From Gammaproteobacteria bacterium (GTDB lineage: Bacteria; Pseudomonadota; Gammaproteobacteria; JAJPIJ01): a stretch of 64,000 nucleotides of DNA. The notes below the pieces were generated by a model. The model did not search any database. It was not told where the DNA came from and saw nothing but the letters and a program-made list of their open reading frames with translations. A program made the translations under genes and the position numbers. Positions 1-64,000 of the stretch are shown piece by piece; within the stretch, counting starts at the first letter, position 1; every line of letters starts with the position of its first letter. The stretch is from the NCBI GenBank assembly GCA_021324815.1, contig JAJPIJ010000046.1:64750-128749 (forward strand). The letters are read 5' to 3'.

Positions 1-583
1 ATGGACCTGGTGGGGGCGCGATCAGCGGCTCGTGGATCTGCCGCCGCCGCGCCTGCACGGCGAATTCCAGTTGCAAAACGCCGCCGGCGTGCTGGCCGCG
101 CTGGAGGCGCTGCGGGATCGCCGTCCCGTCAGTCGCGCCGCCATCGAACAGGGTCTGCGGCACGTGAGCCTCGACGGTCGCTTTCAGGTTTTCCACGGCC
201 CGGTGACCTGGATCCTGGACGTGGCGCACAATCCGCAATCGGTGCGGGTGCTGGCGGATACCCTGGCCCTGCACCCCTGCGCCGGCCGCACGCATTTTCT
301 CGTCGGCATGCTGCGCGACAAGGACATCCGCGGCATGTTCCAGATCATGGCGGGCCGGGCAGCCCACTGGCACCTGCTCACGCTGCCGGGGCGGCGGGGC
401 ACCACCGCCGGGTATCTTTACGAACAATGGCTGGCGGCGGGCGGAGGGAACGCCGCCGTCAGCTTGTACGACGACGTGGAAGCGGCCTATATGTGGGTCC
501 GTCAGCTGGCGTCACCGGGCGATCGCGTGCTGGTGTTCGGATCGTTTCTGACTGTGGCCGGTGTGGCGAAACTGATAGAGTAG
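1..583 (+). CDS. folC: bifunctional folylpolyglutamate/dihydrofolate synthase, C-terminal part (5' truncated by window)
   Basis: Motifs QxxNAA, GRFQ, LDVAHNP, DKD, LVFGSF; precedes dedD-cvpA-purF. Confidence 0.93.
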   Translation, partial: WTWWGRDQRLVDLPPPRLHGEFQLQNAAGVLAALEALRDRRPVSRAAIEQGLRHVSLDGRFQVFHGPVTWILDVAHNPQSVRVLADTLALHPCAGRTHFLVGMLRDKDIRGMFQIMAGRAAHWHLLTLPGRRGTTAGYLYEQWLAAGGGNAAVSLYDDVEAAYMWVRQLASPGDRVLVFGSFLTVAGVAKLIE

Positions 584-613
584 GGGAATGCGAATCGCGG
601 CAAAACAGGTGAA

Positions 614-1324
614 ATGGATCAAATCCTGAAACAACGCCTGGTGGGCGCCATCGTGCTGGTCGGGGTGGGGATATTGTTCCTGCCGGTGCTGTTTGAAGGC
701 GTGCCGACGCCGGAGGAACCCCGGATCGAAACCACCAACATCCCCCCGAAACCGGAGACGGGATTCAACTCGCGCATCATCCCGCTGGAAAGCGACGCGG
801 AGGTGACCGTGCCGTCGCCGCCTCTCGCTGTCTCGCCTCCGACGCCGGCAGCCGCGCCCGCAGTCCCCGGTTCCGCGGGCGCACCGAAGGCGGCGGGTGA
901 GAACGCTGATACCACGGAGGGGAGGCAGGTCACGGCGACGAAACCCGCGGACAAACAAAAACAGGAACAGGCGGCCGGCAACAAGGCTCAGCCCGCGCAG
1001 AAACCGGCCGAAAAACCCCAAACGCAGCCTCCCCCCACCACCATCGCCAGGGCGGCTCCCGTGGAGAAAAGCGGACAGCGCGTGGGCGTGACGGCGTGGG
1101 TGGTGCAGCTGGGCAGTTTCAGCAGCGAGCAGAATGCAAAGGAACTGGAGGCGCGCCTCCAGAAGCAGGGCTACGCCGCGTTCGTGGAAAAGCTGTACGC
1201 CAGCGACGGCCAGAAATACCGCGTCCGCATCGGACCGGAGCTGGTGCGCGCCAGGGCCCAGGAGACGCGCGACAAGGTGGAGAAGGATTTGAACCTCAAG
1301 GGCATTGTCGTACGCTATCCATAG
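614..1324 (+). CDS. dedD: SPOR-domain cell division protein DedD
   Basis: N-terminal LKQRLVGAIVL TM helix, Pro/Ala/Gln linker, C-terminal SPOR (WVVQLGSFS...YRVRIGP); synteny. Confidence 0.88.
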   Translation: MDQILKQRLVGAIVLVGVGILFLPVLFEGVPTPEEPRIETTNIPPKPETGFNSRIIPLESDAEVTVPSPPLAVSPPTPAAAPAVPGSAGAPKAAGENADTTEGRQVTATKPADKQKQEQAAGNKAQPAQKPAEKPQTQPPPTTIARAAPVEKSGQRVGVTAWVVQLGSFSSEQNAKELEARLQKQGYAAFVEKLYASDGQKYRVRIGPELVRARAQETRDKVEKDLNLKGIVVRYP

Positions 1325-1380
1325 TTGTCGGCTCTGACCAGGTCCGTCCCGGACTTCGTGCAGATGGAAGGCGCTGAATC

Positions 1381-1881
1381 ATGCATCAATTGATCTGGGT
1401 GGACATCGGGATACTTGCCATCATCGGTGTCTCCACGCTCATCAGCCTGTTCCGCGGTTTCGTGCGCGAGGTGCTGTCGCTGGTGGCATGGGCGGTGGCC
1501 TTCTGGGTGGCGATCACCTTCTCGCCGCAGGTCGCCGGACTGTTTGCCGCCCAAATCAGCGTGCCCTCGGCGCGCACCTTTCTCGCCTTCGGCGCCCTGT
1601 TTGTAGCCACCCTGTTCGTGGGCGGACTGGTCAATTTCGTGATCGGCAGGCTGATTGCGGCCACCGGCCTCACGGCCACTGATCGGCTGCTCGGCATATT
1701 CTTCGGGCTGGCACGCGGGATCGCCATCGTGACCGTGCTGGTGCTGCTCGCCGGGCTGACGCCGCTGCCCCGCGATCCCTGGTGGCACGAATCCCAATTC
1801 ATACCGCATTTTCAAGAACTTGCCGTGATACTGCGGAGCCTGCTGCCACCCGAGTATCAGGCCTATTTCAAGTTTAGCTAG
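1381..1881 (+). CDS. cvpA: CvpA family membrane protein
   Basis: [10 protein letters not shown] and DRLLGxxFGxxRG motifs; directly upstream of purF. Confidence 0.93.
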
Positions 1882-1913
1882 CGGCGGCGTTACACGTTAC
1901 AATAGCGCACCTC

Positions 1914-3428
1914 ATGTGCGGCATCGTCGGCATCGTCGGCAGAAGCAGCGTCAATCAGGCCCTCTATGACGGCCTGACGGTCTTGCAGCACCGCGGCCAG
2001 GACGCCGCCGGCATCGCCACCTACGCCGAGGGCCGCTTTTATCTGCGCAAGTCCAACGGCATGGTGCGCGATGTCTTCCACACCCGGCACATGGTCAATC
2101 TCGCCGGCAACATGGGCATCGGCCACGTGCGCTATCCCACCGCCGGCTGCTCCTCCTCGGCCGAGGCGCAGCCCTTCTACGTCAATTCGCCCTACGGCAT
2201 CGCGCTGGCCCACAACGGCAACCTGACCAACGCGCAGGAATTGAAGGCGCAGCTGTTCGCCGAGGACCTGCGCCACATCAACACCGATTCGGACTCCGAG
2301 GTGCTGCTCAATGTGCTGGCCCACGAGCTGGCGCGCGGCGGCAAGCTGCGCATCGACGCCGAGGACGTCTTCACCGCCGTGCGCGGCCTGCACCGGCGCG
2401 TGCGCGGCGCCTATGCCTGCGTCGCCATGATCACCGGCGTCGGCATCCTGGGCTTCCGCGACCCGCACGGCATCCGGCCCGTGGTCTTCGGCCGCCGCGA
2501 CACGAAGGACGGGCCGGAGTACATGATCGCCTCCGAGTCGGTGGCGCTGGACGTCCTCGGCTTCAAGCTGGTGCGCGACATCAAGCCCGGCGAGGCGGTG
2601 TTCATCGACAAGAAGGGCGAGCTGCACCACCGGCAGTGCGCCGACGAGGTCCTGCACACGCCGTGCATCTTCGAGTACGTCTACCTGGCGCGGCCGGACT
2701 CCATCATCGACGGCATCTCCGTGCACAAGGCGCGCATGCGCATGGGCGAGAAGCTGGCGGCCAAGATAGAGCGCGTATGGCCGGACCACGACATCGACGT
2801 CGTCATCCCCATCCCCGACACCAGCCGCACCGCCGCGCTGGAGCTGGCGAACACGCTGGGCCTGAAATACCGCGAGGGCTTCATCAAGAACCGTTACATT
2901 CCGCGCACCTTCATCATGCCGGGGCAGGGCATGCGCCAGAAATCGGTGCGGCAGAAGTTGAACGCCATCGATCTGGAGTTCAAGGGCAAGAACGTGCTGC
3001 TGGTGGACGACTCCATCGTGCGCGGCAACACCTCCAGGCAGATCATCCAGATGGCCCGCGACGCCGGCGCGCGCAAGGTGTATTTCGCCTCCGCCGCGCC
3101 GCCGGTGCGGTTCCCCAACGTGTACGGCATCGACATGCCGACCGGGGAGGAGTTGATCGCCCACGGCCGCACCGAGGAGGAGGTCTGCAAGATCATCGGC
3201 GCCGACCGGTTGATCTACCAGGACCTTGATGACCTCATCGATTGCGCCCGCCGCGGGAATCCGGACGTCCGGCGCTTCGACACCTCCTGCTTCGACGGCG
3301 TGTACGTGACCGGCGACGTGAGCGACGTGTACCTGAAGCGCATCGGCGCGCAGCGCTCGGACGGCGCCAAGAGCCGGCGCGAGAAGGGCGGCGGCAACGC
3401 CCTGAACGATCTGACCGCCACAGCGTAG
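1914..3428 (+). CDS. purF: amidophosphoribosyltransferase
   Basis: MCGIVG Ntn start, [29 protein letters not shown] loop. Confidence 0.98.
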
Positions 3429-3507
3429 TGCCCCGCGGTTATTCTGTAACCGCCTCCATTGGGTTCCCCCGCTTGTCCCCGCCAGTGAAAGTCTGTTTGT
3501 AAGCGCG

Positions 3508-4110
3508 ATGAATCCCGCCAGCGCGCCGGATGAAGCACAGCTGATCGCGGCGTTGCGGCGCGGCGAGGGCGGGGCCTTCGAGACGCTGGTGCGGCAACAC
3601 GGCGATGCGCTCTACCGGCTGGCCGTGCGGGTGCTGGGCAACGAGGCCGAGGCCCGCGACGCGGTGCAGGACGGCTTCATCAGCGCCTACAAGGAAATCA
3701 AAAGCTTCGAGGCGCGGGCGTCGCTTAAGACCTGGCTGTACCGCATCGTCCTCAACGCCGCGTTGATGCGGCGGCGCTCGCGGCAGCGCAAGAACGAGGT
3801 GGCCATCGACGAGTTGCTGCCGCAGATCGACGAATTCCGCCATGAGCCGGACTGGAATTTTACCGAATCCGCCGAGGACACCGTGGCCCGCGGCCATCTC
3901 CGGCAGCACATCCGGGCGCAGATTGAGCGGCTGCCGGAGGCCTACCGTACCGTTTTGTGGCTCAGGGACATCGAAGGATACGACACCCGCGAGACGGCGG
4001 AGATGCTGGGCGACAGCGAGGGCAGCGTGAAGGTCCGCTTGCACCGGGCGCGCGCAGCCCTGAAGACCCTGCTGGAGCCGCTCTACAAGGGTGAGGTTGC
4101 GTCATCATGA
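3508..4110 (+). CDS. ECF RNA polymerase sigma factor
   Basis: Region 2 (AxDAVQD..F, TWLYRI) and region 4 (LPE.YR.V..LRDIEG...E.AE.LG.SEGSVKVRLHRAR). Confidence 0.93.
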   Translation: MNPASAPDEAQLIAALRRGEGGAFETLVRQHGDALYRLAVRVLGNEAEARDAVQDGFISAYKEIKSFEARASLKTWLYRIVLNAALMRRRSRQRKNEVAIDELLPQIDEFRHEPDWNFTESAEDTVARGHLRQHIRAQIERLPEAYRTVLWLRDIEGYDTRETAEMLGDSEGSVKVRLHRARAALKTLLEPLYKGEVASS

Positions 4111-4400
4111 AGCGCATACTGCTGAAACTCGAATACCTGATGTTCAAGCACGTGCCGGGCATGCTGACCTGCGCCGAGGCGGACGCCTTCATCTCGGATT
4201 ACGTGGACGGCCTCCTGCCGGCGGCGCAGCGCCGCAAGTTCGAACGGCACATCCGCATGTGCCGCCCCTGCCGCGCCTATTTGAAGGCCTATCGCCGCAC
4301 CGTGACCCTGGCCCGGCTGTCGGCGGCGGAGCAGCGGGCGCCCGCCGTGACCCGCATGCCCGAGGAACTGGTCCACGCCATCCTCGCCGCCTGCAAGTAG
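4107..4400 (+). CDS. zinc-finger (zf-HC2/ZAS) anti-sigma factor
   Basis: C...Y.DG.L...HxxxCxxC (HIRMCRPC); ATGA overlap with the sigma gene. Confidence 0.88.
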   Translation: MKRILLKLEYLMFKHVPGMLTCAEADAFISDYVDGLLPAAQRRKFERHIRMCRPCRAYLKAYRRTVTLARLSAAEQRAPAVTRMPEELVHAILAACK

Positions 4401-4405
4401 AACCA

Positions 4406-4517
4406 CCGTTCGTGCTGAGCCTTCGACAAGCTCAGGCCAGGGTACGCTGCGCGTATCGAAGCATGAACGAGTTAATTGCCATGTGATGTTTGCCCTTCGA
4501 TACCTCAGGGCGAACGG
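4406..4517. repeat. intergenic palindromic REP/BIME-like element, family A copy 1
   Basis: Starts CCGTTCG, ends CGAACGG; contains CCCTTCGATACCTCAGGGCGAACGG; related to 12303-12438 and 58363-58463. Confidence 0.8.
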
Positions 4518-4572
4518 CATTAACAAGCAGAAGTTTGACAGCGCGCATCGATTTCTCTACATTGCCGCCGTT

Positions 4573-4645
4573 GGCGCCGATTTGAATCAGCTTGCGGGCG
4601 CTCCGGGGTGCGGAATCGCGCGGCCGGAAAATCAGCTAAAGCGAT
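4573..4645 (+). promoter_or_regulatory. SAM-II riboswitch (long-loop variant)
   Basis: GCGCC-GATTTG...CTTGC-GGGCGC...AAAATCAGCTAAAGCG matches the SAM-II pseudoknot consensus; upstream of metZ. Confidence 0.8.
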
Positions 4646-4654
4646 GGCAGTATC

Positions 4655-4686
4655 AAAAGCCCGCTTTAGTTTCGCGGGTTTTTTTG
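4655..4686 (+). terminator. intrinsic terminator / riboswitch expression platform
   Basis: Stem AAGCCCGC/GCGGGTTT followed by a T run, in the metZ leader. Confidence 0.75.
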
Positions 4687-4737
4687 TGCCCGCGTGACGG
4701 CCCGCCGGCGGCGCATGAAGACGATGGAGCACGAATC

Positions 4738-5925
4738 ATGGGCGACAAACCCGATCAAAACTATGCGATAGAAACGCTGGCCGTGCGCGCCGGCCAGGTG
4801 CGCACACACGAGGGCGAGCAGAGCGAGCCGCTGTTTTTGACCTCGAGTTTCACCTTCAAAAACGCGGCGCAGGCGGCGGCGCGCTTCAAGGGCGAGGAGC
4901 CGGGCAACATCTACTCACGCTTCACCAATCCCACGGTGCGCACCTTCGAACAGCGGCTGGCGCAGCTCGAGGGCGGCGAGCGTTGCGTCGCCACCGGCTC
5001 CGGCATGGCGGCCATCCTGACCACCTGCATGGCGCTGCTCAAGGGCGGCGATCACGTGGTCTGCTCGCAGAGCGTGTTCGGCACCACGGTGACGCTGTTC
5101 CAGCAATGGCTGTCCAAGTTCGGCGTGCAGCACAGCTTCGTGCCGCTGACCGATTACGCGGCGTGGGAGAAGGCGATCCGCCCGGAGACCAAATTCCTGT
5201 TCGTGGAGACGCCCTCGAATCCCTTGACCGAGATCGCCGACATCGCCCGCCTGAGCGAGATTGCGCACAAGCACAACTGCCTCTCGGTGGTCGACAACTG
5301 CTTCCTGACGCCCGCGCTGCAACTGCCGCTCAAGCTCGGCGCCGACATCGTCATTCATTCCGCGACCAAGTATCTGGACGGGCAGGGGCGCTGCGTCGGC
5401 GGCGCCATCATCGGCGGCGACAAAATGCTGGAGCCGATGTTCGGGTTCGTGCGCAGCGCCGGGCCGTCCCTGAGCCCGTTCAATGCCTGGGTGTTTCTAA
5501 AAGGCCTGGAGACGCTCGGCCTGCGCATGGAGGCGCACGGCGCGCGCGCGCTCGCCGTCGCCGAATGGCTGGAAAAGCAGCCGAAGGTGAAGCGGGTTTA
5601 CTATCCGGGCCTGCCTTCGCATCCACAGCATCAGCTCGCCAAGCGCCAGCAGCAGGGCTGCGGCGGCATCATCAGCTTCGAGGTGGAGGGCGGTCAGCCC
5701 GCGGCGTGGCGGCTCATCGACGGCGTGCGCATCTTCTCCATTACCGCCAATCTCGGCGACGCCAAGAGCACCATCACCCATCCGGCCACCACCACGCACT
5801 GGCGCATCACGCCGGAGGAGCGCGCGCGCGCCGGCATCACCGACGGGCTGATCCGTATTTCAGTGGGATTGGAGAACGCCGAGGATTTAAAACGCGATTT
5901 GCAGCAGGCTTTGAAGTCTATTTAA
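4738..5925 (+). CDS. metZ: O-succinylhomoserine sulfhydrylase
   Basis: YSRFTNPT, PLP lysine motif HSATKY, NLGDAKS, LIRISVGLE; start moved to ATG 4738, downstream of the riboswitch. Confidence 0.93.
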   Translation: MGDKPDQNYAIETLAVRAGQVRTHEGEQSEPLFLTSSFTFKNAAQAAARFKGEEPGNIYSRFTNPTVRTFEQRLAQLEGGERCVATGSGMAAILTTCMALLKGGDHVVCSQSVFGTTVTLFQQWLSKFGVQHSFVPLTDYAAWEKAIRPETKFLFVETPSNPLTEIADIARLSEIAHKHNCLSVVDNCFLTPALQLPLKLGADIVIHSATKYLDGQGRCVGGAIIGGDKMLEPMFGFVRSAGPSLSPFNAWVFLKGLETLGLRMEAHGARALAVAEWLEKQPKVKRVYYPGLPSHPQHQLAKRQQQGCGGIISFEVEGGQPAAWRLIDGVRIFSITANLGDAKSTITHPATTTHWRITPEERARAGITDGLIRISVGLENAEDLKRDLQQALKSI

Positions 5926-5968
5926 GGCACGCGGGCATAAGCTGTCATTTCGAATCCTTCGTCATTGC

Positions 5969-6109
5969 TCAGGACAGGCGCTGCGGGAAATCCGTCTTGT
6001 ATTTTGCGCCGTAACGCCCAGCCTTCACGTCACGGATCGCTCGCAATAGTTCCTTGCCGATATTGCGCCTGGCGTCCCGGATCAACAACTCTTTCTCACG
6101 ACGTGGCAT
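5969..6109 (-). pseudogene. truncated HigA-like antitoxin N-terminus (46 aa)
   Basis: Manual translation MPRREKELLIRDARRNIGKELLRAIRDVKAGRYGAKYKT...; the expected HTH is missing and the frame runs into a palindromic repeat at ~5943-5992. Confidence 0.55.
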
Positions 6110-6120
6110 AACCGATCTGC

Positions 6121-6414
6121 TTATGCCGCTTTTAACTCAATTTTGACTGTGTAGCCGAGGGCTTTGGCCGCACGCGTCAGAGTGTCGATTGTCAGACCGG
6201 TATCGGACTCATCCAGAAGGCGATCAAGGGCCGAACGACTGGTGCGCATACGTTTGGCCATTGCCACTTTGGTGAGCCCCCTTTTTTTCATCCCTTCCTG
6301 CATTTGCCAGGCAAGCACGCGTTTCAAGGCGCGGGCGGATACCACCTCAAGAGAACCATCCTCAGACAGCAAATCATCAAGGCTGCTGCCGATATGCCTT
6401 TTAACCTTAGCCAT
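6121..6414 (-). CDS. XRE-family HTH antitoxin
   Basis: HIGSSLDDLL...MKKRGLTKxAMAKRMxTSRSALDRLLD; overlaps the upstream toxin gene. Confidence 0.85.
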   Translation of the reverse strand: MAKVKRHIGSSLDDLLSEDGSLEVVSARALKRVLAWQMQEGMKKRGLTKVAMAKRMRTSRSALDRLLDESDTGLTIDTLTRAAKALGYTVKIELKAA

Positions 6415-6757
6415 ATTGCACCTCCTTCATTCTCCGCAACGCCAGGTCAAGGTCCGCGGCAGGAGTATGCCTCGACTTCTTAATAAAGCCGTGGACCAAA
6501 ACCATCCTTGCGCTAACAGTAGTGAACATAACCCGTGCAATGCCAGAGGGGAGGGTGCTTCGCACTTCCCATAAGTCCGGTTTGAGTTTCCGAACCAATG
6601 GCATCCCCAAGGGCCAGCCGAACTGAATAGTCTTGAGATCTTCGCCAATCCTCCTACGCTCCTCTGGAGGAAGGCTCTTCAGCCACTCCCACACAGGTTC
6701 CCGGCCTTGGGTGGTCGCATAGAAACGGACCTCCAGGATCGGCGATCTCTCGATCAT
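6407..6757 (-). CDS. RelE/ParE (Gp49-like) type II toxin
   Basis: FY.T..G.EPV.EWL, GWPLGMPLVRKL, LWEVRS, VLVHGFIKKS; toxin-first HigBA-like order. Confidence 0.85.
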   Translation of the reverse strand: MIERSPILEVRFYATTQGREPVWEWLKSLPPEERRRIGEDLKTIQFGWPLGMPLVRKLKPDLWEVRSTLPSGIARVMFTTVSARMVLVHGFIKKSRHTPAADLDLALRRMKEVQYG

Positions 6758-6790
6758 GCTATAGTGTACCATAAATAGTACGTCACACTC

Positions 6791-6907
6791 GAGGAGCACG
6801 TCCGCGCCGGGATCACCGACGGCTTGATCCGCATTTCAGTGGGGTTGGAGAACGCAGAGGATTCGAAACGGGATCTGAATCAGGCCCTGAAATCCATGGC
6901 AGGTTGA
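6791..6907 (+). pseudogene. diverged duplicate of the metZ 3' end
   Basis: Reads EEHVRAGITDGLIRISVGLENAEDSKRDLNQALKSMAG* versus MetZ EERARAGITDGLIRISVGLENAEDLKRDLQQALKSI*. Confidence 0.9.
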
Positions 6908-7042
6908 TGCAAAACTACTGCGAAGGCCATCTGCGTTGTTGCTGCTCGCTCAAAAGCTCGCCGTACTACTTTTGTACTGTCTCGCTTTTTCGCTCGCGGC
7001 GCCTAGCATCTGGTGCTTCTCGTGACGTTTTGCATCAACCTG
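6900..7042. mobile_element. putative MITE (~143 bp) with 16-bp terminal inverted repeats
   Basis: CAGGTTGATGCAAAAC (6900-6915) and GTTTTGCATCAACCTG (7027-7042); no transposase ORF inside. Confidence 0.65.
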
Positions 7043-7115
7043 TTAGGTCGCCTCAAGGATACGATCAGTTTTCCTCCCCACTTGATGTTAAAGTCTAGCC
7101 ATCGGTAACGATCTG

Positions 7116-7834
7116 TTACGGAGGGTTATGCGTTGGGGCTGGCTCCTCGTAATCAAGGTATTTCATTAGGATATCCCGAGTAAGCGATAGCATCTTCCAC
7201 CGTTCTACTTTATTTGTTGGCTTCGCGTTTACCCAATTTCCGTGACGGACTACATCGGCGTAATTCTTAACCGTGTTCGTAATCATATCCCGATCAGTTC
7301 CGAGGGTTGCGTGCATATCATCCCAACGATCAACTCCAGACTTTGATACAAAAGCAGACTTAATACCTTCAATAGCTCGGTAGCAATAAGTTGCGCAGTC
7401 AATTACGTCTGTTATTGCTCGAAGATAGTCGCGAAGCGCTAGACGAAAAAACACATCTCTGCCCGAGAGACGAAATGCTCGGTTAAATATAGTAATGTAT
7501 GGGTCTATACGCAAAGTCTGTCCCGGTGTTTCGCCTTCGGGTCTCACGCCGAAGACATGAGGCGTTCCATCCTCTTCGCTAACTTGGATGAGTTCTACTG
7601 AGTATCCCGATCCAAGTGAGAAACCGAGCGAGCCGACCAAAATATTCGCAACATCATCCGCCACTATTTTTGCCGAAATCCATCCATCAATGCTAGGGAC
7701 ATCTAACACCACTGTGAGCTGTGATGCATCACAATAAGCGATCGCACTTCCACCGCCTTCAAGCCTCATTTCAATTCGACAAAATTAACATCGGCTCGCT
7801 CAGGAAGAACGCGACCAGTGCAAATGTATTTCAT
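7116..7834 (-). CDS. low-GC hypothetical protein, possibly frameshifted near the 5' end
   Basis: 217-aa ORF 7116-7769 in AT-rich DNA; an upstream ATG at 7834 (MKYICTGRVLPERADVNF) would join it with a one-base correction near 7781-7784. Confidence 0.6.
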
Positions 7835-7878
7835 GGCTATCTATATTTATAGAGTGCAGTTGTGGTGTATAGCATCGA

Positions 7879-7954
7879 TGGCGCCCTGGGCAGGAGTCGA
7901 ACCTGCGACCTTCCGCTTAGGAGGCGGACGCTCTATCCACTGAGCTACCAGGGC
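7879..7954 (-). tRNA. tRNA-Arg (anticodon CCT)
   Basis: GCCCTGG-TAGCTCAGTGGATAGAGC...CT-CCT-AA...GGTTCGACTCC...CCAGGGC-G-CCA, 76 nt cloverleaf. Confidence 0.96.
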
Positions 7955-8174
7955 GTGCAGTGCCAATCGCCATTGTCAGTAAATTCAACCATCCCTGGTG
8001 CTAAGACCCGGCCTCGCCATCCGTGGCTTAAGCGCTCGCCGGAGCGGACATTCACTGGATGTCCGCCTTGATCCGGCTCACCCACTGAGCTACCAGAGCG
8101 TGCAGTGCCAATCGCCATTGTCAGTAAATTCAACCATCCCTGGTGCTAAGACCCGGCCTCGCCATCCATGGCTT
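7937..8174. repeat. 93-bp direct repeat pair including the tRNA 5' end
   Basis: 7937-8029 and 8082-8174 differ at two positions. Confidence 0.92.
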
Positions 8175-8334
8175 GGCGTTCGCCGGGGCGGACAGCCCTT
8201 CGACTCCCGCCTGTTCTTGCAACCCTTCGACGGGCTCGGGGCGAAGGGGCGGGACGTACCGGGCAAGACCGCAATATTGTACCCCGGAACTTTTATGGGA
8301 GCCGCATTCCTAAGCGGAACCGCCAACAGGTACA

Positions 8335-9723
8335 ATGCCGCCCCCTATGAATGACACGAGCACAGTCCACACAATCGTCAGTCCCGAAGGCAGCCTTGAG
8401 GTGCTGTCGCAACGGGAGATGATGGAACTCCTCGACACCAGCAACGGCGGCCTGTACGAGCAATTCCGCCGCTGCTGCCTGGCCGTGCTCACCTCCGGCG
8501 CCGAAATCGACGACACGCGCGCGGTGCTGAAGGCGTACCCGGATTTTCAAGTGCGGCTGGTGCACAAGGAGCGCGGCATCCTGCTCAAGCTTGAGAACGC
8601 CCCCGCCAGCGCCTTCGTCGACGGCCGCATGATCCGCGGCGTGCGCGAGCATCTGTTCGCCGTGTTGCGCGATCTCCTGTTCATGCACAACGAGATCCAC
8701 CAGGGCAGGCGCTTCGATCTGAACACCTCCGCCGGCGTGACCGAGGCGGTCTTCAGCATCCTGCGCAACGCCGGCGTGCTGCGGCACGGCGTGAGCCACC
8801 AGATTGCCGTGTGCTGGGGCGGGCATTCGGTGAGCCGCGAGGAATACGACTACAGCAAGCTCGTGGGCTATGAACTGGGGCTGCGCGGCGTGCATGTTTC
8901 CACCGGCTGCGGGCCGGGCGCCATGAAGGGGCCGATGAAGGGCGCCGCCGTCGGCCACACCAAGCAGCGCAGCGCCCACGGCCGCTACATCGGCATCTCC
9001 GAGCCCGGAATCATCGCGGCGGAATCGCCCAATCCCATTGTCAACGAACTCGTCATCATGCCGGACATGGAGAAGCGGCTGGAGGCCTTCGTCCGGCTGG
9101 GCCACGCCTTCATCATCTTCCCCGGCGGCGTGGGCACGGTGGAGGAAATCCTTTATCTCCTGAGCATCCTGCTGCATCCCGACAACGCCGGCCTGCCCTT
9201 CCCGCTGGTTCTGAGCGGCCCGCATTCCTGCCGGGATTATTTCCGCGTGCTGATGGAGTTTCTCGGCGAGGCGCTGGGCGACGGGGTTGCGGCGCAGCTT
9301 CGCATCATCATCGGCGAGCCCGTCACGGTGGCCCGGGAGATCAAGGCGGCGATGGACGGCGTGTTTGAATTCCGCCAGCGCAATGAGGAAGCCTATTACT
9401 TCAACTGGCGCGTGCGGCTTGACCTGGAATTGCAGAAACCTTTCGTCGCCACCCACGAGAACATGGCGGCGCTTCAAATTCATCGCGAGCAGCCGGTGCA
9501 CCTGCTGGCGGCGCAGTTGCGCCGTGCCTTCTCCGGCATCGTCGCCGGCAACGTCAAGGAGGATGGCATGAAGCGGGTGGAGGAACACGGGCCATTCGAG
9601 ATCCACGGCGACCGCGGGATCATGGCGAAGTTCGATGAATTGCTGCGCGCCTTCGTCCGGCAGAAGCGCATGCGGCTGCCGGGACAGGTCTACAACCCCT
9701 GTTATCGCATTATCGCCCGCTAG
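8335..9723 (+). CDS. ppnN: nucleotide 5'-monophosphate nucleosidase PpnN (LOG family)
   Basis: VCWGGHS, TGCGPGAMKGPMKGA, EKRLEAFVR, FPGGVGT.EE, LRRAFSGIVAGNVK, Y.PCY. Confidence 0.92.
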   Translation: MPPPMNDTSTVHTIVSPEGSLEVLSQREMMELLDTSNGGLYEQFRRCCLAVLTSGAEIDDTRAVLKAYPDFQVRLVHKERGILLKLENAPASAFVDGRMIRGVREHLFAVLRDLLFMHNEIHQGRRFDLNTSAGVTEAVFSILRNAGVLRHGVSHQIAVCWGGHSVSREEYDYSKLVGYELGLRGVHVSTGCGPGAMKGPMKGAAVGHTKQRSAHGRYIGISEPGIIAAESPNPIVNELVIMPDMEKRLEAFVRLGHAFIIFPGGVGTVEEILYLLSILLHPDNAGLPFPLVLSGPHSCRDYFRVLMEFLGEALGDGVAAQLRIIIGEPVTVAREIKAAMDGVFEFRQRNEEAYYFNWRVRLDLELQKPFVATHENMAALQIHREQPVHLLAAQLRRAFSGIVAGNVKEDGMKRVEEHGPFEIHGDRGIMAKFDELLRAFVRQKRMRLPGQVYNPCYRIIAR

Positions 9724-10481
9724 AGCTTGAAATCGTGGCGGACGGCGCCGACGACGTTCCCGCGCGCGTCATAGGAGCGTTCGACGAGGCAAACCCCGCC
9801 GTCGGCATCGACGAGCAGCGCCGTCGAGGAACGCGTGCCGTGCACGGGATCGCGGACGAAGATCGGCGACAGCTTCCGCTCCCGTTCCAGGCCCACGCCG
9901 GTGTCCGGCAGTTCCGCATCCGGCGCAGGCGTCGTGTCCGCCAGCAGCACCAGCAATGATTCAGGTTCGATCTCCGGTTGTTCCATGAGCGCGGACAGCG
10001 CCGTCTTGGCGCGCGTCACCTTGGGCCACGGCGTGTCCAGCAGGTGATTGCTCAAGCCATACAGCCCGGGCGCCAGCGGGAGCGGGCCGCGCCCGCGGTT
10101 GGAGTAGTACGCCAGTTCCCGCTCGTCGGCCGTGATGAGGCCGAAGCCGTTGTAGGATTCGGCCTGGCCTGCCACGGCGCGCAAGTATTCCATCGGCGAA
10201 TCCCGGCCCAGCAGGAAATCCTGCACCAGCCAGCCGCGCGATACCGCGGGCGTCACCGGCGGCCCGGGCTCGCGATAATTGGTGACGGCGGCGAAGCGCC
10301 CGTCGCGATTGATGCCGAGCCAGGTGCCGCCGTGCAGGGCGTCGCGGCCGGCGAGTATGTGAGGCGCGTGCGGCCAGAAGCCGGCCGCGTGTGCGGGCCG
10401 CGAGTGGTATTCATCGCGGTTGGCGGCGACGATGAGGCGGTGGCGCGGGTGCCGCCGGTGGGCGAGAACGAGCAGGCACAC
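9720..10481 (-). CDS. NRDE/TANGO2 family protein
   Basis: MCL...AANRDE, GGTWLG, LSNHLLDTPWPK, GTRSST. Confidence 0.93.
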   Translation of the reverse strand: MCLLVLAHRRHPRHRLIVAANRDEYHSRPAHAAGFWPHAPHILAGRDALHGGTWLGINRDGRFAAVTNYREPGPPVTPAVSRGWLVQDFLLGRDSPMEYLRAVAGQAESYNGFGLITADERELAYYSNRGRGPLPLAPGLYGLSNHLLDTPWPKVTRAKTALSALMEQPEIEPESLLVLLADTTPAPDAELPDTGVGLERERKLSPIFVRDPVHGTRSSTALLVDADGGVCLVERSYDARGNVVGAVRHDFKL

Positions 10482-10499
10482 GTGAATGTTCAGGCAAAT

Positions 10500-11015
10500 C
10501 TAGTAATGGATGAGGCTGTGGACGCGGTACCCGCCAAGCTTTTCGCGCCCGCGCAGAAAGTCCAGCTCGACCACGAAGGCGCAGCCCACGAGCGTCGCGC
10601 CCAGTTTCTCGATGAGCCGGCAGCTGGCCTGCGCGGTGCCGCCGGTGGCGATGAGATCGTCCACCAGCAGCACGCGATCGCCGCTGTCGACGCCGTCGAT
10701 GTGGATTTCCAGCGCCGCCGAGCCGTATTCGAGATCGTAGGACAGGGCCTCCACCTGGTACGGCAGTTTGCCGGGTTTGCGCAGCGGGACAAAGCCGACG
10801 TCGAGTTCGCGCGCCGCCAGGGAGCCGAAGATGAAACCGCGCGCCTCCATCCCGGCCACGACGGTAATATCCGCATTGAGGAAGGGCTTTACCAATTCTT
10901 CTGACGCCAGCCGCAGGGCCAGCGGGTCGCGGATGAGGGGGGTCAGGTCCTTGAACACGATGCCCGGCTTGGGGAAATCGGGGATGTCGCGTATTTTGGC
11001 CTTCAGCGCGTCCAT
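10500..11015 (-). CDS. apt: adenine phosphoribosyltransferase
   Basis: IPDFPKPGIVFKD, EARGFIFG, RKPGKLP, VDDLIATGGT. Confidence 0.97.
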   Translation of the reverse strand: MDALKAKIRDIPDFPKPGIVFKDLTPLIRDPLALRLASEELVKPFLNADITVVAGMEARGFIFGSLAARELDVGFVPLRKPGKLPYQVEALSYDLEYGSAALEIHIDGVDSGDRVLLVDDLIATGGTAQASCRLIEKLGATLVGCAFVVELDFLRGREKLGGYRVHSLIHY

Positions 11016-11119
11016 GGTGTCAAAAAATGCCGTTTGAAACATGTTAGCACAGCGTCTGTTCCGGATGACGGGGCGCATGCTAAGGTAAGCGGGCGGTGTC
11101 CTTGTCAACGGGAGGGTTT

Positions 11120-11515
11120 ATGATTGCGAATAACGCGGTGCGATGCTGGGTGGCGTTCATTGGACGTCTGCTACTGGCGGCGATCTTCATCATTGCCGGC
11201 TACGGCAAGCTGACGCACTTTGCCGCCACGGCGGAAATGATGGCCGGCAAGGGCCTGCCGATGCCGAACGCGTTGCTGGTGCTGAGTATCATCATCGAGC
11301 TGGGGGGAGGGCTTCTGCTCGCCGCCGGCTGGTACGCGCGGTATGCGGCGCTCGCGCTTTTCCTCTTCATCATTCCGGTGACCTACGTGTTCCACCCTTT
11401 CTGGTCTGATCCGGGCCAGCAGATCATGTTCTTGAAGAATCTCGCCATCATGGGCGGCATGGCGCAGGTGGTGGCCTACGGCCCGAGTTGCGGCGTCGGT
11501 TGTAGAAGAGCGTAA
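11120..11515 (+). CDS. DoxX family membrane protein
   Basis: GRLLLAAIF...G.GK, IELGGG, FHPFW, FLKNLAIMGG. Confidence 0.88.
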   Translation: MIANNAVRCWVAFIGRLLLAAIFIIAGYGKLTHFAATAEMMAGKGLPMPNALLVLSIIIELGGGLLLAAGWYARYAALALFLFIIPVTYVFHPFWSDPGQQIMFLKNLAIMGGMAQVVAYGPSCGVGCRRA

Positions 11516-11550
11516 CGCGGCAGGAAAACAGGCGATATTCATATCGCAGG

Positions 11551-12279
11551 ATGGCCGGCCCCGCGGGAATTTGGGTGGCGAACTGCGCGTGGCCGGAGGT
11601 CGAGGCGCGGTTGAAAGCGGGCGCGATCGCCGTGCTGCCCATCGGCGCGGGCGCCAAGGAACATGGCTGCCACCTGCCGCTCGACACCGATTTCACCCAG
11701 GCTGAATGGCTGGCGCAGGCGCTGGTTGAAAGACTGCCGGTGGCGGTCTGGCCCACGCTCAGTTACGGCCACTACCCCGTGTTCGTGCAATATCCCGGCA
11801 GCATCTCGCTGACTTCGTCCACCTTTGAAGCGCTGGCGCGCGAAATCGTTACCGGCATATTGCAGACCGGCGCGCGCCACGTGGCGCTGCTCAACACCGG
11901 CATCAGCACCATCAAGCCCCTGCAAGCCGCGCTGGCTGGCATTGAGGCAGGACGGACCACGCTGATCAATGTTTATTCCGGGCCGGTGTTTGCGGCCGCC
12001 GTGAAAGCGGTGGAAGAGCAGCCTTTCGGCGGCCATGCCGATGAGATCGAAACCTCGATCATGCTGGCCATCGCCCCGGAGCGCGTCGACATGAGCCGCG
12101 CGGTGGCGGCGGACAGGCCTATCGAGCGCGGCATGTTCAACCGGTTTGATCCCAAAAGTCCGAACTACAGTCCGAGCGGCGTCAACGGCGACGCCACGCT
12201 CGCCACGCGCGCGAAAGGCGAGCGGCTGCTTTCCGCCATGCTCGACGACGTACTTGCAGTCATGGCTACGATTACCTAA
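11551..12279 (+). CDS. creatininase family amidohydrolase
   Basis: LPIG...EHG.HLP..TD, YPGSI, HADEIETS, SG..GD...AT..KG. Confidence 0.88.
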   Translation: MAGPAGIWVANCAWPEVEARLKAGAIAVLPIGAGAKEHGCHLPLDTDFTQAEWLAQALVERLPVAVWPTLSYGHYPVFVQYPGSISLTSSTFEALAREIVTGILQTGARHVALLNTGISTIKPLQAALAGIEAGRTTLINVYSGPVFAAAVKAVEEQPFGGHADEIETSIMLAIAPERVDMSRAVAADRPIERGMFNRFDPKSPNYSPSGVNGDATLATRAKGERLLSAMLDDVLAVMATIT

Positions 12280-12302
12280 AAAATGCCGTCAGCGAATGAA
12301 AG

Positions 12303-12438
12303 CCGTTCGTGCCGGGCCTTCGACTGGCTCGGGCGAGGGTACGCTGCGCGTATCGAAGCGCGAACGGTTTAAAATAGATATGAGGGGTTCGCCCCTCGAT
12401 ACCCTTCGGTACCTCAGGACAGGCCTCAGGGCGAACGG
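12303..12438. repeat. intergenic palindromic element, family A copy 2
   Basis: CCGTTCG...GGGTACGCTGCGCGTATCGAAGC...CCTCAGGGCGAACGG shared with 4406-4517. Confidence 0.8.
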
Positions 12439-12451
12439 GGTTTAGAGATAG

Positions 12452-13120
12452 ATGATGATGTCACTACGCCGCCGCGCCGACTTCAAGCTCGCGCCGCGCG
12501 CGGCGATCGCATTGCAGGAACGGCTGCGCCATGAAGTCAGCCAGGTGGATCAATTCAAGCGCATCCGCACCGTGGCCGGCGTGGATGCGGGTTTTCCCGC
12601 GGGAGGGCGAAAAACGCGCGCCGCCGCGGTGCTCTTTGAATTTACGAGCCTCGAGTTCATCGCCGCGCGGACGGCAGAGCGAAAAACGACATTTCCCTAC
12701 GTGCCGGGACTGCTTTCCTTCCGCGAGCTGCCCGCCATCCTCGACGCCTTGGCGAAGCTGCCGGAGAAGCCGGATTTGATCCTGTGCGACGGGCAGGGCA
12801 TGGCCCATCCACGACGCTTCGGGATCGCCTGCCATCTGGGCTGGTGGCTGGACTGCCCGACCATCGGCGTCGGTAAATCATTACTCACTGGTATACATGC
12901 CGCCGTCGGCCAGCATCGCGGTGACTGGTCGCCATTGCGCGACGGTGAGGAGATCATCGGCGCGGCTTTACGAACGCGAACGGACGTGAAGCCGGTGTAT
13001 GTCTCCAGCGGCCATCGCGTGTCGCTCGCCACGGCCATTAAACTGGTGCTGGCCTGCGCGCCCCGCTTCCGCCTGCCGGAACCCATCCGCCACGCCGATC
13101 ACCTCGCCTCCCGGCGCTGA
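12452..13120 (+). CDS. nfi: endonuclease V
   Basis: AGVD, FPYVPGLLSFRE, DGQG.AHPRRFGIACH, IGVGKS, R.PEP.R.AD. Confidence 0.95.
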   Translation: MMMSLRRRADFKLAPRAAIALQERLRHEVSQVDQFKRIRTVAGVDAGFPAGGRKTRAAAVLFEFTSLEFIAARTAERKTTFPYVPGLLSFRELPAILDALAKLPEKPDLILCDGQGMAHPRRFGIACHLGWWLDCPTIGVGKSLLTGIHAAVGQHRGDWSPLRDGEEIIGAALRTRTDVKPVYVSSGHRVSLATAIKLVLACAPRFRLPEPIRHADHLASRR

Positions 13121-13122
13121 AC

Positions 13123-15312
13123 TCAGGCTGGGGGGGATTCGATCAGGCGGTGCAGGATTTCCGTGGCCGCGGGATAGTCGATTTTGCCGCTGGCGAGCTG
13201 CGGCAGTTTGTGCACGATCAGCACTTGCCGCGGAATGGCCATCGTGGTGACGCCCTGCCGCTGCGCCTCCTCCACCAGCGCGTGGCGATCCGCGTCGCGC
13301 TGCGTGGTGAGCAGCACGATCTGCTCGCCCTTGCGCCCTTCCGCGATCACCAGCGCGGCGTGCCTGGCTTTCGGCCACAGCGTCATGGCCAGCTCCTCGG
13401 TCAGCATGAGCGGCACGGTTTCGCCGCCGATCTTGGCAAACCGCTTCAGGCGGCCGGTGATGGTGAGAAAGCCCTCGGCGTCGATCTCGGCAATGTCGCC
13501 CGTGTCATACCAGCCGGGGCCGGCGGCAGCCAGAGGCGGCGTGATGCCGCCCTCGGCGTTGAGATAGCCGCGCATGACGTTGGGGCCGCGCACCAGGAGG
13601 CGCCCGCCGCGGGCGATGCCCTCCACCGGCTCCAGCCTGTAGTCGATGCCCGTGAGCAGGCGCCCGACGGTGCCGGCCTTGTACAGCGCCGGCGTGTTGA
13701 CCGCGATCACGGGACTCGCCTCGGTGACGCCGTAGCCCTCCATCACGCGCTGGCCGAAGCGCTCGAGCCACAGGCGCCGCGTTTCCGTGCGCAGCTTCTC
13801 GGCGCCGGCGATGACGAAGCGCAGCGTGCTGAAATCCAATGGGTGCGCGTAGCGCGCGTAGCCGGAAAGAAAAGTATTGGTGCTGAACAGCACCGTGGCG
13901 TTCAGCTCGTAGCACAACTCGGGGATGAGGCGGTAATGCAGCGGCGTCGGGTAGAGGAACACCCGCGCGCCCTCCATGACGGCGAGCAGCGTGCCGGCGG
14001 AGAGGCCGAAGGCATGGAACATCGGCAGGGTGTTGAATACGAGATCGCGCTGGGTCAGCGCGATCAGGGTCCGCGTCTGCGCGTAATTGGCGAGCAGGTT
14101 GGCGTGCGACAGCGCCACGCCCTTGGGCGCGCCTTCGGAGCCGGAGGTGAACAGAACGACCGCGGTTGATTCCGGATCGGCCACGGCCACCCGCCGGCGA
14201 TAGGCGCGCATCGGGAAACAGGCCGCAAGCAGGCCGGCCAGCTTGCGCTTCAAGGTGGCTTGCGCCTTCAAATCCTCGAGGTGAATCAACCGATGCGCCG
14301 CGGCGAGCGCTTGTGCAAGGCCGTGCAATCCCGCTTTGTCGATGAACTCGCGCGAGGTGATGATGTGGCGCAGGCGGGCGACGGCGCAGGCCGCCGTCAC
14401 GTTTTTGACGCCGGCGGTGAAGTTCAGCATCACCGGCACCCGCCCTTCGGCGTGCAGGGCCATAAAAGCCGCCAGCGCCGCGGTTGAGTTCGGCAGCATG
14501 ATGCCCACATGCTCGCCCGGCTGCGTGCGGCCCGCGATCAGATCGCCAAGCACGAAGGCGCGGGCCAGCAGCGCGCGATAGGTCAGCGGCTGGCGGCGCG
14601 GATCCTCGGCGATCATCGTGCCCGCGCCGTGCGTGCGCACCGCGCGGCACAGCGCGGCGAAGAGGGTCTCGTGCCGGTAGCTGTTGAGATAAGAGAGCTT
14701 AAGCAGCGCGTCGTGCAACTGTCGCGCGGCGGCCTTGCGGCGCTGCGCTCCGCGCAAATCCCCCGGCAATCGCAGCCGCAGCGGCGGCAGGAACGTCAGC
14801 CGTATGGGCGGCAGCCAGCGGCGCCGCACCCTGCCGCCGAGATACGAGAACATCGAATACTGCGCCCCCTCAATGCCGACGGGGAGAATGACGGCCTCGG
14901 CGCGGTCGGCGATCAAGCCCGGACCCTCGTAGATTTTCATCAGGCCGCTGGTGATCGAAATGCGCCCCTCGGGAAAGATCACCGCCTTGCGGTCCTCGCG
15001 CAGAAACCGGACCATCGCCTTGATCGCCAGCGCGTGGGTGGTGTCCAGGCGGAAGATGTCCACGCAGGCCAGAAACGGACGGAACAACCGGCGCCCGGCG
15101 ATGTCGGTGTTGACCGCGAAGGTGGGCGGTTCCGGCAGGAACAGGAACAGCAACGCGCCGTCCAAAAGCGACACGTGGTTGGCGATGATGAGCACCCGCC
15201 GGCCGGCGGCATGGTAATGCTCGATCCCGCGCACCTCGACGCGGAACAGCCGCCGCGCCAGTTCGCGGAGCCACGGGCGCAACTGCCGGAGCAGGCGTTT
15301 CATGCGCGGCAA
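13123..15312 (-). CDS. aas: Aas-like acyltransferase / acyl-ACP synthetase
   Basis: NH.S.LD and IFPEG acyltransferase motifs; FTSGSEG.PKGV, EGYG.TE and YDTGD AMP-binding motifs. Confidence 0.85.
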   Translation of the reverse strand: MPRMKRLLRQLRPWLRELARRLFRVEVRGIEHYHAAGRRVLIIANHVSLLDGALLFLFLPEPPTFAVNTDIAGRRLFRPFLACVDIFRLDTTHALAIKAMVRFLREDRKAVIFPEGRISITSGLMKIYEGPGLIADRAEAVILPVGIEGAQYSMFSYLGGRVRRRWLPPIRLTFLPPLRLRLPGDLRGAQRRKAAARQLHDALLKLSYLNSYRHETLFAALCRAVRTHGAGTMIAEDPRRQPLTYRALLARAFVLGDLIAGRTQPGEHVGIMLPNSTAALAAFMALHAEGRVPVMLNFTAGVKNVTAACAVARLRHIITSREFIDKAGLHGLAQALAAAHRLIHLEDLKAQATLKRKLAGLLAACFPMRAYRRRVAVADPESTAVVLFTSGSEGAPKGVALSHANLLANYAQTRTLIALTQRDLVFNTLPMFHAFGLSAGTLLAVMEGARVFLYPTPLHYRLIPELCYELNATVLFSTNTFLSGYARYAHPLDFSTLRFVIAGAEKLRTETRRLWLERFGQRVMEGYGVTEASPVIAVNTPALYKAGTVGRLLTGIDYRLEPVEGIARGGRLLVRGPNVMRGYLNAEGGITPPLAAAGPGWYDTGDIAEIDAEGFLTITGRLKRFAKIGGETVPLMLTEELAMTLWPKARHAALVIAEGRKGEQIVLLTTQRDADRHALVEEAQRQGVTTMAIPRQVLIVHKLPQLASGKIDYPAATEILHRLIESPPA

Positions 15313-15376
15313 TTTAGCCTGCCGTCGGCGGAGAAGTGAAGCCCTGGGGGTAAGGCAGTTCTTTTTCGGGGCTTTT

Positions 15377-17080
15377 TTAGATCCTCAGGGAGGAGTCGTC
15401 GGCCAGCGACACGGTGGTGTAAATGTCCAGTTTCATGCCGGGCTGGAGGCGGCGGCGGGGTTCCATGTTGTTCCACTGGCACAGCTGCTCGACGCTGACC
15501 TTGAAGCGACGGGCGATGGTCCACAACGAGTCGCCGGACTGGATTTCATAGCGCACGCGTTGCAAGCTGGACAGGGACACCGGTCGAACCGGTGCCGGGG
15601 CCGCGGCGGGCGGCATCTCCGCGGCGGCCACGGTCTGGTTTTTCCAGACCACGATTTCCTGCTTGAGCCGCAGGGTGACGCCGGGTGGCAGATGATTCCA
15701 CGCCAGCAAATCCTCCACGCTGACGCGGTACATGCGGGCGATGCTCCACAGGCTGTCGCCCGGCCGCACGATATGCGTGATTTTGTCGCCCCCGGTCGGG
15801 GATGGTGTATAGGCCACCGGCGTGACCCGGGCCGCTGCGGGACGGGCGGTTGAGGCGGCAATCGTCTCGCGGCCGCCGTCCGGGATGAGCAATTCCTGGT
15901 TCACGCCGAGGCGCTCGCTCTTCAAGTGATTGGCGGCCTTGATCTCCTCGACGGTGACCGCGTAGCGTCTGGCGATGGCGCCCAGATTCTCGCCCCGCCG
16001 CACGACATGGAGGGTGCTGCGCACGGCGAGGCCGTCGGTCCCCTGGATGGCCAGCGCCCGCCGGAAAACCTCCGCCCGCTGCACCGGCAGGATCAACTCA
16101 TGCGGGCCATCGGGATCGCTTACGTGCTTCAAGAAGCCGGGATTGAGCGCGCGCAATTCCCCGACGCTCATTCCCGCCATCACGGCGGCCTTGTTGAGAT
16201 CCATCTGGCGTCCCACGGCCACGGTGGTGAGATAAGGCTTGTTCTCCACCGGCGGCAGCGACACCTGATAGCGCAGCGGCGTGGCGATGATCTGACTTAC
16301 GGCCAGCAGCCGGGGCACGTAGCCCCGCGTCTCCCGCGGCAACTTGAGCGACCAGAAGTCGGTCGGTCTGCCCGCCCTGCGATTCGCCTCGATGGCGCGC
16401 GCGACGTTCCGCTCGCCGCAGTTGTAGGCGGCGATGGCGGCCAGCCAGTCGCCGCGGAACGCTTCGTGCAGTTGCTGGAGATAATCGAGCGCCGCCTGGG
16501 TCGAGGCCATGACGTCGCGCCGGCCGTCGTACCAGCGGCTGCGGCTCAACCCAAAGCGCGTGCCGGTGCCGGGGATGAACTGCCACAGGCCGGAGGCCTT
16601 GTGGCGCGAAGTCGCGTCGGGACGGAAGGCGCTTTCGACGATGGGCAGCAGGGCCACCTCCATCGGCATCCGCCGGCGCTCGACCTCGCTTACGATGTAG
16701 TACAAATAAGGCCGGGCCCGTGTTGTGGCTTGGTCGAGGAAATCGCGGTTGGCGAGATACCAGTTCAGCGAATCCCGCACCTCCGGGCGGCCGCCCTCCG
16801 CGTTGAGCTTGAGGCCGAGCCGGACGCGGTCCCAGACGTCATCCAGACCGCCATTGGCGCGGTTGTCGGGGACTGCTTCGGGGGGATTGGAATTGCGGTT
16901 GTCGTTTGCGGCGGCGGGGGCTGAATCGGATGGCGGGGTTGTTGTGGCTGCTGCTGCGGCGGCGGGGCCGTTTTTGTCGTCGCTCCTGGTGAACCACGTG
17001 CTTACCGTGCTACAGGCGCCAAGCAGGATTGACGCCAGCAGCAGCGCGAAAGCCACCCCCCCTCGTTTCCCCCAGCGCAT
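15377..17080 (-). CDS. mltD: membrane-bound lytic murein transglycosylase D with three LysM domains
   Basis: Lipobox LGAC, LPIVESAF, GLWQF, AAYNCGE, LPRETRGYVP, three LysM repeats; start approximate. Confidence 0.9.
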   Translation of the reverse strand: MRWGKRGGVAFALLLASILLGACSTVSTWFTRSDDKNGPAAAAAATTTPPSDSAPAAANDNRNSNPPEAVPDNRANGGLDDVWDRVRLGLKLNAEGGRPEVRDSLNWYLANRDFLDQATTRARPYLYYIVSEVERRRMPMEVALLPIVESAFRPDATSRHKASGLWQFIPGTGTRFGLSRSRWYDGRRDVMASTQAALDYLQQLHEAFRGDWLAAIAAYNCGERNVARAIEANRRAGRPTDFWSLKLPRETRGYVPRLLAVSQIIATPLRYQVSLPPVENKPYLTTVAVGRQMDLNKAAVMAGMSVGELRALNPGFLKHVSDPDGPHELILPVQRAEVFRRALAIQGTDGLAVRSTLHVVRRGENLGAIARRYAVTVEEIKAANHLKSERLGVNQELLIPDGGRETIAASTARPAAARVTPVAYTPSPTGGDKITHIVRPGDSLWSIARMYRVSVEDLLAWNHLPPGVTLRLKQEIVVWKNQTVAAAEMPPAAAPAPVRPVSLSSLQRVRYEIQSGDSLWTIARRFKVSVEQLCQWNNMEPRRRLQPGMKLDIYTTVSLADDSSLRI

Positions 17081-17157
17081 AGAGCGGTCGATGCTAGTGG
17101 GGCGATTGGAAGGCGTCAATAGCCGGCCTCTGCCGTCCGCACTTACCAGCATATAAT

Positions 17158-17952
17158 GTGCCTATGAGCACTCCTGCTGGCCGGACAGTGGCGAAACCCG
17201 CATCCTCCGCGGCGGATTTCGGGCGCTGGCTCGGTTCCGCGACGGGGTCCCTGATGCGCCGGGAGGTGGCGGCGCGGGTGGGGGCGGTGCTGCCCAATCT
17301 GTTCGGCTATCACGCCATACAACTGGGGGGTTACGGCGATGAGGACCTGCTTTGCACCAGCCGCATTTCGCACCGCTGCCACGTGCAACTGGGCACGGGT
17401 TCCGCCGCGCCGTCCACCGTCGATCTGATCGGCGACCCGGCGGCCCTGCCGTTTGCCGCCGACAGCGTCGACGTCATGCTGCTGCCGCACGTGCTGGAAT
17501 TCAGCGCCGATCCGCACCAGGTGCTGCGCGAGGCCGAGCGGGTGCTGATTGGCGAGGGGCATCTGCTGATTCTCGGCTTCAATCCGTGGAGCTGGTTCGG
17601 GCTGTGGCGGCTCTTGTTCGGCTGGCGCGGCGCCATGCCCTGGTCCGGCCGGTTCTACGGCCTGACCCGCGTCAAGGACTGGCTGAAGCTGCTCGGCTTC
17701 GAGGTGATCGACCGGCAGTATTTTTTCCACCGCCCGCCGGTGCGGTCGCCGGCATTGTCACGGCGGCTGGGCTTTCTGGAGCACCTGGGCGCATGGCTGT
17801 GGCGGGGGACGGGCGGGGCCTACCTGATGGTCGCCAAAAAGAGGGTGGAGTGCCTGATTCCGCTGCGCACGCAATGGCGGCTGCGCCGCCGCGTGATTGC
17901 CGCCGGCGTGGCCGAGCCCTCGCTGCGGCGGATGACGGGCCGTGACGGATAA
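17158..17952 (+). CDS. YafS-like class I SAM-dependent methyltransferase
   Basis: [17 protein letters not shown]...LPH.LEF...PHQ.LRE..RVL, GFNPWS; upstream of rnhA. Confidence 0.85.
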
Positions 17953-18400
17953 AAAAACGGTGGAGATTTACACCGACGGCGCCTGCCGCGGCAATCCCGG
18001 ACCCGGGGGCTGGGCGGTGCTGATGCGCTACGGCGCGCATGAAAAGGAATTGAGCGGCGCCGAGCTGCTGACCACCAACAACCGCATGGAATTGCGGGCG
18101 GTCATCGCGGGCTTGAAGGCGCTCAAGCGCAGGAGCCGTGTCAGGCTCACCACGGATTCGCAATACGTGCAGAAGGGCGTCAGCGAGTGGCTGCCGGACT
18201 GGAAGGCCCGCCACTGGCGCACGGCCGGCAAAAAGCCGGTGAAGAACGAGGACCTCTGGCGCGAGCTGGACGAGGCGGCCGGGCGGCACGAGGTGCGCTT
18301 CGAATGGGTGCGCGGCCACGCCGGGCATCCGGAGAACGAGCGCGTGGATCAGCTGGCGAACGCGGCGATTGACCGGCTGCTCGCGGAGGGCGGCGCGTGA
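17942..18400 (+). CDS. rnhA: ribonuclease HI
   Basis: [40 protein letters not shown]. Confidence 0.97.
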
Positions 18401-19110
18401 GACAGGTGGTGCTCGACACCGAGACCACCGGGCTGGAGCCCGCGGAGGGACACCGCATCATCGAGATCGGCGCGCTCGAGATCATCAACCGGCGCCTCAG
18501 TGGGCGCACCTTTCACCATTATCTGCAACCCGACCGCGAGATCGACGAGGGGGCGCTGGCGGTGCACGGCATCACGCTCGAGCGCCTGCGCGACAGCCCG
18601 CGCTTTCCGGACATCGCGGCCGCCTTGATCGACTTCATCCGCGACGCCGAGGTCATCATCCACAACGCGCCCTTCGACGTGGGCTTCCTCAATCACGAGC
18701 TGAAGCTCGCGGGCGGGCGGTGGGGCAGGTTCGAGGACCACTGCACGGTGTTGGACACGCTCGCCATGGCGCGCGAGCGTCATCCCGGGCAGCGCAACAG
18801 CCTCGACGCCCTGTGCAAGCGTTACAACGTCGACAATTCCGCGCGCCGCTACCACGGCGCGCTGCTGGACGCGGAAATTCTCGCCGACGTGTATCTGGCG
18901 ATGACCGGTGGCCAGGCCGCCTTGTTGCTGGAGGATCAGGTCAGGTCCGGCGCCGTCACCGCCGCAGTTCCCGCCGTCCGCCACGATCGTGCTCCGCTCA
19001 AGGTAATCCCCCCGTCGGAGACGGAGTTGAAGGAGCATCATCGCCGTCTCGCCGCCATCGACAAGGCTTCCGGCGGCCGCTGTCTGTGGCTGCATGGGGA
19101 AAATGCATGA
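18397..19110 (+). CDS. dnaQ: DNA polymerase III epsilon subunit
   Basis: [31 protein letters not shown]. Confidence 0.97.
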
Positions 19111-21305
19111 AATTCGAACGGGACAAGCTGGCGGGGGATTTCTGGGGCGGGCTGGCGGCCATGCTGGTGGCTCTGCCCTCGGCGATCGCGTTCGGCGTCA
19201 CCATCTACTCGCCCATGGGCGGCCGCTTTGCCCCGCAGGGCGCCTTGGCCGGCTTTCTCGGGGTCACGGCGCTCGGGGTGCTGGCGCCCCTCTTCGGCGG
19301 CACCAACCGGCTGATCACCACGCCGAGCGCGCCGGCCGCCGCCGTGCTGTCGGCCTTCGTCATTGGGTTTCTCCAGCAGGGCGGCGGCCGGATGGAGACC
19401 CTGCCGCCCCTGCTGGCGCTTCTGGGGCTGTCCACCGGGATCATCCAGATCACCTTCGGCGCCGTGGGCCTGGGGCGCCTCATCAAGTACATGCCCTATC
19501 CCGTCGCCAGTGGATACCTGAGCGGCGTCGGCCTGTACATGATCGCCAGCCAGGTGCCGAGGTTCCTCGGCGTTCCCAAGGAAATACATTTCTGGGAATC
19601 ACTCGTATCCCTCCCGCAGTGGAAATGGCAGGGCATGGTGGTGGGCGCGGTGACCATGCTCATCATGCTGGTGGCGCCCCGGTTCACCAGGAAGGTGCCG
19701 GCGGCCATTCTCGCCCTCCTTGCTGGCATGCTGACCTATTTTGCCCTGGGCCTGCTGGACGGCTCCCTGCTCGTCCTGACCGGCAACCCGCTGGTGGTGG
19801 GGCCGCTGGGCGGCGCGGGCGGAAGTTTGACGCAGGCCGTCACCAGCCGCTGGTCGGCGGTGAGCCATCTCACGCTGGACGATTTGAATATCATTGCCAT
19901 GCCGGCCCTGACCCTTGCCGTTCTGCTGTCCATCGACACGCTCAAAACCTGCGTTGTTCTGGACGCGCTCACCCGCTCGCGCCACGATTCCAACAAGGAA
20001 CTGATCGGCCAGGGCGTCGGCAACGTCGCCTCCACCCTGATCGGCGGCATCCCCGGCTCCGGCATGATGGGCGCGACGATGGTGAACATGTCGAGCGGCG
20101 CGCGCAGCCGCCTCTCCGGGGTGATCGAGGGCGTCCTGGCGCTCGTGGCCTTCCTGGTCCTGGGATCGCTGGTCGCGTGGGTGCCCGTCGCCTCCCTGTC
20201 CGGCATCCTGATCGTCATCGGCTTGCGCATGATCGATCTGGACACCCTGCATTATCTGAAATCGCGCTCCACGATTCTGGATTTCGGCGTCATTGCCGCG
20301 GTGATCGTCGTCGCCCTCACGGTGAGCCTGATCGCGGCCTCCGCCACCGGCATTGTGCTGGCCATCCTGCTGTTCGTTCGCGAACAGATCGGCGGCAGGG
20401 TCGTCCGCCGCAAGGCTTATGGCAACGAGACGTTTTCCAAACAGATCAGGCCGCAGGAGGAAATGGAAATCCTCATCGCACAGGGGGGAAAAACGGCGAT
20501 TTTCGAATTACAAGGCAGTCTTTTTTTCGGCACTACCGACCAGCTGTATACGGCGCTGGAGGCGGAGCTCAAGAAATGCACCTATCTCATTCTCGACATG
20601 CGTCGCGTGCAATCGGTGGATGTGACCGCCACGCACATGCTCGGGCAGGTCAAGGACGCGCTGGCCGAGCATGGCGGTTTTCTGATTTTCAGCCAGATTC
20701 CATGGAACCTGCCGAGCGGCAGGGACATGAAACAATACTTCGACCAGGTCGGGCTGGTCAGGCCCGACAGCCCGGTGAAGGTCTTCGGCGAGATGGATGA
20801 GGCCATCGAGTGGGTGGAAAACCGCATTCTTGCCCAGGCGGCGCTTGCCCGCGTCCAGGAAAAACCCCTGAGCCTGAACGAAATCGGGTTGTTCAAGGAG
20901 CGCAAGGAGGAAACGCTGTCCGCGCTTGAAGCCTGCATGGAAAAACGCTCCTACACGGCGGGAAAGGTGATTTTCGCCCGCGGCGACACCGGCGACGAAC
21001 TGTTCCTCATCCGGCGTGGCGAGGTCCGTATCATGCTGCCGGTGGAGGGGGGCCGCAGCCACCACATCAGCACCTTCGGCCGCGGCGCCTTTTTCGGCGA
21101 AATGTCGTTTCTGGACGGCAGGCCCCGTTCGGCCACCGCCATTGCCTATTCCGACACTGATCTCTACGCGCTGTCCCGCAAGGCGTTCGACCAGTTTTCG
21201 GTGGAGCATAAGAAAATGGCGCTCAACCTGATGGAAGCACTGGCCAAGATGCTGGCGGCGAGGCTGCGGTACGCCGACGTGGAGATCCACGCGCTCGAGT
21301 CCTGA
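19107..21305 (+). CDS. SulP/SLC26 anion transporter with STAS and cNMP-binding domains
   Basis: SulP TM core (N.ELIGQGVGN), STAS (LQGSLFFGT, LD.RRV.SVD), cNMP domain (FFGEMSFLD..PRSA); ATG at 19107 overlaps the dnaQ stop. Confidence 0.88.
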   Translation: MKFERDKLAGDFWGGLAAMLVALPSAIAFGVTIYSPMGGRFAPQGALAGFLGVTALGVLAPLFGGTNRLITTPSAPAAAVLSAFVIGFLQQGGGRMETLPPLLALLGLSTGIIQITFGAVGLGRLIKYMPYPVASGYLSGVGLYMIASQVPRFLGVPKEIHFWESLVSLPQWKWQGMVVGAVTMLIMLVAPRFTRKVPAAILALLAGMLTYFALGLLDGSLLVLTGNPLVVGPLGGAGGSLTQAVTSRWSAVSHLTLDDLNIIAMPALTLAVLLSIDTLKTCVVLDALTRSRHDSNKELIGQGVGNVASTLIGGIPGSGMMGATMVNMSSGARSRLSGVIEGVLALVAFLVLGSLVAWVPVASLSGILIVIGLRMIDLDTLHYLKSRSTILDFGVIAAVIVVALTVSLIAASATGIVLAILLFVREQIGGRVVRRKAYGNETFSKQIRPQEEMEILIAQGGKTAIFELQGSLFFGTTDQLYTALEAELKKCTYLILDMRRVQSVDVTATHMLGQVKDALAEHGGFLIFSQIPWNLPSGRDMKQYFDQVGLVRPDSPVKVFGEMDEAIEWVENRILAQAALARVQEKPLSLNEIGLFKERKEETLSALEACMEKRSYTAGKVIFARGDTGDELFLIRRGEVRIMLPVEGGRSHHISTFGRGAFFGEMSFLDGRPRSATAIAYSDTDLYALSRKAFDQFSVEHKKMALNLMEALAKMLAARLRYADVEIHALES

Positions 21306-21408
21306 ATGGATATTAAGGGGACGTTATGAGGCGCCCGTTTCCACGGACACGTAGTCAGGAGACAACCCTTCGCTTATATCCTGGCGTTGCTCCATGCTGC
21401 ATTGGGCA

Positions 21409-22050
21409 TCAGGATTTTTCCAGCGGCACGGCGTTGAACTCGCCGGTTTTCCCGTCGAACAGGGTCAGCACGCCGTTGGCGATGCCAAAATGGCAGCCGT
21501 GGATTTCCAGCGCGCCGGCCTCCACGCGCTCGCGGATCCACTGGTAGGTCAGCAGGTTCTCCAGTCCCAGGCGCACGATCTGGTATTCGATTTGCTGCTG
21601 CCGCTCCCCGGGCGGGCAGGACGAACGCATGAGCCGCTCGCGGGCGGGCGTGGCGATGCTCATCCAGCTGCCGAGGTAGCCGCTGCTAAGCCAGTGCTCC
21701 TCATAGTCCCCCAAGAGGACCTTGGCGCCGCCACACTGGGCGTGGCCCATGATGACGATATGCTCGACGTTCAGATACAGCACGGCGAATTCCAGCGCCG
21801 CCGCCGTCGCCTGCAAGCGCGCAATGGGCGAATCCGGCGGCACCAGGTTGGCGATGTTTCGCAGCACGAACAGCTCGCCGGGGCTGGTGTCGAAAATGGT
21901 GGCCGGATCGACGCGGCTGTCGCAGCAGGCGATGAACATGACCTTGGGCGACTGGCCGCGCGCCTCCAGTTCGCGGTAGAGCTTTTGCGCCGCGGGGAAG
22001 CGTCCGCTGCGGAACCGGCGGTAACCCTGCAGGAGGGGCTCGATGCTCAT
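21409..22050 (-). CDS. beta-class carbonic anhydrase
   Basis: C.DSRV, GELFV.RNIAN, GH..CGG zinc ligands. Confidence 0.93.
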   Translation of the reverse strand: MSIEPLLQGYRRFRSGRFPAAQKLYRELEARGQSPKVMFIACCDSRVDPATIFDTSPGELFVLRNIANLVPPDSPIARLQATAAALEFAVLYLNVEHIVIMGHAQCGGAKVLLGDYEEHWLSSGYLGSWMSIATPARERLMRSSCPPGERQQQIEYQIVRLGLENLLTYQWIRERVEAGALEIHGCHFGIANGVLTLFDGKTGEFNAVPLEKS

Positions 22051-22142
22051 GGGCTGTCCTCACACGTTTAAGTTGGCGGGGCGTCATAGTAAGCTGGACC
22101 TGCACAGCCGGCCAGCCCTTGCGCCTGCGGGAGGTTACCCCT

Positions 22143-22316
22143 ATGTCGGATCAGAGTCCCATGAAGGTCATCGTCACGGATTTCGAGATGTCGTTCTGGT
22201 CGATGGTGTTTTTCATGGTGAAGTGGGCCATCGCCGCCATACCGGCCGCCGTCATCCTGGTGGCCGCGGTCATGCTCTTCTGGGGGATCATCGCCACCTT
22301 CATCGGCCTGCGCTGA
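22143..22316 (+). CDS. small membrane hypothetical protein
   Basis: ATG after GGAGG; V.VTD..M.F.SMV.FMVKWAIAAIPA hydrophobic pattern. Confidence 0.65.
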   Translation: MSDQSPMKVIVTDFEMSFWSMVFFMVKWAIAAIPAAVILVAAVMLFWGIIATFIGLR

Positions 22317-22334
22317 AAACGCGGGGCTGCGCAC

Positions 22335-22877
22335 GTGTCTTTCCGGGCATGGCTGCTGTTGATCCTGGCCGCCTATTTCGGCTGGCGGGAGTTTCTGCGC
22401 GCGCCGGCGAACGCCGAACAGGCGGCGCGCAAGGGCTACGCCATCACCGAGCTGGCGCCCTACACGGAAACGCTGCGTGTGCTGTCCACGGAATCCTACA
22501 GTTTTGACCGCGAGGCGGATTTGTCGCCGCTCGACATCGCCGCCGGCTGGGGGCCGATGGCGGACCCCGCCATCTACAAGCAGTTTCACGTCAGCCAGAG
22601 CGGACGCTGGTATTACTGGCAGACCGACCGCTTCCCCATTCCGCGGCGCGAGGTGGAGACCCACAGCAGCAACATCCACATCGTTCCCGCCACTCCCGAA
22701 ATCGCCAGGGCGCTGAAAAAGGTGCGGCCGGATGATTTGATCGAAGTTGACGGTTCCTTGATCGAGATCAAGGCGGCCGACGGCTGGAGATGGAAGAGTT
22801 CGCTCTCGCGTGAAGACACCGGTCAGGGCGCGTGCGAGTTGCTGCTGCTCAAGAAAATATCGGTCCAGAGCAGATGA
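22335..22877 (+). CDS. hypothetical protein with N-terminal anchor and possible OB-like fold
   Basis: 180-aa ORF, high-GC codon bias, motifs SP.D.A.GWG, N.H..PA, W.SS.SR.D.G.GACE. Confidence 0.7.
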   Translation: MSFRAWLLLILAAYFGWREFLRAPANAEQAARKGYAITELAPYTETLRVLSTESYSFDREADLSPLDIAAGWGPMADPAIYKQFHVSQSGRWYYWQTDRFPIPRREVETHSSNIHIVPATPEIARALKKVRPDDLIEVDGSLIEIKAADGWRWKSSLSREDTGQGACELLLLKKISVQSR

Positions 22878-23190
22878 ACCGGGGGGCGGGTGCTTCGAAC
22901 AAATCCGCCGGCGGTTTCGAAATATTTTGGCGTTTTGTGCGTTTTGCAGGTGCAGCAAAACGGTTCTTTCGCGCCTCAATCGACCATTTTGCTTGCACGG
23001 AAACGCTAACTTGCTGATAATTCATCCCTGATTTAGGGGGCCGTGACAAGTATCAGCGGGCCGATGAGCCTACACGGCCGATGGTTCCAACCTTTACTTT
23101 AATAATTCAAGCGCGGGATTGACGAGAGAGGCCTGCAGTCGCGGCGGAATCCCGCGCGCCGACAGATTGATTTTTTGAGGAGATTCAACC

Positions 23191-24387
23191 ATGCCAGGAC
23201 GTAACTTTTTGTTCATTCCCGGTCCGACCAACATCCCCGATCGCATCAACCGCGCCATGCACCTCGCCCAGGAGGATATGCGCGCGCCGGATCTGCCGAA
23301 TTTCACCAAGCCGTTGTATGAGGACATGAAGAAAGTCTTCAAGACCACGACCGGGCGGGTTTTTATTTTTCCCGCCTCGGGCACCGGCGGCTGGGAGGCC
23401 GGCATCGCCAACACGCTGTCGCCCGGCGACAAGGTGCTGATGTCCGGCTTTGGCCATTTCTCCAATCTCTGGATCGACATGTGCCAGCGCTGGGGCTTGA
23501 ACGTGCAGGCGCTGGAGGTGGACTGGGGCGAGGGCGTGCCGGTGGAGAGGTACGCCGAGATCCTCAAGGCCGACAGGAAGCACGAGATCAAGGGCGTGTT
23601 CGCCACGCAGAACGAGACCGCGACCGGCGTCGCCTCGGACGTCAAGGCGGTGCGCAAGGCGCTGGATGACGCCAGCCACCCGGCGCTGCTGTTCGTGGAT
23701 GGCGTGTCCTCGGTCGCGTCGATGGATTTCCGCATGGACGAATGGTGCGTGGACGTGTGCGTGTCCGGCTCGCAGAAGGGCCTCATGCTGCCGACCGGCC
23801 TGGGCATCATCTGCATGAGTCAGAAGGCGATGGAGGCCGCCAAGACCGCGAAACTCCCACGCTGCTTCTTCGACATCGCCGATCAAATCAAGAGCAACGA
23901 CATGGGCTTCTTTCCCTACACGCCGCCGATGAACCTGCTGCGCGGCCTGCGCGAGTCGCTGAACATCCTCTTCGAGGAGGGCCTGGAGAACGTGTTCGCG
24001 CGCCACCACCGCTATGCCGAGGCCACCCGCGCCGCCGTCAAGGCCTGGGGGTTGAAGCTGGTGGCGAAGGAGCCGAAGTGGTATTCCGACACCATCAGCG
24101 CCGTGTTCGTGCCGGAGGGCTTCAACGGCACCGAGGTGGTGCGCACCGCCTACCGCCGCTACAACCTGTGTCTCAGCATCGGCCTGGCGAAGGTGGCCGG
24201 CAAGATCTTCCGCATCGGCCATCTCGGCGACATGAACGAGCTCATGCTGCTCGCAGCCTTAAGCGGGGCGGAGATGGCGATGCGCGACATCGGCATCAAG
24301 GTCGAGGCGGGATCCGGCGTGGCGGCGGCGCAGGAATATTTGCGCGCCTCGGCGAAGCCGTCCGTCGAGGAAGCCAGAAAAATCTAA
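23191..24387 (+). CDS. sgaA: serine--glyoxylate aminotransferase
   Basis: Class V PLP enzyme: PGPTNIP, ASGTGGWEA, NETATGV, SGSQKG, FRIGHLG; heads the serine-cycle operon. Confidence 0.88.
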   Translation: MPGRNFLFIPGPTNIPDRINRAMHLAQEDMRAPDLPNFTKPLYEDMKKVFKTTTGRVFIFPASGTGGWEAGIANTLSPGDKVLMSGFGHFSNLWIDMCQRWGLNVQALEVDWGEGVPVERYAEILKADRKHEIKGVFATQNETATGVASDVKAVRKALDDASHPALLFVDGVSSVASMDFRMDEWCVDVCVSGSQKGLMLPTGLGIICMSQKAMEAAKTAKLPRCFFDIADQIKSNDMGFFPYTPPMNLLRGLRESLNILFEEGLENVFARHHRYAEATRAAVKAWGLKLVAKEPKWYSDTISAVFVPEGFNGTEVVRTAYRRYNLCLSIGLAKVAGKIFRIGHLGDMNELMLLAALSGAEMAMRDIGIKVEAGSGVAAAQEYLRASAKPSVEEARKI

Positions 24388-24450
24388 CATGTTGACGCAC
24401 CGCCGCCGGCGCCGCGCGCCCCGGCGGCGGCAATTACCGAGGAAAAACCC

Positions 24451-25398
24451 ATGAGCTTCACGCAATACAAGCCGGTGCGCACACGGTTGCAACGCAGCGA
24501 ACTGGCGGTGCCCGGCTCCAATCCGTCCATGTTCGAGAAGGCATTGAAGAGCGCTGCCGACTACGTGTTCCTCGACTGCGAGGACGCGGTGGCGCCGGAC
24601 GACAAGGAGAAGGCGCGCCGGAACATCATCCAGGCCTTGAACGATCTGGACTGGGCCGGCCACGGCAAGACCATCTCGGTGCGCATCAACGGGCTGGACA
24701 CGCACTACATGTACCGCGACGTGGTCGACATCGTCGAGCAGGCCGGCCACAAGCTCGACACCATCCTCATCCCCAAAGTCGGCACGCCGTCGGATGTGTA
24801 TATGGTCGATTGCATGCTGACGCAGATCGAGGAAGCCAGAAAGATCAAGAAGCCCATCGGCATCGAGTGCCTCATCGAGATCGCGCTCGGCATGGCCAAC
24901 GTCGAGGCCATCGCGCAGTCGAGCAGGCGTCTCGAGGCGTTGCATTTCGGCGTTGCCGATTTTGCCGCTTCCTGCCGGGCGCGCACCGTCGTCATCGGCG
25001 GCCTCAATCCGGATTATCCGGGCGATCAATGGCACTCGGCCCTGCAGCGCATGGTGATCGCCTGCCGCGCCTACGGCATCCGCGCCATCGACGGGCCGTT
25101 CGGCGACTTCAACGATCCGGAGGGCTACAAGGCCGCCGCCCGCCGCGCCGCGGCGCTGGGATACGAAGGCAAGTGGGCCATCCATCCCTCGCAGATTGCG
25201 CTCGCCAACGAGGTCATGTCACCGCCGCCGCAGGAGGTCGACCGGGCCAGGCGCATCCTGGTGGCCCTCGAGGAGGCCGCCAGGGCCGGCAGGGGCGCGG
25301 CCCAGCTCGACGGGCGCATGATCGACGCGGCCTCGGCGCGCATGGCGGAAAACGTGGTGCGCATGGCGGAGGTCATCGACGCCAGGACCAAAAAGTAA
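24451..25398 (+). CDS. mcl: malyl-CoA lyase
   Basis: [51 protein letters not shown]. Confidence 0.92.
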
Positions 25399-25430
25399 CG
25401 ATCACTGGAATTCAAAGCAGGAGAGCCATC

Positions 25431-26609
25431 GTGGAAATTCATGAGTATCAGGCAAAGGAAATCCTTTCGGGTTTCGGCATCCAGACCCTGTCCGGAGGAC
25501 TCGCCTACAGCCCGGAGCAGGCGGTCTACCGCGCCAAGGAGATCGGCGGCAACGTCTGGGTCGTCAAGGCGCAAATCCATTCCGGTGCCCGCGGCAAGGC
25601 CGGCGGCATCAAGGTCTGCCGCAACGACGATCAAATCTGGGAGGCCGCGGATGATCTGCTCGGCAAGCGGCTGGTCACTCATCAGACGGGACCGGCCGGC
25701 AAGGTCGTCCACCGGCTGTACGTCGAGGCCGGCTGCGACATCGACCGCGAGATCTACCTGGCCTACGTGCTGGATCGCGCCGCCGAGCGGGTGGCGGTCG
25801 TGGCCTCGGCGCAGGGCGGCATGGAAATCGAGGAAATCGCGCACAGCAAGCCGGAATCCATCGTCCGTTGTTCGATTGAGCCCGCGGTGGGCATGCAGGA
25901 ATTCCAGGCCCGCGAAATCGCATTCGCGCTGAAGATACCGCCCTCCATGATCAGCCAGGCGGTGACCACCTTCATGGGCTGCTATCGCGCCTTCCGCGAT
26001 CTCGACGCCACCATGGTCGAAATCAATCCATTGGTCATCACCAAGGACAACAAGCTCATCGCCCTGGACGCCAAGATGTCCTTTGACGACAACGCCCTGT
26101 TCCGCCATCCGAACATCTCCGAGCTGCGCGACAAGTCGCAGGAGGATCCGCGCGAGATGCAGGCGGCCGACCGCGGCCTGTCCTACGTCGGCCTCGACGG
26201 CAACATCGGCTGCATGATCAACGGCGCCGGGCTCGCCATGGCCTCCATGGACATGATCAAGCTGGCCGGCGGCGAGCCCGCCAATTTCCTCGACATCGGC
26301 GGCGGCGCCAATCCCGAGCGTGTCGCCAAGGCCTTCCGCCTCGTGCTCTCCGATCCCAAGGTCGAGGCCTTTCTGGTCAACATCTTCGCCGGCATCAACC
26401 GCTGCGACTGGGTGGCCGAGGGCATCATCCAGGCGCTGGACAAGGTCGAGATGAAGGTGCCGCTGGTGGTGCGTCTTTCCGGCACCAACGTCGAGGCCGG
26501 CCGCAAGATCATCAAGGAGAGCGGCAAGCCGATCATCAGAGCTGACACGCTCGCCGAGGCCGCCGAGAAGGTCGTGGCGGCCTGGAAGAAGCACACCGGC
26601 AGGAAATAA
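25431..26609 (+). CDS. mtkA: malate--CoA ligase (malate thiokinase) beta subunit
   Basis: GTG start; [41 protein letters not shown]; context with mcl. Confidence 0.88.
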
Positions 26610-26633
26610 CGGGGAATTTCAAGAGGACACACC

Positions 26634-27530
26634 ATGGCGATTCTTCTGACTGAGAAATCACGCGTGATCGTGCAGGGCTTTACCGGCCAGATCGGCACAT
26701 TCCACGCCAACGACATGATCAAGTACGGCACCAACATCGTGGGCGGCGTCACGCCGGGCAAGGGCGGCACAAGGCACCTCGATCGTCCCGTGTTCAACAC
26801 GGTCAAGGAGGCGGTGCGGGAGACCGGCGCCGACTGCAGCATCATTTTCGTGCCCGCCCCCTACGCCGCCGACTCCATCATGGAGGCGGCTGATGGGGGC
26901 ATCCGCTACTGCGTGGCGATCACCGACGGCATACCGGCCCAGGACATGATCCGCGTCAAGCGCTACATGCGCCGCTACCGGGAGGCCAACCGCATGCGGC
27001 TCACCGGCCCCAACTGCGCCGGCACCATCTCGCCCGGCAAGGCCATGATGGGCATCATGCCGGGGCACATCTACATGCCCGGCGATGTCGGCATCGTCGG
27101 GCGCTCCGGCACGCTGGGCTACGAGGCGGCCTCGCAGATGAAGGCGCTCGGCATCGGCGTCACCACCTCGGTCGGCATCGGCGGCGATCCGATCAACGGC
27201 AGATCGTTCAAGGATATTCTGGAGCTGTTCAACGGCGATCCGGACACCAGGATGGTGGTGATGATCGGCGAGATTGGCGGCCCGCAGGAGGCCGAGGCCG
27301 CTCGCTGGGCCAGGGACAACATGAAAAAACCCGTGGTGGCCTACATCGCCGGACTGACGGCGCCCAAGGGCCGCCGCATGGGCCATGCCGGCGCCATCAT
27401 CTCCGCCTTTGGTGAATCCGCGGCCGAGAAGGTGGAGATTTTGAAGGAGTGCGGCGTCACCGTCGCGCCCACGCCGGCGGCCATCGGCCAGACCGTCGCC
27501 GAGGTGCGCAAAAAACACGGCATCAAATGA
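26634..27530 (+). CDS. mtkB: malate--CoA ligase alpha subunit
   Basis: GGVTPGKG, TDGIPAQDM, GPNCAG, RSGTLGYEA, MGHAGA. Confidence 0.86.
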   Translation: MAILLTEKSRVIVQGFTGQIGTFHANDMIKYGTNIVGGVTPGKGGTRHLDRPVFNTVKEAVRETGADCSIIFVPAPYAADSIMEAADGGIRYCVAITDGIPAQDMIRVKRYMRRYREANRMRLTGPNCAGTISPGKAMMGIMPGHIYMPGDVGIVGRSGTLGYEAASQMKALGIGVTTSVGIGGDPINGRSFKDILELFNGDPDTRMVVMIGEIGGPQEAEAARWARDNMKKPVVAYIAGLTAPKGRRMGHAGAIISAFGESAAEKVEILKECGVTVAPTPAAIGQTVAEVRKKHGIK

Positions 27531-27590
27531 CGGCGCCGGGCTGAATTTGTTCCATGGTGGAGAAGCAGGGGAAAATTTTGGGGACGTTCC

Positions 27591-28562
27591 ATGAGCAAAC
27601 CGAAGATAGTGGTCACCCGCGCCTGGCCCAAGGAGGTCGAGGCCGAGCTTCAGAGGCACTATGACGTCACGCTGAACACCACCGACACCCCGATGTCGAC
27701 GGCGCAGCTGCAGGACGCGTTGCGCCAGTACGACGCGGTGTGTCCGACGGTGTCGGACAAAATCAGCGCCGAGGTTCTGGGTGCCCGGCCGCTGCGGGCG
27801 AAGATCCTCGGCAACTTCGGCGTCGGTTTCAATCACATCGATCTCGATGCCGCCAGGGCGCGCGGCCTGACGGTCACCAACACCCCCGAGGTGCTGACCG
27901 ATTGCACCGCCGATCTGGCCATGACGCTGCTGCTCATGGCGGCCCGGCGCGCCGGCGAAGGTGAACGCCACGTCCGCACCAGGGCGTGGACCGGCTGGCG
28001 CCCCACGCACATGATTTCCACCAAGGTCACCGGCAAGACGCTGGGCTTGATCGGCATGGGCCGCATCGCCCGCGCCGCCGCCCACCGCGCCCATCACGGC
28101 TTCGGCATGAAGATCATCTATTTCGATCCGTTCCCGCCGCCGCCGGAGGCGATCAAGGATCTCAATGCCACTCAGTGCGGAGGCATTGAGGAGGTGCTGA
28201 AACAGGCCGACTTCGTTTCGCTGCACTGCCCGGGCGGCAGGGAGAACTACCACCTCATCAACGCCGAGCGGCTGAAGATGATGAAACCGGAGGCCATTCT
28301 CATCAACACCGCCCGCGGCGACGTGGTCGACGATCAGGCGCTGATCGCGGCGCTGAAACAGGGCGTCATCAAGGCCGCGGGCCTGGACGTCTATGAGGGC
28401 GAGCCCAGGGTCAACGAGGCTTACCTCGCGATGGAAAACGTGGTGTTGCTGCCGCATCTGGGCAGCGCCACCCGCGAGACCCGCATCGCCATGGGCATGC
28501 GCGTGTTCGAGAACCTGCAACTCTTCTTCGCCGGCAAGCCGGTGCGCGACAAAGTGGTGTGA
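27591..28562 (+). CDS. D-glycerate dehydrogenase / hydroxypyruvate reductase
   Basis: D-2-hydroxyacid dehydrogenase motifs: VTNTP.VL, G.IGMGRI, INTARG, GLDVYE.EP, PHLGSA. Confidence 0.85.
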   Translation: MSKPKIVVTRAWPKEVEAELQRHYDVTLNTTDTPMSTAQLQDALRQYDAVCPTVSDKISAEVLGARPLRAKILGNFGVGFNHIDLDAARARGLTVTNTPEVLTDCTADLAMTLLLMAARRAGEGERHVRTRAWTGWRPTHMISTKVTGKTLGLIGMGRIARAAAHRAHHGFGMKIIYFDPFPPPPEAIKDLNATQCGGIEEVLKQADFVSLHCPGGRENYHLINAERLKMMKPEAILINTARGDVVDDQALIAALKQGVIKAAGLDVYEGEPRVNEAYLAMENVVLLPHLGSATRETRIAMGMRVFENLQLFFAGKPVRDKVV

Positions 28563-31342
28563 TCGGCAAACATCCCCGCGGCGGCGCGCCATACTTCAAA
28601 CCGCTGAACGCGGTGACGACCGCGGAAGGCACGATTGCCGCCAATTCGGTGGCCTATGCCAACAAGATCGTGGACTTGCTCCACGGTCTGCTGCTCGATG
28701 TCATTCACCGGCGCCAGCCGGAGATCGAACCCATCCTCGAGGGGCGCGCCCCGATTCCGAAAAACAACCGCGATCTGCTGCTGCGCACGATGCAGGCGCA
28801 GGGGATCCGCTTCCAGCTTCTCAACATCGCCGAGGAAAACGCCTCCATGCGCCGCCGCCGGCTGCTGGAAACCCGGCGCGGCCCGCAGGCGGTGGAGGGC
28901 ACCTTCAGCCATGTGCTGACGCAGGCGGTGAGGGCGCGCGTGCCGGCGGCGGAGGTCCAGTCACTGCTCGACCGCGCCCGCGTGGTGCCGACGATCACCG
29001 CGCATCCGACCGAGGCCAAGCGCGTCACGGTGCTGGAGGCGCACCGGCGCATCTATCTGCTGCTGGTGCAGATGGAATCACAGCGCTGGACGCCGCGTGA
29101 GCGGGAGGACTTTGTCGAACAGCTGCGCAGCGAGATCGATCTTCTCTGGCTGACCGGCGAAATCCGGCTGGAAAAGCCGACGGTGGATCAGGAGGTCGCC
29201 TGGGGGCTGCACTTCTTCAATGAGGCGCTCTATGAACGCACGCCGCAATTGAGCGACCGGTTGCGGGAGGCGCTGCGTTTTGCCTATCCCAAACACGAAT
29301 TCAACCTCCCGTCATTCTTCAAATTCGGTTGCTGGATCGGCGGCGACCGCGACGGCAATCCGTTTGTCACCAGCGAAGTCACCCGCCGGACATTGCGCAC
29401 CAATCAGCTCTCCGTGCTGAGGCGCTACCGGCGGCGCCTTATGGAGGTCACACAGAAGTTGAGCATCGCCAGTCACGCCATCAAGCCGTCCGCAGATTTT
29501 CTGCGGGCGCTGGCGGTCGAGCTCAAGCGCAGCGGTGACGGCGAGAACATTGCCCGGCGCAATCCGGGAGAGGTGTTCCGGCAGTATTTGAGTTGCATCC
29601 GTCGCAAGCTCGAGGCCACCTTGAGCGCGGTGGAGCGCAATGCCGCGCTTCATGCCGCCTACTCCTACGCCACCGCCGATCAGATGGCCGGGGATCTCAA
29701 GGTGGTGGAGGATGGGCTTCATGCCTCGCGCTGCGGGGCGCTGAGCCGTCTGCTGATCGAGCCGATGCGGCGCGAGGTGGAGATCTTCGGCTTTCGCACC
29801 GTGAGTCTCGATTTGCGGCAAAACACCACCGTGACCAACCGGGCGCTGGCGGCCGTTTACCGGAAAATCGAGAAGGCACCGGCACCGGAGATCAACTCGG
29901 ATGAATGGCGGCGGTGGGTGACGTCGGAGCTGGCCCGCCCCTTCGAGCGCCGTCCGGATTTTGACGGCCTGCCCGCCGAGGCGGAGGAGATGTTGAACAC
30001 CCTGCGCCTCGTAATCGAACCGCGCAGCGTGGTCGATCACGAGGCCGTCGGTTGTTTCATCCTCAGCATGGCGCGGACCGTGGCGGACGTGCTTGGCGTT
30101 TATCTGCTCGCCAGGTATGCGGGCCTGTTCGACAATCATGGCGGCGGCGATTACTGCCGCATCATGGTGGTGCCGCTGTTCGAAACGATCGCGGATCTGC
30201 ACGCATCGCCGGCGATCATGCGCGAGCTGCTGGCCATGCCGCTCATCCGCAACACGGTGGAACAATTCGGCGGCGTGCAGGAAATCATGATTGGCTACTC
30301 CGATTCCAACAAGGATGGCGGTTATTTCGCCGCCAACTGGGAACTGGGCAGGGCCCAGGAGGGCCTCACGAGAGTCGGGAAGGAATCGGGCGTGCCGGTG
30401 AGCTTTTTCCACGGCCGCGGTGGCTCGGTCAGCCGCGGCGGGGCGCCACTCGGTCATGCCGTCGCGGCCCAGCCCGCCGGTTCGGTGCAAGGCCGGATGC
30501 GGATCACCGAACAGGGCGAGGTGGCCTCCGCCAAGTATTCCAACAAGGGCACGGCGCTGTACTCCATGGAATTGCTCGCCGCCAGCGTGTTCCAGCACAG
30601 CCTGATGTCGGAGCGAGAACGGGAGCTCAAACCACATCCAGAATTCGATGAAGTCATGGCATTGCTCTCCGAGCATTCGTGCATGGCCTACCGGCAGCTG
30701 GTCGATCAGCCGGGACTGGTGTCCTACTATGAGACCGCCAGTCCGGTGGAGGAGTTGTCCCTCCTCAACATCGGTTCGCGGCCGGTGCGGCGCTTCGGCG
30801 CCAAGACGCTCGCGCAATTGCGCGCCATCCCCTGGGTGTTCGGCTGGACGCAGAACCGGCACATGATCACCGGCTGGTACGGCGTGGGCTCCGGCCTGGC
30901 CAGATTCGCCGGCGGCCGGGGAAACATCAAGTTGCTGCGGACCATGTTCAGGGAATCAAGGTTGTTCCGGTTGATCATCGACGAGGTCGAAAAATCGCTG
31001 ACCCAGGTGGATCTCATCATCGCGCGCAAGTACGCCGATCTGGTCGAGGACAGGAATGTTCGCGAGAGGGTGTACGGCCTGTTTGAGGAGGAATATCACC
31101 TGACCGTCAGGCAGATATTGCGCGTCGTCGAGGCGCGTACGCTCTGCGAGCGCTTCCCGCGTTTTCGCCGCCGCCTCACCCGAAGGCTCGCGGCGATCAA
31201 CCAGGTGGGGCTGACGCAGGTCGATCTGATCCGCCGCTTCCGCGCCTTGAAGAAAAAGGATGAAAAGGCGGCCCGCGATTATCTTGTGCCGTTGCTCCTG
31301 TCCATCAACTGCATTGCCGCCGGCCTCGGCTGGACCGGCTAG
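28559..31342 (+). CDS. ppc: phosphoenolpyruvate carboxylase
   Basis: TAHPTE, WIGGDRDGNP, MIGYSDSNKDGG, FHGRGGSVSRGG, RITEQGE, LRAIPWVFGWTQ. Confidence 0.96.
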   Translation: MIGKHPRGGAPYFKPLNAVTTAEGTIAANSVAYANKIVDLLHGLLLDVIHRRQPEIEPILEGRAPIPKNNRDLLLRTMQAQGIRFQLLNIAEENASMRRRRLLETRRGPQAVEGTFSHVLTQAVRARVPAAEVQSLLDRARVVPTITAHPTEAKRVTVLEAHRRIYLLLVQMESQRWTPREREDFVEQLRSEIDLLWLTGEIRLEKPTVDQEVAWGLHFFNEALYERTPQLSDRLREALRFAYPKHEFNLPSFFKFGCWIGGDRDGNPFVTSEVTRRTLRTNQLSVLRRYRRRLMEVTQKLSIASHAIKPSADFLRALAVELKRSGDGENIARRNPGEVFRQYLSCIRRKLEATLSAVERNAALHAAYSYATADQMAGDLKVVEDGLHASRCGALSRLLIEPMRREVEIFGFRTVSLDLRQNTTVTNRALAAVYRKIEKAPAPEINSDEWRRWVTSELARPFERRPDFDGLPAEAEEMLNTLRLVIEPRSVVDHEAVGCFILSMARTVADVLGVYLLARYAGLFDNHGGGDYCRIMVVPLFETIADLHASPAIMRELLAMPLIRNTVEQFGGVQEIMIGYSDSNKDGGYFAANWELGRAQEGLTRVGKESGVPVSFFHGRGGSVSRGGAPLGHAVAAQPAGSVQGRMRITEQGEVASAKYSNKGTALYSMELLAASVFQHSLMSERERELKPHPEFDEVMALLSEHSCMAYRQLVDQPGLVSYYETASPVEELSLLNIGSRPVRRFGAKTLAQLRAIPWVFGWTQNRHMITGWYGVGSGLARFAGGRGNIKLLRTMFRESRLFRLIIDEVEKSLTQVDLIIARKYADLVEDRNVRERVYGLFEEEYHLTVRQILRVVEARTLCERFPRFRRRLTRRLAAINQVGLTQVDLIRRFRALKKKDEKAARDYLVPLLLSINCIAAGLGWTG

Positions 31343-31400
31343 TTATTACATCTGATTGAAATATATAAGGTAATTTACGCATTATTATTTTATTGCAAAT

Positions 31401-31419
31401 AATAATGATTATCATTTAT
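31401..31419 (+). promoter_or_regulatory. putative Fur box
   Basis: AATAATGATTATCATTTAT in an AT-rich intergenic stretch, close to the consensus GATAATGATAATCATTATC. Confidence 0.75.
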
Positions 31420-31458
31420 ATTTATTAAAGGTAACTCTTCAAATCCCCCCAAGCCACC

Positions 31459-31776
31459 ATGCACCAACACGCAGATCCGGATTTGTTGCAGACAGCGCTG
31501 CTTTTCTTGATGACGCAGCACGTGATTCAAGGCGGACGACGCGAATTGGCGCTGGCGGTCATCGATCATCTCGATCAACTTTGCCTGCGCCTTGAAGCAT
31601 TGCCGCCCAGGCTGGGCAGGGCGATGCCGCGCCTGCGGGAGCAATGGCGCGTGATTGCCGGCGGGCAAGGGCGGTTGGTTCCCGCAACCGGCGGAGACAC
31701 GCCGAGAGCCTCCAACGCGGCTCGCAGCGCCAGGGTCCTTCGGTTTCCGCTGAACGGGAGGGGGCATGGGCGGTGA
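31459..31776 (+). CDS. small hypothetical protein
   Basis: First ORF after the Fur-like box; overlaps the next ORF. Confidence 0.5.
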   Translation: MHQHADPDLLQTALLFLMTQHVIQGGRRELALAVIDHLDQLCLRLEALPPRLGRAMPRLREQWRVIAGGQGRLVPATGGDTPRASNAARSARVLRFPLNGRGHGR

Positions 31777-31990
31777 AAGGTGCCGGGTGGAGCACCTCGC
31801 CAGCGGCGACTACTGCGAAGTGAGTCGTTGCATGGATTGCGGCGGCCTGCATCTGACCATGGGCTCGCTCACGGTGCGTCTGCCGCTGCACGTCGTGAAA
31901 GACCTCGCCGTGTGCGTGACCGCCGCGTTGCGCACCCTGGAAGTGCCGGCGGAATGCATCGATCCACGCTTCCAATGCCTTAAGAACTGA
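31766..31990 (+). CDS. small Cys-rich hypothetical protein
   Basis: GGAGG RBS; CxxC..LHL.MG motif. Confidence 0.55.
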   Translation: MGGERCRVEHLASGDYCEVSRCMDCGGLHLTMGSLTVRLPLHVVKDLAVCVTAALRTLEVPAECIDPRFQCLKN

Positions 31991-32036
31991 CATTGCTCGA
32001 ATGAATGACCCCACAAAATACCAGGAGGGAAAACGT

Positions 32037-33326
32037 ATGATGAGGCTCGTTTCTATAATGGCGACTGCTCTGCTGCTTGCCGCCCCGGCCTTTGCTGACA
32101 GCGATGCCAGCCTGGAAGCGCGCATCAATCAATTGCAAAAGCAACTGGAAGGCATGAAGCAACTGCAGAAGGAGGTCGAAGACCTGAAGGCCCAACTGGA
32201 GCAGGAGGCCAAAGAATGGCAATCGGCGAAAATGGCCGCCGCCCCTTCCAGTCAGCCCTACGTGGCGCCACCTTCGACGACGGAATCATCGACATCACTC
32301 GGCGGCTATGGCGAGATGGCCTATTCCACATCCGGAATCGAACCCAAACCCTCCGACCCGCAGGCCGATCTGCTCAGGTTTGTGATGTTTCTCGGTCATC
32401 GTTTCAACGATCAATTGTCGTTTCAATCCGAACTCGAGCTGGAGCACGCCGTGGCCAGCAAGGATGATAAGGGTGAGGTCGAAGTCGAGCAGGCATGGCT
32501 GGATTATCGCTTCAATGACGAGGCCAGCGTGAAGGCCGGCTTGCTTCTTATTCCATTGGGGTTTCTGAACGAGAGCCATGAACCGCCGAACTTCTACGGG
32601 GTATTCCGCAACTCCGTGGAAACCCGGATTATTCCAACCACTTGGCGTGAAGGCGGTTTGGGGTTGCACGGCACGCTTCACGGCGATTTTCTGTATGACG
32701 TTGGCATTACCACTGGTTTCGACGCCGGCAAGATTGATGACCCGGCGTTCGGCATTCGCAGTGCGCATCAGGAACTGCAACTGGCCAACGCAAGCGACTT
32801 CAGTGTCTACGGCAGTTTGAAATACATCGGCCATCCGGGATTATTGCTGGGTACCGGTATTTTTTCCGGCAATACCGGTCAGGATGGCGCCAGCAATCCG
32901 CTGCTTAAGGGAGTGGATGCCAGAATGACCCTGGGTGAGGCACACGCGCGCTACGCGGCGCATCGGGTCGATCTGCAGGCGCTTTACGCCTTGGGGACGC
33001 TCGATGACGCAGCCCGGGTCACGGCGGCCATTCAACAGGCGGCGCCCAAACGCTTTGAGGGGTGGTTTCTACAGGCGGCCTATCATTTGTGGAGCCAGGG
33101 GCAGATGGATTTCGCGCCGTTTGTGCGCTACGAGGAATATGACATCGCGCAAGCGGAAGACATCGTCAACGGTCTCCTGAAGGACAGGGCTGCCCGCGAC
33201 AGCATTGAAACCGTGGGCTTCAGCTTCAAACCGCATCCGGATGTGGTGCTGAAGATGGATTATCAAAACTTCGAAAGAATTACCGGCAGCAGCGGTTTCA
33301 ACCTCGGTGTGGGGTACGAGTTTTAG
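32037..33326 (+). CDS. outer-membrane beta-barrel (porin-like) with N-terminal coiled coil
   Basis: Signal peptide, coiled coil, GGYGE, ELELEHA, VEQAWLDY, HEP..F.GV.R..VE..IIPTTWRE, C-terminal YEF. Confidence 0.78.
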   Translation: MMRLVSIMATALLLAAPAFADSDASLEARINQLQKQLEGMKQLQKEVEDLKAQLEQEAKEWQSAKMAAAPSSQPYVAPPSTTESSTSLGGYGEMAYSTSGIEPKPSDPQADLLRFVMFLGHRFNDQLSFQSELELEHAVASKDDKGEVEVEQAWLDYRFNDEASVKAGLLLIPLGFLNESHEPPNFYGVFRNSVETRIIPTTWREGGLGLHGTLHGDFLYDVGITTGFDAGKIDDPAFGIRSAHQELQLANASDFSVYGSLKYIGHPGLLLGTGIFSGNTGQDGASNPLLKGVDARMTLGEAHARYAAHRVDLQALYALGTLDDAARVTAAIQQAAPKRFEGWFLQAAYHLWSQGQMDFAPFVRYEEYDIAQAEDIVNGLLKDRAARDSIETVGFSFKPHPDVVLKMDYQNFERITGSSGFNLGVGYEF

Positions 33327-33384
33327 CCCTGGGCGGGACCGCGCCGCCAAGGGAATGCAAGTGTTCAAAGATCAGACGTAATCC

Positions 33385-33918
33385 ATGCAACGATATATGA
33401 GGGCCGAGTTATTGATCCCGGCGGGGTTCATCGTGCTGGTCGCGCCGGCGCGGGCGGTGACGTATCTGAGCGTTGAGCAGGCCCAGCAGGCCATATTCCC
33501 CGGCGCGAAATTCACTCCCGATTTCAGGAAACTGACTGATGCGGAAGTGGCGCGGATCGAGAAGGAATCGGATACGACGGCCTATTCCCGTGAAGTGAAA
33601 TGCTGGAAGGTGGACGCCGGCGGGTGGTTCATTGTCGATGAAGTCATCGGCAAGCACGAGTTCATCACGTATGCGGTGGGGCTGGATGCCGGCGGCGCCG
33701 TTCAGGGTATAGAGATCATGGACTACCGGGAGACGCACGGCGGCGAGATTCGCCAGCCGTCCTGGCGCGCCCAGTTTCACGGCAGGAAGCATGGCGAGGC
33801 ATTGAAGCTTGAGGATGACATCCAAAACATCAGTGGGGCGACGCTGTCGTGCAAGCACGTCACCGACGGCGTGCGGCGGCTGCTCACTTTTTATGACCTC
33901 GTGCTGAAAGGAAGGTAG
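33385..33918 (+). CDS. FMN-binding (flavinylated) periplasmic protein
   Basis: Flavinylation motif ISGATLS; VIGKHE.ITYAV, YRE..GGE. Confidence 0.88.
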   Translation: MQRYMRAELLIPAGFIVLVAPARAVTYLSVEQAQQAIFPGAKFTPDFRKLTDAEVARIEKESDTTAYSREVKCWKVDAGGWFIVDEVIGKHEFITYAVGLDAGGAVQGIEIMDYRETHGGEIRQPSWRAQFHGRKHGEALKLEDDIQNISGATLSCKHVTDGVRRLLTFYDLVLKGR

Positions 33919-33924
33919 AGGCGG

Positions 33925-34785
33925 ATGCTGATTCGCGCGCGTCCGCTGCTGGGCACCCTCGTCGAGATACGCGCGGCCGGGGGAAATGCCGCGTCGGTGT
34001 CACGCGCCATCACCGCCGCCTTTGACGTCATCGCGGAGGTGCACCGGCTGATGAGCTTTCATGAGCCGGACAGCGACGTCAGCCGCCTCAACCGGCTGGC
34101 GCATCGCGAGGCGGTTCAAGTCGACGCGCAAACCTGGGAGGTTCTGGCCTGTGCGCTGGAATTGAGCCGGGGATCGGGGGGGCTTTTCGATTGCGCGATC
34201 GCCCCTCGTCTCGTGCGGTTGGGGTATCTGCCCAGGACGCCGGGGGTGGAAAGCGGCGTTGATGCCTCGAGCGCCCACATCGAATTGCTGGCCGGTCATC
34301 GCGTCCGCTTTCTAAAACCGCTGGCCATCGATCTGGGCGGCATTGCGAAGGGATACGCGGTCGATCAGGCCATCCGGCGGTTGCAAAACCACGGCATCGG
34401 AACGGCCTGTGTAAACGCGGGCGGCGATCTCCGTGTTTTGGGTGATCGAAATTGGCCTGTTCTCATCCGCCTGCCCGCGGCTCCCCGCCGGGCATTCCTG
34501 CCAGTCACGATACGCCAGCAAGCACTGGCCACCACCGCCCATTACTTCACCGCCAGGGTTGAAAACGATCGGGTCGTCACCCCATTGATCGATCCGCGAA
34601 CGGGCCGGTGCCGGACTGAGAACCACAACGTCTCCGTCGCAGCCCCCTCCTGCATGCTGGCCGACGCGCTGACGAAAGTTGTCTGGTTGAGCGGCGACGC
34701 CTGGCACCCGTTGCTGGCGCGCCATCGCGCCCGTGCGATCGTGCTGCCCGGGGAGAGGGAAGGGGGGTGCGCCGGTGCGGCATGA
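33925..34785 (+). CDS. apbE: FAD:protein FMN transferase (ApbE family)
   Basis: LLGT.V, SDVSRLN, IDLGGIAKGYAVD, VNAGGD, IDPRTG, ADAL. Confidence 0.92.
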   Translation: MLIRARPLLGTLVEIRAAGGNAASVSRAITAAFDVIAEVHRLMSFHEPDSDVSRLNRLAHREAVQVDAQTWEVLACALELSRGSGGLFDCAIAPRLVRLGYLPRTPGVESGVDASSAHIELLAGHRVRFLKPLAIDLGGIAKGYAVDQAIRRLQNHGIGTACVNAGGDLRVLGDRNWPVLIRLPAAPRRAFLPVTIRQQALATTAHYFTARVENDRVVTPLIDPRTGRCRTENHNVSVAAPSCMLADALTKVVWLSGDAWHPLLARHRARAIVLPGEREGGCAGAA

Positions 34786-34786
34786 C

Positions 34787-35242
34787 ATGCCGCGCATGTG
34801 TTTCGACCGCGTGTGCCTTGAACGCTGGCACCGGATTGCGATTTACGCGGTGACGGCGCTGACGACCGTTTCCGGGCTGGCATGGCTGTGGCTGCATTAT
34901 TTTGTCACCACTCCCGGGCGGCCGGCGCGCGCTCCCCATCCGCTGGAGCCGCTGAGCCTGAAAATACACGGGGCCGCCGCCATGCTGATGCTGTTGTGCC
35001 TGGGGACGCTGCTTCTGCCCCACATGCTCGGGGCCTGGCGGCTTGGAAGGAACCGTTACCCGGGCGGGTTGCTTGCGATGGTCAACCTGCTGCTGATTTT
35101 GACGGGATACGCGCTGTACTATGTCAGCACCGAGGAAAACCACGCATTCATCAGCGCCGTGCACTGGATCACCGGCCTGCTGCTTCCCGTCGTCATGGTC
35201 CTTCACATTGTCACCGGGCGGCGCGGAGGCCCGCGTGGCTGA
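34787..35242 (+). CDS. four-TM His-containing membrane protein (putative cytochrome b-like)
   Basis: SG..WL, .HG..AM, H...AW, TGY.LYY, VHW..G, conserved-looking histidines in TM segments. Confidence 0.7.
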
Positions 35243-35297
35243 ACACTCCACGCCGGCTGTGGTAAGCTTGGACGATTCCATCGATGGAGTCGCAGAG

Positions 35298-36098
35298 ATG
35301 TCCGGCAAAGATCGCGGGGGAAAGGTGCAGCCGCTGCTTGCCGAGGAGGCGCGGGCCAGGGCGGTGAAGAACACCGGGAAGGATGAATTGTTTTCCGACC
35401 GGAATTCCGGCGCGGCGGATTTCCGCTTCGATCAAAAGACCGCGACCGTGTTCGATGACATGGTCAACCGCTCGGTGCCGTTTTACGCCGAGATCCAGCG
35501 CATGACGGGCGAGATGGCAGCCGACTTCGCCGCCGCCGGCAGTAATTTGTTCGATCTCGGCTGCTCGACCGGCACCACGCTTTTGTACCTGGACCGCGCG
35601 GTCAATCAGGACGTCCGTTTCGTCGGCGTCGATAATTCGGCGGACATGCTGGCCAAGGCGCGGGAAAAGCTGAAGGCGCAGGGCGTGACCCGCGCCTGTG
35701 ATCTCGTGCAGGCGGATTTGCACCAGGGCGTGCTGGTCGAGAACGCCTCGGTGGCGGTGATGAACCTGACGTTGCAGTTCATCCGTCCGCTGTACCGCGA
35801 GCGCGTCATCAAGCAGGTCTTCGAAGGCCTGAACGAGCACGGCTGCCTGCTGCTGGTGGAAAAACAGACGCTGTCGGACAGCCTGCTCAACCGCCTGTTC
35901 ATCCGCTACTACTACGACATGAAGCGCCGCAACGGCTACTCCGAGGTCGAGATCGCGCAGAAGCGCGAGGCGCTGGAGAACGTGCTCATCCCCTACCGTC
36001 CCGAGGAGAACCGCGAGCTGCTGCGCTCGGTCGGTTTCCGCTACGTGGAGGAGTTTTTCCGCTGGTACAATTTCGCCGGCCTGATCGCGGTGAAATAG
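35298..36098 (+). CDS. cmoA: carboxy-S-adenosyl-L-methionine synthase
   Basis: F.FD...A.VFDDMV.RSVPFY, DLGCSTG, GVDNS..M, TLQF, GYS..EI.QKR.ALENVL. Confidence 0.88.
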
Positions 36099-36109
36099 CA
36101 CCGATCTTC

Positions 36110-36859
36110 ATGCTGCAGAGAATTGCCCGCATGCCGTGGGTCATTGCCTACGGCAACTGGTTGTTCAAATACCGCAATGCCGTCTTCCCGCTGGTGATGG
36201 TGGCGCTGTTTCTGGGCTTCCGGCCGGTATTGTGGCGCGGCAGCCTGGCCGCGGACGCCTGGCTGGACGGGCTGGGACTCGTCGTCGCGCTGACGGGGCA
36301 GGGGCTGCGCGCCGCGGTGATCGGCTACGCCTACATCAAGCGCGGCGGGGTCAACAAGCGCATCCATGCCGATCAACTGGTGACGGAGGGACTGTTCGCG
36401 CATGCGCGCAATCCGCTCTATGTCGGCAATCTGCTGATCCTCGCCGGCCTCTTCATCATCCACAACCATCCGGCGGTTTACATGCTGGGCGGCTTGTATT
36501 TCGTGAGCGCATACATCGCCATCGTCGCCGCCGAGGAGCGGTTCCTGTCGGACAAATTCGGCGGCGCCTACGATGACTATTGCCGGCGGGTGCCGCGCTG
36601 GCTGCCGGATCTGCGCGGTCTGCGCGACACCCTGGGCCAGATGGAATTCAACTGGCGCCGCGTGGTGATCAAGGACTACGCCAGCGCCTACACCTGGATG
36701 ATGACCGCGCTGCTCATCTTCGCCTACGAAGGCATGGCTCCGGCCGGATGGAGGATGCGGCGCGGCTGCCTGGTGCTGGCACTGGCCGCCGCCCTGACAC
36801 TGGTTTTTGTCGTGGTGCGCGTGTTGAAGAAACGCCGTTTGTTGCGCGAGGCTGCCTGA
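36110..36859 (+). CDS. ICMT/PEMT-family membrane methyltransferase
   Basis: LVT.G.FAH.RNPLYVGN, EE.FL...FG..Y..YC.RVPRW. Confidence 0.85.
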   Translation: MLQRIARMPWVIAYGNWLFKYRNAVFPLVMVALFLGFRPVLWRGSLAADAWLDGLGLVVALTGQGLRAAVIGYAYIKRGGVNKRIHADQLVTEGLFAHARNPLYVGNLLILAGLFIIHNHPAVYMLGGLYFVSAYIAIVAAEERFLSDKFGGAYDDYCRRVPRWLPDLRGLRDTLGQMEFNWRRVVIKDYASAYTWMMTALLIFAYEGMAPAGWRMRRGCLVLALAAALTLVFVVVRVLKKRRLLREAA

Positions 36860-36868
36860 GTTATGCTT

Positions 36869-37291
36869 TCAGCGGACTTCCATCACGCCCTCCATCCCCT
36901 TGGAGCGGTGGCTGGGGAACATCAGCAACTTGTGGTCGCAGAAGTAAGCATACGTGCCGGCTTTTGCCGGCGTGAATCTGACCACCGCGCTTTTGCCGGC
37001 ATCGACGTTCTGCCTGACCTGCAAATCCGGATCGTCGATGACGAAACTGTGGGGTATGGCGGTGGCAACGTTGTTGAGCGTGATCTCCACCGGTTTGCCG
37101 GCCCTGACGATGATATGCGCGGGTTTGAAGGTGTAACTGTCGAGGGTCATCGTGAGGTGCTGCACCCCGCCGGCGTCCGTCTCCAGGGTCACGGGCGGCG
37201 TTGCGGCGGGCGACGGCGGCGGCTCGTCGGCAATCACCGGATTCAGGACCGGAATCATGGCGAGTGCCAGGCCAATGGATGCAAGTCGCAT
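36869..37291 (-). CDS. secreted cupredoxin-domain protein
   Basis: Signal peptide, F.P..I.V..G.PV, PHSF, GTY.YFC...H...GM copper ligands. Confidence 0.82.
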   Translation of the reverse strand: MRLASIGLALAMIPVLNPVIADEPPPSPAATPPVTLETDAGGVQHLTMTLDSYTFKPAHIIVRAGKPVEITLNNVATAIPHSFVIDDPDLQVRQNVDAGKSAVVRFTPAKAGTYAYFCDHKLLMFPSHRSKGMEGVMEVR

Positions 37292-37302
37292 GTGGGGCCT
37301 CC

Positions 37303-38544
37303 TTATTCGACTTCGGAAACAATCCGGGCGGGCAGGCGGATGTCGTCATCCGCGGGCATCGGCAGCAGATGCGTCTTGCCGCTGGCGTCCGCAAGCCACG
37401 TGAGCAGCGCGGGGAAACGCCTGAAAAGGGACAGGGCGGCGGCGGCGAGATGGGGGCGCATGGCCAGCTGCGCATAAAATGAAGAGCGGCGCATGCGCGC
37501 CGCGAAGTGGCGGCGCCAGGCGAGGTCATAGCGTCGCGCGGCGGCCGCCATCTCGCCGCGGCGGATTTCGGCGCGGTGCGTGATCAGGCATTCCGCCAGC
37601 AGCCACGCGCTTTGCATGGCGAGACTGATGCCCTCGGCGATCACCGGATGCGCCTCGCCGGCGGCATTGCCCGCAAGCCAGATCCGTCCGCGGCGCAGGG
37701 CACGCCGACCCGGGCGGATGGGACCGGCGGCAAGCCATGCGCCCCGCACGCGTGCGGGGCGGAGGGCCTCGCGCACACCGCGGCAATGGGCCGTGATGTG
37801 CGCCAGCACCGCCTCGCCCGCGCGCCGTCCCGGCGCGCGTTCGCGGCAGGATTGCAGCACGTCGCGGCGCACGCAGCATGACAGGCTGACACGCCCGCCG
37901 TCGGTGTGCACCATGCCGCCGTACCCGCCGGGAAAGGCGAGCAGCGTCATCAAATCGGGCGGCAGACCGGCATCTGCGAAATGCGCCTTGAAACCCAGGA
38001 GCTCAGCGGGCGCCGGCGGCGGCGATCGCAGTTCCGGCAGCAGGCCGGCCTCCCAGGAGCCTTGCGCGACAATGGCGATCGGGGCGGAAATCTCCCCGCA
38101 CCGCCGCGAGCGGCGATGCGACAGCTTGCATCGCACTTCATTGCCGTCCTGTTCCAGGGAAGTGACCGCCCAGGGTTGGTGAACGGTGACGCCGGCGGCG
38201 GCCGCGCGCTGCAGCAGCAGGGTGTCCAGATGCTCGCGTCCCAGCGCCCGCCCCCACAAACAAGCACCGCCGGGCGGCGACGGCATGAGCGCGATGACGG
38301 TGTCGTCGCTGCAGAAAATGCCAACGCGACGAATCTCGGGACCGGCCTGGACTTGAAAATTTCGATCCACGTCCAGCCGGCGCAGGAGCGGCAGGGTGGT
38401 CGCGGAGATGAATTCACCGCAGACCTTGCGGCGGGGGAAGGGCGATTTCTCCACCAGCGCCACGCTGAAACCCGCCTGCGCCAGGAGCAGGGCCGCCGTC
38501 GAACCCGCGGGTCCGCCGCCCACGACGATGACATCGCAACTCAC
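37303..38544 (-). CDS. FAD-dependent oxidoreductase (GGR/halogenase/monooxygenase-like)
   Basis: VVGGGPAGS, FPR.KVCGE, GNAAG..HP..AEGIS.A; GTG start overlaps the upstream stop. Confidence 0.85.
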   Translation of the reverse strand: MSCDVIVVGGGPAGSTAALLLAQAGFSVALVEKSPFPRRKVCGEFISATTLPLLRRLDVDRNFQVQAGPEIRRVGIFCSDDTVIALMPSPPGGACLWGRALGREHLDTLLLQRAAAAGVTVHQPWAVTSLEQDGNEVRCKLSHRRSRRCGEISAPIAIVAQGSWEAGLLPELRSPPPAPAELLGFKAHFADAGLPPDLMTLLAFPGGYGGMVHTDGGRVSLSCCVRRDVLQSCRERAPGRRAGEAVLAHITAHCRGVREALRPARVRGAWLAAGPIRPGRRALRRGRIWLAGNAAGEAHPVIAEGISLAMQSAWLLAECLITHRAEIRRGEMAAAARRYDLAWRRHFAARMRRSSFYAQLAMRPHLAAAALSLFRRFPALLTWLADASGKTHLLPMPADDDIRLPARIVSEVE

Positions 38545-39263
38545 GCCGTATCCTCCAGTGAGGGATGGATCAGGCGCCGGGCGATGAACAAATGCGTGAA
38601 CAGACCGGCGCCGCGCTCGCTCAGCCGCCAGACATCGTCCGCGGGCCACAACGCCGACAACTCGCGATCCGTGAACCCCGCCCTCACGCTCGCCACCGCG
38701 TCGTGACGGGAAACCTCGTTGCAGCCGATGAGCACGAGCGCGCGGCTCCCGGCCAGCGCCGCCGCCGAGCGCCGCGGCTCGGTGGCGATGAACACGCGCG
38801 CCGCGCCGGCGATGCCGGCAAGGAGATCGCGCAACGCGCACTCATCGAAATGATGCAGCACCAGATTGGCCATCACCAGATCGGCGTCCCGGCGTTGATG
38901 GAACCACGTGAGGATGTCGGCGGTGACGCATTCGACGCGCCAGCCGAGCGCCGTGAACGCGTTCAATGTCGCCGGCGAAACGACCGGCCGGCGATCGATC
39001 AGAACGGCGGAGACCCCGCTCCAGCGCGGGGCCAGGCTGCGGGCCAGGGACAGCATCAGCGAGCCGTCGCCGGCGCCGATCTCGATGACGCGGCGGGGCG
39101 CGCGCGCGCCGAACAGCGCCGCCAGATTCCGTCGCAGGATGAACCGCTGACCCATCAGCACGTTGACCCGCTGCAAATCGCGTCGTGAACGCAGCGCACG
39201 GGGATCATCGGCCGGGAGCACGTCCAGCAGCTCCTCCTCCAGATGCCGCTCCGCCAGCGACAT
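38541..39263 (-). CDS. class I SAM-dependent methyltransferase
   Basis: E.LD, EIGAGDG, NL.LHHF, HD...SVRAGF. Confidence 0.85.
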   Translation of the reverse strand: MSLAERHLEEELLDVLPADDPRALRSRRDLQRVNVLMGQRFILRRNLAALFGARAPRRVIEIGAGDGSLMLSLARSLAPRWSGVSAVLIDRRPVVSPATLNAFTALGWRVECVTADILTWFHQRRDADLVMANLVLHHFDECALRDLLAGIAGAARVFIATEPRRSAAALAGSRALVLIGCNEVSRHDAVASVRAGFTDRELSALWPADDVWRLSERGAGLFTHLFIARRLIHPSLEDTA

Positions 39264-39269
39264 GAGCCG

Positions 39270-40394
39270 TCAGTTCACCTTGAGCAGCGCGCCGTAGCAG
39301 CTGAAACCGGCGCCGAAGCTGGACAGCCACCAGGCGCCCGGCGCTGCGCCGCCGGTGAGGGCCCGATCGAGGGCGAACAGCACGCTGGGACTGCTCATGT
39401 TGCCGTATTCGCTTAAGACTTCTGCGCTCCAGCGCGTGGCGTCGTCATCCAGGCCCAGCCGCTCGCGCAGGGCCGAGAGCACATCGCGGCCGCCGGCGTG
39501 CCAGATCCATGTTTGAATGTCCTTGCGCGGCAGGCCCTGCTCCATCAACACTCTATCGAGCACGGTTTCGGCGTATTGCGCCGCCAGCCGCGGCACCGGC
39601 GGGGTCAGGATGTTGCGCAGCATGCCGCGGCGGTGCTCGAATCGCAGCAGTTCGCGATGCGCCGGCGCGGTCTCCGCGCCAAACCCGATCCATTCGATGC
39701 GGCGGCCGCCGTTCACCGGCGGCTTGGGACCCAGCACCAGCGCCGCCGCGCCGTCGCCGAACAGGCAGGCGCTGACCAGCACGCCGGGGTCGTCGTCGAG
39801 GTAAAAGGCGGCGCTGCACACCTCCACGCACACCGACAGCACCCGCGCGCAGTCGCCGCCCGAGAGCAGCGCCTGGGCCATGCGCAGGTTGGGCAGCGCG
39901 GCGCCGCAGCCGTTGCCGACCAGGTCGAGGGCGATGACATCGGAGCGCAGTCCCAGCCGCTCGATGAGGTAGCTTGACAGCCCCGGGCAGAGATAGCCGG
40001 TGCAGGTGCTGACGAGAATGGCGTCGATGGCCTGGACGTCGACCGCCGCGTTGGTCAACGCCCGCAGCCCCGCCTGCGCGCCCAGCGCCGGCGCGTGCTG
40101 CTCAAAGCGCCGCTGCAGGGCGTCGGGGTTGAATTGATCGATCTCGGTGATCTGATCGAGCGCCAGATGGCGGCTGCGGATGCCGTTGCCGCCGGCCAGC
40201 AGCTTGCGCATGAGCGCCTGGGAGCGCGAATCGAGGCCGCGGTAGACCTCGGTCTGACGCAGCGCCTCGTAGCAGGCGGCCTGTGGATAATGGTGCGCAG
40301 GCACGGCCGTGCCGACGCCGTCGATGAACATCCGCGATGCGGACGCCGCGGCCGGCAGCGGAAAGGGGGTGGGGAAAAGCTCGGGCAGATTCAT
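39270..40394 (-). CDS. type III polyketide synthase
   Basis: STCTG, GCGA (Cys), LFGDGA, WHAGG (His), YGNMSS (Asn), SFGAGF. Confidence 0.92.
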   Translation of the reverse strand: MNLPELFPTPFPLPAAASASRMFIDGVGTAVPAHHYPQAACYEALRQTEVYRGLDSRSQALMRKLLAGGNGIRSRHLALDQITEIDQFNPDALQRRFEQHAPALGAQAGLRALTNAAVDVQAIDAILVSTCTGYLCPGLSSYLIERLGLRSDVIALDLVGNGCGAALPNLRMAQALLSGGDCARVLSVCVEVCSAAFYLDDDPGVLVSACLFGDGAAALVLGPKPPVNGGRRIEWIGFGAETAPAHRELLRFEHRRGMLRNILTPPVPRLAAQYAETVLDRVLMEQGLPRKDIQTWIWHAGGRDVLSALRERLGLDDDATRWSAEVLSEYGNMSSPSVLFALDRALTGGAAPGAWWLSSFGAGFSCYGALLKVN

Positions 40395-40598
40395 GCGCTC
40401 CTGCTCCCGGTGGCTGTGGTTGTCCGTACTTCGCAGTAGAATGATTTTTTCTTGATCGACCCGTCGTGCCGGCGGTTCAACCGCGGCGGCGGGAACGGTC
40501 CTCCTTCCGCGGCGCCGGGCCAAAAAGGCGCGCAAAAGACTTCGCGTGGCGGAATTCCCGTCACTGGTCACGTGTAAAAGGCGACGGCAGCCGGCGCG

Positions 40599-41015
40599 TC
40601 AGCGCGCGCCAATGGCCTTGGCGGCCCGCCCGTAATCCCTGCGCTTCACCCACAGGATCATGCCGTAGCGGCCCCTGCCCGCGGCCACGGCATCGGCGGC
40701 GGTGACGTTGATATTCGCCTTCGCCAGCCGCGAGATGGGCCGCTCTATGGCGCCGACCTCGTCCCTGCCCTGGATCAGGAACCCCTTTTTGGGACGGCTC
40801 AGCTTCCAGCCATGCTGTTTGGCCAGCCGGCGGATGCCGCCGAGCCGCTCGGCGATCAAGTCCACCTGGGCCCTGCCGCCACCCGCGGGAAAGCCGGAGA
40901 AGGCGGTCAGACTGATGCCGGCGTTTTTGAGCGCCTTCAAAATGCCCGCCGCGGAACCGGCGCGGTGGGATACGGTGACATAGCAGTAATTTATTTTGCG
41001 TGCGGTGTATGCCAT
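40599..41015 (-). CDS. tandem ACT-like domain protein
   Basis: Two beta-alpha-beta repeats (HRAGSAA.IL..L..AGI; DEVGA......LA.A.IN); GGAGG RBS. Confidence 0.65.
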   Translation of the reverse strand: MAYTARKINYCYVTVSHRAGSAAGILKALKNAGISLTAFSGFPAGGGRAQVDLIAERLGGIRRLAKQHGWKLSRPKKGFLIQGRDEVGAIERPISRLAKANINVTAADAVAAGRGRYGMILWVKRRDYGRAAKAIGAR

Positions 41016-41286
41016 GACGGCCCTCCTTTGTGTAAAGGACAGGCATCACATTACTCCCACTCCGCGGCAAATTCGACATGTGGCCGGATCCTCCGACATG
41101 GATGACGTCGGGGCCCTTTCCGGAAGACGCCAGGACCTTCACATCGTGTCATCCGCAAGATGAACGCCGTCTTAACGGCAGCCGTCACCATGATATGCCC
41201 GGCGCTGACCGGGCACCCATGGACCGCGGCGCATGGCGGGCCGCCGGAAACGGTTCCGCGGCGTCTCCGCCCGATGATTCTTAAAA

Positions 41287-42045
41287 TCAACCGCCGGCGG
41301 GTTTGTCAGTGGCTTGCAGCAGCGGCTTCAGCAGATCGATGGGCAGCGGGAAGGCGATGACGGAACTCCGCTCGCCGGCGATTTCGGTGAGCGTCTGCAG
41401 GAAGCGCAACTGCATGCTCTGCGGATTTTTCGCCAGCGTCTGCGCCGCCTGCAGCAGTTTTTCGGAGGCCTGCAACTCCCCCTCGGCGTGGATGACCTTG
41501 GCGCGCCGCTCGCGCTCGGCCTCGGCCTGTCTGGCGATGGCGCGGACCATGCTCTCGTTCAGATCGACGTGCTTGATCTCGACGTTGCTGACCTTGATGC
41601 CCCAGGCCGACGTCTGCTCATCGAGGATCTTCTGAATGTCGGCATTCAGCCGATCACGTTCGGCCAGCATCTCGTCCAGTTCATGCTGGCCGAGCACCGA
41701 GCGCAGCGTGGTCTGCGCCAGCTGGCTGGTGGCGGCGTGAAAGTTCTCCACCTGGATGATCGCCTTCTCCGGGTCCATCACGCGGAAATAAATGACGGCG
41801 TTGACCTTCACCGAGACGTTGTCCCGGGAGATCACATCCTGCGTCGGCACGTCCATGACGACGGTGCGCAGATCCACGCGCACCATCTTTTGGATTCCCG
41901 GGATGAGGATGATCAGCCCCGGACCCTTGATCGCCTGATAGCGTCCCAGAAAGAACACCACGCCGCGTTCGTATTCGATCAGCACATTCAGCACCGTCCA
42001 CAGGATCAGGAGCGCCAGAACAACCAGAATGGTCATGAAAGTCAT
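41287..42045 (-). CDS. slipin/stomatin (SPFH) family protein
   Basis: [41 protein letters not shown]. Confidence 0.94.
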
Positions 42046-42046
42046 G

Positions 42047-43453
42047 TCATTTCTCCTCGTTTACCGCCTCCACATTCAGGGTCAGGCCGTCGAGCGCGGT
42101 GACGCGCACCTTCTGCCCCGTCTTCAACGCCACCGGCGAGTGCGCGCGCCAGACCTCGCCCCGCGCCCGCACGCGACCGACGCCCTCGAAATCCTCCAGC
42201 ACCTCCCCCAGGCTGCCGATCATCGCCTCGGCTCCGCTCACCGACCGGCGGCGATGGAACTTCACGGCCAGGCCGGCGACGCCCATGAAAAATGCAGCGC
42301 TCAGGAGCGCGAAGCCGCCGATCAGTGGCAGTGATATGCGGTAGGCCTCGCCGCCCGCGTCGAAGAGGATGAATGAGCCGATCAAAAAGGCGGTGACGCC
42401 GCCCACGCCGAGCGCGCCGAAGCTCGGCACGAACATTTCGGCGATCATGAAGGCGATGCCGATCAGCATCAACGCCAGCCCCGCATAGTTCACCGGCAGC
42501 ACGTTGAGCGCGTAAAGCGCCAGCAGCAGGCTGATCGCGCCGGCCACGCCCGGCAGGACGTGGCCGGGATTGGCCAGCTCGAAGAACAAACCGTAAAAGC
42601 CGAGCAGCAGGAGCATGTAGGCGATATTCGGGTGGGTGATCGCGGCGAGCAGCCGGTCATGCCAGTCGGGTTCGACGGTTTCGATGACGGCATCCTTGAG
42701 ATCAAGCCGGCGCGATTGTCCGCTGACCCGGACCTCGCGGCCGTCGAGCGCGGTGAGCAGCGAATGGAGATCGGATGCAATCAGATCGATTACATTCCGC
42801 TCCAGGGCCTCTTTGGCCGGCAGACTGGCCCCTGTGCGCACCGCCTGCTCCGCCCAGTCGACGTTGCGGCCGCGCATCTGCGCCAGGCCGCGCAGATAGG
42901 CCACGGCGTCGTTGACCACTTTTCTGCCCATGGCGTTTGCCGGCGCCGCCGCCGGCTCGTCCTGAACGCCGGGCCCAGGTTTCCCGGCCTCGCCGCCGCC
43001 GGCCTTCTCCTTTTTCTCATCGTTGCCGTCGCGGCTGCCGGCGGGTGGTTTGAAAATCGGGAGTTCGCCCAGCGGCACGGGCGTCGCCGCGCCGAGGTTG
43101 GTGGCCGGCGCCATCGCGGCGACATGGGCGGCGTAGGTGATGTAGGTGCCGGCGCTGGCGGCGCGCGCCCCCTCAGGCGCCACGTACACGGCCACCGGCA
43201 CCGGCGAGGCGATGATGTCCTGCACGATCTCGCGCATCGATTCGTCCAGCCCGCCGGGCGTGTCCAGTTCGATGACGACCAGCGCCGCATCTTCCCGAGC
43301 GGCGCGATCAAGGTTGCGATGCACGTAATCGCTGACCGCCGGGCCGATGGCCTGGCGTACCTGGAGCACCATGACACTCCCGCGTTCATCGCCCCCGACG
43401 GCGGCGGACGTGAGCAGAAGCGCGGGCAGCATACCAATCCACCACCACATCAA
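42047..43453 (-). CDS. nfeD: NfeD membrane-bound serine protease (long form)
   Basis: LDTPGG, RAASAG, NLGAA.P, TM domain, C-terminal OB fold (GEVW.A); paired with slipin. Confidence 0.92.
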
Positions 43454-43484
43454 CGGCCTCCCGAGCCCCCATGACGGAGCTCAC

Positions 43485-43530
43485 TGATGAAAGCATAGTA
43501 CAAACGGAGTGGCGGAGAGGGTGCTCATGC
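43485..43530. repeat. left diverged direct repeat bounding the CRISPR-Cas island
   Basis: TGATGAAAGCATAGTACAA-N18-TGCTCATGC; partner at 51673-51717. Confidence 0.7.
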
Positions 43531-43715
43531 TCCGGGCTGGGCGTGAACCACCTCAAGGGGAAGGCACTTTGCCGGACTCTAAAGAATTTCTTGTCGGCAC
43601 GCGACCACCATCGGAAAGCCTGATGTTACTTGGTCGCCCGTAGGTTATTGACCTTTTAGTGTTTTTTAAGTTGAGAGTTGTTCAAGCACATTCCACAGTG
43701 TGCCTGTAGGGGGGA

Positions 43716-44108
43716 TTGCCTCACGATTCCCGCAGTCGCGGCGACTGCGGCGCCCTCAATGCCGGTGCGCTCATACCGCCAGCTGCTGCCGCCTCACGAT
43801 TCCCGCAGTCGCGGCGACTGCGGCCCCTTTGTGAATGATTGACCCCAAAGCTACGGTTTCCGCCTCACGATTCCCGCAGTCGCGGCGACTGCGGCTGAAG
43901 CTGAAGCCGTTGCTCACGCTGACCGAAGTGCCGCCTCACGATTCCCGCAGTCGCGGCGACTGCGGCTATAGTGCTTTTAGCACTTCTATCCATTGCCAAC
44001 TTCCGCCTCACGATTCCCGCAGTCGCGGCGACTGCGGCGCCCGCGCGGTAAAAATTCTCGCCATGCAGGTTGCCGCCTCACGATTCCCGCAGTCGCGGCG
44101 ACTGCGGC
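43716..44108 (-). CRISPR. CRISPR array, 6 repeats of 36 bp and 5 spacers of 34-37 bp
   Basis: Repeats at 43716, 43789, 43860, 43931, 44003, 44073; minus-strand repeat GCCGCAGTCGCCGCGACTGCGGGAATCGTGAGGCGG; the copy at 43716 is degenerate (trailer end). Confidence 0.98.
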
Positions 44109-44300
44109 CCCCCCCCTCCCAAACACCTTAAGAATCCAACGCCTGCCGCTGCATGTTGCGAGCACAAGGCGAGATGAGACGGGGGGACACTAGAGAACCG
44201 GAAGACGGTGGTCGCCATTCACCTGTTTCTCCAGGCAAAATCGAAGTGCGAGCGTCCATGAGGTTTTGGGCCAGCACTTCCGCACTCGCAACGTCGCCGC
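44109..44300 (-). promoter_or_regulatory. CRISPR leader
   Basis: Non-coding stretch between the intact terminal repeat and the tracr region, on the cas side; recurring CTCGCA/TGCGAG motifs. Confidence 0.6.
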
Positions 44301-44311
44301 ATTGTTATAGA

Positions 44312-44385
44312 GCGCAGTCGTCGCGACTGCGGGAATCATGCCAACCCAATGGCGGAGGGTTGATGGTCGGTGGCCTGTGGCCAAA
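44312..44385 (-). ncRNA. predicted tracrRNA
   Basis: 28-nt anti-repeat (44313-44340), stem CAACCC/GGGTTG enclosing CCGCC complementary to the repeat 3' GGCGG, 5' hairpin TGGCC-ACA-GGCCA; lies between cas2 and the array. Confidence 0.82.
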
Positions 44386-44427
44386 AAATCAGGCTAATAC
44401 TTTGGGCAGGAAGTTTCAAGTTCAGAA

Positions 44428-44718
44428 TCAGATGATGGTCACCCGTGAACGCACTTCGTAGGGCAACCCCATTGCGTCGATAATCAGGCTGGCATCACTG
44501 CTGTTCGGGCCGAGCGAAACAAATAACACCTGATCCTCGTCGTGGTTAATCAAATCCCAAAGCTCGGCCTTCAGCTTCGCCAGGCGGAGGTCATCCAGCG
44601 GACATTCAAAGACCGAGTATTGCAGGCGCACGCCAAAACCCTCCAGTGAACGCGCCACCCGCCGCAGCCGTTTCGGGTCGCTGATGTCGTAACTCACAAG
44701 GTAGCGAATCCGGCTCAT
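44428..44718 (-). CDS. cas2: CRISPR-associated endoribonuclease Cas2
   Basis: YLVSYDISD.KRLRRV, G.RLQYSVFEC; ATGA overlap with the cas1 stop. Confidence 0.96.
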   Translation of the reverse strand: MSRIRYLVSYDISDPKRLRRVARSLEGFGVRLQYSVFECPLDDLRLAKLKAELWDLINHDEDQVLFVSLGPNSSDASLIIDAMGLPYEVRSRVTII

Positions 44719-46518
44719 CGCGTGGTAAATCCGTGATAGGTCAATGCTTCTCCGCGCACAAAACGCCACAACTGCCGCGCCTGTACTTCAAGCATCCGGC
44801 GATAAGCCATCTTGTAGCTAAACTCGGGGTGGCTGACCTCCGTATCCAGCCGCCGAAACCATGCCTCCCAGAACGGCCGCCGGCCTTTTTCTGTCAGGAA
44901 AGTCCCATTCGCGCTCTTGATGAAATCCTCGGGGCCAAGTTCACCACGATTAATGAGGCTGATGGCGACGCTGTCGGCGATGAGGGGTCGAAATTCCTCC
45001 ATCAAATCCAGCGCCAGTGCGGGGCGGCCATAACGCGGCTGGTGCATGAACCCTAGAAATGGATCAAGCCCCACTGTATGGCAGACGCCGGTCAGTTCCT
45101 TTGCCAACATCGAATAACCGAGAGAGAGCAGCGCGTTCACGGGATCGCGCGGCGGACGGCGGTTGCGCCCGCGCCAGTCAAACTTCCAGTCAGCCCTTTG
45201 TTTCAGCATGGCTTCAAACTGCTCAAAATAGAGTGCCGCGGCGCCGCCCTCAAAACCAATCAATTCCGTAATGTCTCCCGCTGATTCCGTGGCGTCACGG
45301 AAACCAGCCATCAAACTCAGGACGCGATCCGATGCATCACTGTTACGCATGAGCAAGACGCGCTGGTTATGGATTTTGGCGCGGATTACTTCGCGGGCCA
45401 ATTGCAGCCGCAAGCCGGGCAGCTCAAACAGCCGATATTGCCCGCGTCGTGCGTCCACCCCGCTGGCGGGCAGGCCGCAGAGCATTCCAAGAAAGCGCCC
45501 CGCCGGCGAAAAATAGGCAACCTCAATGCCCAATTCCAGACACGTCTCCATGGCCTGGGCCGTCAGTTGAATTGCACCATAGCAATAGATCGCCCGCACC
45601 TGCTGGCCGGGAATTTTACGCACGCTTTCGCCTTTGACGCTGACGATCAATTCGTCGCCGCGCTGGCCGATTTGCGCGCCGGGCGTTTGTACCACCAGCA
45701 CTTCGCCCTCATCCCCACCGGGGCGTGGTGGCTGCAATGTGGGTTCTTTACCCGTGGATTCCGCGGCAAAATCCAAGGCTTCCAAAATCCGGTCGCTAAC
45801 TGCATCTTCAGGTTCTTCAGCAAATTCGAACCGTAGCTGGCCCTCTGGCTCGACATTCATGCGCCGTTTTGCCCACCAGAGTGATTCGTTGGGCAGGCAT
45901 ATGGGGTAGGCGGAGCAATAAAGACAACGCGCGTCATTCTTCAGCGGAGGAGGACATTTCCCGCTGGCGGCAACTGCCCGTGCTTCCTCGATGGATTTGC
46001 GGACTTTGTCGAACAGCTCCTCAGTGAATTCTACCGGCACACGTCGCTTGTCTGCTGCGTAATAAATCCAGCCGCGCACGGCATTGATCCCATGCTCACG
46101 CAATAGCAGTTCGTAGGCGGCGACCTGCACAGCGTCTGGTTCTTTCGCCACGCGGCCGCCTTCGTTATCACGGCGGGCGGAGCCTTTTTTGTAGTCAATG
46201 ATTTCCGCGCCATCCGGCCCCCCCCTCGACCACATCCACGACGCCGACCAGACCGAGCGATTCGCTTTCCAGGCGCAGGCTGCGGAGCTTCGACCCTTCC
46301 GGCAAACCAAGTTCCCTGGGATCATCCAGTTTGGAAGGCGCGTCCACGTTGCGATGAACATGGCTGCCGGCCACCGTGTCGGCGTTTTCCTGAAAAATGT
46401 TTTCGACCCATTGGAAATAAAACAGCCGTGGGCAATAGACGAAATTGTTGAGCCGGCGCACGGGCATTGGCGGCTGGGGCTCCAGTGTGCCGCTGACTTG
46501 AAGCGGGGCGTCGCTCAT
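44715..46518 (-). pseudogene. cas1: Cas4-Cas1 fusion interrupted by a +1 frameshift (600 aa if repaired)
   Basis: Cas4 N-part (YCPRLFY, G.VDVVE) in one frame; DYKKG, Q..AY, C..CS...IC and Cas1 (EG.AA..YF, R.RRPP.DP.NALLS..Y, LALDLMEEFRP) in the next; break at the C8 run 46218-46225. Confidence 0.9.
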
Positions 46519-46524
46519 GGAGGC

Positions 46525-49500
46525 TCAAGTTCTCCTGCTCCACTCCTCTGGCGGCTCAATTCCCCATGCCTTCAATCGCGCGGCATTGATGGCCATGCAG
46601 TGCCGCCAAGCTTCTTGGCTCACGTAGCCCCAAAGAGCTTTGCCAACGACCAGATGCTTGGGTTGCGGCACGCTAGTAGGTCCGCCTTTCAACGCGGCGG
46701 CGTGGTCGTGGATCCATGTGTGCAAATTGGCGATGTCAGCGAAAAAGTTCGGGTGACGGCTGTCACTTGCCTTGGGCACGCTCTTGACCGCTTGCTGCCG
46801 CAAGCGGCGCTTTTCCGCTTCGTCTGCGGCCTGCTTAGACTGTTTCATCGCTTCGTCCGCTGTCAGGATTCGGATCTGAATGCGACTCTCCTTGGATTGT
46901 TCGCCGAACTTTCGCTTCTCCCTCTCGCTGACAAAGAACGTGTCCGGCTTGATGTCCTCCACGGGGATGACGGCAGCCTGGGTGGCTGCTTTTTTGCCCC
47001 GTCCGCGTCTTGGCTGGTGACTCGATAACATTTCCGGTTTCCGCTCGGAGCGAAGTCGCGAATGGATGCTCCAAACGCGCGGGTCGGCCACGGCGCGTAA
47101 GCCGAGGTTCACGGCAGCATTGATGTCGGCGTGAATCAGCTTCGGCTCCTTTTGTTGATTTTCCTCAAGCATGACCGGCTCAAATCGAACGATTGGCTCG
47201 CCTTTAGTCCGTCGCTCGTGCCCGGCTAAAAGCCTGCTGATTGGTATGAAGATGCTGCCGCCCGCGTCGGGCGCGAGCAATGTGCGCGCGGGCAAGCCTT
47301 TGGATTTGGCATCGTCATTGGCGCTTTTCACCTGCTCAAAAAAGAGTTCCCACTGCTTGCGTCGTTTTTCCTGTTCCGTCCGTTCCTCTTTCCTTTCCTC
47401 CGGCTTGCAAACGCGCCATCGCCATTTCGGCTCTTGCATTGGATCGCCGGAAAGCTCCGTGGCGCGGAAACCGGCGACGCCGGTTCGCGAGCAGAAGCGC
47501 GACGAGTAGGCGGCGGGTGTCTCGACCAACGGCAAACCAAATGGCTCGCACATCTGCTTGAGCTTGTCGCGGATAGCCCGGTGACACCATTTCATCAGGC
47601 GGCTGTTCTCCCGCGGCGCGCGACCCTGGCTGGTGCGGTAGCGGCTGAGGTCTTCGATGACGATGAAATCAACAATGCCGCACCACTGGTTGCCTTTCTG
47701 GGGAGTGACGGGCTGGCCCTTGATATCCGCCTTCACGTATTCGCCGTGGGTGTCTTTAGCTTGGCGCAATTGGGCCTCGGCGTGGTCTTTCGGCTCGGTC
47801 GGCTTCTCGAGCGTCAAACCGAGCGCCTGCGTCAGAATCATGTGGGCCGTCTGATTCCGGCGCTGCTCCTTGATTTCGTCCAGTTTGCCGAGAATCGTCG
47901 GGCACGGATCGGGAATGCTTTCATCGCGAGAGGCTTTCGGCGCGCAGCCAATGTCGCGCCGCAACATTTGGTTGAGCGACTGGCAGCGTTTCCGCAGTTC
48001 CTCAAATTGCTCGATGCGTTCGATGGAAAGCCCGCGCTGGCCGGCGAGCCACTTTTCCTCCTCTGTCAGCCCGTCGCGTTCATCGGCTGATCGCAGAGTA
48101 AAATCCAGCAGGTGACAATCCGGCCTGTCCGGGTGCTTTCGCCAGACCAGCCGCCCGCGTCGAGAGCGGTAGATACGGTTTGCAATCGTTTCCAACCAGT
48201 CTGGCAGCTTTTCGACCAGCGACTTCAACTGCGTTTTCAACGCCTGCACGATTTCCGGATGCTGCTCCGGTTCTTCTTCCGCTTTGTCCAGCTGCGTGTT
48301 CCTGGCCTTGGCTTTTTCGTGAGCGTCCTTGTTCAACCATTCGTGCGGATCGCTTTCAGCGATTTCCTTAATGGCGATGCGGCGGCGCTTCGCCTGATCC
48401 TCGCGCTTGACCTCATCCTGCGGATCGAGAAACCAAATCCAGCGGTGAAGTTTGCTGGCGAAGGACTGCGCGCGGCGGAGGGCGATGAGCAGCTTCGTAT
48501 TCTGATCCGGGAACGAGACCCGTTCTGACAGTGTCGCTGCATCCCTGATGCTGTCATCCAGCAATTCGAGTTGGTGGAACTCCTTGAGCAAATCCAATGT
48601 CTGCTGGCTCTCGGCCTTCGTTGCGTTTCGACCGGCGGACCCGGAAAGCTCCCGGCGGAAATCCTCGCTGCCGGGCACGGGTTTTCCGTCCTTGAAGTCC
48701 GGGCGATAGACCTTGGCATCTTCGCCGGGCAATCGTAGCAAGCCGGTCGTGAGCACCCGCGCATACCAGTCGCGGCGTTCTCCATTGTGCTCGGTTCTGC
48801 CGATGAAGCGCGCGTTCTTCCGCTCGTCGTCCGACAGGCAGCAACTCACTTCGATGATGGCGTAAGCGCCGGCCTGTTTCTGCCCAAGGTCAACCGAGAG
48901 AAGACGGAATGATTTGAGGTCAGGATCGGCGAACCACTGGCGGGGGAATTCCTTATTCCCTTGCACTTTCGACCAGTCTTCGTGAGGCCACCGCAGCGTC
49001 GAATCGTGGTCGTCGCCGTTCCAGTTGAACTGCATCGCCCACGGCCATTTCTCGCGTCCCATTTCCTCCCGCACATGAGCGATGAACCTGTCCTCCTTCG
49101 GCGTGAGTACGAAGTTCAGCAGCAGTCGGTCGGGTTGGTCATTGCGGCTGCCCGGCTTCCAGTCTGGCATCAGCGAAACGGCGTGCTTCTTGAAGTCGTG
49201 CAAATCGTCGTCGGGAATTCCGAGCGCCCGCATCAGCGGCTGCGCCCAGTTCGCGGACTGCAAATCCTCGTTCTCAGACAGCGCGCGCGCCTCATCCCGC
49301 AAGAGCCGCGGCGCGGTGTAGTGAATGCGAACCTCCGCCGGGCGATAGAGCACACCAGCGTTGTCGCCGCACTTCACGGCAATTTGCGTGGTGAAGGAAA
49401 GGCCGTCGGGGCTGGCCTCGTGCGCGAAGCCGCCTTGCGACGCGCCTTTGAAATCGAACAATCGGCGTGAATCGCGCGCGTCCGCGGGGGTGTATTGCAC

Positions 49501-51600
49501 GGGCCGCTTCTTCTTCTCCAAGTCCTCCAGCACGTCACAATACCGGAGGTAGTCGCGGACGATGTTTGTGGAATAGAGGTTTTTTACCCGCTCCTTCTCC
49601 TCGTCAGGAGTGGGCGCTTGCCAGACACACCAGTTGTCCTTCTTGACCAGTTCCTCGAACAGGCGACTGTCGCCCATATCATCGCGGTGTTGGCGCTGGT
49701 AGGCGGCGATGCAATGCTTCAGCTTTGTTTCCTTTCCCGCCGAATATGTCTCGCCCGGCGCGACCACTTTGTTCCATTCCTCGCGCAGTTCTTCGTAGCC
49801 GCGCAGAGCTGCTTGGCTGATGCCGTAGCGATAGATGGTCTTCGGGTCTGCCCCATCGGCTACGCCGAGCGATTCGTGAATCCGCCGCATCGCGGCGAAG
49901 CGCGGGTCGCCGCCGGTCTCGCTAAAGCCGCCGGGAATGAAATCCTCCTCCTCGCCATCATCGGCTTTGCCTTTCTCGCGGGCTTTGCCTTTCTCGCGGC
50001 CTTTGCCCTCGTAGAGTTTCTTAAGTTCCTCGAGTTTTTTCGCCTCATTGTCCCGCTCCTTCTGCTTTTGCCGGATTTGGTGCGGTGACTTGATCGCTTC
50101 CTCGTAGGCGGCATAGTCGAACTTCGTCCAGCCGAAGTAGCCAGGTTTGCAAGCGCCGCTTGGTTCAGCCGGGTCGCCTTCCTGCGCGAGAAATCCGCAC
50201 ATCGCTGTGAAGCTGGGGAAGATGTAGCCGAGCTTACGTTTGAGCCGGGGGATAAAATCTGTCCTAGCAACGGATGTGACCGTGGGTTGGTTGCCTGATT
50301 TGGCTGCGGCTTTGCGGGCTTTCTCCACTTTTTCAGCGGGTTCTTGGCCGTCGTCGCTTCCGCAGAGATCAAACTTGTCAACGAACTCAACATAACGGCG
50401 CTTGTCATTCTTGAGCAGCCAACCCGCGTAACGGTCCTTCAATCTGGCCTTGAGCAGGGTCGCTGTGAACTCCGAGCCGCCGTCAAAATGGAACAGCACA
50501 AATAATTCGACACGAACATTGTCTTTGCCCGGCCCGCTCCGCTTCCAGTTTTGGATGCGAAAAGTGCTCGCGGATTCGGGATTTTCCTTCCGGCGTTGTT
50601 CTTCGTCGTGTCGCTTGGCTTGAATCAGCTCCTGCAGCCGCTTCAGTTCTTTGGTTACGTCAATATTGCTCCCACCAAATCGCTCGAACACAAAACAAAA
50701 CGTCTTGTCCTTCAGCATTTTTTTCGCGGTGTTCAAACATTGCTCAAGCTGATTGATTGCGTCCTCGCCAACGAGATAGCCCGTGTCGTCGCTGTCTCCG
50801 GCCGCCTCGGCGGCCTCTTGTTCGCTGTTGGCTTCCGGCGCGTCGCCATTCTCACCTGAGGGCTCTCCGGCTTCTTCGCCCGCTTCTACACCGCTCAAAC
50901 AACTGTCTTTGACCGATCGCGCTGATAATTGTCTGAGCGCCGCTGCGTCCGCTTGGAACAAGGCATCCATGAAATCGTAGATGCCCTGTTGGTTGCGGTA
51001 AGTTTTTTCGGCGGGAGGTTCGCCGCCCTTGTGTTTCCAGCAGAGCCAGCCAGGGTCTTCGTTCGCCAGCTTTTGGGGCGTGCCCCGGCTTTTCTCCGGG
51101 AACAGTTCGCCGATGACGCCGCGAAAAACATCGTGGAGCTTCCCGTCCGCCCGCTTTGGAAACTTCGCAAAGGCGTGGCCGAAAATGCGATCAATGCACT
51201 GTTCCCGCGTGATGGATTTCGCGTCCAACCCAAGGGTGCGCGCCAGCGAGTGCTTCAATCCCGCTCGTTTGCCGCCTTTGTGAACGAAGTCGTCCCACCG
51301 CCCCTCGATGCAGCCGTCAGCGGTCTTGGGCTTGCCGTTCCCGAACAACTGCTCGGCAAACTGGGCCATCGGTGTCGGTTTTTCCTTTCCGTCCTTATCT
51401 TTCTCAACCATCCCGTCCGCCATCGCCGCGAGCGCGAAGGCGTAGTAGTTCACCGCATCCTGAAACAGCGCGTGATGCTCCCACAGCATTTGCTCGCCGA
51501 GTTTGCGCGCGGCTTTCGGATCGTCGGCGAGCGATTTGAATCCGCCGTGACCGTCTGCAATTTCGACTGCGCTGACGCGGCCTTGGTAGATGCGGTTCAT
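46525..51600 (-). CDS. cas12b: type V-B CRISPR effector Cas12b (C2c1)-like, 1691 aa
   Basis: RuvC-I SVDLG (D904), RuvC-II IVIEDL (E1316), RuvC-III HADINAA (D1492); N-terminus NRIYQGRV..LW.HH.LFQ.A.NYY and ETPAAYSSRF as in Opitutaceae-type C2c1; linked cas4/1, cas2, tracr and array. Confidence 0.92.
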   Translation of the reverse strand: MNRIYQGRVSAVEIADGHGGFKSLADDPKAARKLGEQMLWEHHALFQDAVNYYAFALAAMADGMVEKDKDGKEKPTPMAQFAEQLFGNGKPKTADGCIEGRWDDFVHKGGKRAGLKHSLARTLGLDAKSITREQCIDRIFGHAFAKFPKRADGKLHDVFRGVIGELFPEKSRGTPQKLANEDPGWLCWKHKGGEPPAEKTYRNQQGIYDFMDALFQADAAALRQLSARSVKDSCLSGVEAGEEAGEPSGENGDAPEANSEQEAAEAAGDSDDTGYLVGEDAINQLEQCLNTAKKMLKDKTFCFVFERFGGSNIDVTKELKRLQELIQAKRHDEEQRRKENPESASTFRIQNWKRSGPGKDNVRVELFVLFHFDGGSEFTATLLKARLKDRYAGWLLKNDKRRYVEFVDKFDLCGSDDGQEPAEKVEKARKAAAKSGNQPTVTSVARTDFIPRLKRKLGYIFPSFTAMCGFLAQEGDPAEPSGACKPGYFGWTKFDYAAYEEAIKSPHQIRQKQKERDNEAKKLEELKKLYEGKGREKGKAREKGKADDGEEEDFIPGGFSETGGDPRFAAMRRIHESLGVADGADPKTIYRYGISQAALRGYEELREEWNKVVAPGETYSAGKETKLKHCIAAYQRQHRDDMGDSRLFEELVKKDNWCVWQAPTPDEEKERVKNLYSTNIVRDYLRYCDVLEDLEKKKRPVQYTPADARDSRRLFDFKGASQGGFAHEASPDGLSFTTQIAVKCGDNAGVLYRPAEVRIHYTAPRLLRDEARALSENEDLQSANWAQPLMRALGIPDDDLHDFKKHAVSLMPDWKPGSRNDQPDRLLLNFVLTPKEDRFIAHVREEMGREKWPWAMQFNWNGDDHDSTLRWPHEDWSKVQGNKEFPRQWFADPDLKSFRLLSVDLGQKQAGAYAIIEVSCCLSDDERKNARFIGRTEHNGERRDWYARVLTTGLLRLPGEDAKVYRPDFKDGKPVPGSEDFRRELSGSAGRNATKAESQQTLDLLKEFHQLELLDDSIRDAATLSERVSFPDQNTKLLIALRRAQSFASKLHRWIWFLDPQDEVKREDQAKRRRIAIKEIAESDPHEWLNKDAHEKAKARNTQLDKAEEEPEQHPEIVQALKTQLKSLVEKLPDWLETIANRIYRSRRGRLVWRKHPDRPDCHLLDFTLRSADERDGLTEEEKWLAGQRGLSIERIEQFEELRKRCQSLNQMLRRDIGCAPKASRDESIPDPCPTILGKLDEIKEQRRNQTAHMILTQALGLTLEKPTEPKDHAEAQLRQAKDTHGEYVKADIKGQPVTPQKGNQWCGIVDFIVIEDLSRYRTSQGRAPRENSRLMKWCHRAIRDKLKQMCEPFGLPLVETPAAYSSRFCSRTGVAGFRATELSGDPMQEPKWRWRVCKPEERKEERTEQEKRRKQWELFFEQVKSANDDAKSKGLPARTLLAPDAGGSIFIPISRLLAGHERRTKGEPIVRFEPVMLEENQQKEPKLIHADINAAVNLGLRAVADPRVWSIHSRLRSERKPEMLSSHQPRRGRGKKAATQAAVIPVEDIKPDTFFVSEREKRKFGEQSKESRIQIRILTADEAMKQSKQAADEAEKRRLRQQAVKSVPKASDSRHPNFFADIANLHTWIHDHAAALKGGPTSVPQPKHLVVGKALWGYVSQEAWRHCMAINAARLKAWGIEPPEEWSRRT

Positions 51601-51672
51601 GTGCCCCCCGTTTATGGAAACGGTTAACTCAGAACTCTAGTGACAGAATTACCCCCTGGTGGGGGTGCGTTT

Positions 51673-51717
51673 TGATTAAAGCATAGTACAAGCTACGTAC
51701 GCAGAAAATGCTCATGC
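51673..51717. repeat. right diverged direct repeat bounding the CRISPR-Cas island
   Basis: TGATTAAAGCATAGTACAA-N17-TGCTCATGC. Confidence 0.7.
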
Positions 51718-51861
51718 AGCATGTTTGGCGGGGGAGGGAGGGGCACAGCGCGGCAAAAGGCGCGGCGAAATGCGCCACGTGCCTCAACGCAGGGTGGTTG
51801 AGGGGGACAAATCGACAACCAGATGCTGACGGCCCCGACGCGGGGCCATGGCGTCAGACTG

Positions 51862-53538
51862 TCAAAACAAGCCGACGATGTTGCCGTGCTCGTCGATGTC
51901 GATCTTTTCGGCGGCCGGCACCTTGGGCAGGCCGGGCATGGTCATCAAGTCGCCGCAGATGGCGACCACGAAACCGGCGCCGTTCGACAGCCGCACTTCG
52001 CGCACGTTCAGCGTGTGGCCAGTGGGGGCGCCACGCACGCTGGGATCGGCGGTGAATGACATTTGCGTCTTGGCCATGCAGATCGGGAAGTGGCCGTAAT
52101 CCTTGTTCCATTCGTCGAGCTGTTTTTTCACCGCATCGGCGAAGGTCACCTGGCCGGCGCCGTAGATCTTGGTGGCGATGGTCTTGATCTTCTCGGTCAG
52201 CGGCAGGTGATCCTCATAGACGTAGGTGTGCTTTTTCTTCGATTTCTCGATGACATCGATCACCGCATGCGCCAGATCCTCCGCGCCGGCGCCGCCGTGC
52301 GCCCAGTGCCTGGCCACGACAAACCGGCCGCCCAGCGATTCGATCTTGTCCTTGAGCAGCTTGATCTCGGCGTCGGTGTCGAAGGTGAAATGATTCACCG
52401 ACACGACGCACGGCAGGCCGTAGTGATCGCGGATGTTGGTCAGGTGTTTTTCGATGTTGACCATGCCCCTGGCGAGCGCGTCCAGGTTCTCCTTGTTGAG
52501 TTCCTCCTTCCTGACGCCGCCATGGAACTTGAGCGCGCGGATGGTGGCGACCAGCACTACCGCCGAGGGATTCAAGCCGGCCATGCGGCATTTGATGTCG
52601 ATGAATTTCTCCGCGCCCAGGTCGGCGCCGAAACCGGCCTCGGTGACGCAGTAATCGGCGAGCTTGAGCGCGGTGCGCGTGGCGGTGACGCTGTTGCAGC
52701 CGTGGGCGATGTTGGCGAACGGCCCGCCGTGGATGAACGCGGGGTTGTTCTCCAGCGTCTGCACCAGGTTCGGCTTGATGGCGTCCTTGAGCAGGACGGC
52801 CATGGCGCCGTGGGCCTTGAGGTCGCGCGCGTAGACCGGCCGCCGGTCGACCTGGGTGTAGCCGATGACGATGCGGCCGAGGCGCTCCTTCAAGTCCTTG
52901 AGCGAGGTGGCCAGACACAGGATGGCCATGATCTCGGAGGCCACCACGATGTCGTAGCCGTCCTCGCGCGCGAATCCGTTGGCGGTGCCGCCCAGGCCGA
53001 TGACGATCTTGCGCAGCGCGCGGTCGTTCATGTCCACGACCCGCTTCCACTGGATGAGCCGCGGGTCGATGCGGAGTTCATTGCCGTGGTTGATGTGGTT
53101 GTCGATCATCGCGGCCAGCAGGTTGTGCGCGGCGCCGATGGCGTGAAAGTCGCCGGTGAAGTGCAGGTTGATGTCCTCCATCGGCACCACCTGGGCATGG
53201 CCGCCCCCGGCGGCGCCGCCCTTGACCCCGAAGACGGGGCCGAGCGAGGGCTCGCGCAAACAGATGATGGCCTTTTTGCCGATCCTGTTGAGGGCATCGC
53301 CCAGACCCACGGTGGTGGTGGTTTTGCCCTCGCCGGCGGGCGTCGGGCTGATGGCGGTGACCAGGATGAGCTTGCCGTCCGGCCGCTTCTCTATTTCCCG
53401 CAGGTAATCGAGCGAGAGCTTGGCCTTGTAGTGGCCGTAGGGCTCGAGATATTTGCTGTCGATGCCGAGTTTTGTTTTTGCCAGTTCGATGATGGGTTTC
53501 ATCGTTGCCTTTTGGGCAATTTCGATGTCCGACTTCAT
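51862..53538 (-). CDS. fhs: formate--tetrahydrofolate ligase
   Basis: [58 protein letters not shown]. Confidence 0.97.
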
Positions 53539-53781
53539 GGAAACTCCTCGCTTTTCATGTTGTTGTAGGTTCTATTTCTCCCCGGCAGGCGCCGGGGGCA
53601 CGCTCAACCCCCACGGTGGAGAACCGTGTTACATGGCAGGGGGCGGGCGGGTAGTCTACCCGGATCATCGCCGGGCGGAAACTCCACCGCCCGGTCGGGT
53701 CGATTAAGGTCCGGTACAGTCCGCATCAGCCGCCCGGCGCGCGGCCTCAAATATGGGGAATGAAACCGTTATACTAGGTCC

Positions 53782-54762
53782 ATGAGCGAGGAAGGGCTGA
53801 TGATTGAAGAAGAAGATTTGACCGTCCGCGCACCGGAACGCACCGATGTCCAGATGGCGGTATTATTCGCGGATCTGGCCGGCAGCACCCGCATGTACGA
53901 GCTGCTCGGAGACGCCCAGGCCAAGTTCATCATCACCGATTCGCTCGGCAAATTGACGCAGGTGGTGAAGGAATTTGACGGCCGGGTGGTCAAGACCATC
54001 GGCGATGAATTGATGTGCGTGTTCAAGACCGCGCACGAGGCGGTCCTGGCCGGACGACAGATGATCAAGGTGGCCTCCGATCTGGAGGTGCCGCAGACGG
54101 CCGACGCCACGGGCCTGCTGCACCTGCGGGTGGGGGCGCACTACGGCCCGGTCATCGAGGAGCGCAACGATATTTTCGGCGACACCGTCAACGTGGCCTC
54201 GCGGCTGGTGTCGCTGGCCAAATCCAACAGCTTCATGGCCAGCGAAACCATCGCCAAGGCGCTGCCCGAGGCCTTTCGCTATCTGGTCTCCTTTTATGAC
54301 ACCGTGGTGATACGCGGCAAGACGCGGCCCCTGGACGTGTTTGAAATCCTGACCGACGCCGTCAAGAGCGACGAAACGGCCAGTTTCGCCAGGACCACGG
54401 AGATCACCCATGGCCCGCTGGCCAAGGCCAGGCTCAAGCTCAAGGTGCGCAGCTCCAACCAGACGCTGGAGGTCTCCAAGCAGAAGCCCACGGTCACCAT
54501 CGGCCGGGGGCGCAACAACGACATCGTCCTGGATCACAACATGGTGTCGCGGGAGCACGCGCGCATCGATTACAAACATGGCTCGTTTTACGTGTCCGAC
54601 TTCAGCAGCAACGGCACCTACATCGAGCTGCAGGGCGGCACCCGCACGCTGCTCAAGAAGTCCGACTGCAACCTCGCCATGAACGGGGTCATGTATTTCG
54701 GCGAGGAGCCCAGCCGTAAGGCCAAGACGGCGCTGGAGTTCGTGCTGACCGGCGCGTCGTGA
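53782..54762 (+). CDS. class III adenylate/guanylate cyclase with C-terminal FHA domain
   Basis: FADLAGST, KTIGDE, DIFGDTVNVASRL; FHA motifs IGR, VSREHA, D.SSNGT. Confidence 0.9.
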   Translation: MSEEGLMIEEEDLTVRAPERTDVQMAVLFADLAGSTRMYELLGDAQAKFIITDSLGKLTQVVKEFDGRVVKTIGDELMCVFKTAHEAVLAGRQMIKVASDLEVPQTADATGLLHLRVGAHYGPVIEERNDIFGDTVNVASRLVSLAKSNSFMASETIAKALPEAFRYLVSFYDTVVIRGKTRPLDVFEILTDAVKSDETASFARTTEITHGPLAKARLKLKVRSSNQTLEVSKQKPTVTIGRGRNNDIVLDHNMVSREHARIDYKHGSFYVSDFSSNGTYIELQGGTRTLLKKSDCNLAMNGVMYFGEEPSRKAKTALEFVLTGAS

Positions 54763-54768
54763 TCGCGG

Positions 54769-55665
54769 CTAGTCCGCCTCGGGGGGCAGGGGCGGCCGCT
54801 TCGTCACCAGCATGCCGGCAGTGCCGATGAGCACCGCCCCGGCCGCGGACAGCCAGTCCGGACGTTCCCCCCACAGCAGCCAGCCAATCAGGGCCGCGAA
54901 CACCACCGTCGAATAATTCAGGGTGCCCACCCGGGCCGCGGGCGCGGTCGAATAACTGTAGGTGAGCAGCAACTGGCCGGCGCTGGCCATCATGCCCGCG
55001 GCGGCCATCATGCCCAGCACGCGCAGGCTGGGCGTGCGCCAGGCCCATAACAGCGGCACGGCGGAGGTGGCCACGCTGATGAGGCTGAAATAAAACACGA
55101 TGCGGAAAATGGGCTCGGTGTCGGCCATGCGGCGGATGTTGGCCATGGCCAGCGCCGCCAGCACCGCCGATATCGCCCCCACCCAGGCCGCCCCCGACCA
55201 CGGCACGCCGCCGGGCTTGAGGATCAACCCCACGCCCAGCAGGCCCAGCCCGACGGCGACGAAGGTCTTGATCGAGGCCCGCTCGCCGAGCCAGGCCCAG
55301 GCGATGAGGGCGGTGAAGACCGGCGAACTGTAGTTCAGCAGCACGGCCTCCGCCAGCGGCATGTGGCCGATGGCGTAAAAGAAGCAGTACATGGCAAAGA
55401 GCCCGAACCAGGAGCGGGCGAGGTGGCCGCCGAACCGCCGCGTGGCCAGCACGCCGGCGCCCCGGCGCCACAGGCCGGGCAGGAGAAACAGCAGCCCGAA
55501 GCTGCTGCGCAGGAACACCACCATTTCGTTGCCGGTGAGCGGCGCGGTGAGCTTGATGAGGGCGCTCATGGCCGCCATCGCCAGCGAGGCGCCAAGGGCG
55601 GCGTAAACGCTTCTGGCCGCCGGACTGGCGGCCGAGAAGTGTGCATGCAGGGTCCGGGGTGTCAC
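54769..55665 (-). CDS. DMT/EamA family transporter
   Basis: About ten TM segments, LNYSSP.F, LGE, ILKPG, LLWGE; GTG start approximate. Confidence 0.85.
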   Translation of the reverse strand: MTPRTLHAHFSAASPAARSVYAALGASLAMAAMSALIKLTAPLTGNEMVVFLRSSFGLLFLLPGLWRRGAGVLATRRFGGHLARSWFGLFAMYCFFYAIGHMPLAEAVLLNYSSPVFTALIAWAWLGERASIKTFVAVGLGLLGVGLILKPGGVPWSGAAWVGAISAVLAALAMANIRRMADTEPIFRIVFYFSLISVATSAVPLLWAWRTPSLRVLGMMAAAGMMASAGQLLLTYSYSTAPAARVGTLNYSTVVFAALIGWLLWGERPDWLSAAGAVLIGTAGMLVTKRPPLPPEAD

Positions 55666-55848
55666 GTTACCGGGGCTTGGAAAAGGCGCGGATTGTACAG
55701 CGACCGTCCGCCGGTGACGAACGCGCCTTGCGGTGATTGAGAAAAACGGCGGCTTCTGGTAGCTTCGCCCCCCGATGGCAACCGGCTGCGCCGCAGGGTT
55801 TGTTCCCCGTCCGCTGCCTGCCCTTCGAGGCGGGAGGGTGTTGAACCC

Positions 55849-57531
55849 ATGACCTCTCCGCACTATGTCTTCATCACCGGCGGCGTGGTCAGCTCGCTCG
55901 GCAAGGGGATCGCCGCCGCCTCGCTCGCCGCCATCCTCGAATCGCGCGGCCTCAAGGTCACCAATCTCAAGCTCGACCCCTACATCAACGTCGATCCGGG
56001 CACCATGAGCCCGTTTCAGCACGGCGAGGTATTCGTCACCGAGGACGGCGCCGAGACCGACCTCGACCTCGGCCACTACGAGCGCTTCTCGTCGGCCAGG
56101 ATGCGGCGGGCCAACAATTTCACCGCCGGCCAGATCTACGAGAGCGTCATCAAAAAGGAGCGGCGCGGCGAATATCTGGGCCGCACCGTGCAGGTCATCC
56201 CCCACATCACCGACGAGATCAAGGCCTTCATCCGTCGCGGCGCCGGCGACGCCGAGGTGGCCATCGTCGAGGTCGGCGGCACCGTCGGCGACATCGAGTC
56301 GCTGCCGTTCCTGGAGGCTATCCGCCAGATGGGCCTAGAGATGGGGCCGCAGGAGACCTGCTACATCCACCTGACGCTGGTGCCGTACCTGGGCGCGGCG
56401 GGCGAGATGAAGACCAAGCCCACGCAGCACAGCGTGAAAGAGCTGCGCTCCATCGGCATCCAGCCCGACGCGCTTTTGTGCCGCTCCGACCGGCCCATCC
56501 CGGAGGAGGAGCGCAAGAAAATCGCGTTGTTCACCAACGTGCGCCCGCGGGCGGTGATTTCGGTGTGGAACGTCGATTCGATTTACAAGATACCGCGCAT
56601 GCTGCACGAGCAGCTGCTGGACGAGATCGTCTGCCAGAAGCTGGGGCTGCTGGCGCGCGCCGCCGATCTCAGGCCCTGGAACGATCTCATCGAGGCGCTG
56701 GAGCACCCGCAGGGCGACGTGACCGTGGCCATGGTCGGCAAGTACGTGGACCTCACCGACTCCTACAAGTCGCTGAACGAGGCCCTGACCCACGCCGGCA
56801 TCCACAACCGCACGCGCGTCGGCATCGCCTACGTCGATTCCGAGGCGCTGGAGAGGGATGACGCGGCGGCCTTGAGCGCGCTGCGCGCCGCCGACGCCGT
56901 GCTGGTGCCCGGCGGCTTCGGCTCCCGCGGCACCGAGGGCAAGATGAAGGCCATCCGCCATGCGCGCGAAAACCGCATTCCCTATCTCGGCATCTGCCTC
57001 GGCATGCAGCTCGCCGTCATCGAATACGCCCGCAACAAGGTGGGGCTCGCCGGCGCCAACAGCACCGAGTTCGATCCCGGCACGCCGCACCCGGTGGTGG
57101 CGCTGATCACCGAGTGGCAGAACCGCGACGGCACGGTCGAGCGACGCGACGCCGGTTCGGACTTGGGCGGCACGATGCGCCTCGGCGCGCAGCCCGCCGA
57201 CGTCACGCCGGGCACGCAGGTCGAAAAGATTTACGGGAGCCGCACGGTGAACGAGCGCCACCGGCACCGCTACGAGGTCAACAATCGCTACCTGCCGCAA
57301 CTGGAGGCCGCCGGCCTCAAGGTCGCGGCGCGGGCGCGGGCGACGGTGAGCGGCGAAATCCTGACCGAAATGATCGAGCTGCCGGATCATCCGTGGTTCA
57401 TCGGCTGCCAGTTCCATCCGGAATTTTCCTCGACCCCGCGCGCGGGACATCCCCTGTTCAAGGCCTTCATTGCCGCGGCCATGGCCCACCGCGCGGCGCG
57501 CAAACCGGCGCTCAAGCATGCGGCTGTGTGA
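55849..57531 (+). CDS. pyrG: CTP synthase
   Basis: [46 protein letters not shown]. Confidence 0.98.
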
Positions 57532-58339
57532 TTTTGAGGCCGGCCCGGATCAGCCGTTCTTCCTGATCGCCGGGCCGTGTGTCGTGGAGAGCGAGACGCT
57601 GGTCATGGAGGTGGCCGGCGCGCTCAAGGAGACCACGCGGCGGCTGCGCATCCCCTTTGTCTTCAAGGCCTCCTATGACAAGGCCAACCGCGCCTCGCAG
57701 GACAGCTTCCGCGGTCCGGGCCTGGAGGCGGGATTGAAGGTGCTGGAGAAGGTGAAACGGCAGTTGCAGCTTCCGGTGCTGACCGACGTGCACGAGGACA
57801 CGCCGCTTGGCGAAGTCGCGGCGGTGGTGGACGTGTTGCAGACGCCGGCCTTCCTGTGCCGCCAGACCAATTTCATCCAGAACGTCGCCCGCCAGGGCCG
57901 GCCGGTCAACATCAAGAAGGGCCAATTCCTGGCGCCGTGGGACATGCAACATGTCGTCGCCAAGGCCAGGGCCACGGGCAACGAGCAGATCATGGTCTGC
58001 GAGCGCGGCGCGAGCTTCGGGTACAATTACCTGGTCTCCGACATGCGCGCGCTGGTCATCATGCGCGACACCGGCTGCCCGGTGGTGTTCGACGCGACGC
58101 ACTCGGTGCAGATGCCGGGCGGGCAGGGGGGAACTTCCGGCGGCCAGCGCGAATTCGTGGCGCCACTGGCGCGCGCCGCCGTCGCCGTGGGCGTTTCAGG
58201 CGTGTTCATGGAAACCCATCCGCGACCGGAGCAGGCCTTGAGCGACGGCCCCAATTCCGTGCGGCTGAAGGACATGCCGGCGCTGCTGGCGATGCTCAAG
58301 GAATTGGATCAGGTGGCCAAGAAGAAATCAGCGGAATGA
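57518..58339 (+). CDS. kdsA: KDO 8-phosphate synthase
   Basis: [35 protein letters not shown]. Confidence 0.97.
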
Positions 58340-58362
58340 TTTCGAGGGCCCATATCGATAAC

Positions 58363-58463
58363 CCGTTCGCCCTGAGGTATCGAAGGGCGATCGCCACGCG
58401 CTGAATGATTTGGTCGTGCTTCGATACCCCTCGATACCTCGGGACGGGCCTCGGCACGAACGG
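58363..58463. repeat. intergenic palindromic element, family A copy 3 (inverted)
   Basis: CCGTTCGCCCTGAGGTATCGAAGGG...CGAACGG, reverse complement of the motif at 4493-4517. Confidence 0.8.
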
Positions 58464-58471
58464 CTGTTTAA

Positions 58472-59785
<1,314 letters not shown>

Positions 59786-60130
59786 ATGCGGATTGCTGTT
59801 TTCCTGCTCATCATATTACTGGGCGCCTTGCAGTTCAGGCTGTGGTTCGGGGAGGGCGGCTGGCGGACGGTGTGGGCGCTCCGTGAGCAGATCGACAGCC
59901 AGCGCCAGGAAAATGCCAAGCTCAAGGAGCGCAACCAGGCGCTGGAGGCGGAGGTTCAGGATTTGAAACAGGGCCTGGAGGCGATTGAAGAGCGCGCCCG
60001 CAGCGAGATGGGCATGATCAAGAAGGACGAAGTGTTCTACCAGATTATCGACCAGCCCGGCGTGGTGCTGCCGCCGGCGCAAACGGGAACCAGGCCATCG
60101 CCGCTGGCAAAGAACAATACTGGGCGGTGA
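59786..60130 (+). CDS. ftsB: cell division protein FtsB
   Basis: TM, LQ.RLWFG.G, coiled coil, EERAR.E.GMIK.DE.FY. Confidence 0.93.
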   Translation: MRIAVFLLIILLGALQFRLWFGEGGWRTVWALREQIDSQRQENAKLKERNQALEAEVQDLKQGLEAIEERARSEMGMIKKDEVFYQIIDQPGVVLPPAQTGTRPSPLAKNNTGR

Positions 60131-60819
60131 TCCCGGCGGCGGGCCTGGGCCAGCGCATGGGCACGGAGGTGCCCAAGCAGTATCTCCCCTTGCGCGGGCG
60201 GGTGGTGCTTGAACACACCGTCGAACGGTTCGCATCACACCCGCGCATCGCCGGCGTCGTGGTCGCCATCGCCCCGCAGGACGCGTCATGGGACCACCTG
60301 CCGTGCGCGCGCGCGGCGAAAGTGCGGCGCGCGGAGGGCGGCGCGGAGCGCTGCCACTCCGTGTTGAACGCGTTGAAGCGGCTGGCGGAAACCGCCGCGC
60401 CCGGCGACTGGGTGCTGGTGCACGACGCGGCGCGGCCCTGCCTGCGCAAAAAGGACATCGACCGCATGCTGGACACGCTGGCTTCGCATCCGGTCGGCGG
60501 CATCCTCGCCGTGCCGGTGCGCGACACCATGAAGCGCGGCGGCGCCGGCAACGAAATCACCGCCACCGTGGATCGCAAAAATCTGTGGCACGCACTGACG
60601 CCGCAGATGTTTCATCTCGGCATGCTGACGCAGGCCATTGAGCAGGCGCTGGCGAAGGGGGTCATCGTGACCGATGAGGCGCAGGCCATCGAACTGGCCG
60701 GCCATCAACCCGTGCTGGTCGAGGGGCACGCCGACAACATCAAGATCACGCACCCGAAGGACTTGAAGCTGGCGGACATTTATCTGCGGTTGCAGGAGGA
60801 GGAGGGCGAATGCGCATAG
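60127..60819 (+). CDS. ispD: 2-C-methyl-D-erythritol 4-phosphate cytidylyltransferase
   Basis: PAAG.G.RM...PKQY, VHDAARP, TPQMF, NIKIT. Confidence 0.95.
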
Positions 60820-61283
60820 GCCAGGGCTTCGACGCCCACCGCTTTCAAAAGGGCCGCCGGCTGGTGCTGGGCGGCGTCACCATTCCGCATGAATCCGGCA
60901 TGGAGGCGCATTCCGACGGCGACGTGGTGATCCACGCGGTGTGCGACGCGCTGCTCGGCGCCGCGGGCCTGGGCGACATCGGCAAACACTTCCCCGACAC
61001 CGATCAAAGCATCAAGGGCATCGACAGCCGCATCATGCTGAAGCACATCGTGAAGTTATTGCATGACAAGAATTACAAGATCGGCAACGTGGACGCCACC
61101 ATCATCGCGCAGGCGCCGAAACTCGCGCCATTTATTCCGCAGATGTGCGAGAACCTGGCAGCGGACATGCAAATTGCCCGCGACGCCGTCAACATCAAGG
61201 CCACCACCACCGAGAAAATGGGTTTCACCGGCCGCGGCGAAGGCATCGCCGCCCTCGCCGTCGCCCTGCTATTGTCTTCTTAG
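60810..61283 (+). CDS. ispF: 2-C-methyl-D-erythritol 2,4-cyclodiphosphate synthase
   Basis: RIGQGFD.H, HSDGDV, GDIG.HFPD, KATTTE.MGF.GRGEG. Confidence 0.97.
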
Positions 61284-61822
61284 CTGCGTTTCAATAGAAC
61301 ATAGACGGCGCCGGTGCCGCCGTCGACGGGGCGCGTGGAGCTGAAGGCGAGCACCGCGTCGAGTTGTTGTAGCCAGTGGTTCACCTTGCCCTTGAGCACC
61401 GGCATGCGGCCCTGCGAACGCATACCCTTGCCGTGCACGATGCGCACGCAGCGCCACCCGCGATCCCGCGCCTGGCTCAGAAAATCCACCAGCGATTCCT
61501 TGGCTTCGGCGACGGTCTGGCCGTGCAGATCGAGTTCGCCCTCGATGCTCAACTGGCCGCGCCGCAGCTTGCGGGTCAGCGAGTGCTGTATGCCGGGACG
61601 GACGAACAGCAATTCATCGCCGGTCTCAATCTCGGCGCTGTCGTAAAGCCCCTGCGCCATCTCGCGGATGACTTCGCATTCATCTCGCAGGCGCTGCTCT
61701 GGTATGGGCGCGCGCTTTGGGCGATCCGGAACGATCCGATCTGATTTCAGGCGGCGGACCTTGCTCATGGCGTCGCGAAACAGGGCGACTTCGGATGGCG
61801 TGGGCCGTGGTTCCTTGCTCAT
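61280..61822 (-). CDS. Smr/MutS2 domain protein (SmrA-like)
   Basis: LDLHG, IVHGKG, LAFSS....GG.GA.YVLL; real start likely ATG 61822. Confidence 0.9.
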
Positions 61823-61910
61823 GCCGCCAAGATTACACGCAGGCGGCGGCGCAGAAAAGAAACCGGCGAATGTGAGTTGGCAGCCCTTTCGTTCGTCGCA
61901 ACGAAGCGGT

Positions 61911-61989
61911 GAAATCCCCCGACCGCCGCTGCGCGTCTGTCCGCCCCCTTTGCAAAGGGGGCGGCGAGTGCCACGAGCAGGGGATTTTA
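61911..61989. repeat. intergenic palindromic element, family B copy 1
   Basis: AAATCCCC...CCCCCTTTGCAAAGGGGG...GGGGATTT. Confidence 0.65.
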
Positions 61990-62024
61990 AGTCCCGATAT
62001 GAGCCACTCGCCGGGGTGGGGAAA

Positions 62025-62678
62025 TCAGGTGGGCTGGGGGACGGTGCGGACGGGCGGCGGCGCGATGCGCCTGGAGGCCGGCACGGGGATGCGCTTGAAG
62101 AAACCCGGCACGCGCGTAGCGAGCAATCCAATCAGGATCAGCCCGTAAATAATGGGCAGATGCCTGTCGGCCTTGACCAGCCAGAGGTAGTGCAGGATGA
62201 CCAGGGTGCCGATGGGATAGACGAGGCTGTGCAGCTTGCGCCATTGCCTGCCGCCGAGCCGCTTCACCATTTTGTTGGTGGAGGTGATCGCCAGCGGCAC
62301 CAGCAGCACAAACGCCGAGAAGCCGACCGTGACGTAGGGGCGCTTGGCGATGTCACGCGCGATGTCATGGATGTCGAGGCTGTTGTCGAACACGAGCCAG
62401 GTCAGGAAGTGCAGACAGGCGTAAAAGAAGACGTAAAGCCCGAACATGCGGCGCAGACGCATCATCGGCTGCCAGCCGGTCAGCCGGCGCAGCGGCGTGA
62501 AGGCGAGCGTCATGAGCAGGAAGCGCAGCCCCCAGTCGCCCAGCTCGTGCTCGATTTTCAGGATCGGATTGGCGCCGAGGCGGTGCGTGAATCCCTTCTG
62601 GATCAAGAGCGCGAGCGGCACCAGCATCAGCACGAACAGCGCCGGCTTGATGATCTTGATGGGATCCCTGATGGGCAC
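62025..62678 (-). CDS. msrQ: heme-binding membrane subunit MsrQ
   Basis: LGANP, TP.R, RR.FGL..FFY..LH, KRPY.TVG, LA.TS, W.KLH.LVY; start approximate. Confidence 0.92.
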   Translation of the reverse strand: MPIRDPIKIIKPALFVLMLVPLALLIQKGFTHRLGANPILKIEHELGDWGLRFLLMTLAFTPLRRLTGWQPMMRLRRMFGLYVFFYACLHFLTWLVFDNSLDIHDIARDIAKRPYVTVGFSAFVLLVPLAITSTNKMVKRLGGRQWRKLHSLVYPIGTLVILHYLWLVKADRHLPIIYGLILIGLLATRVPGFFKRIPVPASRRIAPPPVRTVPQPT

Positions 62679-62735
62679 GGTTGTCAAGACCCGCGGAATT
62701 GCCGATATCGACCGTTGCCAGGCACGCCAGCTGCC

Positions 62736-62781
62736 AATCCCCCCTCCCCCCATTTGTCAAAGGGGGGATAAGGGGGGATTT
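62736..62781. repeat. intergenic palindromic element, family B copy 2
   Basis: AATCCCCC.CCCCC.TTTGTCAAAGGGGGGATAAGGGGGGATTT between msrP and msrQ. Confidence 0.65.
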
Positions 62782-62826
62782 CAACCGGCGTCAGCAAATA
62801 GAGCGTGGGGGTCATTTTTGAAATCT

Positions 62827-63786
<960 letters not shown>

Positions 63787-64000
63787 GGGTCACCTGTCGT
63801 GGTTTCTGGCCGCCATAAACTTAGCTGACCAGTTAGATGGCTTTCCGGTTCACATGGTTACGGGATGTTTACGCGGTCAGGGTTAATTTATATACTGATT
63901 TCAAAGTCGAATTAACCACCACGGCTGTGGGACGGGATACAGGGGGCCAGGATGAACGTACAAGGTATGGGTCGGCGTATCTCGTCATTGATTCTTGGAT

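Follow-up and report, generated by a model that had tools for sequence, protein, structure and literature searches.

The short non-coding stretch at 44382-44313 of the minus strand is, with a probability of about 0.9 and as judged from sequence comparison, the gene for the tracrRNA of a CRISPR-Cas12b locus of type V-B. It was studied within a window of 64,000 nt, i.e. the whole stretch of DNA that was analysed, and from there in related loci of metagenomes and genome bins. The predicted RNA is short and devoid of a third stem, and this stem-3-less form appears to be the rule across a large clade of Cas12b whose repeats end in GGCGG rather than a peculiarity of this locus. A minus-strand Cas12b tracrRNA pairing with the repeat in two places, as put forward in the initial annotation, is supported by the locus, by conservation and by covariation; other claims made there, namely the length of the RNA and the role of the enlarged protein, fared less well, as described below.

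The minus strand of the window carries a compact CRISPR locus, where cas12b, cas4/cas1, cas2, the tracrRNA element, a leader of about 200 nt and the array follow one another on a single strand. The cas12b gene (46525-51600, minus strand) encodes a protein of 1691 aa, which matches the NCBIfam Cas12b equivalog NF033949 over the full length of the model (1172.8 bits for a cut-off of 150, residues 39-1670 being aligned to positions 1-1252 of the 1253 of the profile) as well as the Pfam C2c1 RuvC-like family, and which exhibits the conserved RuvC motif set. D904, E1316 and D1492 are invariant in an alignment of 20 homologues and, considering the motifs in which they lie, would be the RuvC catalytic residues. 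The cas4-cas1 fusion gene (44715-46518, minus strand) was recognised with a Cas4g/Cas1g profile and is spread over two frames (46518-46195 and 46361-44715), the upstream one covering profile positions 2-85 and the downstream one positions 91-546. The switch of frame occurs inside a run of eight G at about 46218-46226; it could stem from a homopolymer assembly error, a real frameshift or a slippery site, and the locus may then be partly decayed or the G run wrongly assembled. Another G run directly precedes the first repeat (44109-44117). The cas2 gene (44428-44769, minus strand; Pfam CRISPR_Cas2, 72.4 bits) probably starts at the ATG at 44718, and the array (43716-44108, minus strand) alternates six repeats of 36 nt with five spacers, its periods being 70-73 nt. 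In minus-strand orientation the repeats terminate in GAGGCGG, and the 3' end of the last copy is degenerate. A gap of 320 nt separates cas2 from the array and holds the tracrRNA element at its head, 43 nt past the cas2 stop; the element is encoded in a cas12b locus, near the array and downstream of the Cas12b equivalog, and the tracrRNA gene of AacCas12b is likewise placed in its locus.

Read on the minus strand, the element begins with stem 1, a GGCC-ACA-GGCC hairpin (44382-44372) recognised from the sequence and its fold, which an extra outer U-A pair extends to UGGCC-ACA-GGCCA (44383-44371). Then come an 8-nt linker, ACCGACCA (44371-44364), near-invariant in the alignments of the relatives, and a second hairpin (44363-44341), where the 7-bp stem 2 pairs UCAACCC (44363-44357) with GGGUUGG (44347-44341) around the 9-nt loop UCCGCCAUU (44356-44348). 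The CAACCC/GGGUUG stem originally proposed on this strand is found again, with the gain of an outer U-G pair. In the loop, the bases CCGCC (44355-44351) are predicted by co-folding to be the partner of GGCGG, the last five bases of the repeat, and the 28-nt anti-repeat (44340-44313), delineated by mismatch search and co-folding, adjoins stem 2 and faces repeat positions 3-30. Folded as a single strand, the segment 44290-44400 forms both hairpins, but with a z score of -2.0, 4 of 200 shuffled sequences folding as well; being only 2 standard deviations better than shuffles, the single-strand fold energy alone is weak evidence.

Pairing with the repeat is far more discriminating. When the window was searched for the 28-nt repeat segment with up to three mismatches, seven sites were obtained, namely the six repeats in plus orientation and 44313-44340 in minus orientation, the latter with two mismatches at the DNA level, and no match was expected by chance (100 shuffles). 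At the RNA level, these two DNA mismatches amount to one G-U pair and one A-C mismatch in the co-fold, just as had been claimed for the last 28 nt of the element. When the 70-nt RNA is co-folded with a repeat and the 20 nt of spacer after it, -27.6 kcal/mol is gained relative to the separate folds, compared with -5.3 +/- 2.9 kcal/mol for 200 shuffled tracrRNA sequences, the best of which reached -15.7 kcal/mol. Two duplexes are formed, i.e. the 28-nt repeat:anti-repeat duplex 1 and the five-base duplex 2 between the loop and the repeat end, the latter worth -9.9 kcal/mol; the claim that CCGCC meets GGCGG is corroborated by this energy and by the matched change CCGTC/GACGG in relatives. Confronted with 71 repeats, the anti-repeat of the window paired best with its own (-55.4 kcal/mol).

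The repeat of the window is a near-perfect palindrome with a 9-bp stem, unlike most repeats of the clade, L033, L086 and L099 having been noted as well. Repeat and anti-repeat can each form their own hairpin, and hairpin repeats are more typical of tracrRNA-independent Cas12 systems. The anti-repeat has changed along with the palindromic repeat, from UUGAAAUCGCG, as is usual in the clade, to CCCGCAGUCGCG, and the resulting repeat:anti-repeat duplex is more stable than that of any other of the 71 loci, at the energy just quoted.

In a protein database where 7998 candidates were scored, 278 Cas12b relatives were retained at E up to 0.001. Some twenty clusters of 1644-1760 aa are 47-84% identical to the Cas12b of the window, and identity falls to about 35-41% in a far more numerous set of roughly 1330-1515 aa. 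Starting from the alignment of 20 Cas12b homologues, 80 related loci were found in metagenomes and 76 in genome bins, the comparison being one of metagenome and MAG loci only; the bins belong mostly to Verrucomicrobiota, but also to Elusimicrobiota, Omnitrophota, Nitrospirota, Lentisphaerota, Bdellovibrionota and others. Arrays were detected by a simple finder in 99 of these loci, i.e. 100 array-bearing loci with the window, and the consensus repeat of 95 of the 100 is 36 or 37 nt long with a GGCGG end, as printed, while the remainder of the repeat varies widely. Regarding the other five, the repeat of L084 ends in GACGG, that of L122 is of the same kind with one base more as printed, that of L133 is given as its reverse complement, and those of L100 and L148 are shortened by contig ends. 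Upstream of the array and no more than 450 nt from it, 92 of the 100 loci (71 of them non-redundant) possess a CCG[C/T]C loop on a 7-bp stem with 6 or 7 pairs formed, the 9-nt loop length being part of the search pattern. The order of the parts in the relatives is that of the window, with a hairpin closed by GGC/GCC, the ACCGACCA linker, stem 2 with its 9-nt loop and the adjoining anti-repeat.

From a hand-checked alignment of 54 sequences, a covariance model, R1, was built. It gives a single match in the window (64 bits, E 1.4e-15), as well as in the whole 2.37-Mb genome, and matches in 61 of the 80 metagenome loci and 58 of the 76 genome-bin loci (119/156); 115 matches lie downstream of cas12b and on its strand, and many of the R1-negative loci stop too soon after cas12b to hold the element. 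Rfam searched at E up to 1 over 43500-46600 returned no tracrRNA match, only five chance-level matches to microRNA or sRNA families far below thresholds; as Rfam has no family for this element, it provides no independent curated model.

The two stems are kept by compensation. In the 54-sequence alignment, 97.7% of the cells of both stems are paired compared with 74.6% in shuffles, and changes on both sides are seen at 10 of the 11 stem pairs, i.e. at all four pairs of stem 1 and at six of the seven of stem 2, where 99.2% of the cells are paired and where five of the seven positions exhibit four to six pair types. Doubly changed cells number 117 against 26.3 in shuffles, a count reached by none of 500 shuffles, although the sequences are kin and such shuffle statistics overstate their independence. 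When the partners were slid by 1-3 columns as a control, only 35-60% of the cells were paired. With RNAalifold, a wide alignment of 155 nt recovered stem 2 only, whereas stem 1 was recovered with a tighter alignment. G-U pairs are common, in 35 of 54 sequences at one position of stem 2 and also in the repeat:anti-repeat duplex, which fits the transcription of both RNAs from the cas strand, since the other strand would give A-C mismatches.

Repeat and anti-repeat change together as well. Over the 71 loci, the duplex with the own repeat has a mean of -32.6 kcal/mol against -22.4 kcal/mol with foreign repeats, and none of 2000 permutations of the partners reached the observed mean. All six standard pair types occur where the anti-repeat faces repeat position 28, and four to six at each of positions 26, 24 and 23. 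For only 13 of the 71 tracrRNAs does the own repeat rank first, alone or tied, the median rank being 5, because many loci share similar repeats. The loop and the repeat end are far less variable, with CCGCC/GGCGG in 69 of the 71 loci, CCGTC/GACGG in one (L084) and a one-base offset in the repeat consensus of another; so near-invariant a pairing is by itself no evidence either way. In L084, however, 33 repeats end in GACGG and the loop reads CCGUC (CCGTC in the DNA), and the same matched change is seen in elements of L118 and L146. At the level of sequence, these matched CCGUC/GACGG changes can be taken as direct evidence for the predicted second, five-base pairing.

In a sub-clade of 1700-aa Cas12b about 50% identical to that of the window (L052, L078, L084, L085 and L139), an insertion of about 25 nt interrupts the anti-repeat, and further copies of the GCGCUCGC motif are present before stem 1.

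Among known guides, the tracrRNA of Cas9 (type II) is likewise a trans-acting RNA with an anti-repeat and encoded beside the cas genes. It differs by its scaffold and effector, by the absence of a loop-to-repeat-end pairing and by the position of the spacer, which in the mature crRNA precedes the repeat part on the 5' side. A closer match is ChCas12b from Candidatus Hydrogenedentes (1496 aa, PDB 9KLN), the guide of which, as detailed in the available excerpts of PMC12204704, has a stem 1 of 5 bp, a linker of 7 nt, a stem 2 of 6 bp (-69 to -64 with -33 to -28), a second repeat:anti-repeat duplex of five bases (-60 to -56 with -5 to -1) and, within the loop of stem 2, a stem 3 at -52 to -41, the main anti-repeat following directly after stem 2. 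According to the same excerpts, the guide of AacCas12b has the same elements, with two repeat:anti-repeat duplexes and three stems (PMC12204704). The element of the window shares with ChCas12b, as far as those excerpts describe it, the succession of stem 1, a linker of 7-8 nt, stem 2, a 5-bp pairing between loop and repeat end and an adjoining anti-repeat, together with an enlarged Cas12b protein. The difference resides in stem 2, which in the ChCas12b guide as excerpted encloses 30 nt, including stem 3 and two linkers, but here 9 nt, without room for a hairpin; the internal hairpin is indeed missing, as initially noticed. Measured from the start of stem 1 to the end of stem 2, the scaffold spans 42 nt here versus 64 nt in ChCas12b, counted on the excerpted numbering. 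The pairing logic being kept, the absence of stem 3 marks a variant of the family rather than an exclusion from it. The last base of the ChCas12b repeat is C(-1), so that, in the excerpted numbering, this repeat does not end in GGCGG (PMC12204704), and the protein itself matches the Cas12b of the window in the RuvC region only (E 1.9e-11). With AacCas12b of Alicyclobacillus acidoterrestris (PDB 5U30 and related entries), the likeness lies in the dual-RNA guide with two repeat:anti-repeat duplexes, again as excerpted, and the difference in the presence of stem 3 and in a protein of about 1130 aa, from chain lengths.

A guide of this kind may already have been seen in experiments. EbCas12b is one of the 4 out of 14 Cas12b loci which gave interference in E. 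coli, and its putative tracrRNA was mapped by small-RNA sequencing between cas12b and the array, as stated in excerpts of Strecker et al. (2019; PMC6342934). By its name, EbCas12b possibly comes from an Elusimicrobia genome, and the clade described here includes Elusimicrobia loci (L039 and L112) with the same tracrRNA; EbCas12b may be a member of this clade, with a tracrRNA that has perhaps already been mapped. Literature searches on Cas12b in Elusimicrobia and on C2c1 tracrRNA in Opitutaceae found no report.

The suggestion that the enlarged protein compensates for the missing hairpin finds no support, since the same short tracrRNA accompanies Cas12b of very different sizes and the large ChCas12b (1496 aa) keeps stem 3. 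A complete-looking cas12b frame together with an R1 match downstream of it was present in 91 loci, where the frame measures 1163-1760 aa (median 1422 aa). Compared with a 1440-aa relative having the same RNA type, the Cas12b of the window differs mainly at residues 73-490 and by a few C-terminal insertions.

Besides the copy downstream of cas12b, a further R1 copy lies 5' of cas12b in 13 related loci. Ten of these copies were examined (L044:5521-5650, L099:5529-5655, L028:5362-5500, L053:1059-1190, L100:971-1110, L078:573-660 and L027:6220-6350, as well as L138:5660-5797, L118:2290-2424 and L146:5690-5822 on the minus strand), the further loci being L054, L114 and L102. According to their folds, all ten run through stem 1, the linker and stem 2, then a hairpin whose 3' arm leads to GAGGCGG or GAGACGG and on into unique sequence. 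Such would be the layout of a natural single-guide RNA made of just these parts, as read from sequence. In five of the ten, the unique part opens with 9-10 bases that are found again between the element and cas12b, against a recurrence rate of 5% (150/3000) for random 24-mers from the same neighbourhoods, some of the ten loci being close kin. Cas9 uses a long tracrRNA to repress its own promoter, as reported in excerpts of PMC10120712, and by analogy the sister copies may be the Cas12b counterpart of this self-repressing form; in the excerpted part of the same paper, where 18 V-B loci are listed, no such element is described. Upstream of cas12b in the window, a search with filters off gave no second tracrRNA-like copy, the best score being 8.3 bits (E 0.11).

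Regarding the ends of the RNA, the proposed length of about 70 nt stands at the 5' end, which is plausible, but not at the 3' end, which was assumed: conserved sequence continues past the anti-repeat, with no terminator-like site there. On the 5' side, a candidate promoter retrieved by our own scan (TTGAAA at 44419-44414, 17 nt, TAGCCT at 44396-44391, minus strand) stops 8 nt before stem 1; such a site is present in 30 of the 71 non-redundant relatives and stands 6-8 nt before stem 1 in 26 of these 30. This TTGAAA-17-TAGCCT site is probably the promoter of the tracrRNA. A stricter promoter scan of 43600-44800 retained no site, and a terminator scan of the minus strand retained none between the element and the array; two terminator-like sites were found elsewhere, the first within cas2 (minus strand) and the second on the plus strand, against 1.4 expected in shuffles.

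Past the anti-repeat lies a conserved module, where UGCGAGUG (44290-44283) and CGCUCGCA (44254-44247, minus strand) are able to form a stem of 7-8 bp. Both motifs were found in 69 of the 71 loci, with a spacing from GCGAG to CUCGC of 37 nt in 59 and 38 nt in 10. In the 59 rows with the 37-nt spacing, each of the seven pairs is formed in 55-59, and the stem remains unproven because none of the pairs has changed on both sides. A third motif copy, GCUCGCA, occurs in the leader (44155-44164, minus strand), about 50 nt before repeat 1, and in most loci the last CTCG motif is about 50-55 nt away from the first repeat. The distance of the module to the array is constant, whereas that to the anti-repeat start ranges from 14 to 84 nt, so that the module leans towards a leader element over a part of the tracrRNA. 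The leader motifs may act as an RNA stem, as a leader signal for spacer integration or as a promoter element. This rigid arrangement of the leader recurs in nearly all loci of the clade (44155-44300 of the minus strand in the window, and about 70 related loci).

The conserved module raises the question of a longer RNA, which would run through it to about 44245 and end in the stem formed by 44290-44283 and 44254-44247, enclosing a conserved GG.AGUGC segment; at roughly 140 nt, such a tracrRNA would hardly deserve to be called minimised. In this respect, the conservation past the anti-repeat counts in its favour, with the CTCG of the second motif invariant in 60 sequences, as do the near-fixed spacing of the motifs, the formation of each pair in nearly all rows, with one-sided C to U changes on both arms that fit this strand only, and a path from the anti-repeat to the module free of terminator-like sites. 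Yet the module pairs never change on both sides, the module keeps its distance to the first repeat rather than to the anti-repeat, which fits a leader better, the T runs after its stem are not directly adjacent in most loci, and the single-guide-like sister copies are limited to stem 1, linker, stem 2 and a repeat:anti-repeat hairpin; overall, the longer RNA is rather unlikely. Alternatively, the element could be no separate gene but the 5' part of one transcript running through the leader into the array, tracrRNA and crRNAs being cut from the same precursor. Consistent with this are the location of the element on the same strand about 200 nt upstream of the array, a distance from anti-repeat start to array that is constant across loci at 172-253 nt, and scans in which neither a minus-strand terminator-like site between the two nor a second promoter was detected. 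Those scans are weak, nevertheless, and also missed the promoter-like site before stem 1; moreover, a leader usually has its own promoter, and one tracrRNA for six or more repeats would be limiting, so that a common precursor is judged unlikely.

A still different origin was considered, namely a decayed, inverted copy of the repeat with hairpins arisen by chance and devoid of function. A repeat finder does class 44313-44341 as a copy of the palindromic repeat core at 79%, and the single-strand fold energy, as said above, is only 2 standard deviations better than shuffles. This explanation is contradicted by 119 of 156 related loci, belonging to several phyla, in which the entire element is conserved together with its flanks, and by the compensation seen in both stems as well as in the loop pairing, which render it extremely improbable.

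As a tracrRNA gene, the element would most likely work as follows. Transcription, driven by a promoter located just after the cas2 stop, would begin with stem 1 itself or 1-3 nt ahead of it, and the RNA would fold into stem 1 and stem 2, joined by the 8-nt linker. The pre-crRNA would be bound at two places in each repeat, the 28-nt anti-repeat on repeat positions 3-30 and the CCGCC of the stem 2 loop on the last five bases of the repeat, next to the spacer, closing a pseudoknot. The long duplex would then be processed, for instance by RNase III, and Cas12b would hold the two-RNA scaffold, the spacer 3' of the repeat guiding the cleavage of DNA. One may go further and propose both that the 42-nt core and the anti-repeat are all the scaffold that the clade needs, i.e. 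the shortest natural V-B guide with about 70 nt once fused against about 91 nt for ChCas12b, and that the tracrRNA heads a transcript of leader and array; taken together, these two propositions are speculative and more doubtful than not. With the single-guide-like copies of the sister loci, nature seems to have already tested the sufficiency of the short core.

The mechanism is the known one, and the comparative data bring the scaffold rules of a big uncharacterised branch. For this large and mostly uncultured branch of Cas12b, spanning Verrucomicrobiota, Elusimicrobiota, Omnitrophota and others, the proposed RNA partner is now fixed and the covariance model R1 finds it in new loci. Stem 3 of the Cas12b guide would be dispensable in nature, while the five-base pairing between loop and repeat end is kept and co-evolves, which bears on guide design and on the reading of the Cas12b scaffold. 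The practical value of the locus at hand is modest, its protein being very large and the short scaffold being common to many smaller relatives.

This Cas12b has no match in 60 other genomes from the same family and class as the genome of the window, which suggests that the locus was gained by transfer. Before cas12b, a gap of 270 nt (51601-51870, minus strand) contains a terminator-like GC-rich hairpin at about 51835-51855, and the upstream neighbour of cas12b is a convergent, unrelated-looking metabolic gene.

Follow-up and report, generated by a model that had tools for sequence, protein, structure and literature searches.

Gene organization of the cas locus

In the window, i.e., the whole stretch of 64,000 nucleotides analyzed here, a cas locus lies on the minus strand in the order cas12b, a cas4/cas1 fusion, cas2, a predicted tracrRNA, a leader region and an array of 36-nt repeats (Table 1). 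Judged by its gene content and gene order, this is a canonical type V-B locus. The whole 2.37-Mb genome holds one cas12b copy, as identified with the NCBIfam model NF033949, and no second array with the same repeat. Rfam at the gathering threshold gave no match in the cas locus, and its sole match in the window was a tRNA at 7882-7954.

Table 1. Features of the type V-B locus in the window (positions are those of the window; aa, residue of the encoded protein).
Feature	Position	Strand	Basis or remark
cas12b (protein P0001), 1691-aa ORF	46525..51600	minus	ORF and translation; NF033949; PF22126 at aa 1311-1393; Foldseek
Acidic tract, aa 239-272, N-terminal helical region	50785..50886	minus	pLDDT <50 at aa 242-272; predicted disordered loop
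18-nt tandem repeat, 2.5 copies, KGK/EEE loop	49963..50007	minus	TRF: period 18, 96% matches; 6-aa duplication
RuvC-I motif SVDLG, aa 902-906 (D904)	48883..48897	minus	Aligns to RuvC-I segments of BthCas12b and ChCas12b
RuvC-II motif IVIEDL, aa 1313-1318 (E1316)	47647..47664	minus	Scores highest with each of the five PDB Cas12b sequences
RuvC-III motif HADINAA, aa 1490-1496 (D1492)	47113..47133	minus	Aligns to ChCas12b 1358-1380
cas4/cas1, N-terminal piece, 107-aa ORF	46195..46518	minus	NF049935 (cas4g_cas1g) profile 2-85; homology to relatives at aa 1-73
cas4/cas1, C-terminal piece, 548-aa ORF, other frame	44715..46361	minus	NF049935 profile 91-546; Pfam Cas4 54-156, Cas1 222-501
G8 homopolymer	46218..46225	minus	End of the interval holding the frameshift (46223-46299); read from the sequence
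cas2 (ORF as listed)	44428..44769	minus	PF09827 and TIGR01573, both from aa 22
Predicted tracrRNA core (ends inferred)	44313..44383	minus	Anti-repeat match, conserved scaffold, covariation
tracrRNA stem 1	44383-44371	minus	
tracrRNA linker CCGACCA		minus	
tracrRNA 7-bp hairpin, loop UCCGCCAUU	44363-44341	minus	
tracrRNA anti-repeat	44340-44313	minus	
Leader region	44109..44312	minus	Between anti-repeat and first repeat
CRISPR array, 6 repeats of 36 nt, 5 spacers of 34-37 nt	43716..44108	minus	Repeat search

The cas4/cas1 gene is divided between two frames. Its C-terminal piece is homologous to the relatives from residue 47 onward and scores 516 bits against NF049935, for which the cut-off is 560 bits, and the change of frame was located between 46299 and 46223. 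Among the loci compared (L001-L083), both pieces share one frame in L001, L003, L004 and L083, the last being the one locus found in a scan of metagenome contigs; in L001, L003 and L083 they form a single ORF of 604–638 aa. The frameshift region has identical letters in contigs of four sequencing runs from three studies. Because these independent contigs agree, an assembly error specific to this metagenome-assembled genome (MAG) was rejected as the cause of the frameshift; the evidence consists of contigs, in which rare variants within a sample are hidden, and an in-frame minority is possible. The likely start of cas2 is the ATG at 44718, where an ATGA overlap joins it to the stop of cas1.

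The Cas12b effector

The preliminary description of this DNA, which gave no strand, had reported a single 1691-aa ORF with an intact RuvC triad. Both statements hold: 46525-51600 comprises 1691 codons on the minus strand, and D904, E1316 and D1492 all occupy the residues claimed and are invariant in 20 of 20 members of the clade described below. Every motif quoted in that description was likewise found in the translation at its residue, including, besides the RuvC motifs, NRIYQGRV (2–9), APRLLRD (763–769), LRLPGEDA (955–962), AGQRG (1186–1190), ERIEQ (1194–1198) and PAAYSSRF (1362–1369). In the 20 aligned clade proteins, H1490, D1492, N1494, A1495 and A1496 of RuvC-III are invariant, and the N-terminal residues M1-N2-R3-I4-Y5-Q6-G7 are invariant or nearly so, which supports the start codon.

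The NCBIfam Cas12b equivalog NF033949 aligned with residues 39–1670 over positions 1–1252 of its 1,253, at 1172.8 bits (cut-off, 150 bits) and E = 0, so the assignment is not a matter of chance and P0001 is a full-length Cas12b by this model. No HNH family was found in P0001 with Pfam and NCBIfam. In a phmmer search of the PDB, the best match scored 53 bits, and the likeness to solved Cas12b proteins was weak outside RuvC-II. On the basis of its sequence, P0001 is a Cas12b (type V-B) effector with a split RuvC domain and an intact D/E/D triad.

The structure was predicted with AF2 as two separate halves, modelled without RNA or DNA, with a pLDDT of 81.5 for each half and a pTM of 0.78 (N-half) and 0.81 (C-half). 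Cas12b structures were the best Foldseek matches of both halves, at low global TM-scores (0.25–0.45). With the N-half, only four chains reached E ≤ 0.001 among the 251 matches listed, all of them Cas12b; with the C-half, the best eight matches were all AacCas12b, ChCas12b or BthCas12b (E = 8e-16 to 2e-12), followed by Cas12i at 1e-7. The models thus point to the bilobed Cas12b fold (helical-I/II, OBD, RuvC and Nuc), with AacCas12b, BthCas12b and ChCas12b as the top PDB matches of both halves.

The tracrRNA, repeats and spacers

The predicted anti-repeat begins 87 nt past the cas2 stop and matches the reverse complement of the repeat at 26 of 28 positions. An alignment of 42 sequences shows a conserved tracrRNA scaffold, with compensatory changes in eight of the ten predicted pairs; for five pairs of the hairpin, changes on both sides occur in 11–15 of the 42 sequences. 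With a strict pattern, the scaffold was found in 38 of the loci scanned (L001-L083). The CCGCC of the hairpin loop is complementary to the 3' end of the repeat, GGCGG, which ends the repeats of 47 of the 51 loci with both an array and the motif, and L004 covaries, its repeat ending in GACGG and its loop reading CCGTC. The distance from the loop motif to the first repeat is 250 nt here, 243–250 nt in the compared loci and approximately 190–230 nt in some others. A single-sequence fold of 44230-44430 was uninformative (z = -2.8), and a promoter and terminator scan for the tracrRNA returned nothing convincing.

The orientation of the array is supported by a degenerate repeat at its cas-distal end and by L003 and L004, where arrays of 28 and 33 repeats, respectively, follow cas12b downstream on its own strand, their 3' end being the same. 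The contig of one run appears to carry a single repeat and no spacers. A new mode of RNA handling had been suggested for this effector; this is unsupported, because the branch of approximately 1,400-aa proteins uses the same family of repeat, with the GGCGG 3' end, and the same tracrRNA scaffold, for which covariation is seen.

The five spacers of the window gave only self-matches against the 2.37-Mb host genome. Neither the window array nor those of L003 and L004 matched any of 50,697 phage records. A comparison of the window array with 72,556 plasmid records was likewise negative, and the arrays of L031 and L069 had no match outside the arrays in five genomes. The only protospacer-like match was a perfect 33-nt self-match in the L003 genome with the 5' flank GGAT (not TTN), a single case and therefore too few to define a PAM.

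Relatives and extra length of the effector

P0001 had been described as a divergent effector; it is not a singleton. At least 19 public full-length relatives of 1,644–1,760 aa, with 47–84% identity to P0001, were found among the 120 matches listed, and NCBI already lists some of these 19 as "type V CRISPR-associated protein Cas12b". P0001 is therefore an added member of a known Cas12b family and not a novel type of system. In a midpoint-rooted FastTree phylogeny, from which the canonical short Cas12b proteins were left out as an outgroup, the 10 rows of this long clade were monophyletic (support 100), with a 1,464-aa protein as their sister, and were nested among proteins of approximately 1,350–1,500 aa. 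In the same tree, a length of ≥ 1,600 aa arose at least three times within the Cas12b family. The nearest large group is the approximately 1,400-aa branch, mostly from Verrucomicrobiota MAGs including Opitutaceae, in agreement with the resemblance to an Opitutaceae-type protein noted previously.

This branch (L005-L080; approximately 1,350–1,500 aa; MAGs of Verrucomicrobiota, Lentisphaerota, Elusimicrobiota and Omnitrophota) has 35–38% identity to P0001, and approximately 70% of the query falls within the top local alignment. It shares the tracrRNA scaffold, the array spacing in most compared loci and the family of 36-nt repeats ending in GGCGG, those of L030 and L006 differing from the window's at three of 36 positions. 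In contrast, it lacks 213 aa that are present in the clade of P0001 as 13 scattered insertions of 8–37 aa (pieces of 8 aa or more were counted), the acidic loop included, and the long clade is without 54 alignment columns present in the approximately 1,400-aa proteins. We found no paper characterizing any member of the approximately 1,350–1,500-aa branch. The "EbCas12b" of Strecker's 2019 study may be an Elusimicrobia member.

The preliminary description had placed the extra residues mostly in the REC lobe. This holds when P0001 is compared with BthCas12b by anchors (approximately +306 aa before the helical-I anchor, then +18, +158 in helical-II, +53 and +42). Relative to the approximately 1,400-aa type, only 131 of the 213 aa fall within residues 85–486 and the insertions are scattered. 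The acidic tract described earlier was recovered at residues 239–272, and the reported KGKxRE repeat was confirmed as a genuine tandem repeat with an 18-nt unit (49963-50007). Throughout the clade, in 20 of 20 members, the acidic segment has 36–43 residues with 9–17 D/E and 0–4 K/R, its sequence is not conserved, and it is missing from the approximately 1,400-aa clade. The KGK/EEE segment has 29 aa in P0001 vs. 21–23 aa in the 19 relatives, its six added residues being absent from all 19. Most of the other insertions are kept across the clade (occupancy 0.68–1.00; the exception is 85–97, at 0.34).

It had also been asked whether the insertions are merely disordered loops. This applies to the acidic tract and the KGK repeat (pLDDT <50 at residues 542–552 of the latter), which are predicted to be disordered, but not to the other long insertions, which are predicted to be folded where their AF2 pLDDT was checked; those at 402–438 and 1575–1602 are predicted to be helical. 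An added domain inside P0001 was ruled out, as each insertion is only 8–37 aa and no further Pfam or NCBIfam family was found. The extra length would be a decoration, specific to this lineage, that is spread over the helical (REC), RuvC and Nuc domains.

Comparison with characterized Cas12b proteins

The characterized proteins have about the size assumed at the outset (1,100–1,150 aa), the PDB chains being 1,108 aa (5wti) and 1,130–1,137 aa (5u30, 5wqe). AacCas12b, BthCas12b and BhCas12b (1,108–1,137 aa; 5U30, 5WQE, 5WTI) resemble P0001 in family model, fold, locus order, RuvC triad and the position of the tracrRNA between cas2 and the array. They are, however, approximately 555–583 aa shorter, of thermophilic or Bacillus-type origin, and experimentally characterized. 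All characterized Cas12b proteins found in the literature are shorter than P0001; the longest is the 1,496-aa Cas12b of Candidatus Hydrogenedentes, ChCas12b (PDB 9KLN/9KLO/9KLP/9KLQ; PMC12204704).

Like P0001, ChCas12b is a V-B effector of the long form, its helical-I, helical-II, RuvC and Nuc domains all being larger than in AacCas12b. It works with a dual RNA (predicted for P0001) and has one RuvC site, with a D/E/D triad. In structure it ranks among the top matches of the C-half (E ~1e-15), and its RuvC-I, II and III segments align with those of P0001. The two proteins nevertheless belong to different branches, because phmmer gave only 45 bits between them. By anchors, P0001 is approximately 195 aa longer, with approximately +152 aa before the helical-I anchor, -43 in helical-II and +98 after RuvC-II. 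In that paper, repeat:anti-repeat duplex 2 of ChCas12b is drawn from G(-5) to C(-1), the tracrRNA has three stems, and a longer stem 2 encloses stem 3 (PMC12204704), whereas the window has a repeat ending in GGCGG and a tracrRNA hairpin with a 9-nt loop. The predicted guide RNA may therefore have a topology unlike the solved ones, a point that concerns the whole branch and not P0001 alone.

Host and apparent acquisition of the locus

The best named matches of PyrG were a Gammaproteobacteria MAG (95%) and Burkholderiales or Betaproteobacteria MAGs (about 80%), and the host is, on these matches, probably Burkholderiales-like and not Opitutaceae. None of 40 related genomes contained a cas12b match. 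The GC content was 0.55–0.61 over 44–52 kb vs. 0.62–0.70 in most flanking windows, and the cas locus is flanked by housekeeping genes within one contig. The locus is apparently a low-GC island acquired horizontally by the Burkholderiales-like host.

Proposed mechanism and alternative explanations

We consider it quite probable that the window encodes a functional-looking V-B Cas12b of a long subclade of the approximately 1,400-aa branch, in a canonical V-B locus that was horizontally acquired and whose cas4/cas1 is frameshifted. In the proposed mechanism, the array and the tracrRNA would be transcribed with the same polarity as the cas genes, and the anti-repeat would pair with nucleotides 3–30 of the repeat. 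The CCGCC of the hairpin loop would pair with the last five repeat nucleotides, corresponding to the second repeat:anti-repeat duplex of solved Cas12b guides. As in characterized Cas12b systems, a host RNase would trim the duplex, and Cas12b would bind the dual RNA and read a 5' PAM, probably T-rich. An R-loop would then form, and the one RuvC site, D904/E1316/D1492, would make staggered cuts in both strands. All steps beyond the RNA pairing are drawn by analogy with AacCas12b, BthCas12b and ChCas12b. Two papers report a 5' T-rich PAM, a staggered double-stranded DNA break and collateral cleavage of single-stranded DNA for Cas12b (PMC10734277, PMC12204704), and the PAM of ChCas12b is TTN (PMC12204704).

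The insertions of the subclade, chiefly the acidic loop, 402–438 and 1575–1602, could confer a new property, such as an autoinhibitory nucleic-acid mimic or a changed PAM or guide length, which we regard as improbable. The retention of the acidic segment despite sequence drift, its restriction to the long clade, and the other mostly retained insertions, folded in prediction where checked, speak for such a property, as does the description of lineage-specific features of ChCas12b that contact both the sgRNA and a heteroduplex of greater length (PMC12204704). Weighing against it, the repeat, 3' handle and tracrRNA scaffold belong to the same family as those of the approximately 1,400-aa clade, the insertions are small and scattered, and acidic disordered loops are frequent in large proteins and often neutral. 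It is similarly unlikely that the long subclade has a regulatory layer missing from characterized Cas12b, in which the acidic loop and folded insertions act as a nucleic-acid mimic gating access to the PAM or DNA, or reshape PAM and guide-length needs; if true, this might explain an intact effector in a host with broken spacer acquisition.

The locus may be losing function, given the frameshifted cas4/cas1, the short array and the single-repeat contig of one run. That it is already a decaying remnant, with the effector frame open but out of use in defense, seems slightly less probable still. The recurrence of the frameshift across runs and studies, the five spacers as opposed to the 28 and 33 repeats of L003 and L004, the seeming single repeat, and spacers without a match in the host genome or in the phage and plasmid records fit a remnant. 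However, the 1691-codon frame is intact with all checked family-invariant residues present, and cas2 is undamaged, as are the repeats and the scaffold of the tracrRNA. Cas4 and Cas1 are dispensable for interference, the second ORF could still yield the Cas1 portion, and contigs could conceal in-frame variants. Least credible by far is a binning or assembly chimera that placed a foreign cas12b in the host genome. The closest relatives do come from short contigs that binning assigned to unrelated phyla (Methylomirabilota, 82%; Alphaproteobacteria, 78%), and the GC content of the locus is unlike that of its flanks. Yet the locus sits within a single contig between housekeeping genes, contigs of 7.9–9.1 kb from four runs match 44079-46600 with zero differences and extend beyond both ends, and one of them reaches the array trailer that precedes the neighboring housekeeping gene.

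Implications

The understanding of type V-B systems is unchanged by these results, and a 1691-aa enzyme is unattractive for genome editing. Cas12b is extended in both its known sizes and its known hosts. A large branch is marked out by its 36-nt repeats with a GGCGG end and by a tracrRNA that is conserved and clearly covaries; the guide RNA predicted for this branch is sufficiently defined for direct testing. The biological interest lies in the apparent horizontal transfer, in an intact effector beside a frameshifted cas4/cas1, and in an acidic loop conserved in composition.

Identity of the effector and organization of its locus

The preliminary description had reported a 1691-aa ORF with a series of motifs, all of which are present in the translation at the residues it gave, and its "KGKxRE repeat" proved to be a true 18-nt tandem repeat (49963–50007). 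The start codon of cas12b is correct, given that the N-terminus MNRIYQG is kept across 20 aligned proteins. The assignment to Cas12b (type V-B) is borne out by the family-model search, in which NF033949, the NCBIfam Cas12b equivalog, matched residues 39–1670 with 1172.8 bits (cut-off 150) over profile positions 1–1252 of 1253; Pfam placed a C2c1 RuvC-like domain at residues 1311–1393. When the PDB was searched by sequence, good scores were obtained in the RuvC-II region only (BthCas12b 5wti, 53 bits; ChCas12b 9kln, 45 bits; AacCas12b, 34–39 bits), with further alignments to PDB Cas12b in RuvC-I, RuvC-III, and a single helical-I segment.

The protein was modeled as two halves, with alignments of 41 sequences each (residues 1–900: pLDDT 81.5, pTM 0.78; residues 860–1691: pLDDT 81.5, pTM 0.81). 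In Foldseek searches of the PDB, the N-terminal half had four matches at E ≤ 0.001, all of them Cas12b (5u34, 5wqe, 5wti, and 9kln), and the best eight matches of the C-terminal half were all Aac, Ch, or Bth Cas12b (E 8e-16 to 2e-12), followed by Cas12i at 1e-7. The global TM-scores of both halves against PDB Cas12b were low (0.25–0.45), as would be expected for half-proteins modeled without RNA or DNA, and the predicted fold is therefore described as a best match to Cas12b and not as superposable on it.

The locus has the standard type V-B arrangement, as listed in the table, with a formate–tetrahydrofolate ligase gene upstream of cas12b. The orientation of the array is fixed by a degenerate repeat at its cas-distal end and by the arrays of two relatives, L003 and L004, which lie downstream on the cas12b strand (28 and 33 repeats) and end in TTGAGGCGG and TTGAGACGG, respectively, like the window repeat, which ends in CGTGAGGCGG.

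Features of the cas12b locus (window positions) and of its 1691-aa product (aa)
Feature	Position	Strand	Remarks
cas12b ORF, 1691 codons	46525–51600	minus	ORF and translation
RuvC-I SVDLG (D904)	aa 902–906	minus	motif position in translation
RuvC-II IVIEDL (E1316)	aa 1313–1318	minus	motif position in translation
RuvC-III HADINAA (D1492)	aa 1490–1496	minus	motif position in translation
Acidic tract	aa 239–272	minus	motif position in translation
Private segments, N-terminal side	aa 85–97, 152–160, 244–276, 299–314, 330–343, 402–438, 478–486		vs 40 branch proteins
Private segments, remainder	aa 813–820, 1060–1067, 1100–1111, 1293–1300, 1461–1478, 1575–1602		vs 40 branch proteins
cas4/cas1 fusion, two ORFs	46195–46518 and 44715–46361	minus	downstream of cas12b
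cas2	44428–44769, likely ATG 44718	minus	downstream of cas4/cas1
Anti-repeat	44340–44313	minus	26/28 positions = reverse complement of repeat
Leader, about 200 nt	between anti-repeat and array	minus	
CRISPR array, six 36-nt repeats, five spacers of 34–37 nt	43716–44108	minus	

All five spacers (43825–44072) start with CA or AA right after the repeat GGCGG, a pattern that may be due to chance (n = 5); no such bias was found in the two nucleotides after the repeat in L003 (28 repeats). A 33-nt spacer of L003, a Verrucomicrobiaceae relative (L003:16217–16249), has a perfect match in its own genome (L086:1501–1533; G041:C8:26494–26526), inside a 278-aa ORF; the match is preceded by GGAT (5′), a flank that is not T-rich, and followed by AACGAC (3′). 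A further array, at the end of a contig, is present in the genome of L004 (L089; G042:C9:1–1653), and its 72% identity to the L004 array region over about 1.65 kb suggests that the two share a repeat family. The sole Rfam match at the gathering threshold in the 64-kb window was a tRNA (7882–7954, minus strand).

Long relatives and phylogenetic position

Among the 120 proteins listed of 278 database matches (E ≤ 0.001), at least 19 were full-length relatives of 1644–1760 aa with 47–84% identity, for some of which, in MAGs labeled Methylomirabilota and Verrucomicrobiaceae, NCBI already uses the name "type V CRISPR-associated protein Cas12b." The next group among the matches listed was about 1330–1515 aa long, with 35–41% identity. 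When 50%-identity representatives were searched exhaustively with residues 860–1691, 627 proteins matched at E ≤ 0.001, of which 205 reached E ≤ 1e-30; here the long clade is a single representative (P0014), and other lineages attain 1781, 1654, and 1595 aa. In a midpoint-rooted FastTree of 110 rows, with no short-form outgroup, ten long relatives formed one clade (support 100), sister to a 1464-aa protein (support 100) and nested within proteins of 1350–1500 aa. On this tree, no fewer than three changes are required to account for lengths of ≥ 1600 aa.

The longest characterized Cas12b that we found in the literature is ChCas12b, from Candidatus Hydrogenedentes (1496 aa), which has been solved by cryo-EM and is described as having a TTN PAM and a heteroduplex of 24 bp (PMC12204704). 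A 2023 review gives V-B effectors as "~1300" aa (PMC10734277), and full-text literature searches for a Cas12b of ~1700 aa or of verrucomicrobial type yielded no paper. In P0023, a public protein of 1435 aa, Cas12b residues 78–957 run straight into Cas4/Cas1, beginning at about residue 72, and RuvC-II and RuvC-III are absent; this structure reflects either a natural deletion or a misassembly.

Location of the additional residues

Compared with BthCas12b (1108 aa) by sequence anchors, the window protein has about 306 additional residues before the helical-I anchor, 18 from there to RuvC-I, 158 between RuvC-I and RuvC-II (helical-II), 53 between RuvC-II and RuvC-III, and 42 at the C-terminus. The greater part of this extra length is also present in the ~1400-aa branch. 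In a comparison with 40 branch proteins, 13 segments of 8–37 aa each (213 aa in total) are private to the window protein, and 54 columns of the shorter proteins are absent from it. The extra length noted earlier is thus real, but relative to this branch it is piecemeal.

The sole private segment predicted to be disordered is 244–276, the acidic tract (pLDDT < 50 at 242–272); segments 299–314, 330–343, 402–438, and 1575–1602 lie in confident predicted helices. An acidic tract of 36–43 residues (9–17 D/E, 0–4 K/R) occurs in all 20 long-clade members without sequence conservation and is a clade feature. The KGK/EEE segment is common to the wider branch and is part of the alignment consensus (41 sequences); only its 6-residue duplication, in a low-confidence loop, is private to this genome. 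The acidic tract and the KGK repeat singled out as insertions are both predicted disordered loops. The basic stretch 1528–1541 is also of low confidence in the model and is K/R-rich in all members. The boldest reading, in which the conserved acidic loop and the helical insertions have a regulatory role or alter PAM or guide requirements, is considered unlikely.

Guide RNA components

A conserved block is common to the cas2-to-array intervals of the window, L083, L003, and L004, and a strict two-motif pattern found it in 38 loci when L001–L083 were scanned. The RNAalifold consensus of 42 such sequences has 10 pairs, eight with compensatory changes; in its 7-bp hairpin, whose loop is UCCGCCAUU, five pairs vary at both positions in 11–15 of the 42 sequences. 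The 36-nt repeats end in GGCGG, complementary to the loop CCGCC, in 47 of the 51 loci with an array and the motif; L004 is an exception that puts this complementarity to the test, with the repeat end GACGG and the loop CCGTC. We take the pairing to be the short second duplex of repeat and anti-repeat known from Cas12b guide RNAs (PMC12204704).

The window repeat differs at 3 of 36 positions from those of L030 and L006, two loci of the ~1400-aa clade, and the distance from the loop motif to the first repeat is 250 nt in the window, 243–250 nt in the loci compared, and about 190–230 nt in some other loci tabulated. The RNA components are thus ordinary for the ~1400-aa branch, and we detected no sign, specific to the long protein, of the new RNA-handling mode that had been proposed. 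The published ChCas12b sgRNA has a stem enclosing another stem (PMC12204704), at a place where the whole branch has a 9-nt loop. The branch scaffold thus looks more compact, and this predicted compactness is a property of the branch, not of the window protein alone.

In L006, L008, and L019 (~1400-aa clade), the tracrRNA scaffold occurs once more, upstream of cas12b (L006:5494–5618, L008:936–1060, and L019:5486–5610), as stem 1, ACCGACCA, and the CCGCC-loop hairpin, followed by a differing 3′ part in which no anti-repeat is obvious. Upstream of the scaffold in many loci (alignment A5, columns 3–36), TTGCA is followed about 17–20 nt on by GTTGAAT, which may represent a tracrRNA promoter; the window counterpart (about 44419–44390) reads TTGAAA, then TATTAG, and was not called by a sigma-70 scan.

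Adaptation module and host

In the loci L001, L003, and L083, cas4/cas1 is one ORF of 604–638 aa, and both pieces are in one frame in these loci and in L004. The window gene (44715–46518) is split by a frameshift within 46223–46299, an interval ending at a G8 run (46218–46225). An error of this one assembly was considered and ruled out, because contigs from four public runs of three studies (mine, 2024; two soil, 2017) are identical to 44079–46600 with zero substitutions and zero gaps, although contigs hide minority variants. Cas4 and Cas1 are not required for interference, so the five spacers present may still be used by the effector. The contig of one soil run (X6; window 43684–44108) passes from the leader-proximal first repeat straight to the array trailer, which suggests that the locus there has a single repeat and no spacers or, alternatively, that the assembler collapsed the repeats.

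The host genome (2.37 Mb, 54 contigs, 98% complete) contains one Cas12b, and none of the 40 related genomes searched (one from its genus, seven from its family, and 32 from its class) had a match. The GC content is 0.55–0.61 at the locus and 0.62–0.70 in most flanking windows. The locus is flanked by housekeeping genes (NfeD/SPFH, a type III PKS-like gene, FTHFS, CTP synthase, and enolase), and no mobile-element gene was found among the flanking genes examined. The best named relatives of the CTP synthase are from a Gammaproteobacteria MAG (95%) and from Burkholderiales or Betaproteobacteria MAGs (about 80%); the host is therefore probably Burkholderiales-like. The relatives of the effector, in contrast, are mostly verrucomicrobial, and this picture fits horizontal acquisition, which is typical of V-B according to Strecker et al. 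(PMC6342934). Of the original reading, a divergent, uncharacterized V-B effector, longer than any studied, holds; yet the protein is one of a public clade, with extra length that is piecemeal relative to its branch and RNAs ordinary for that branch.
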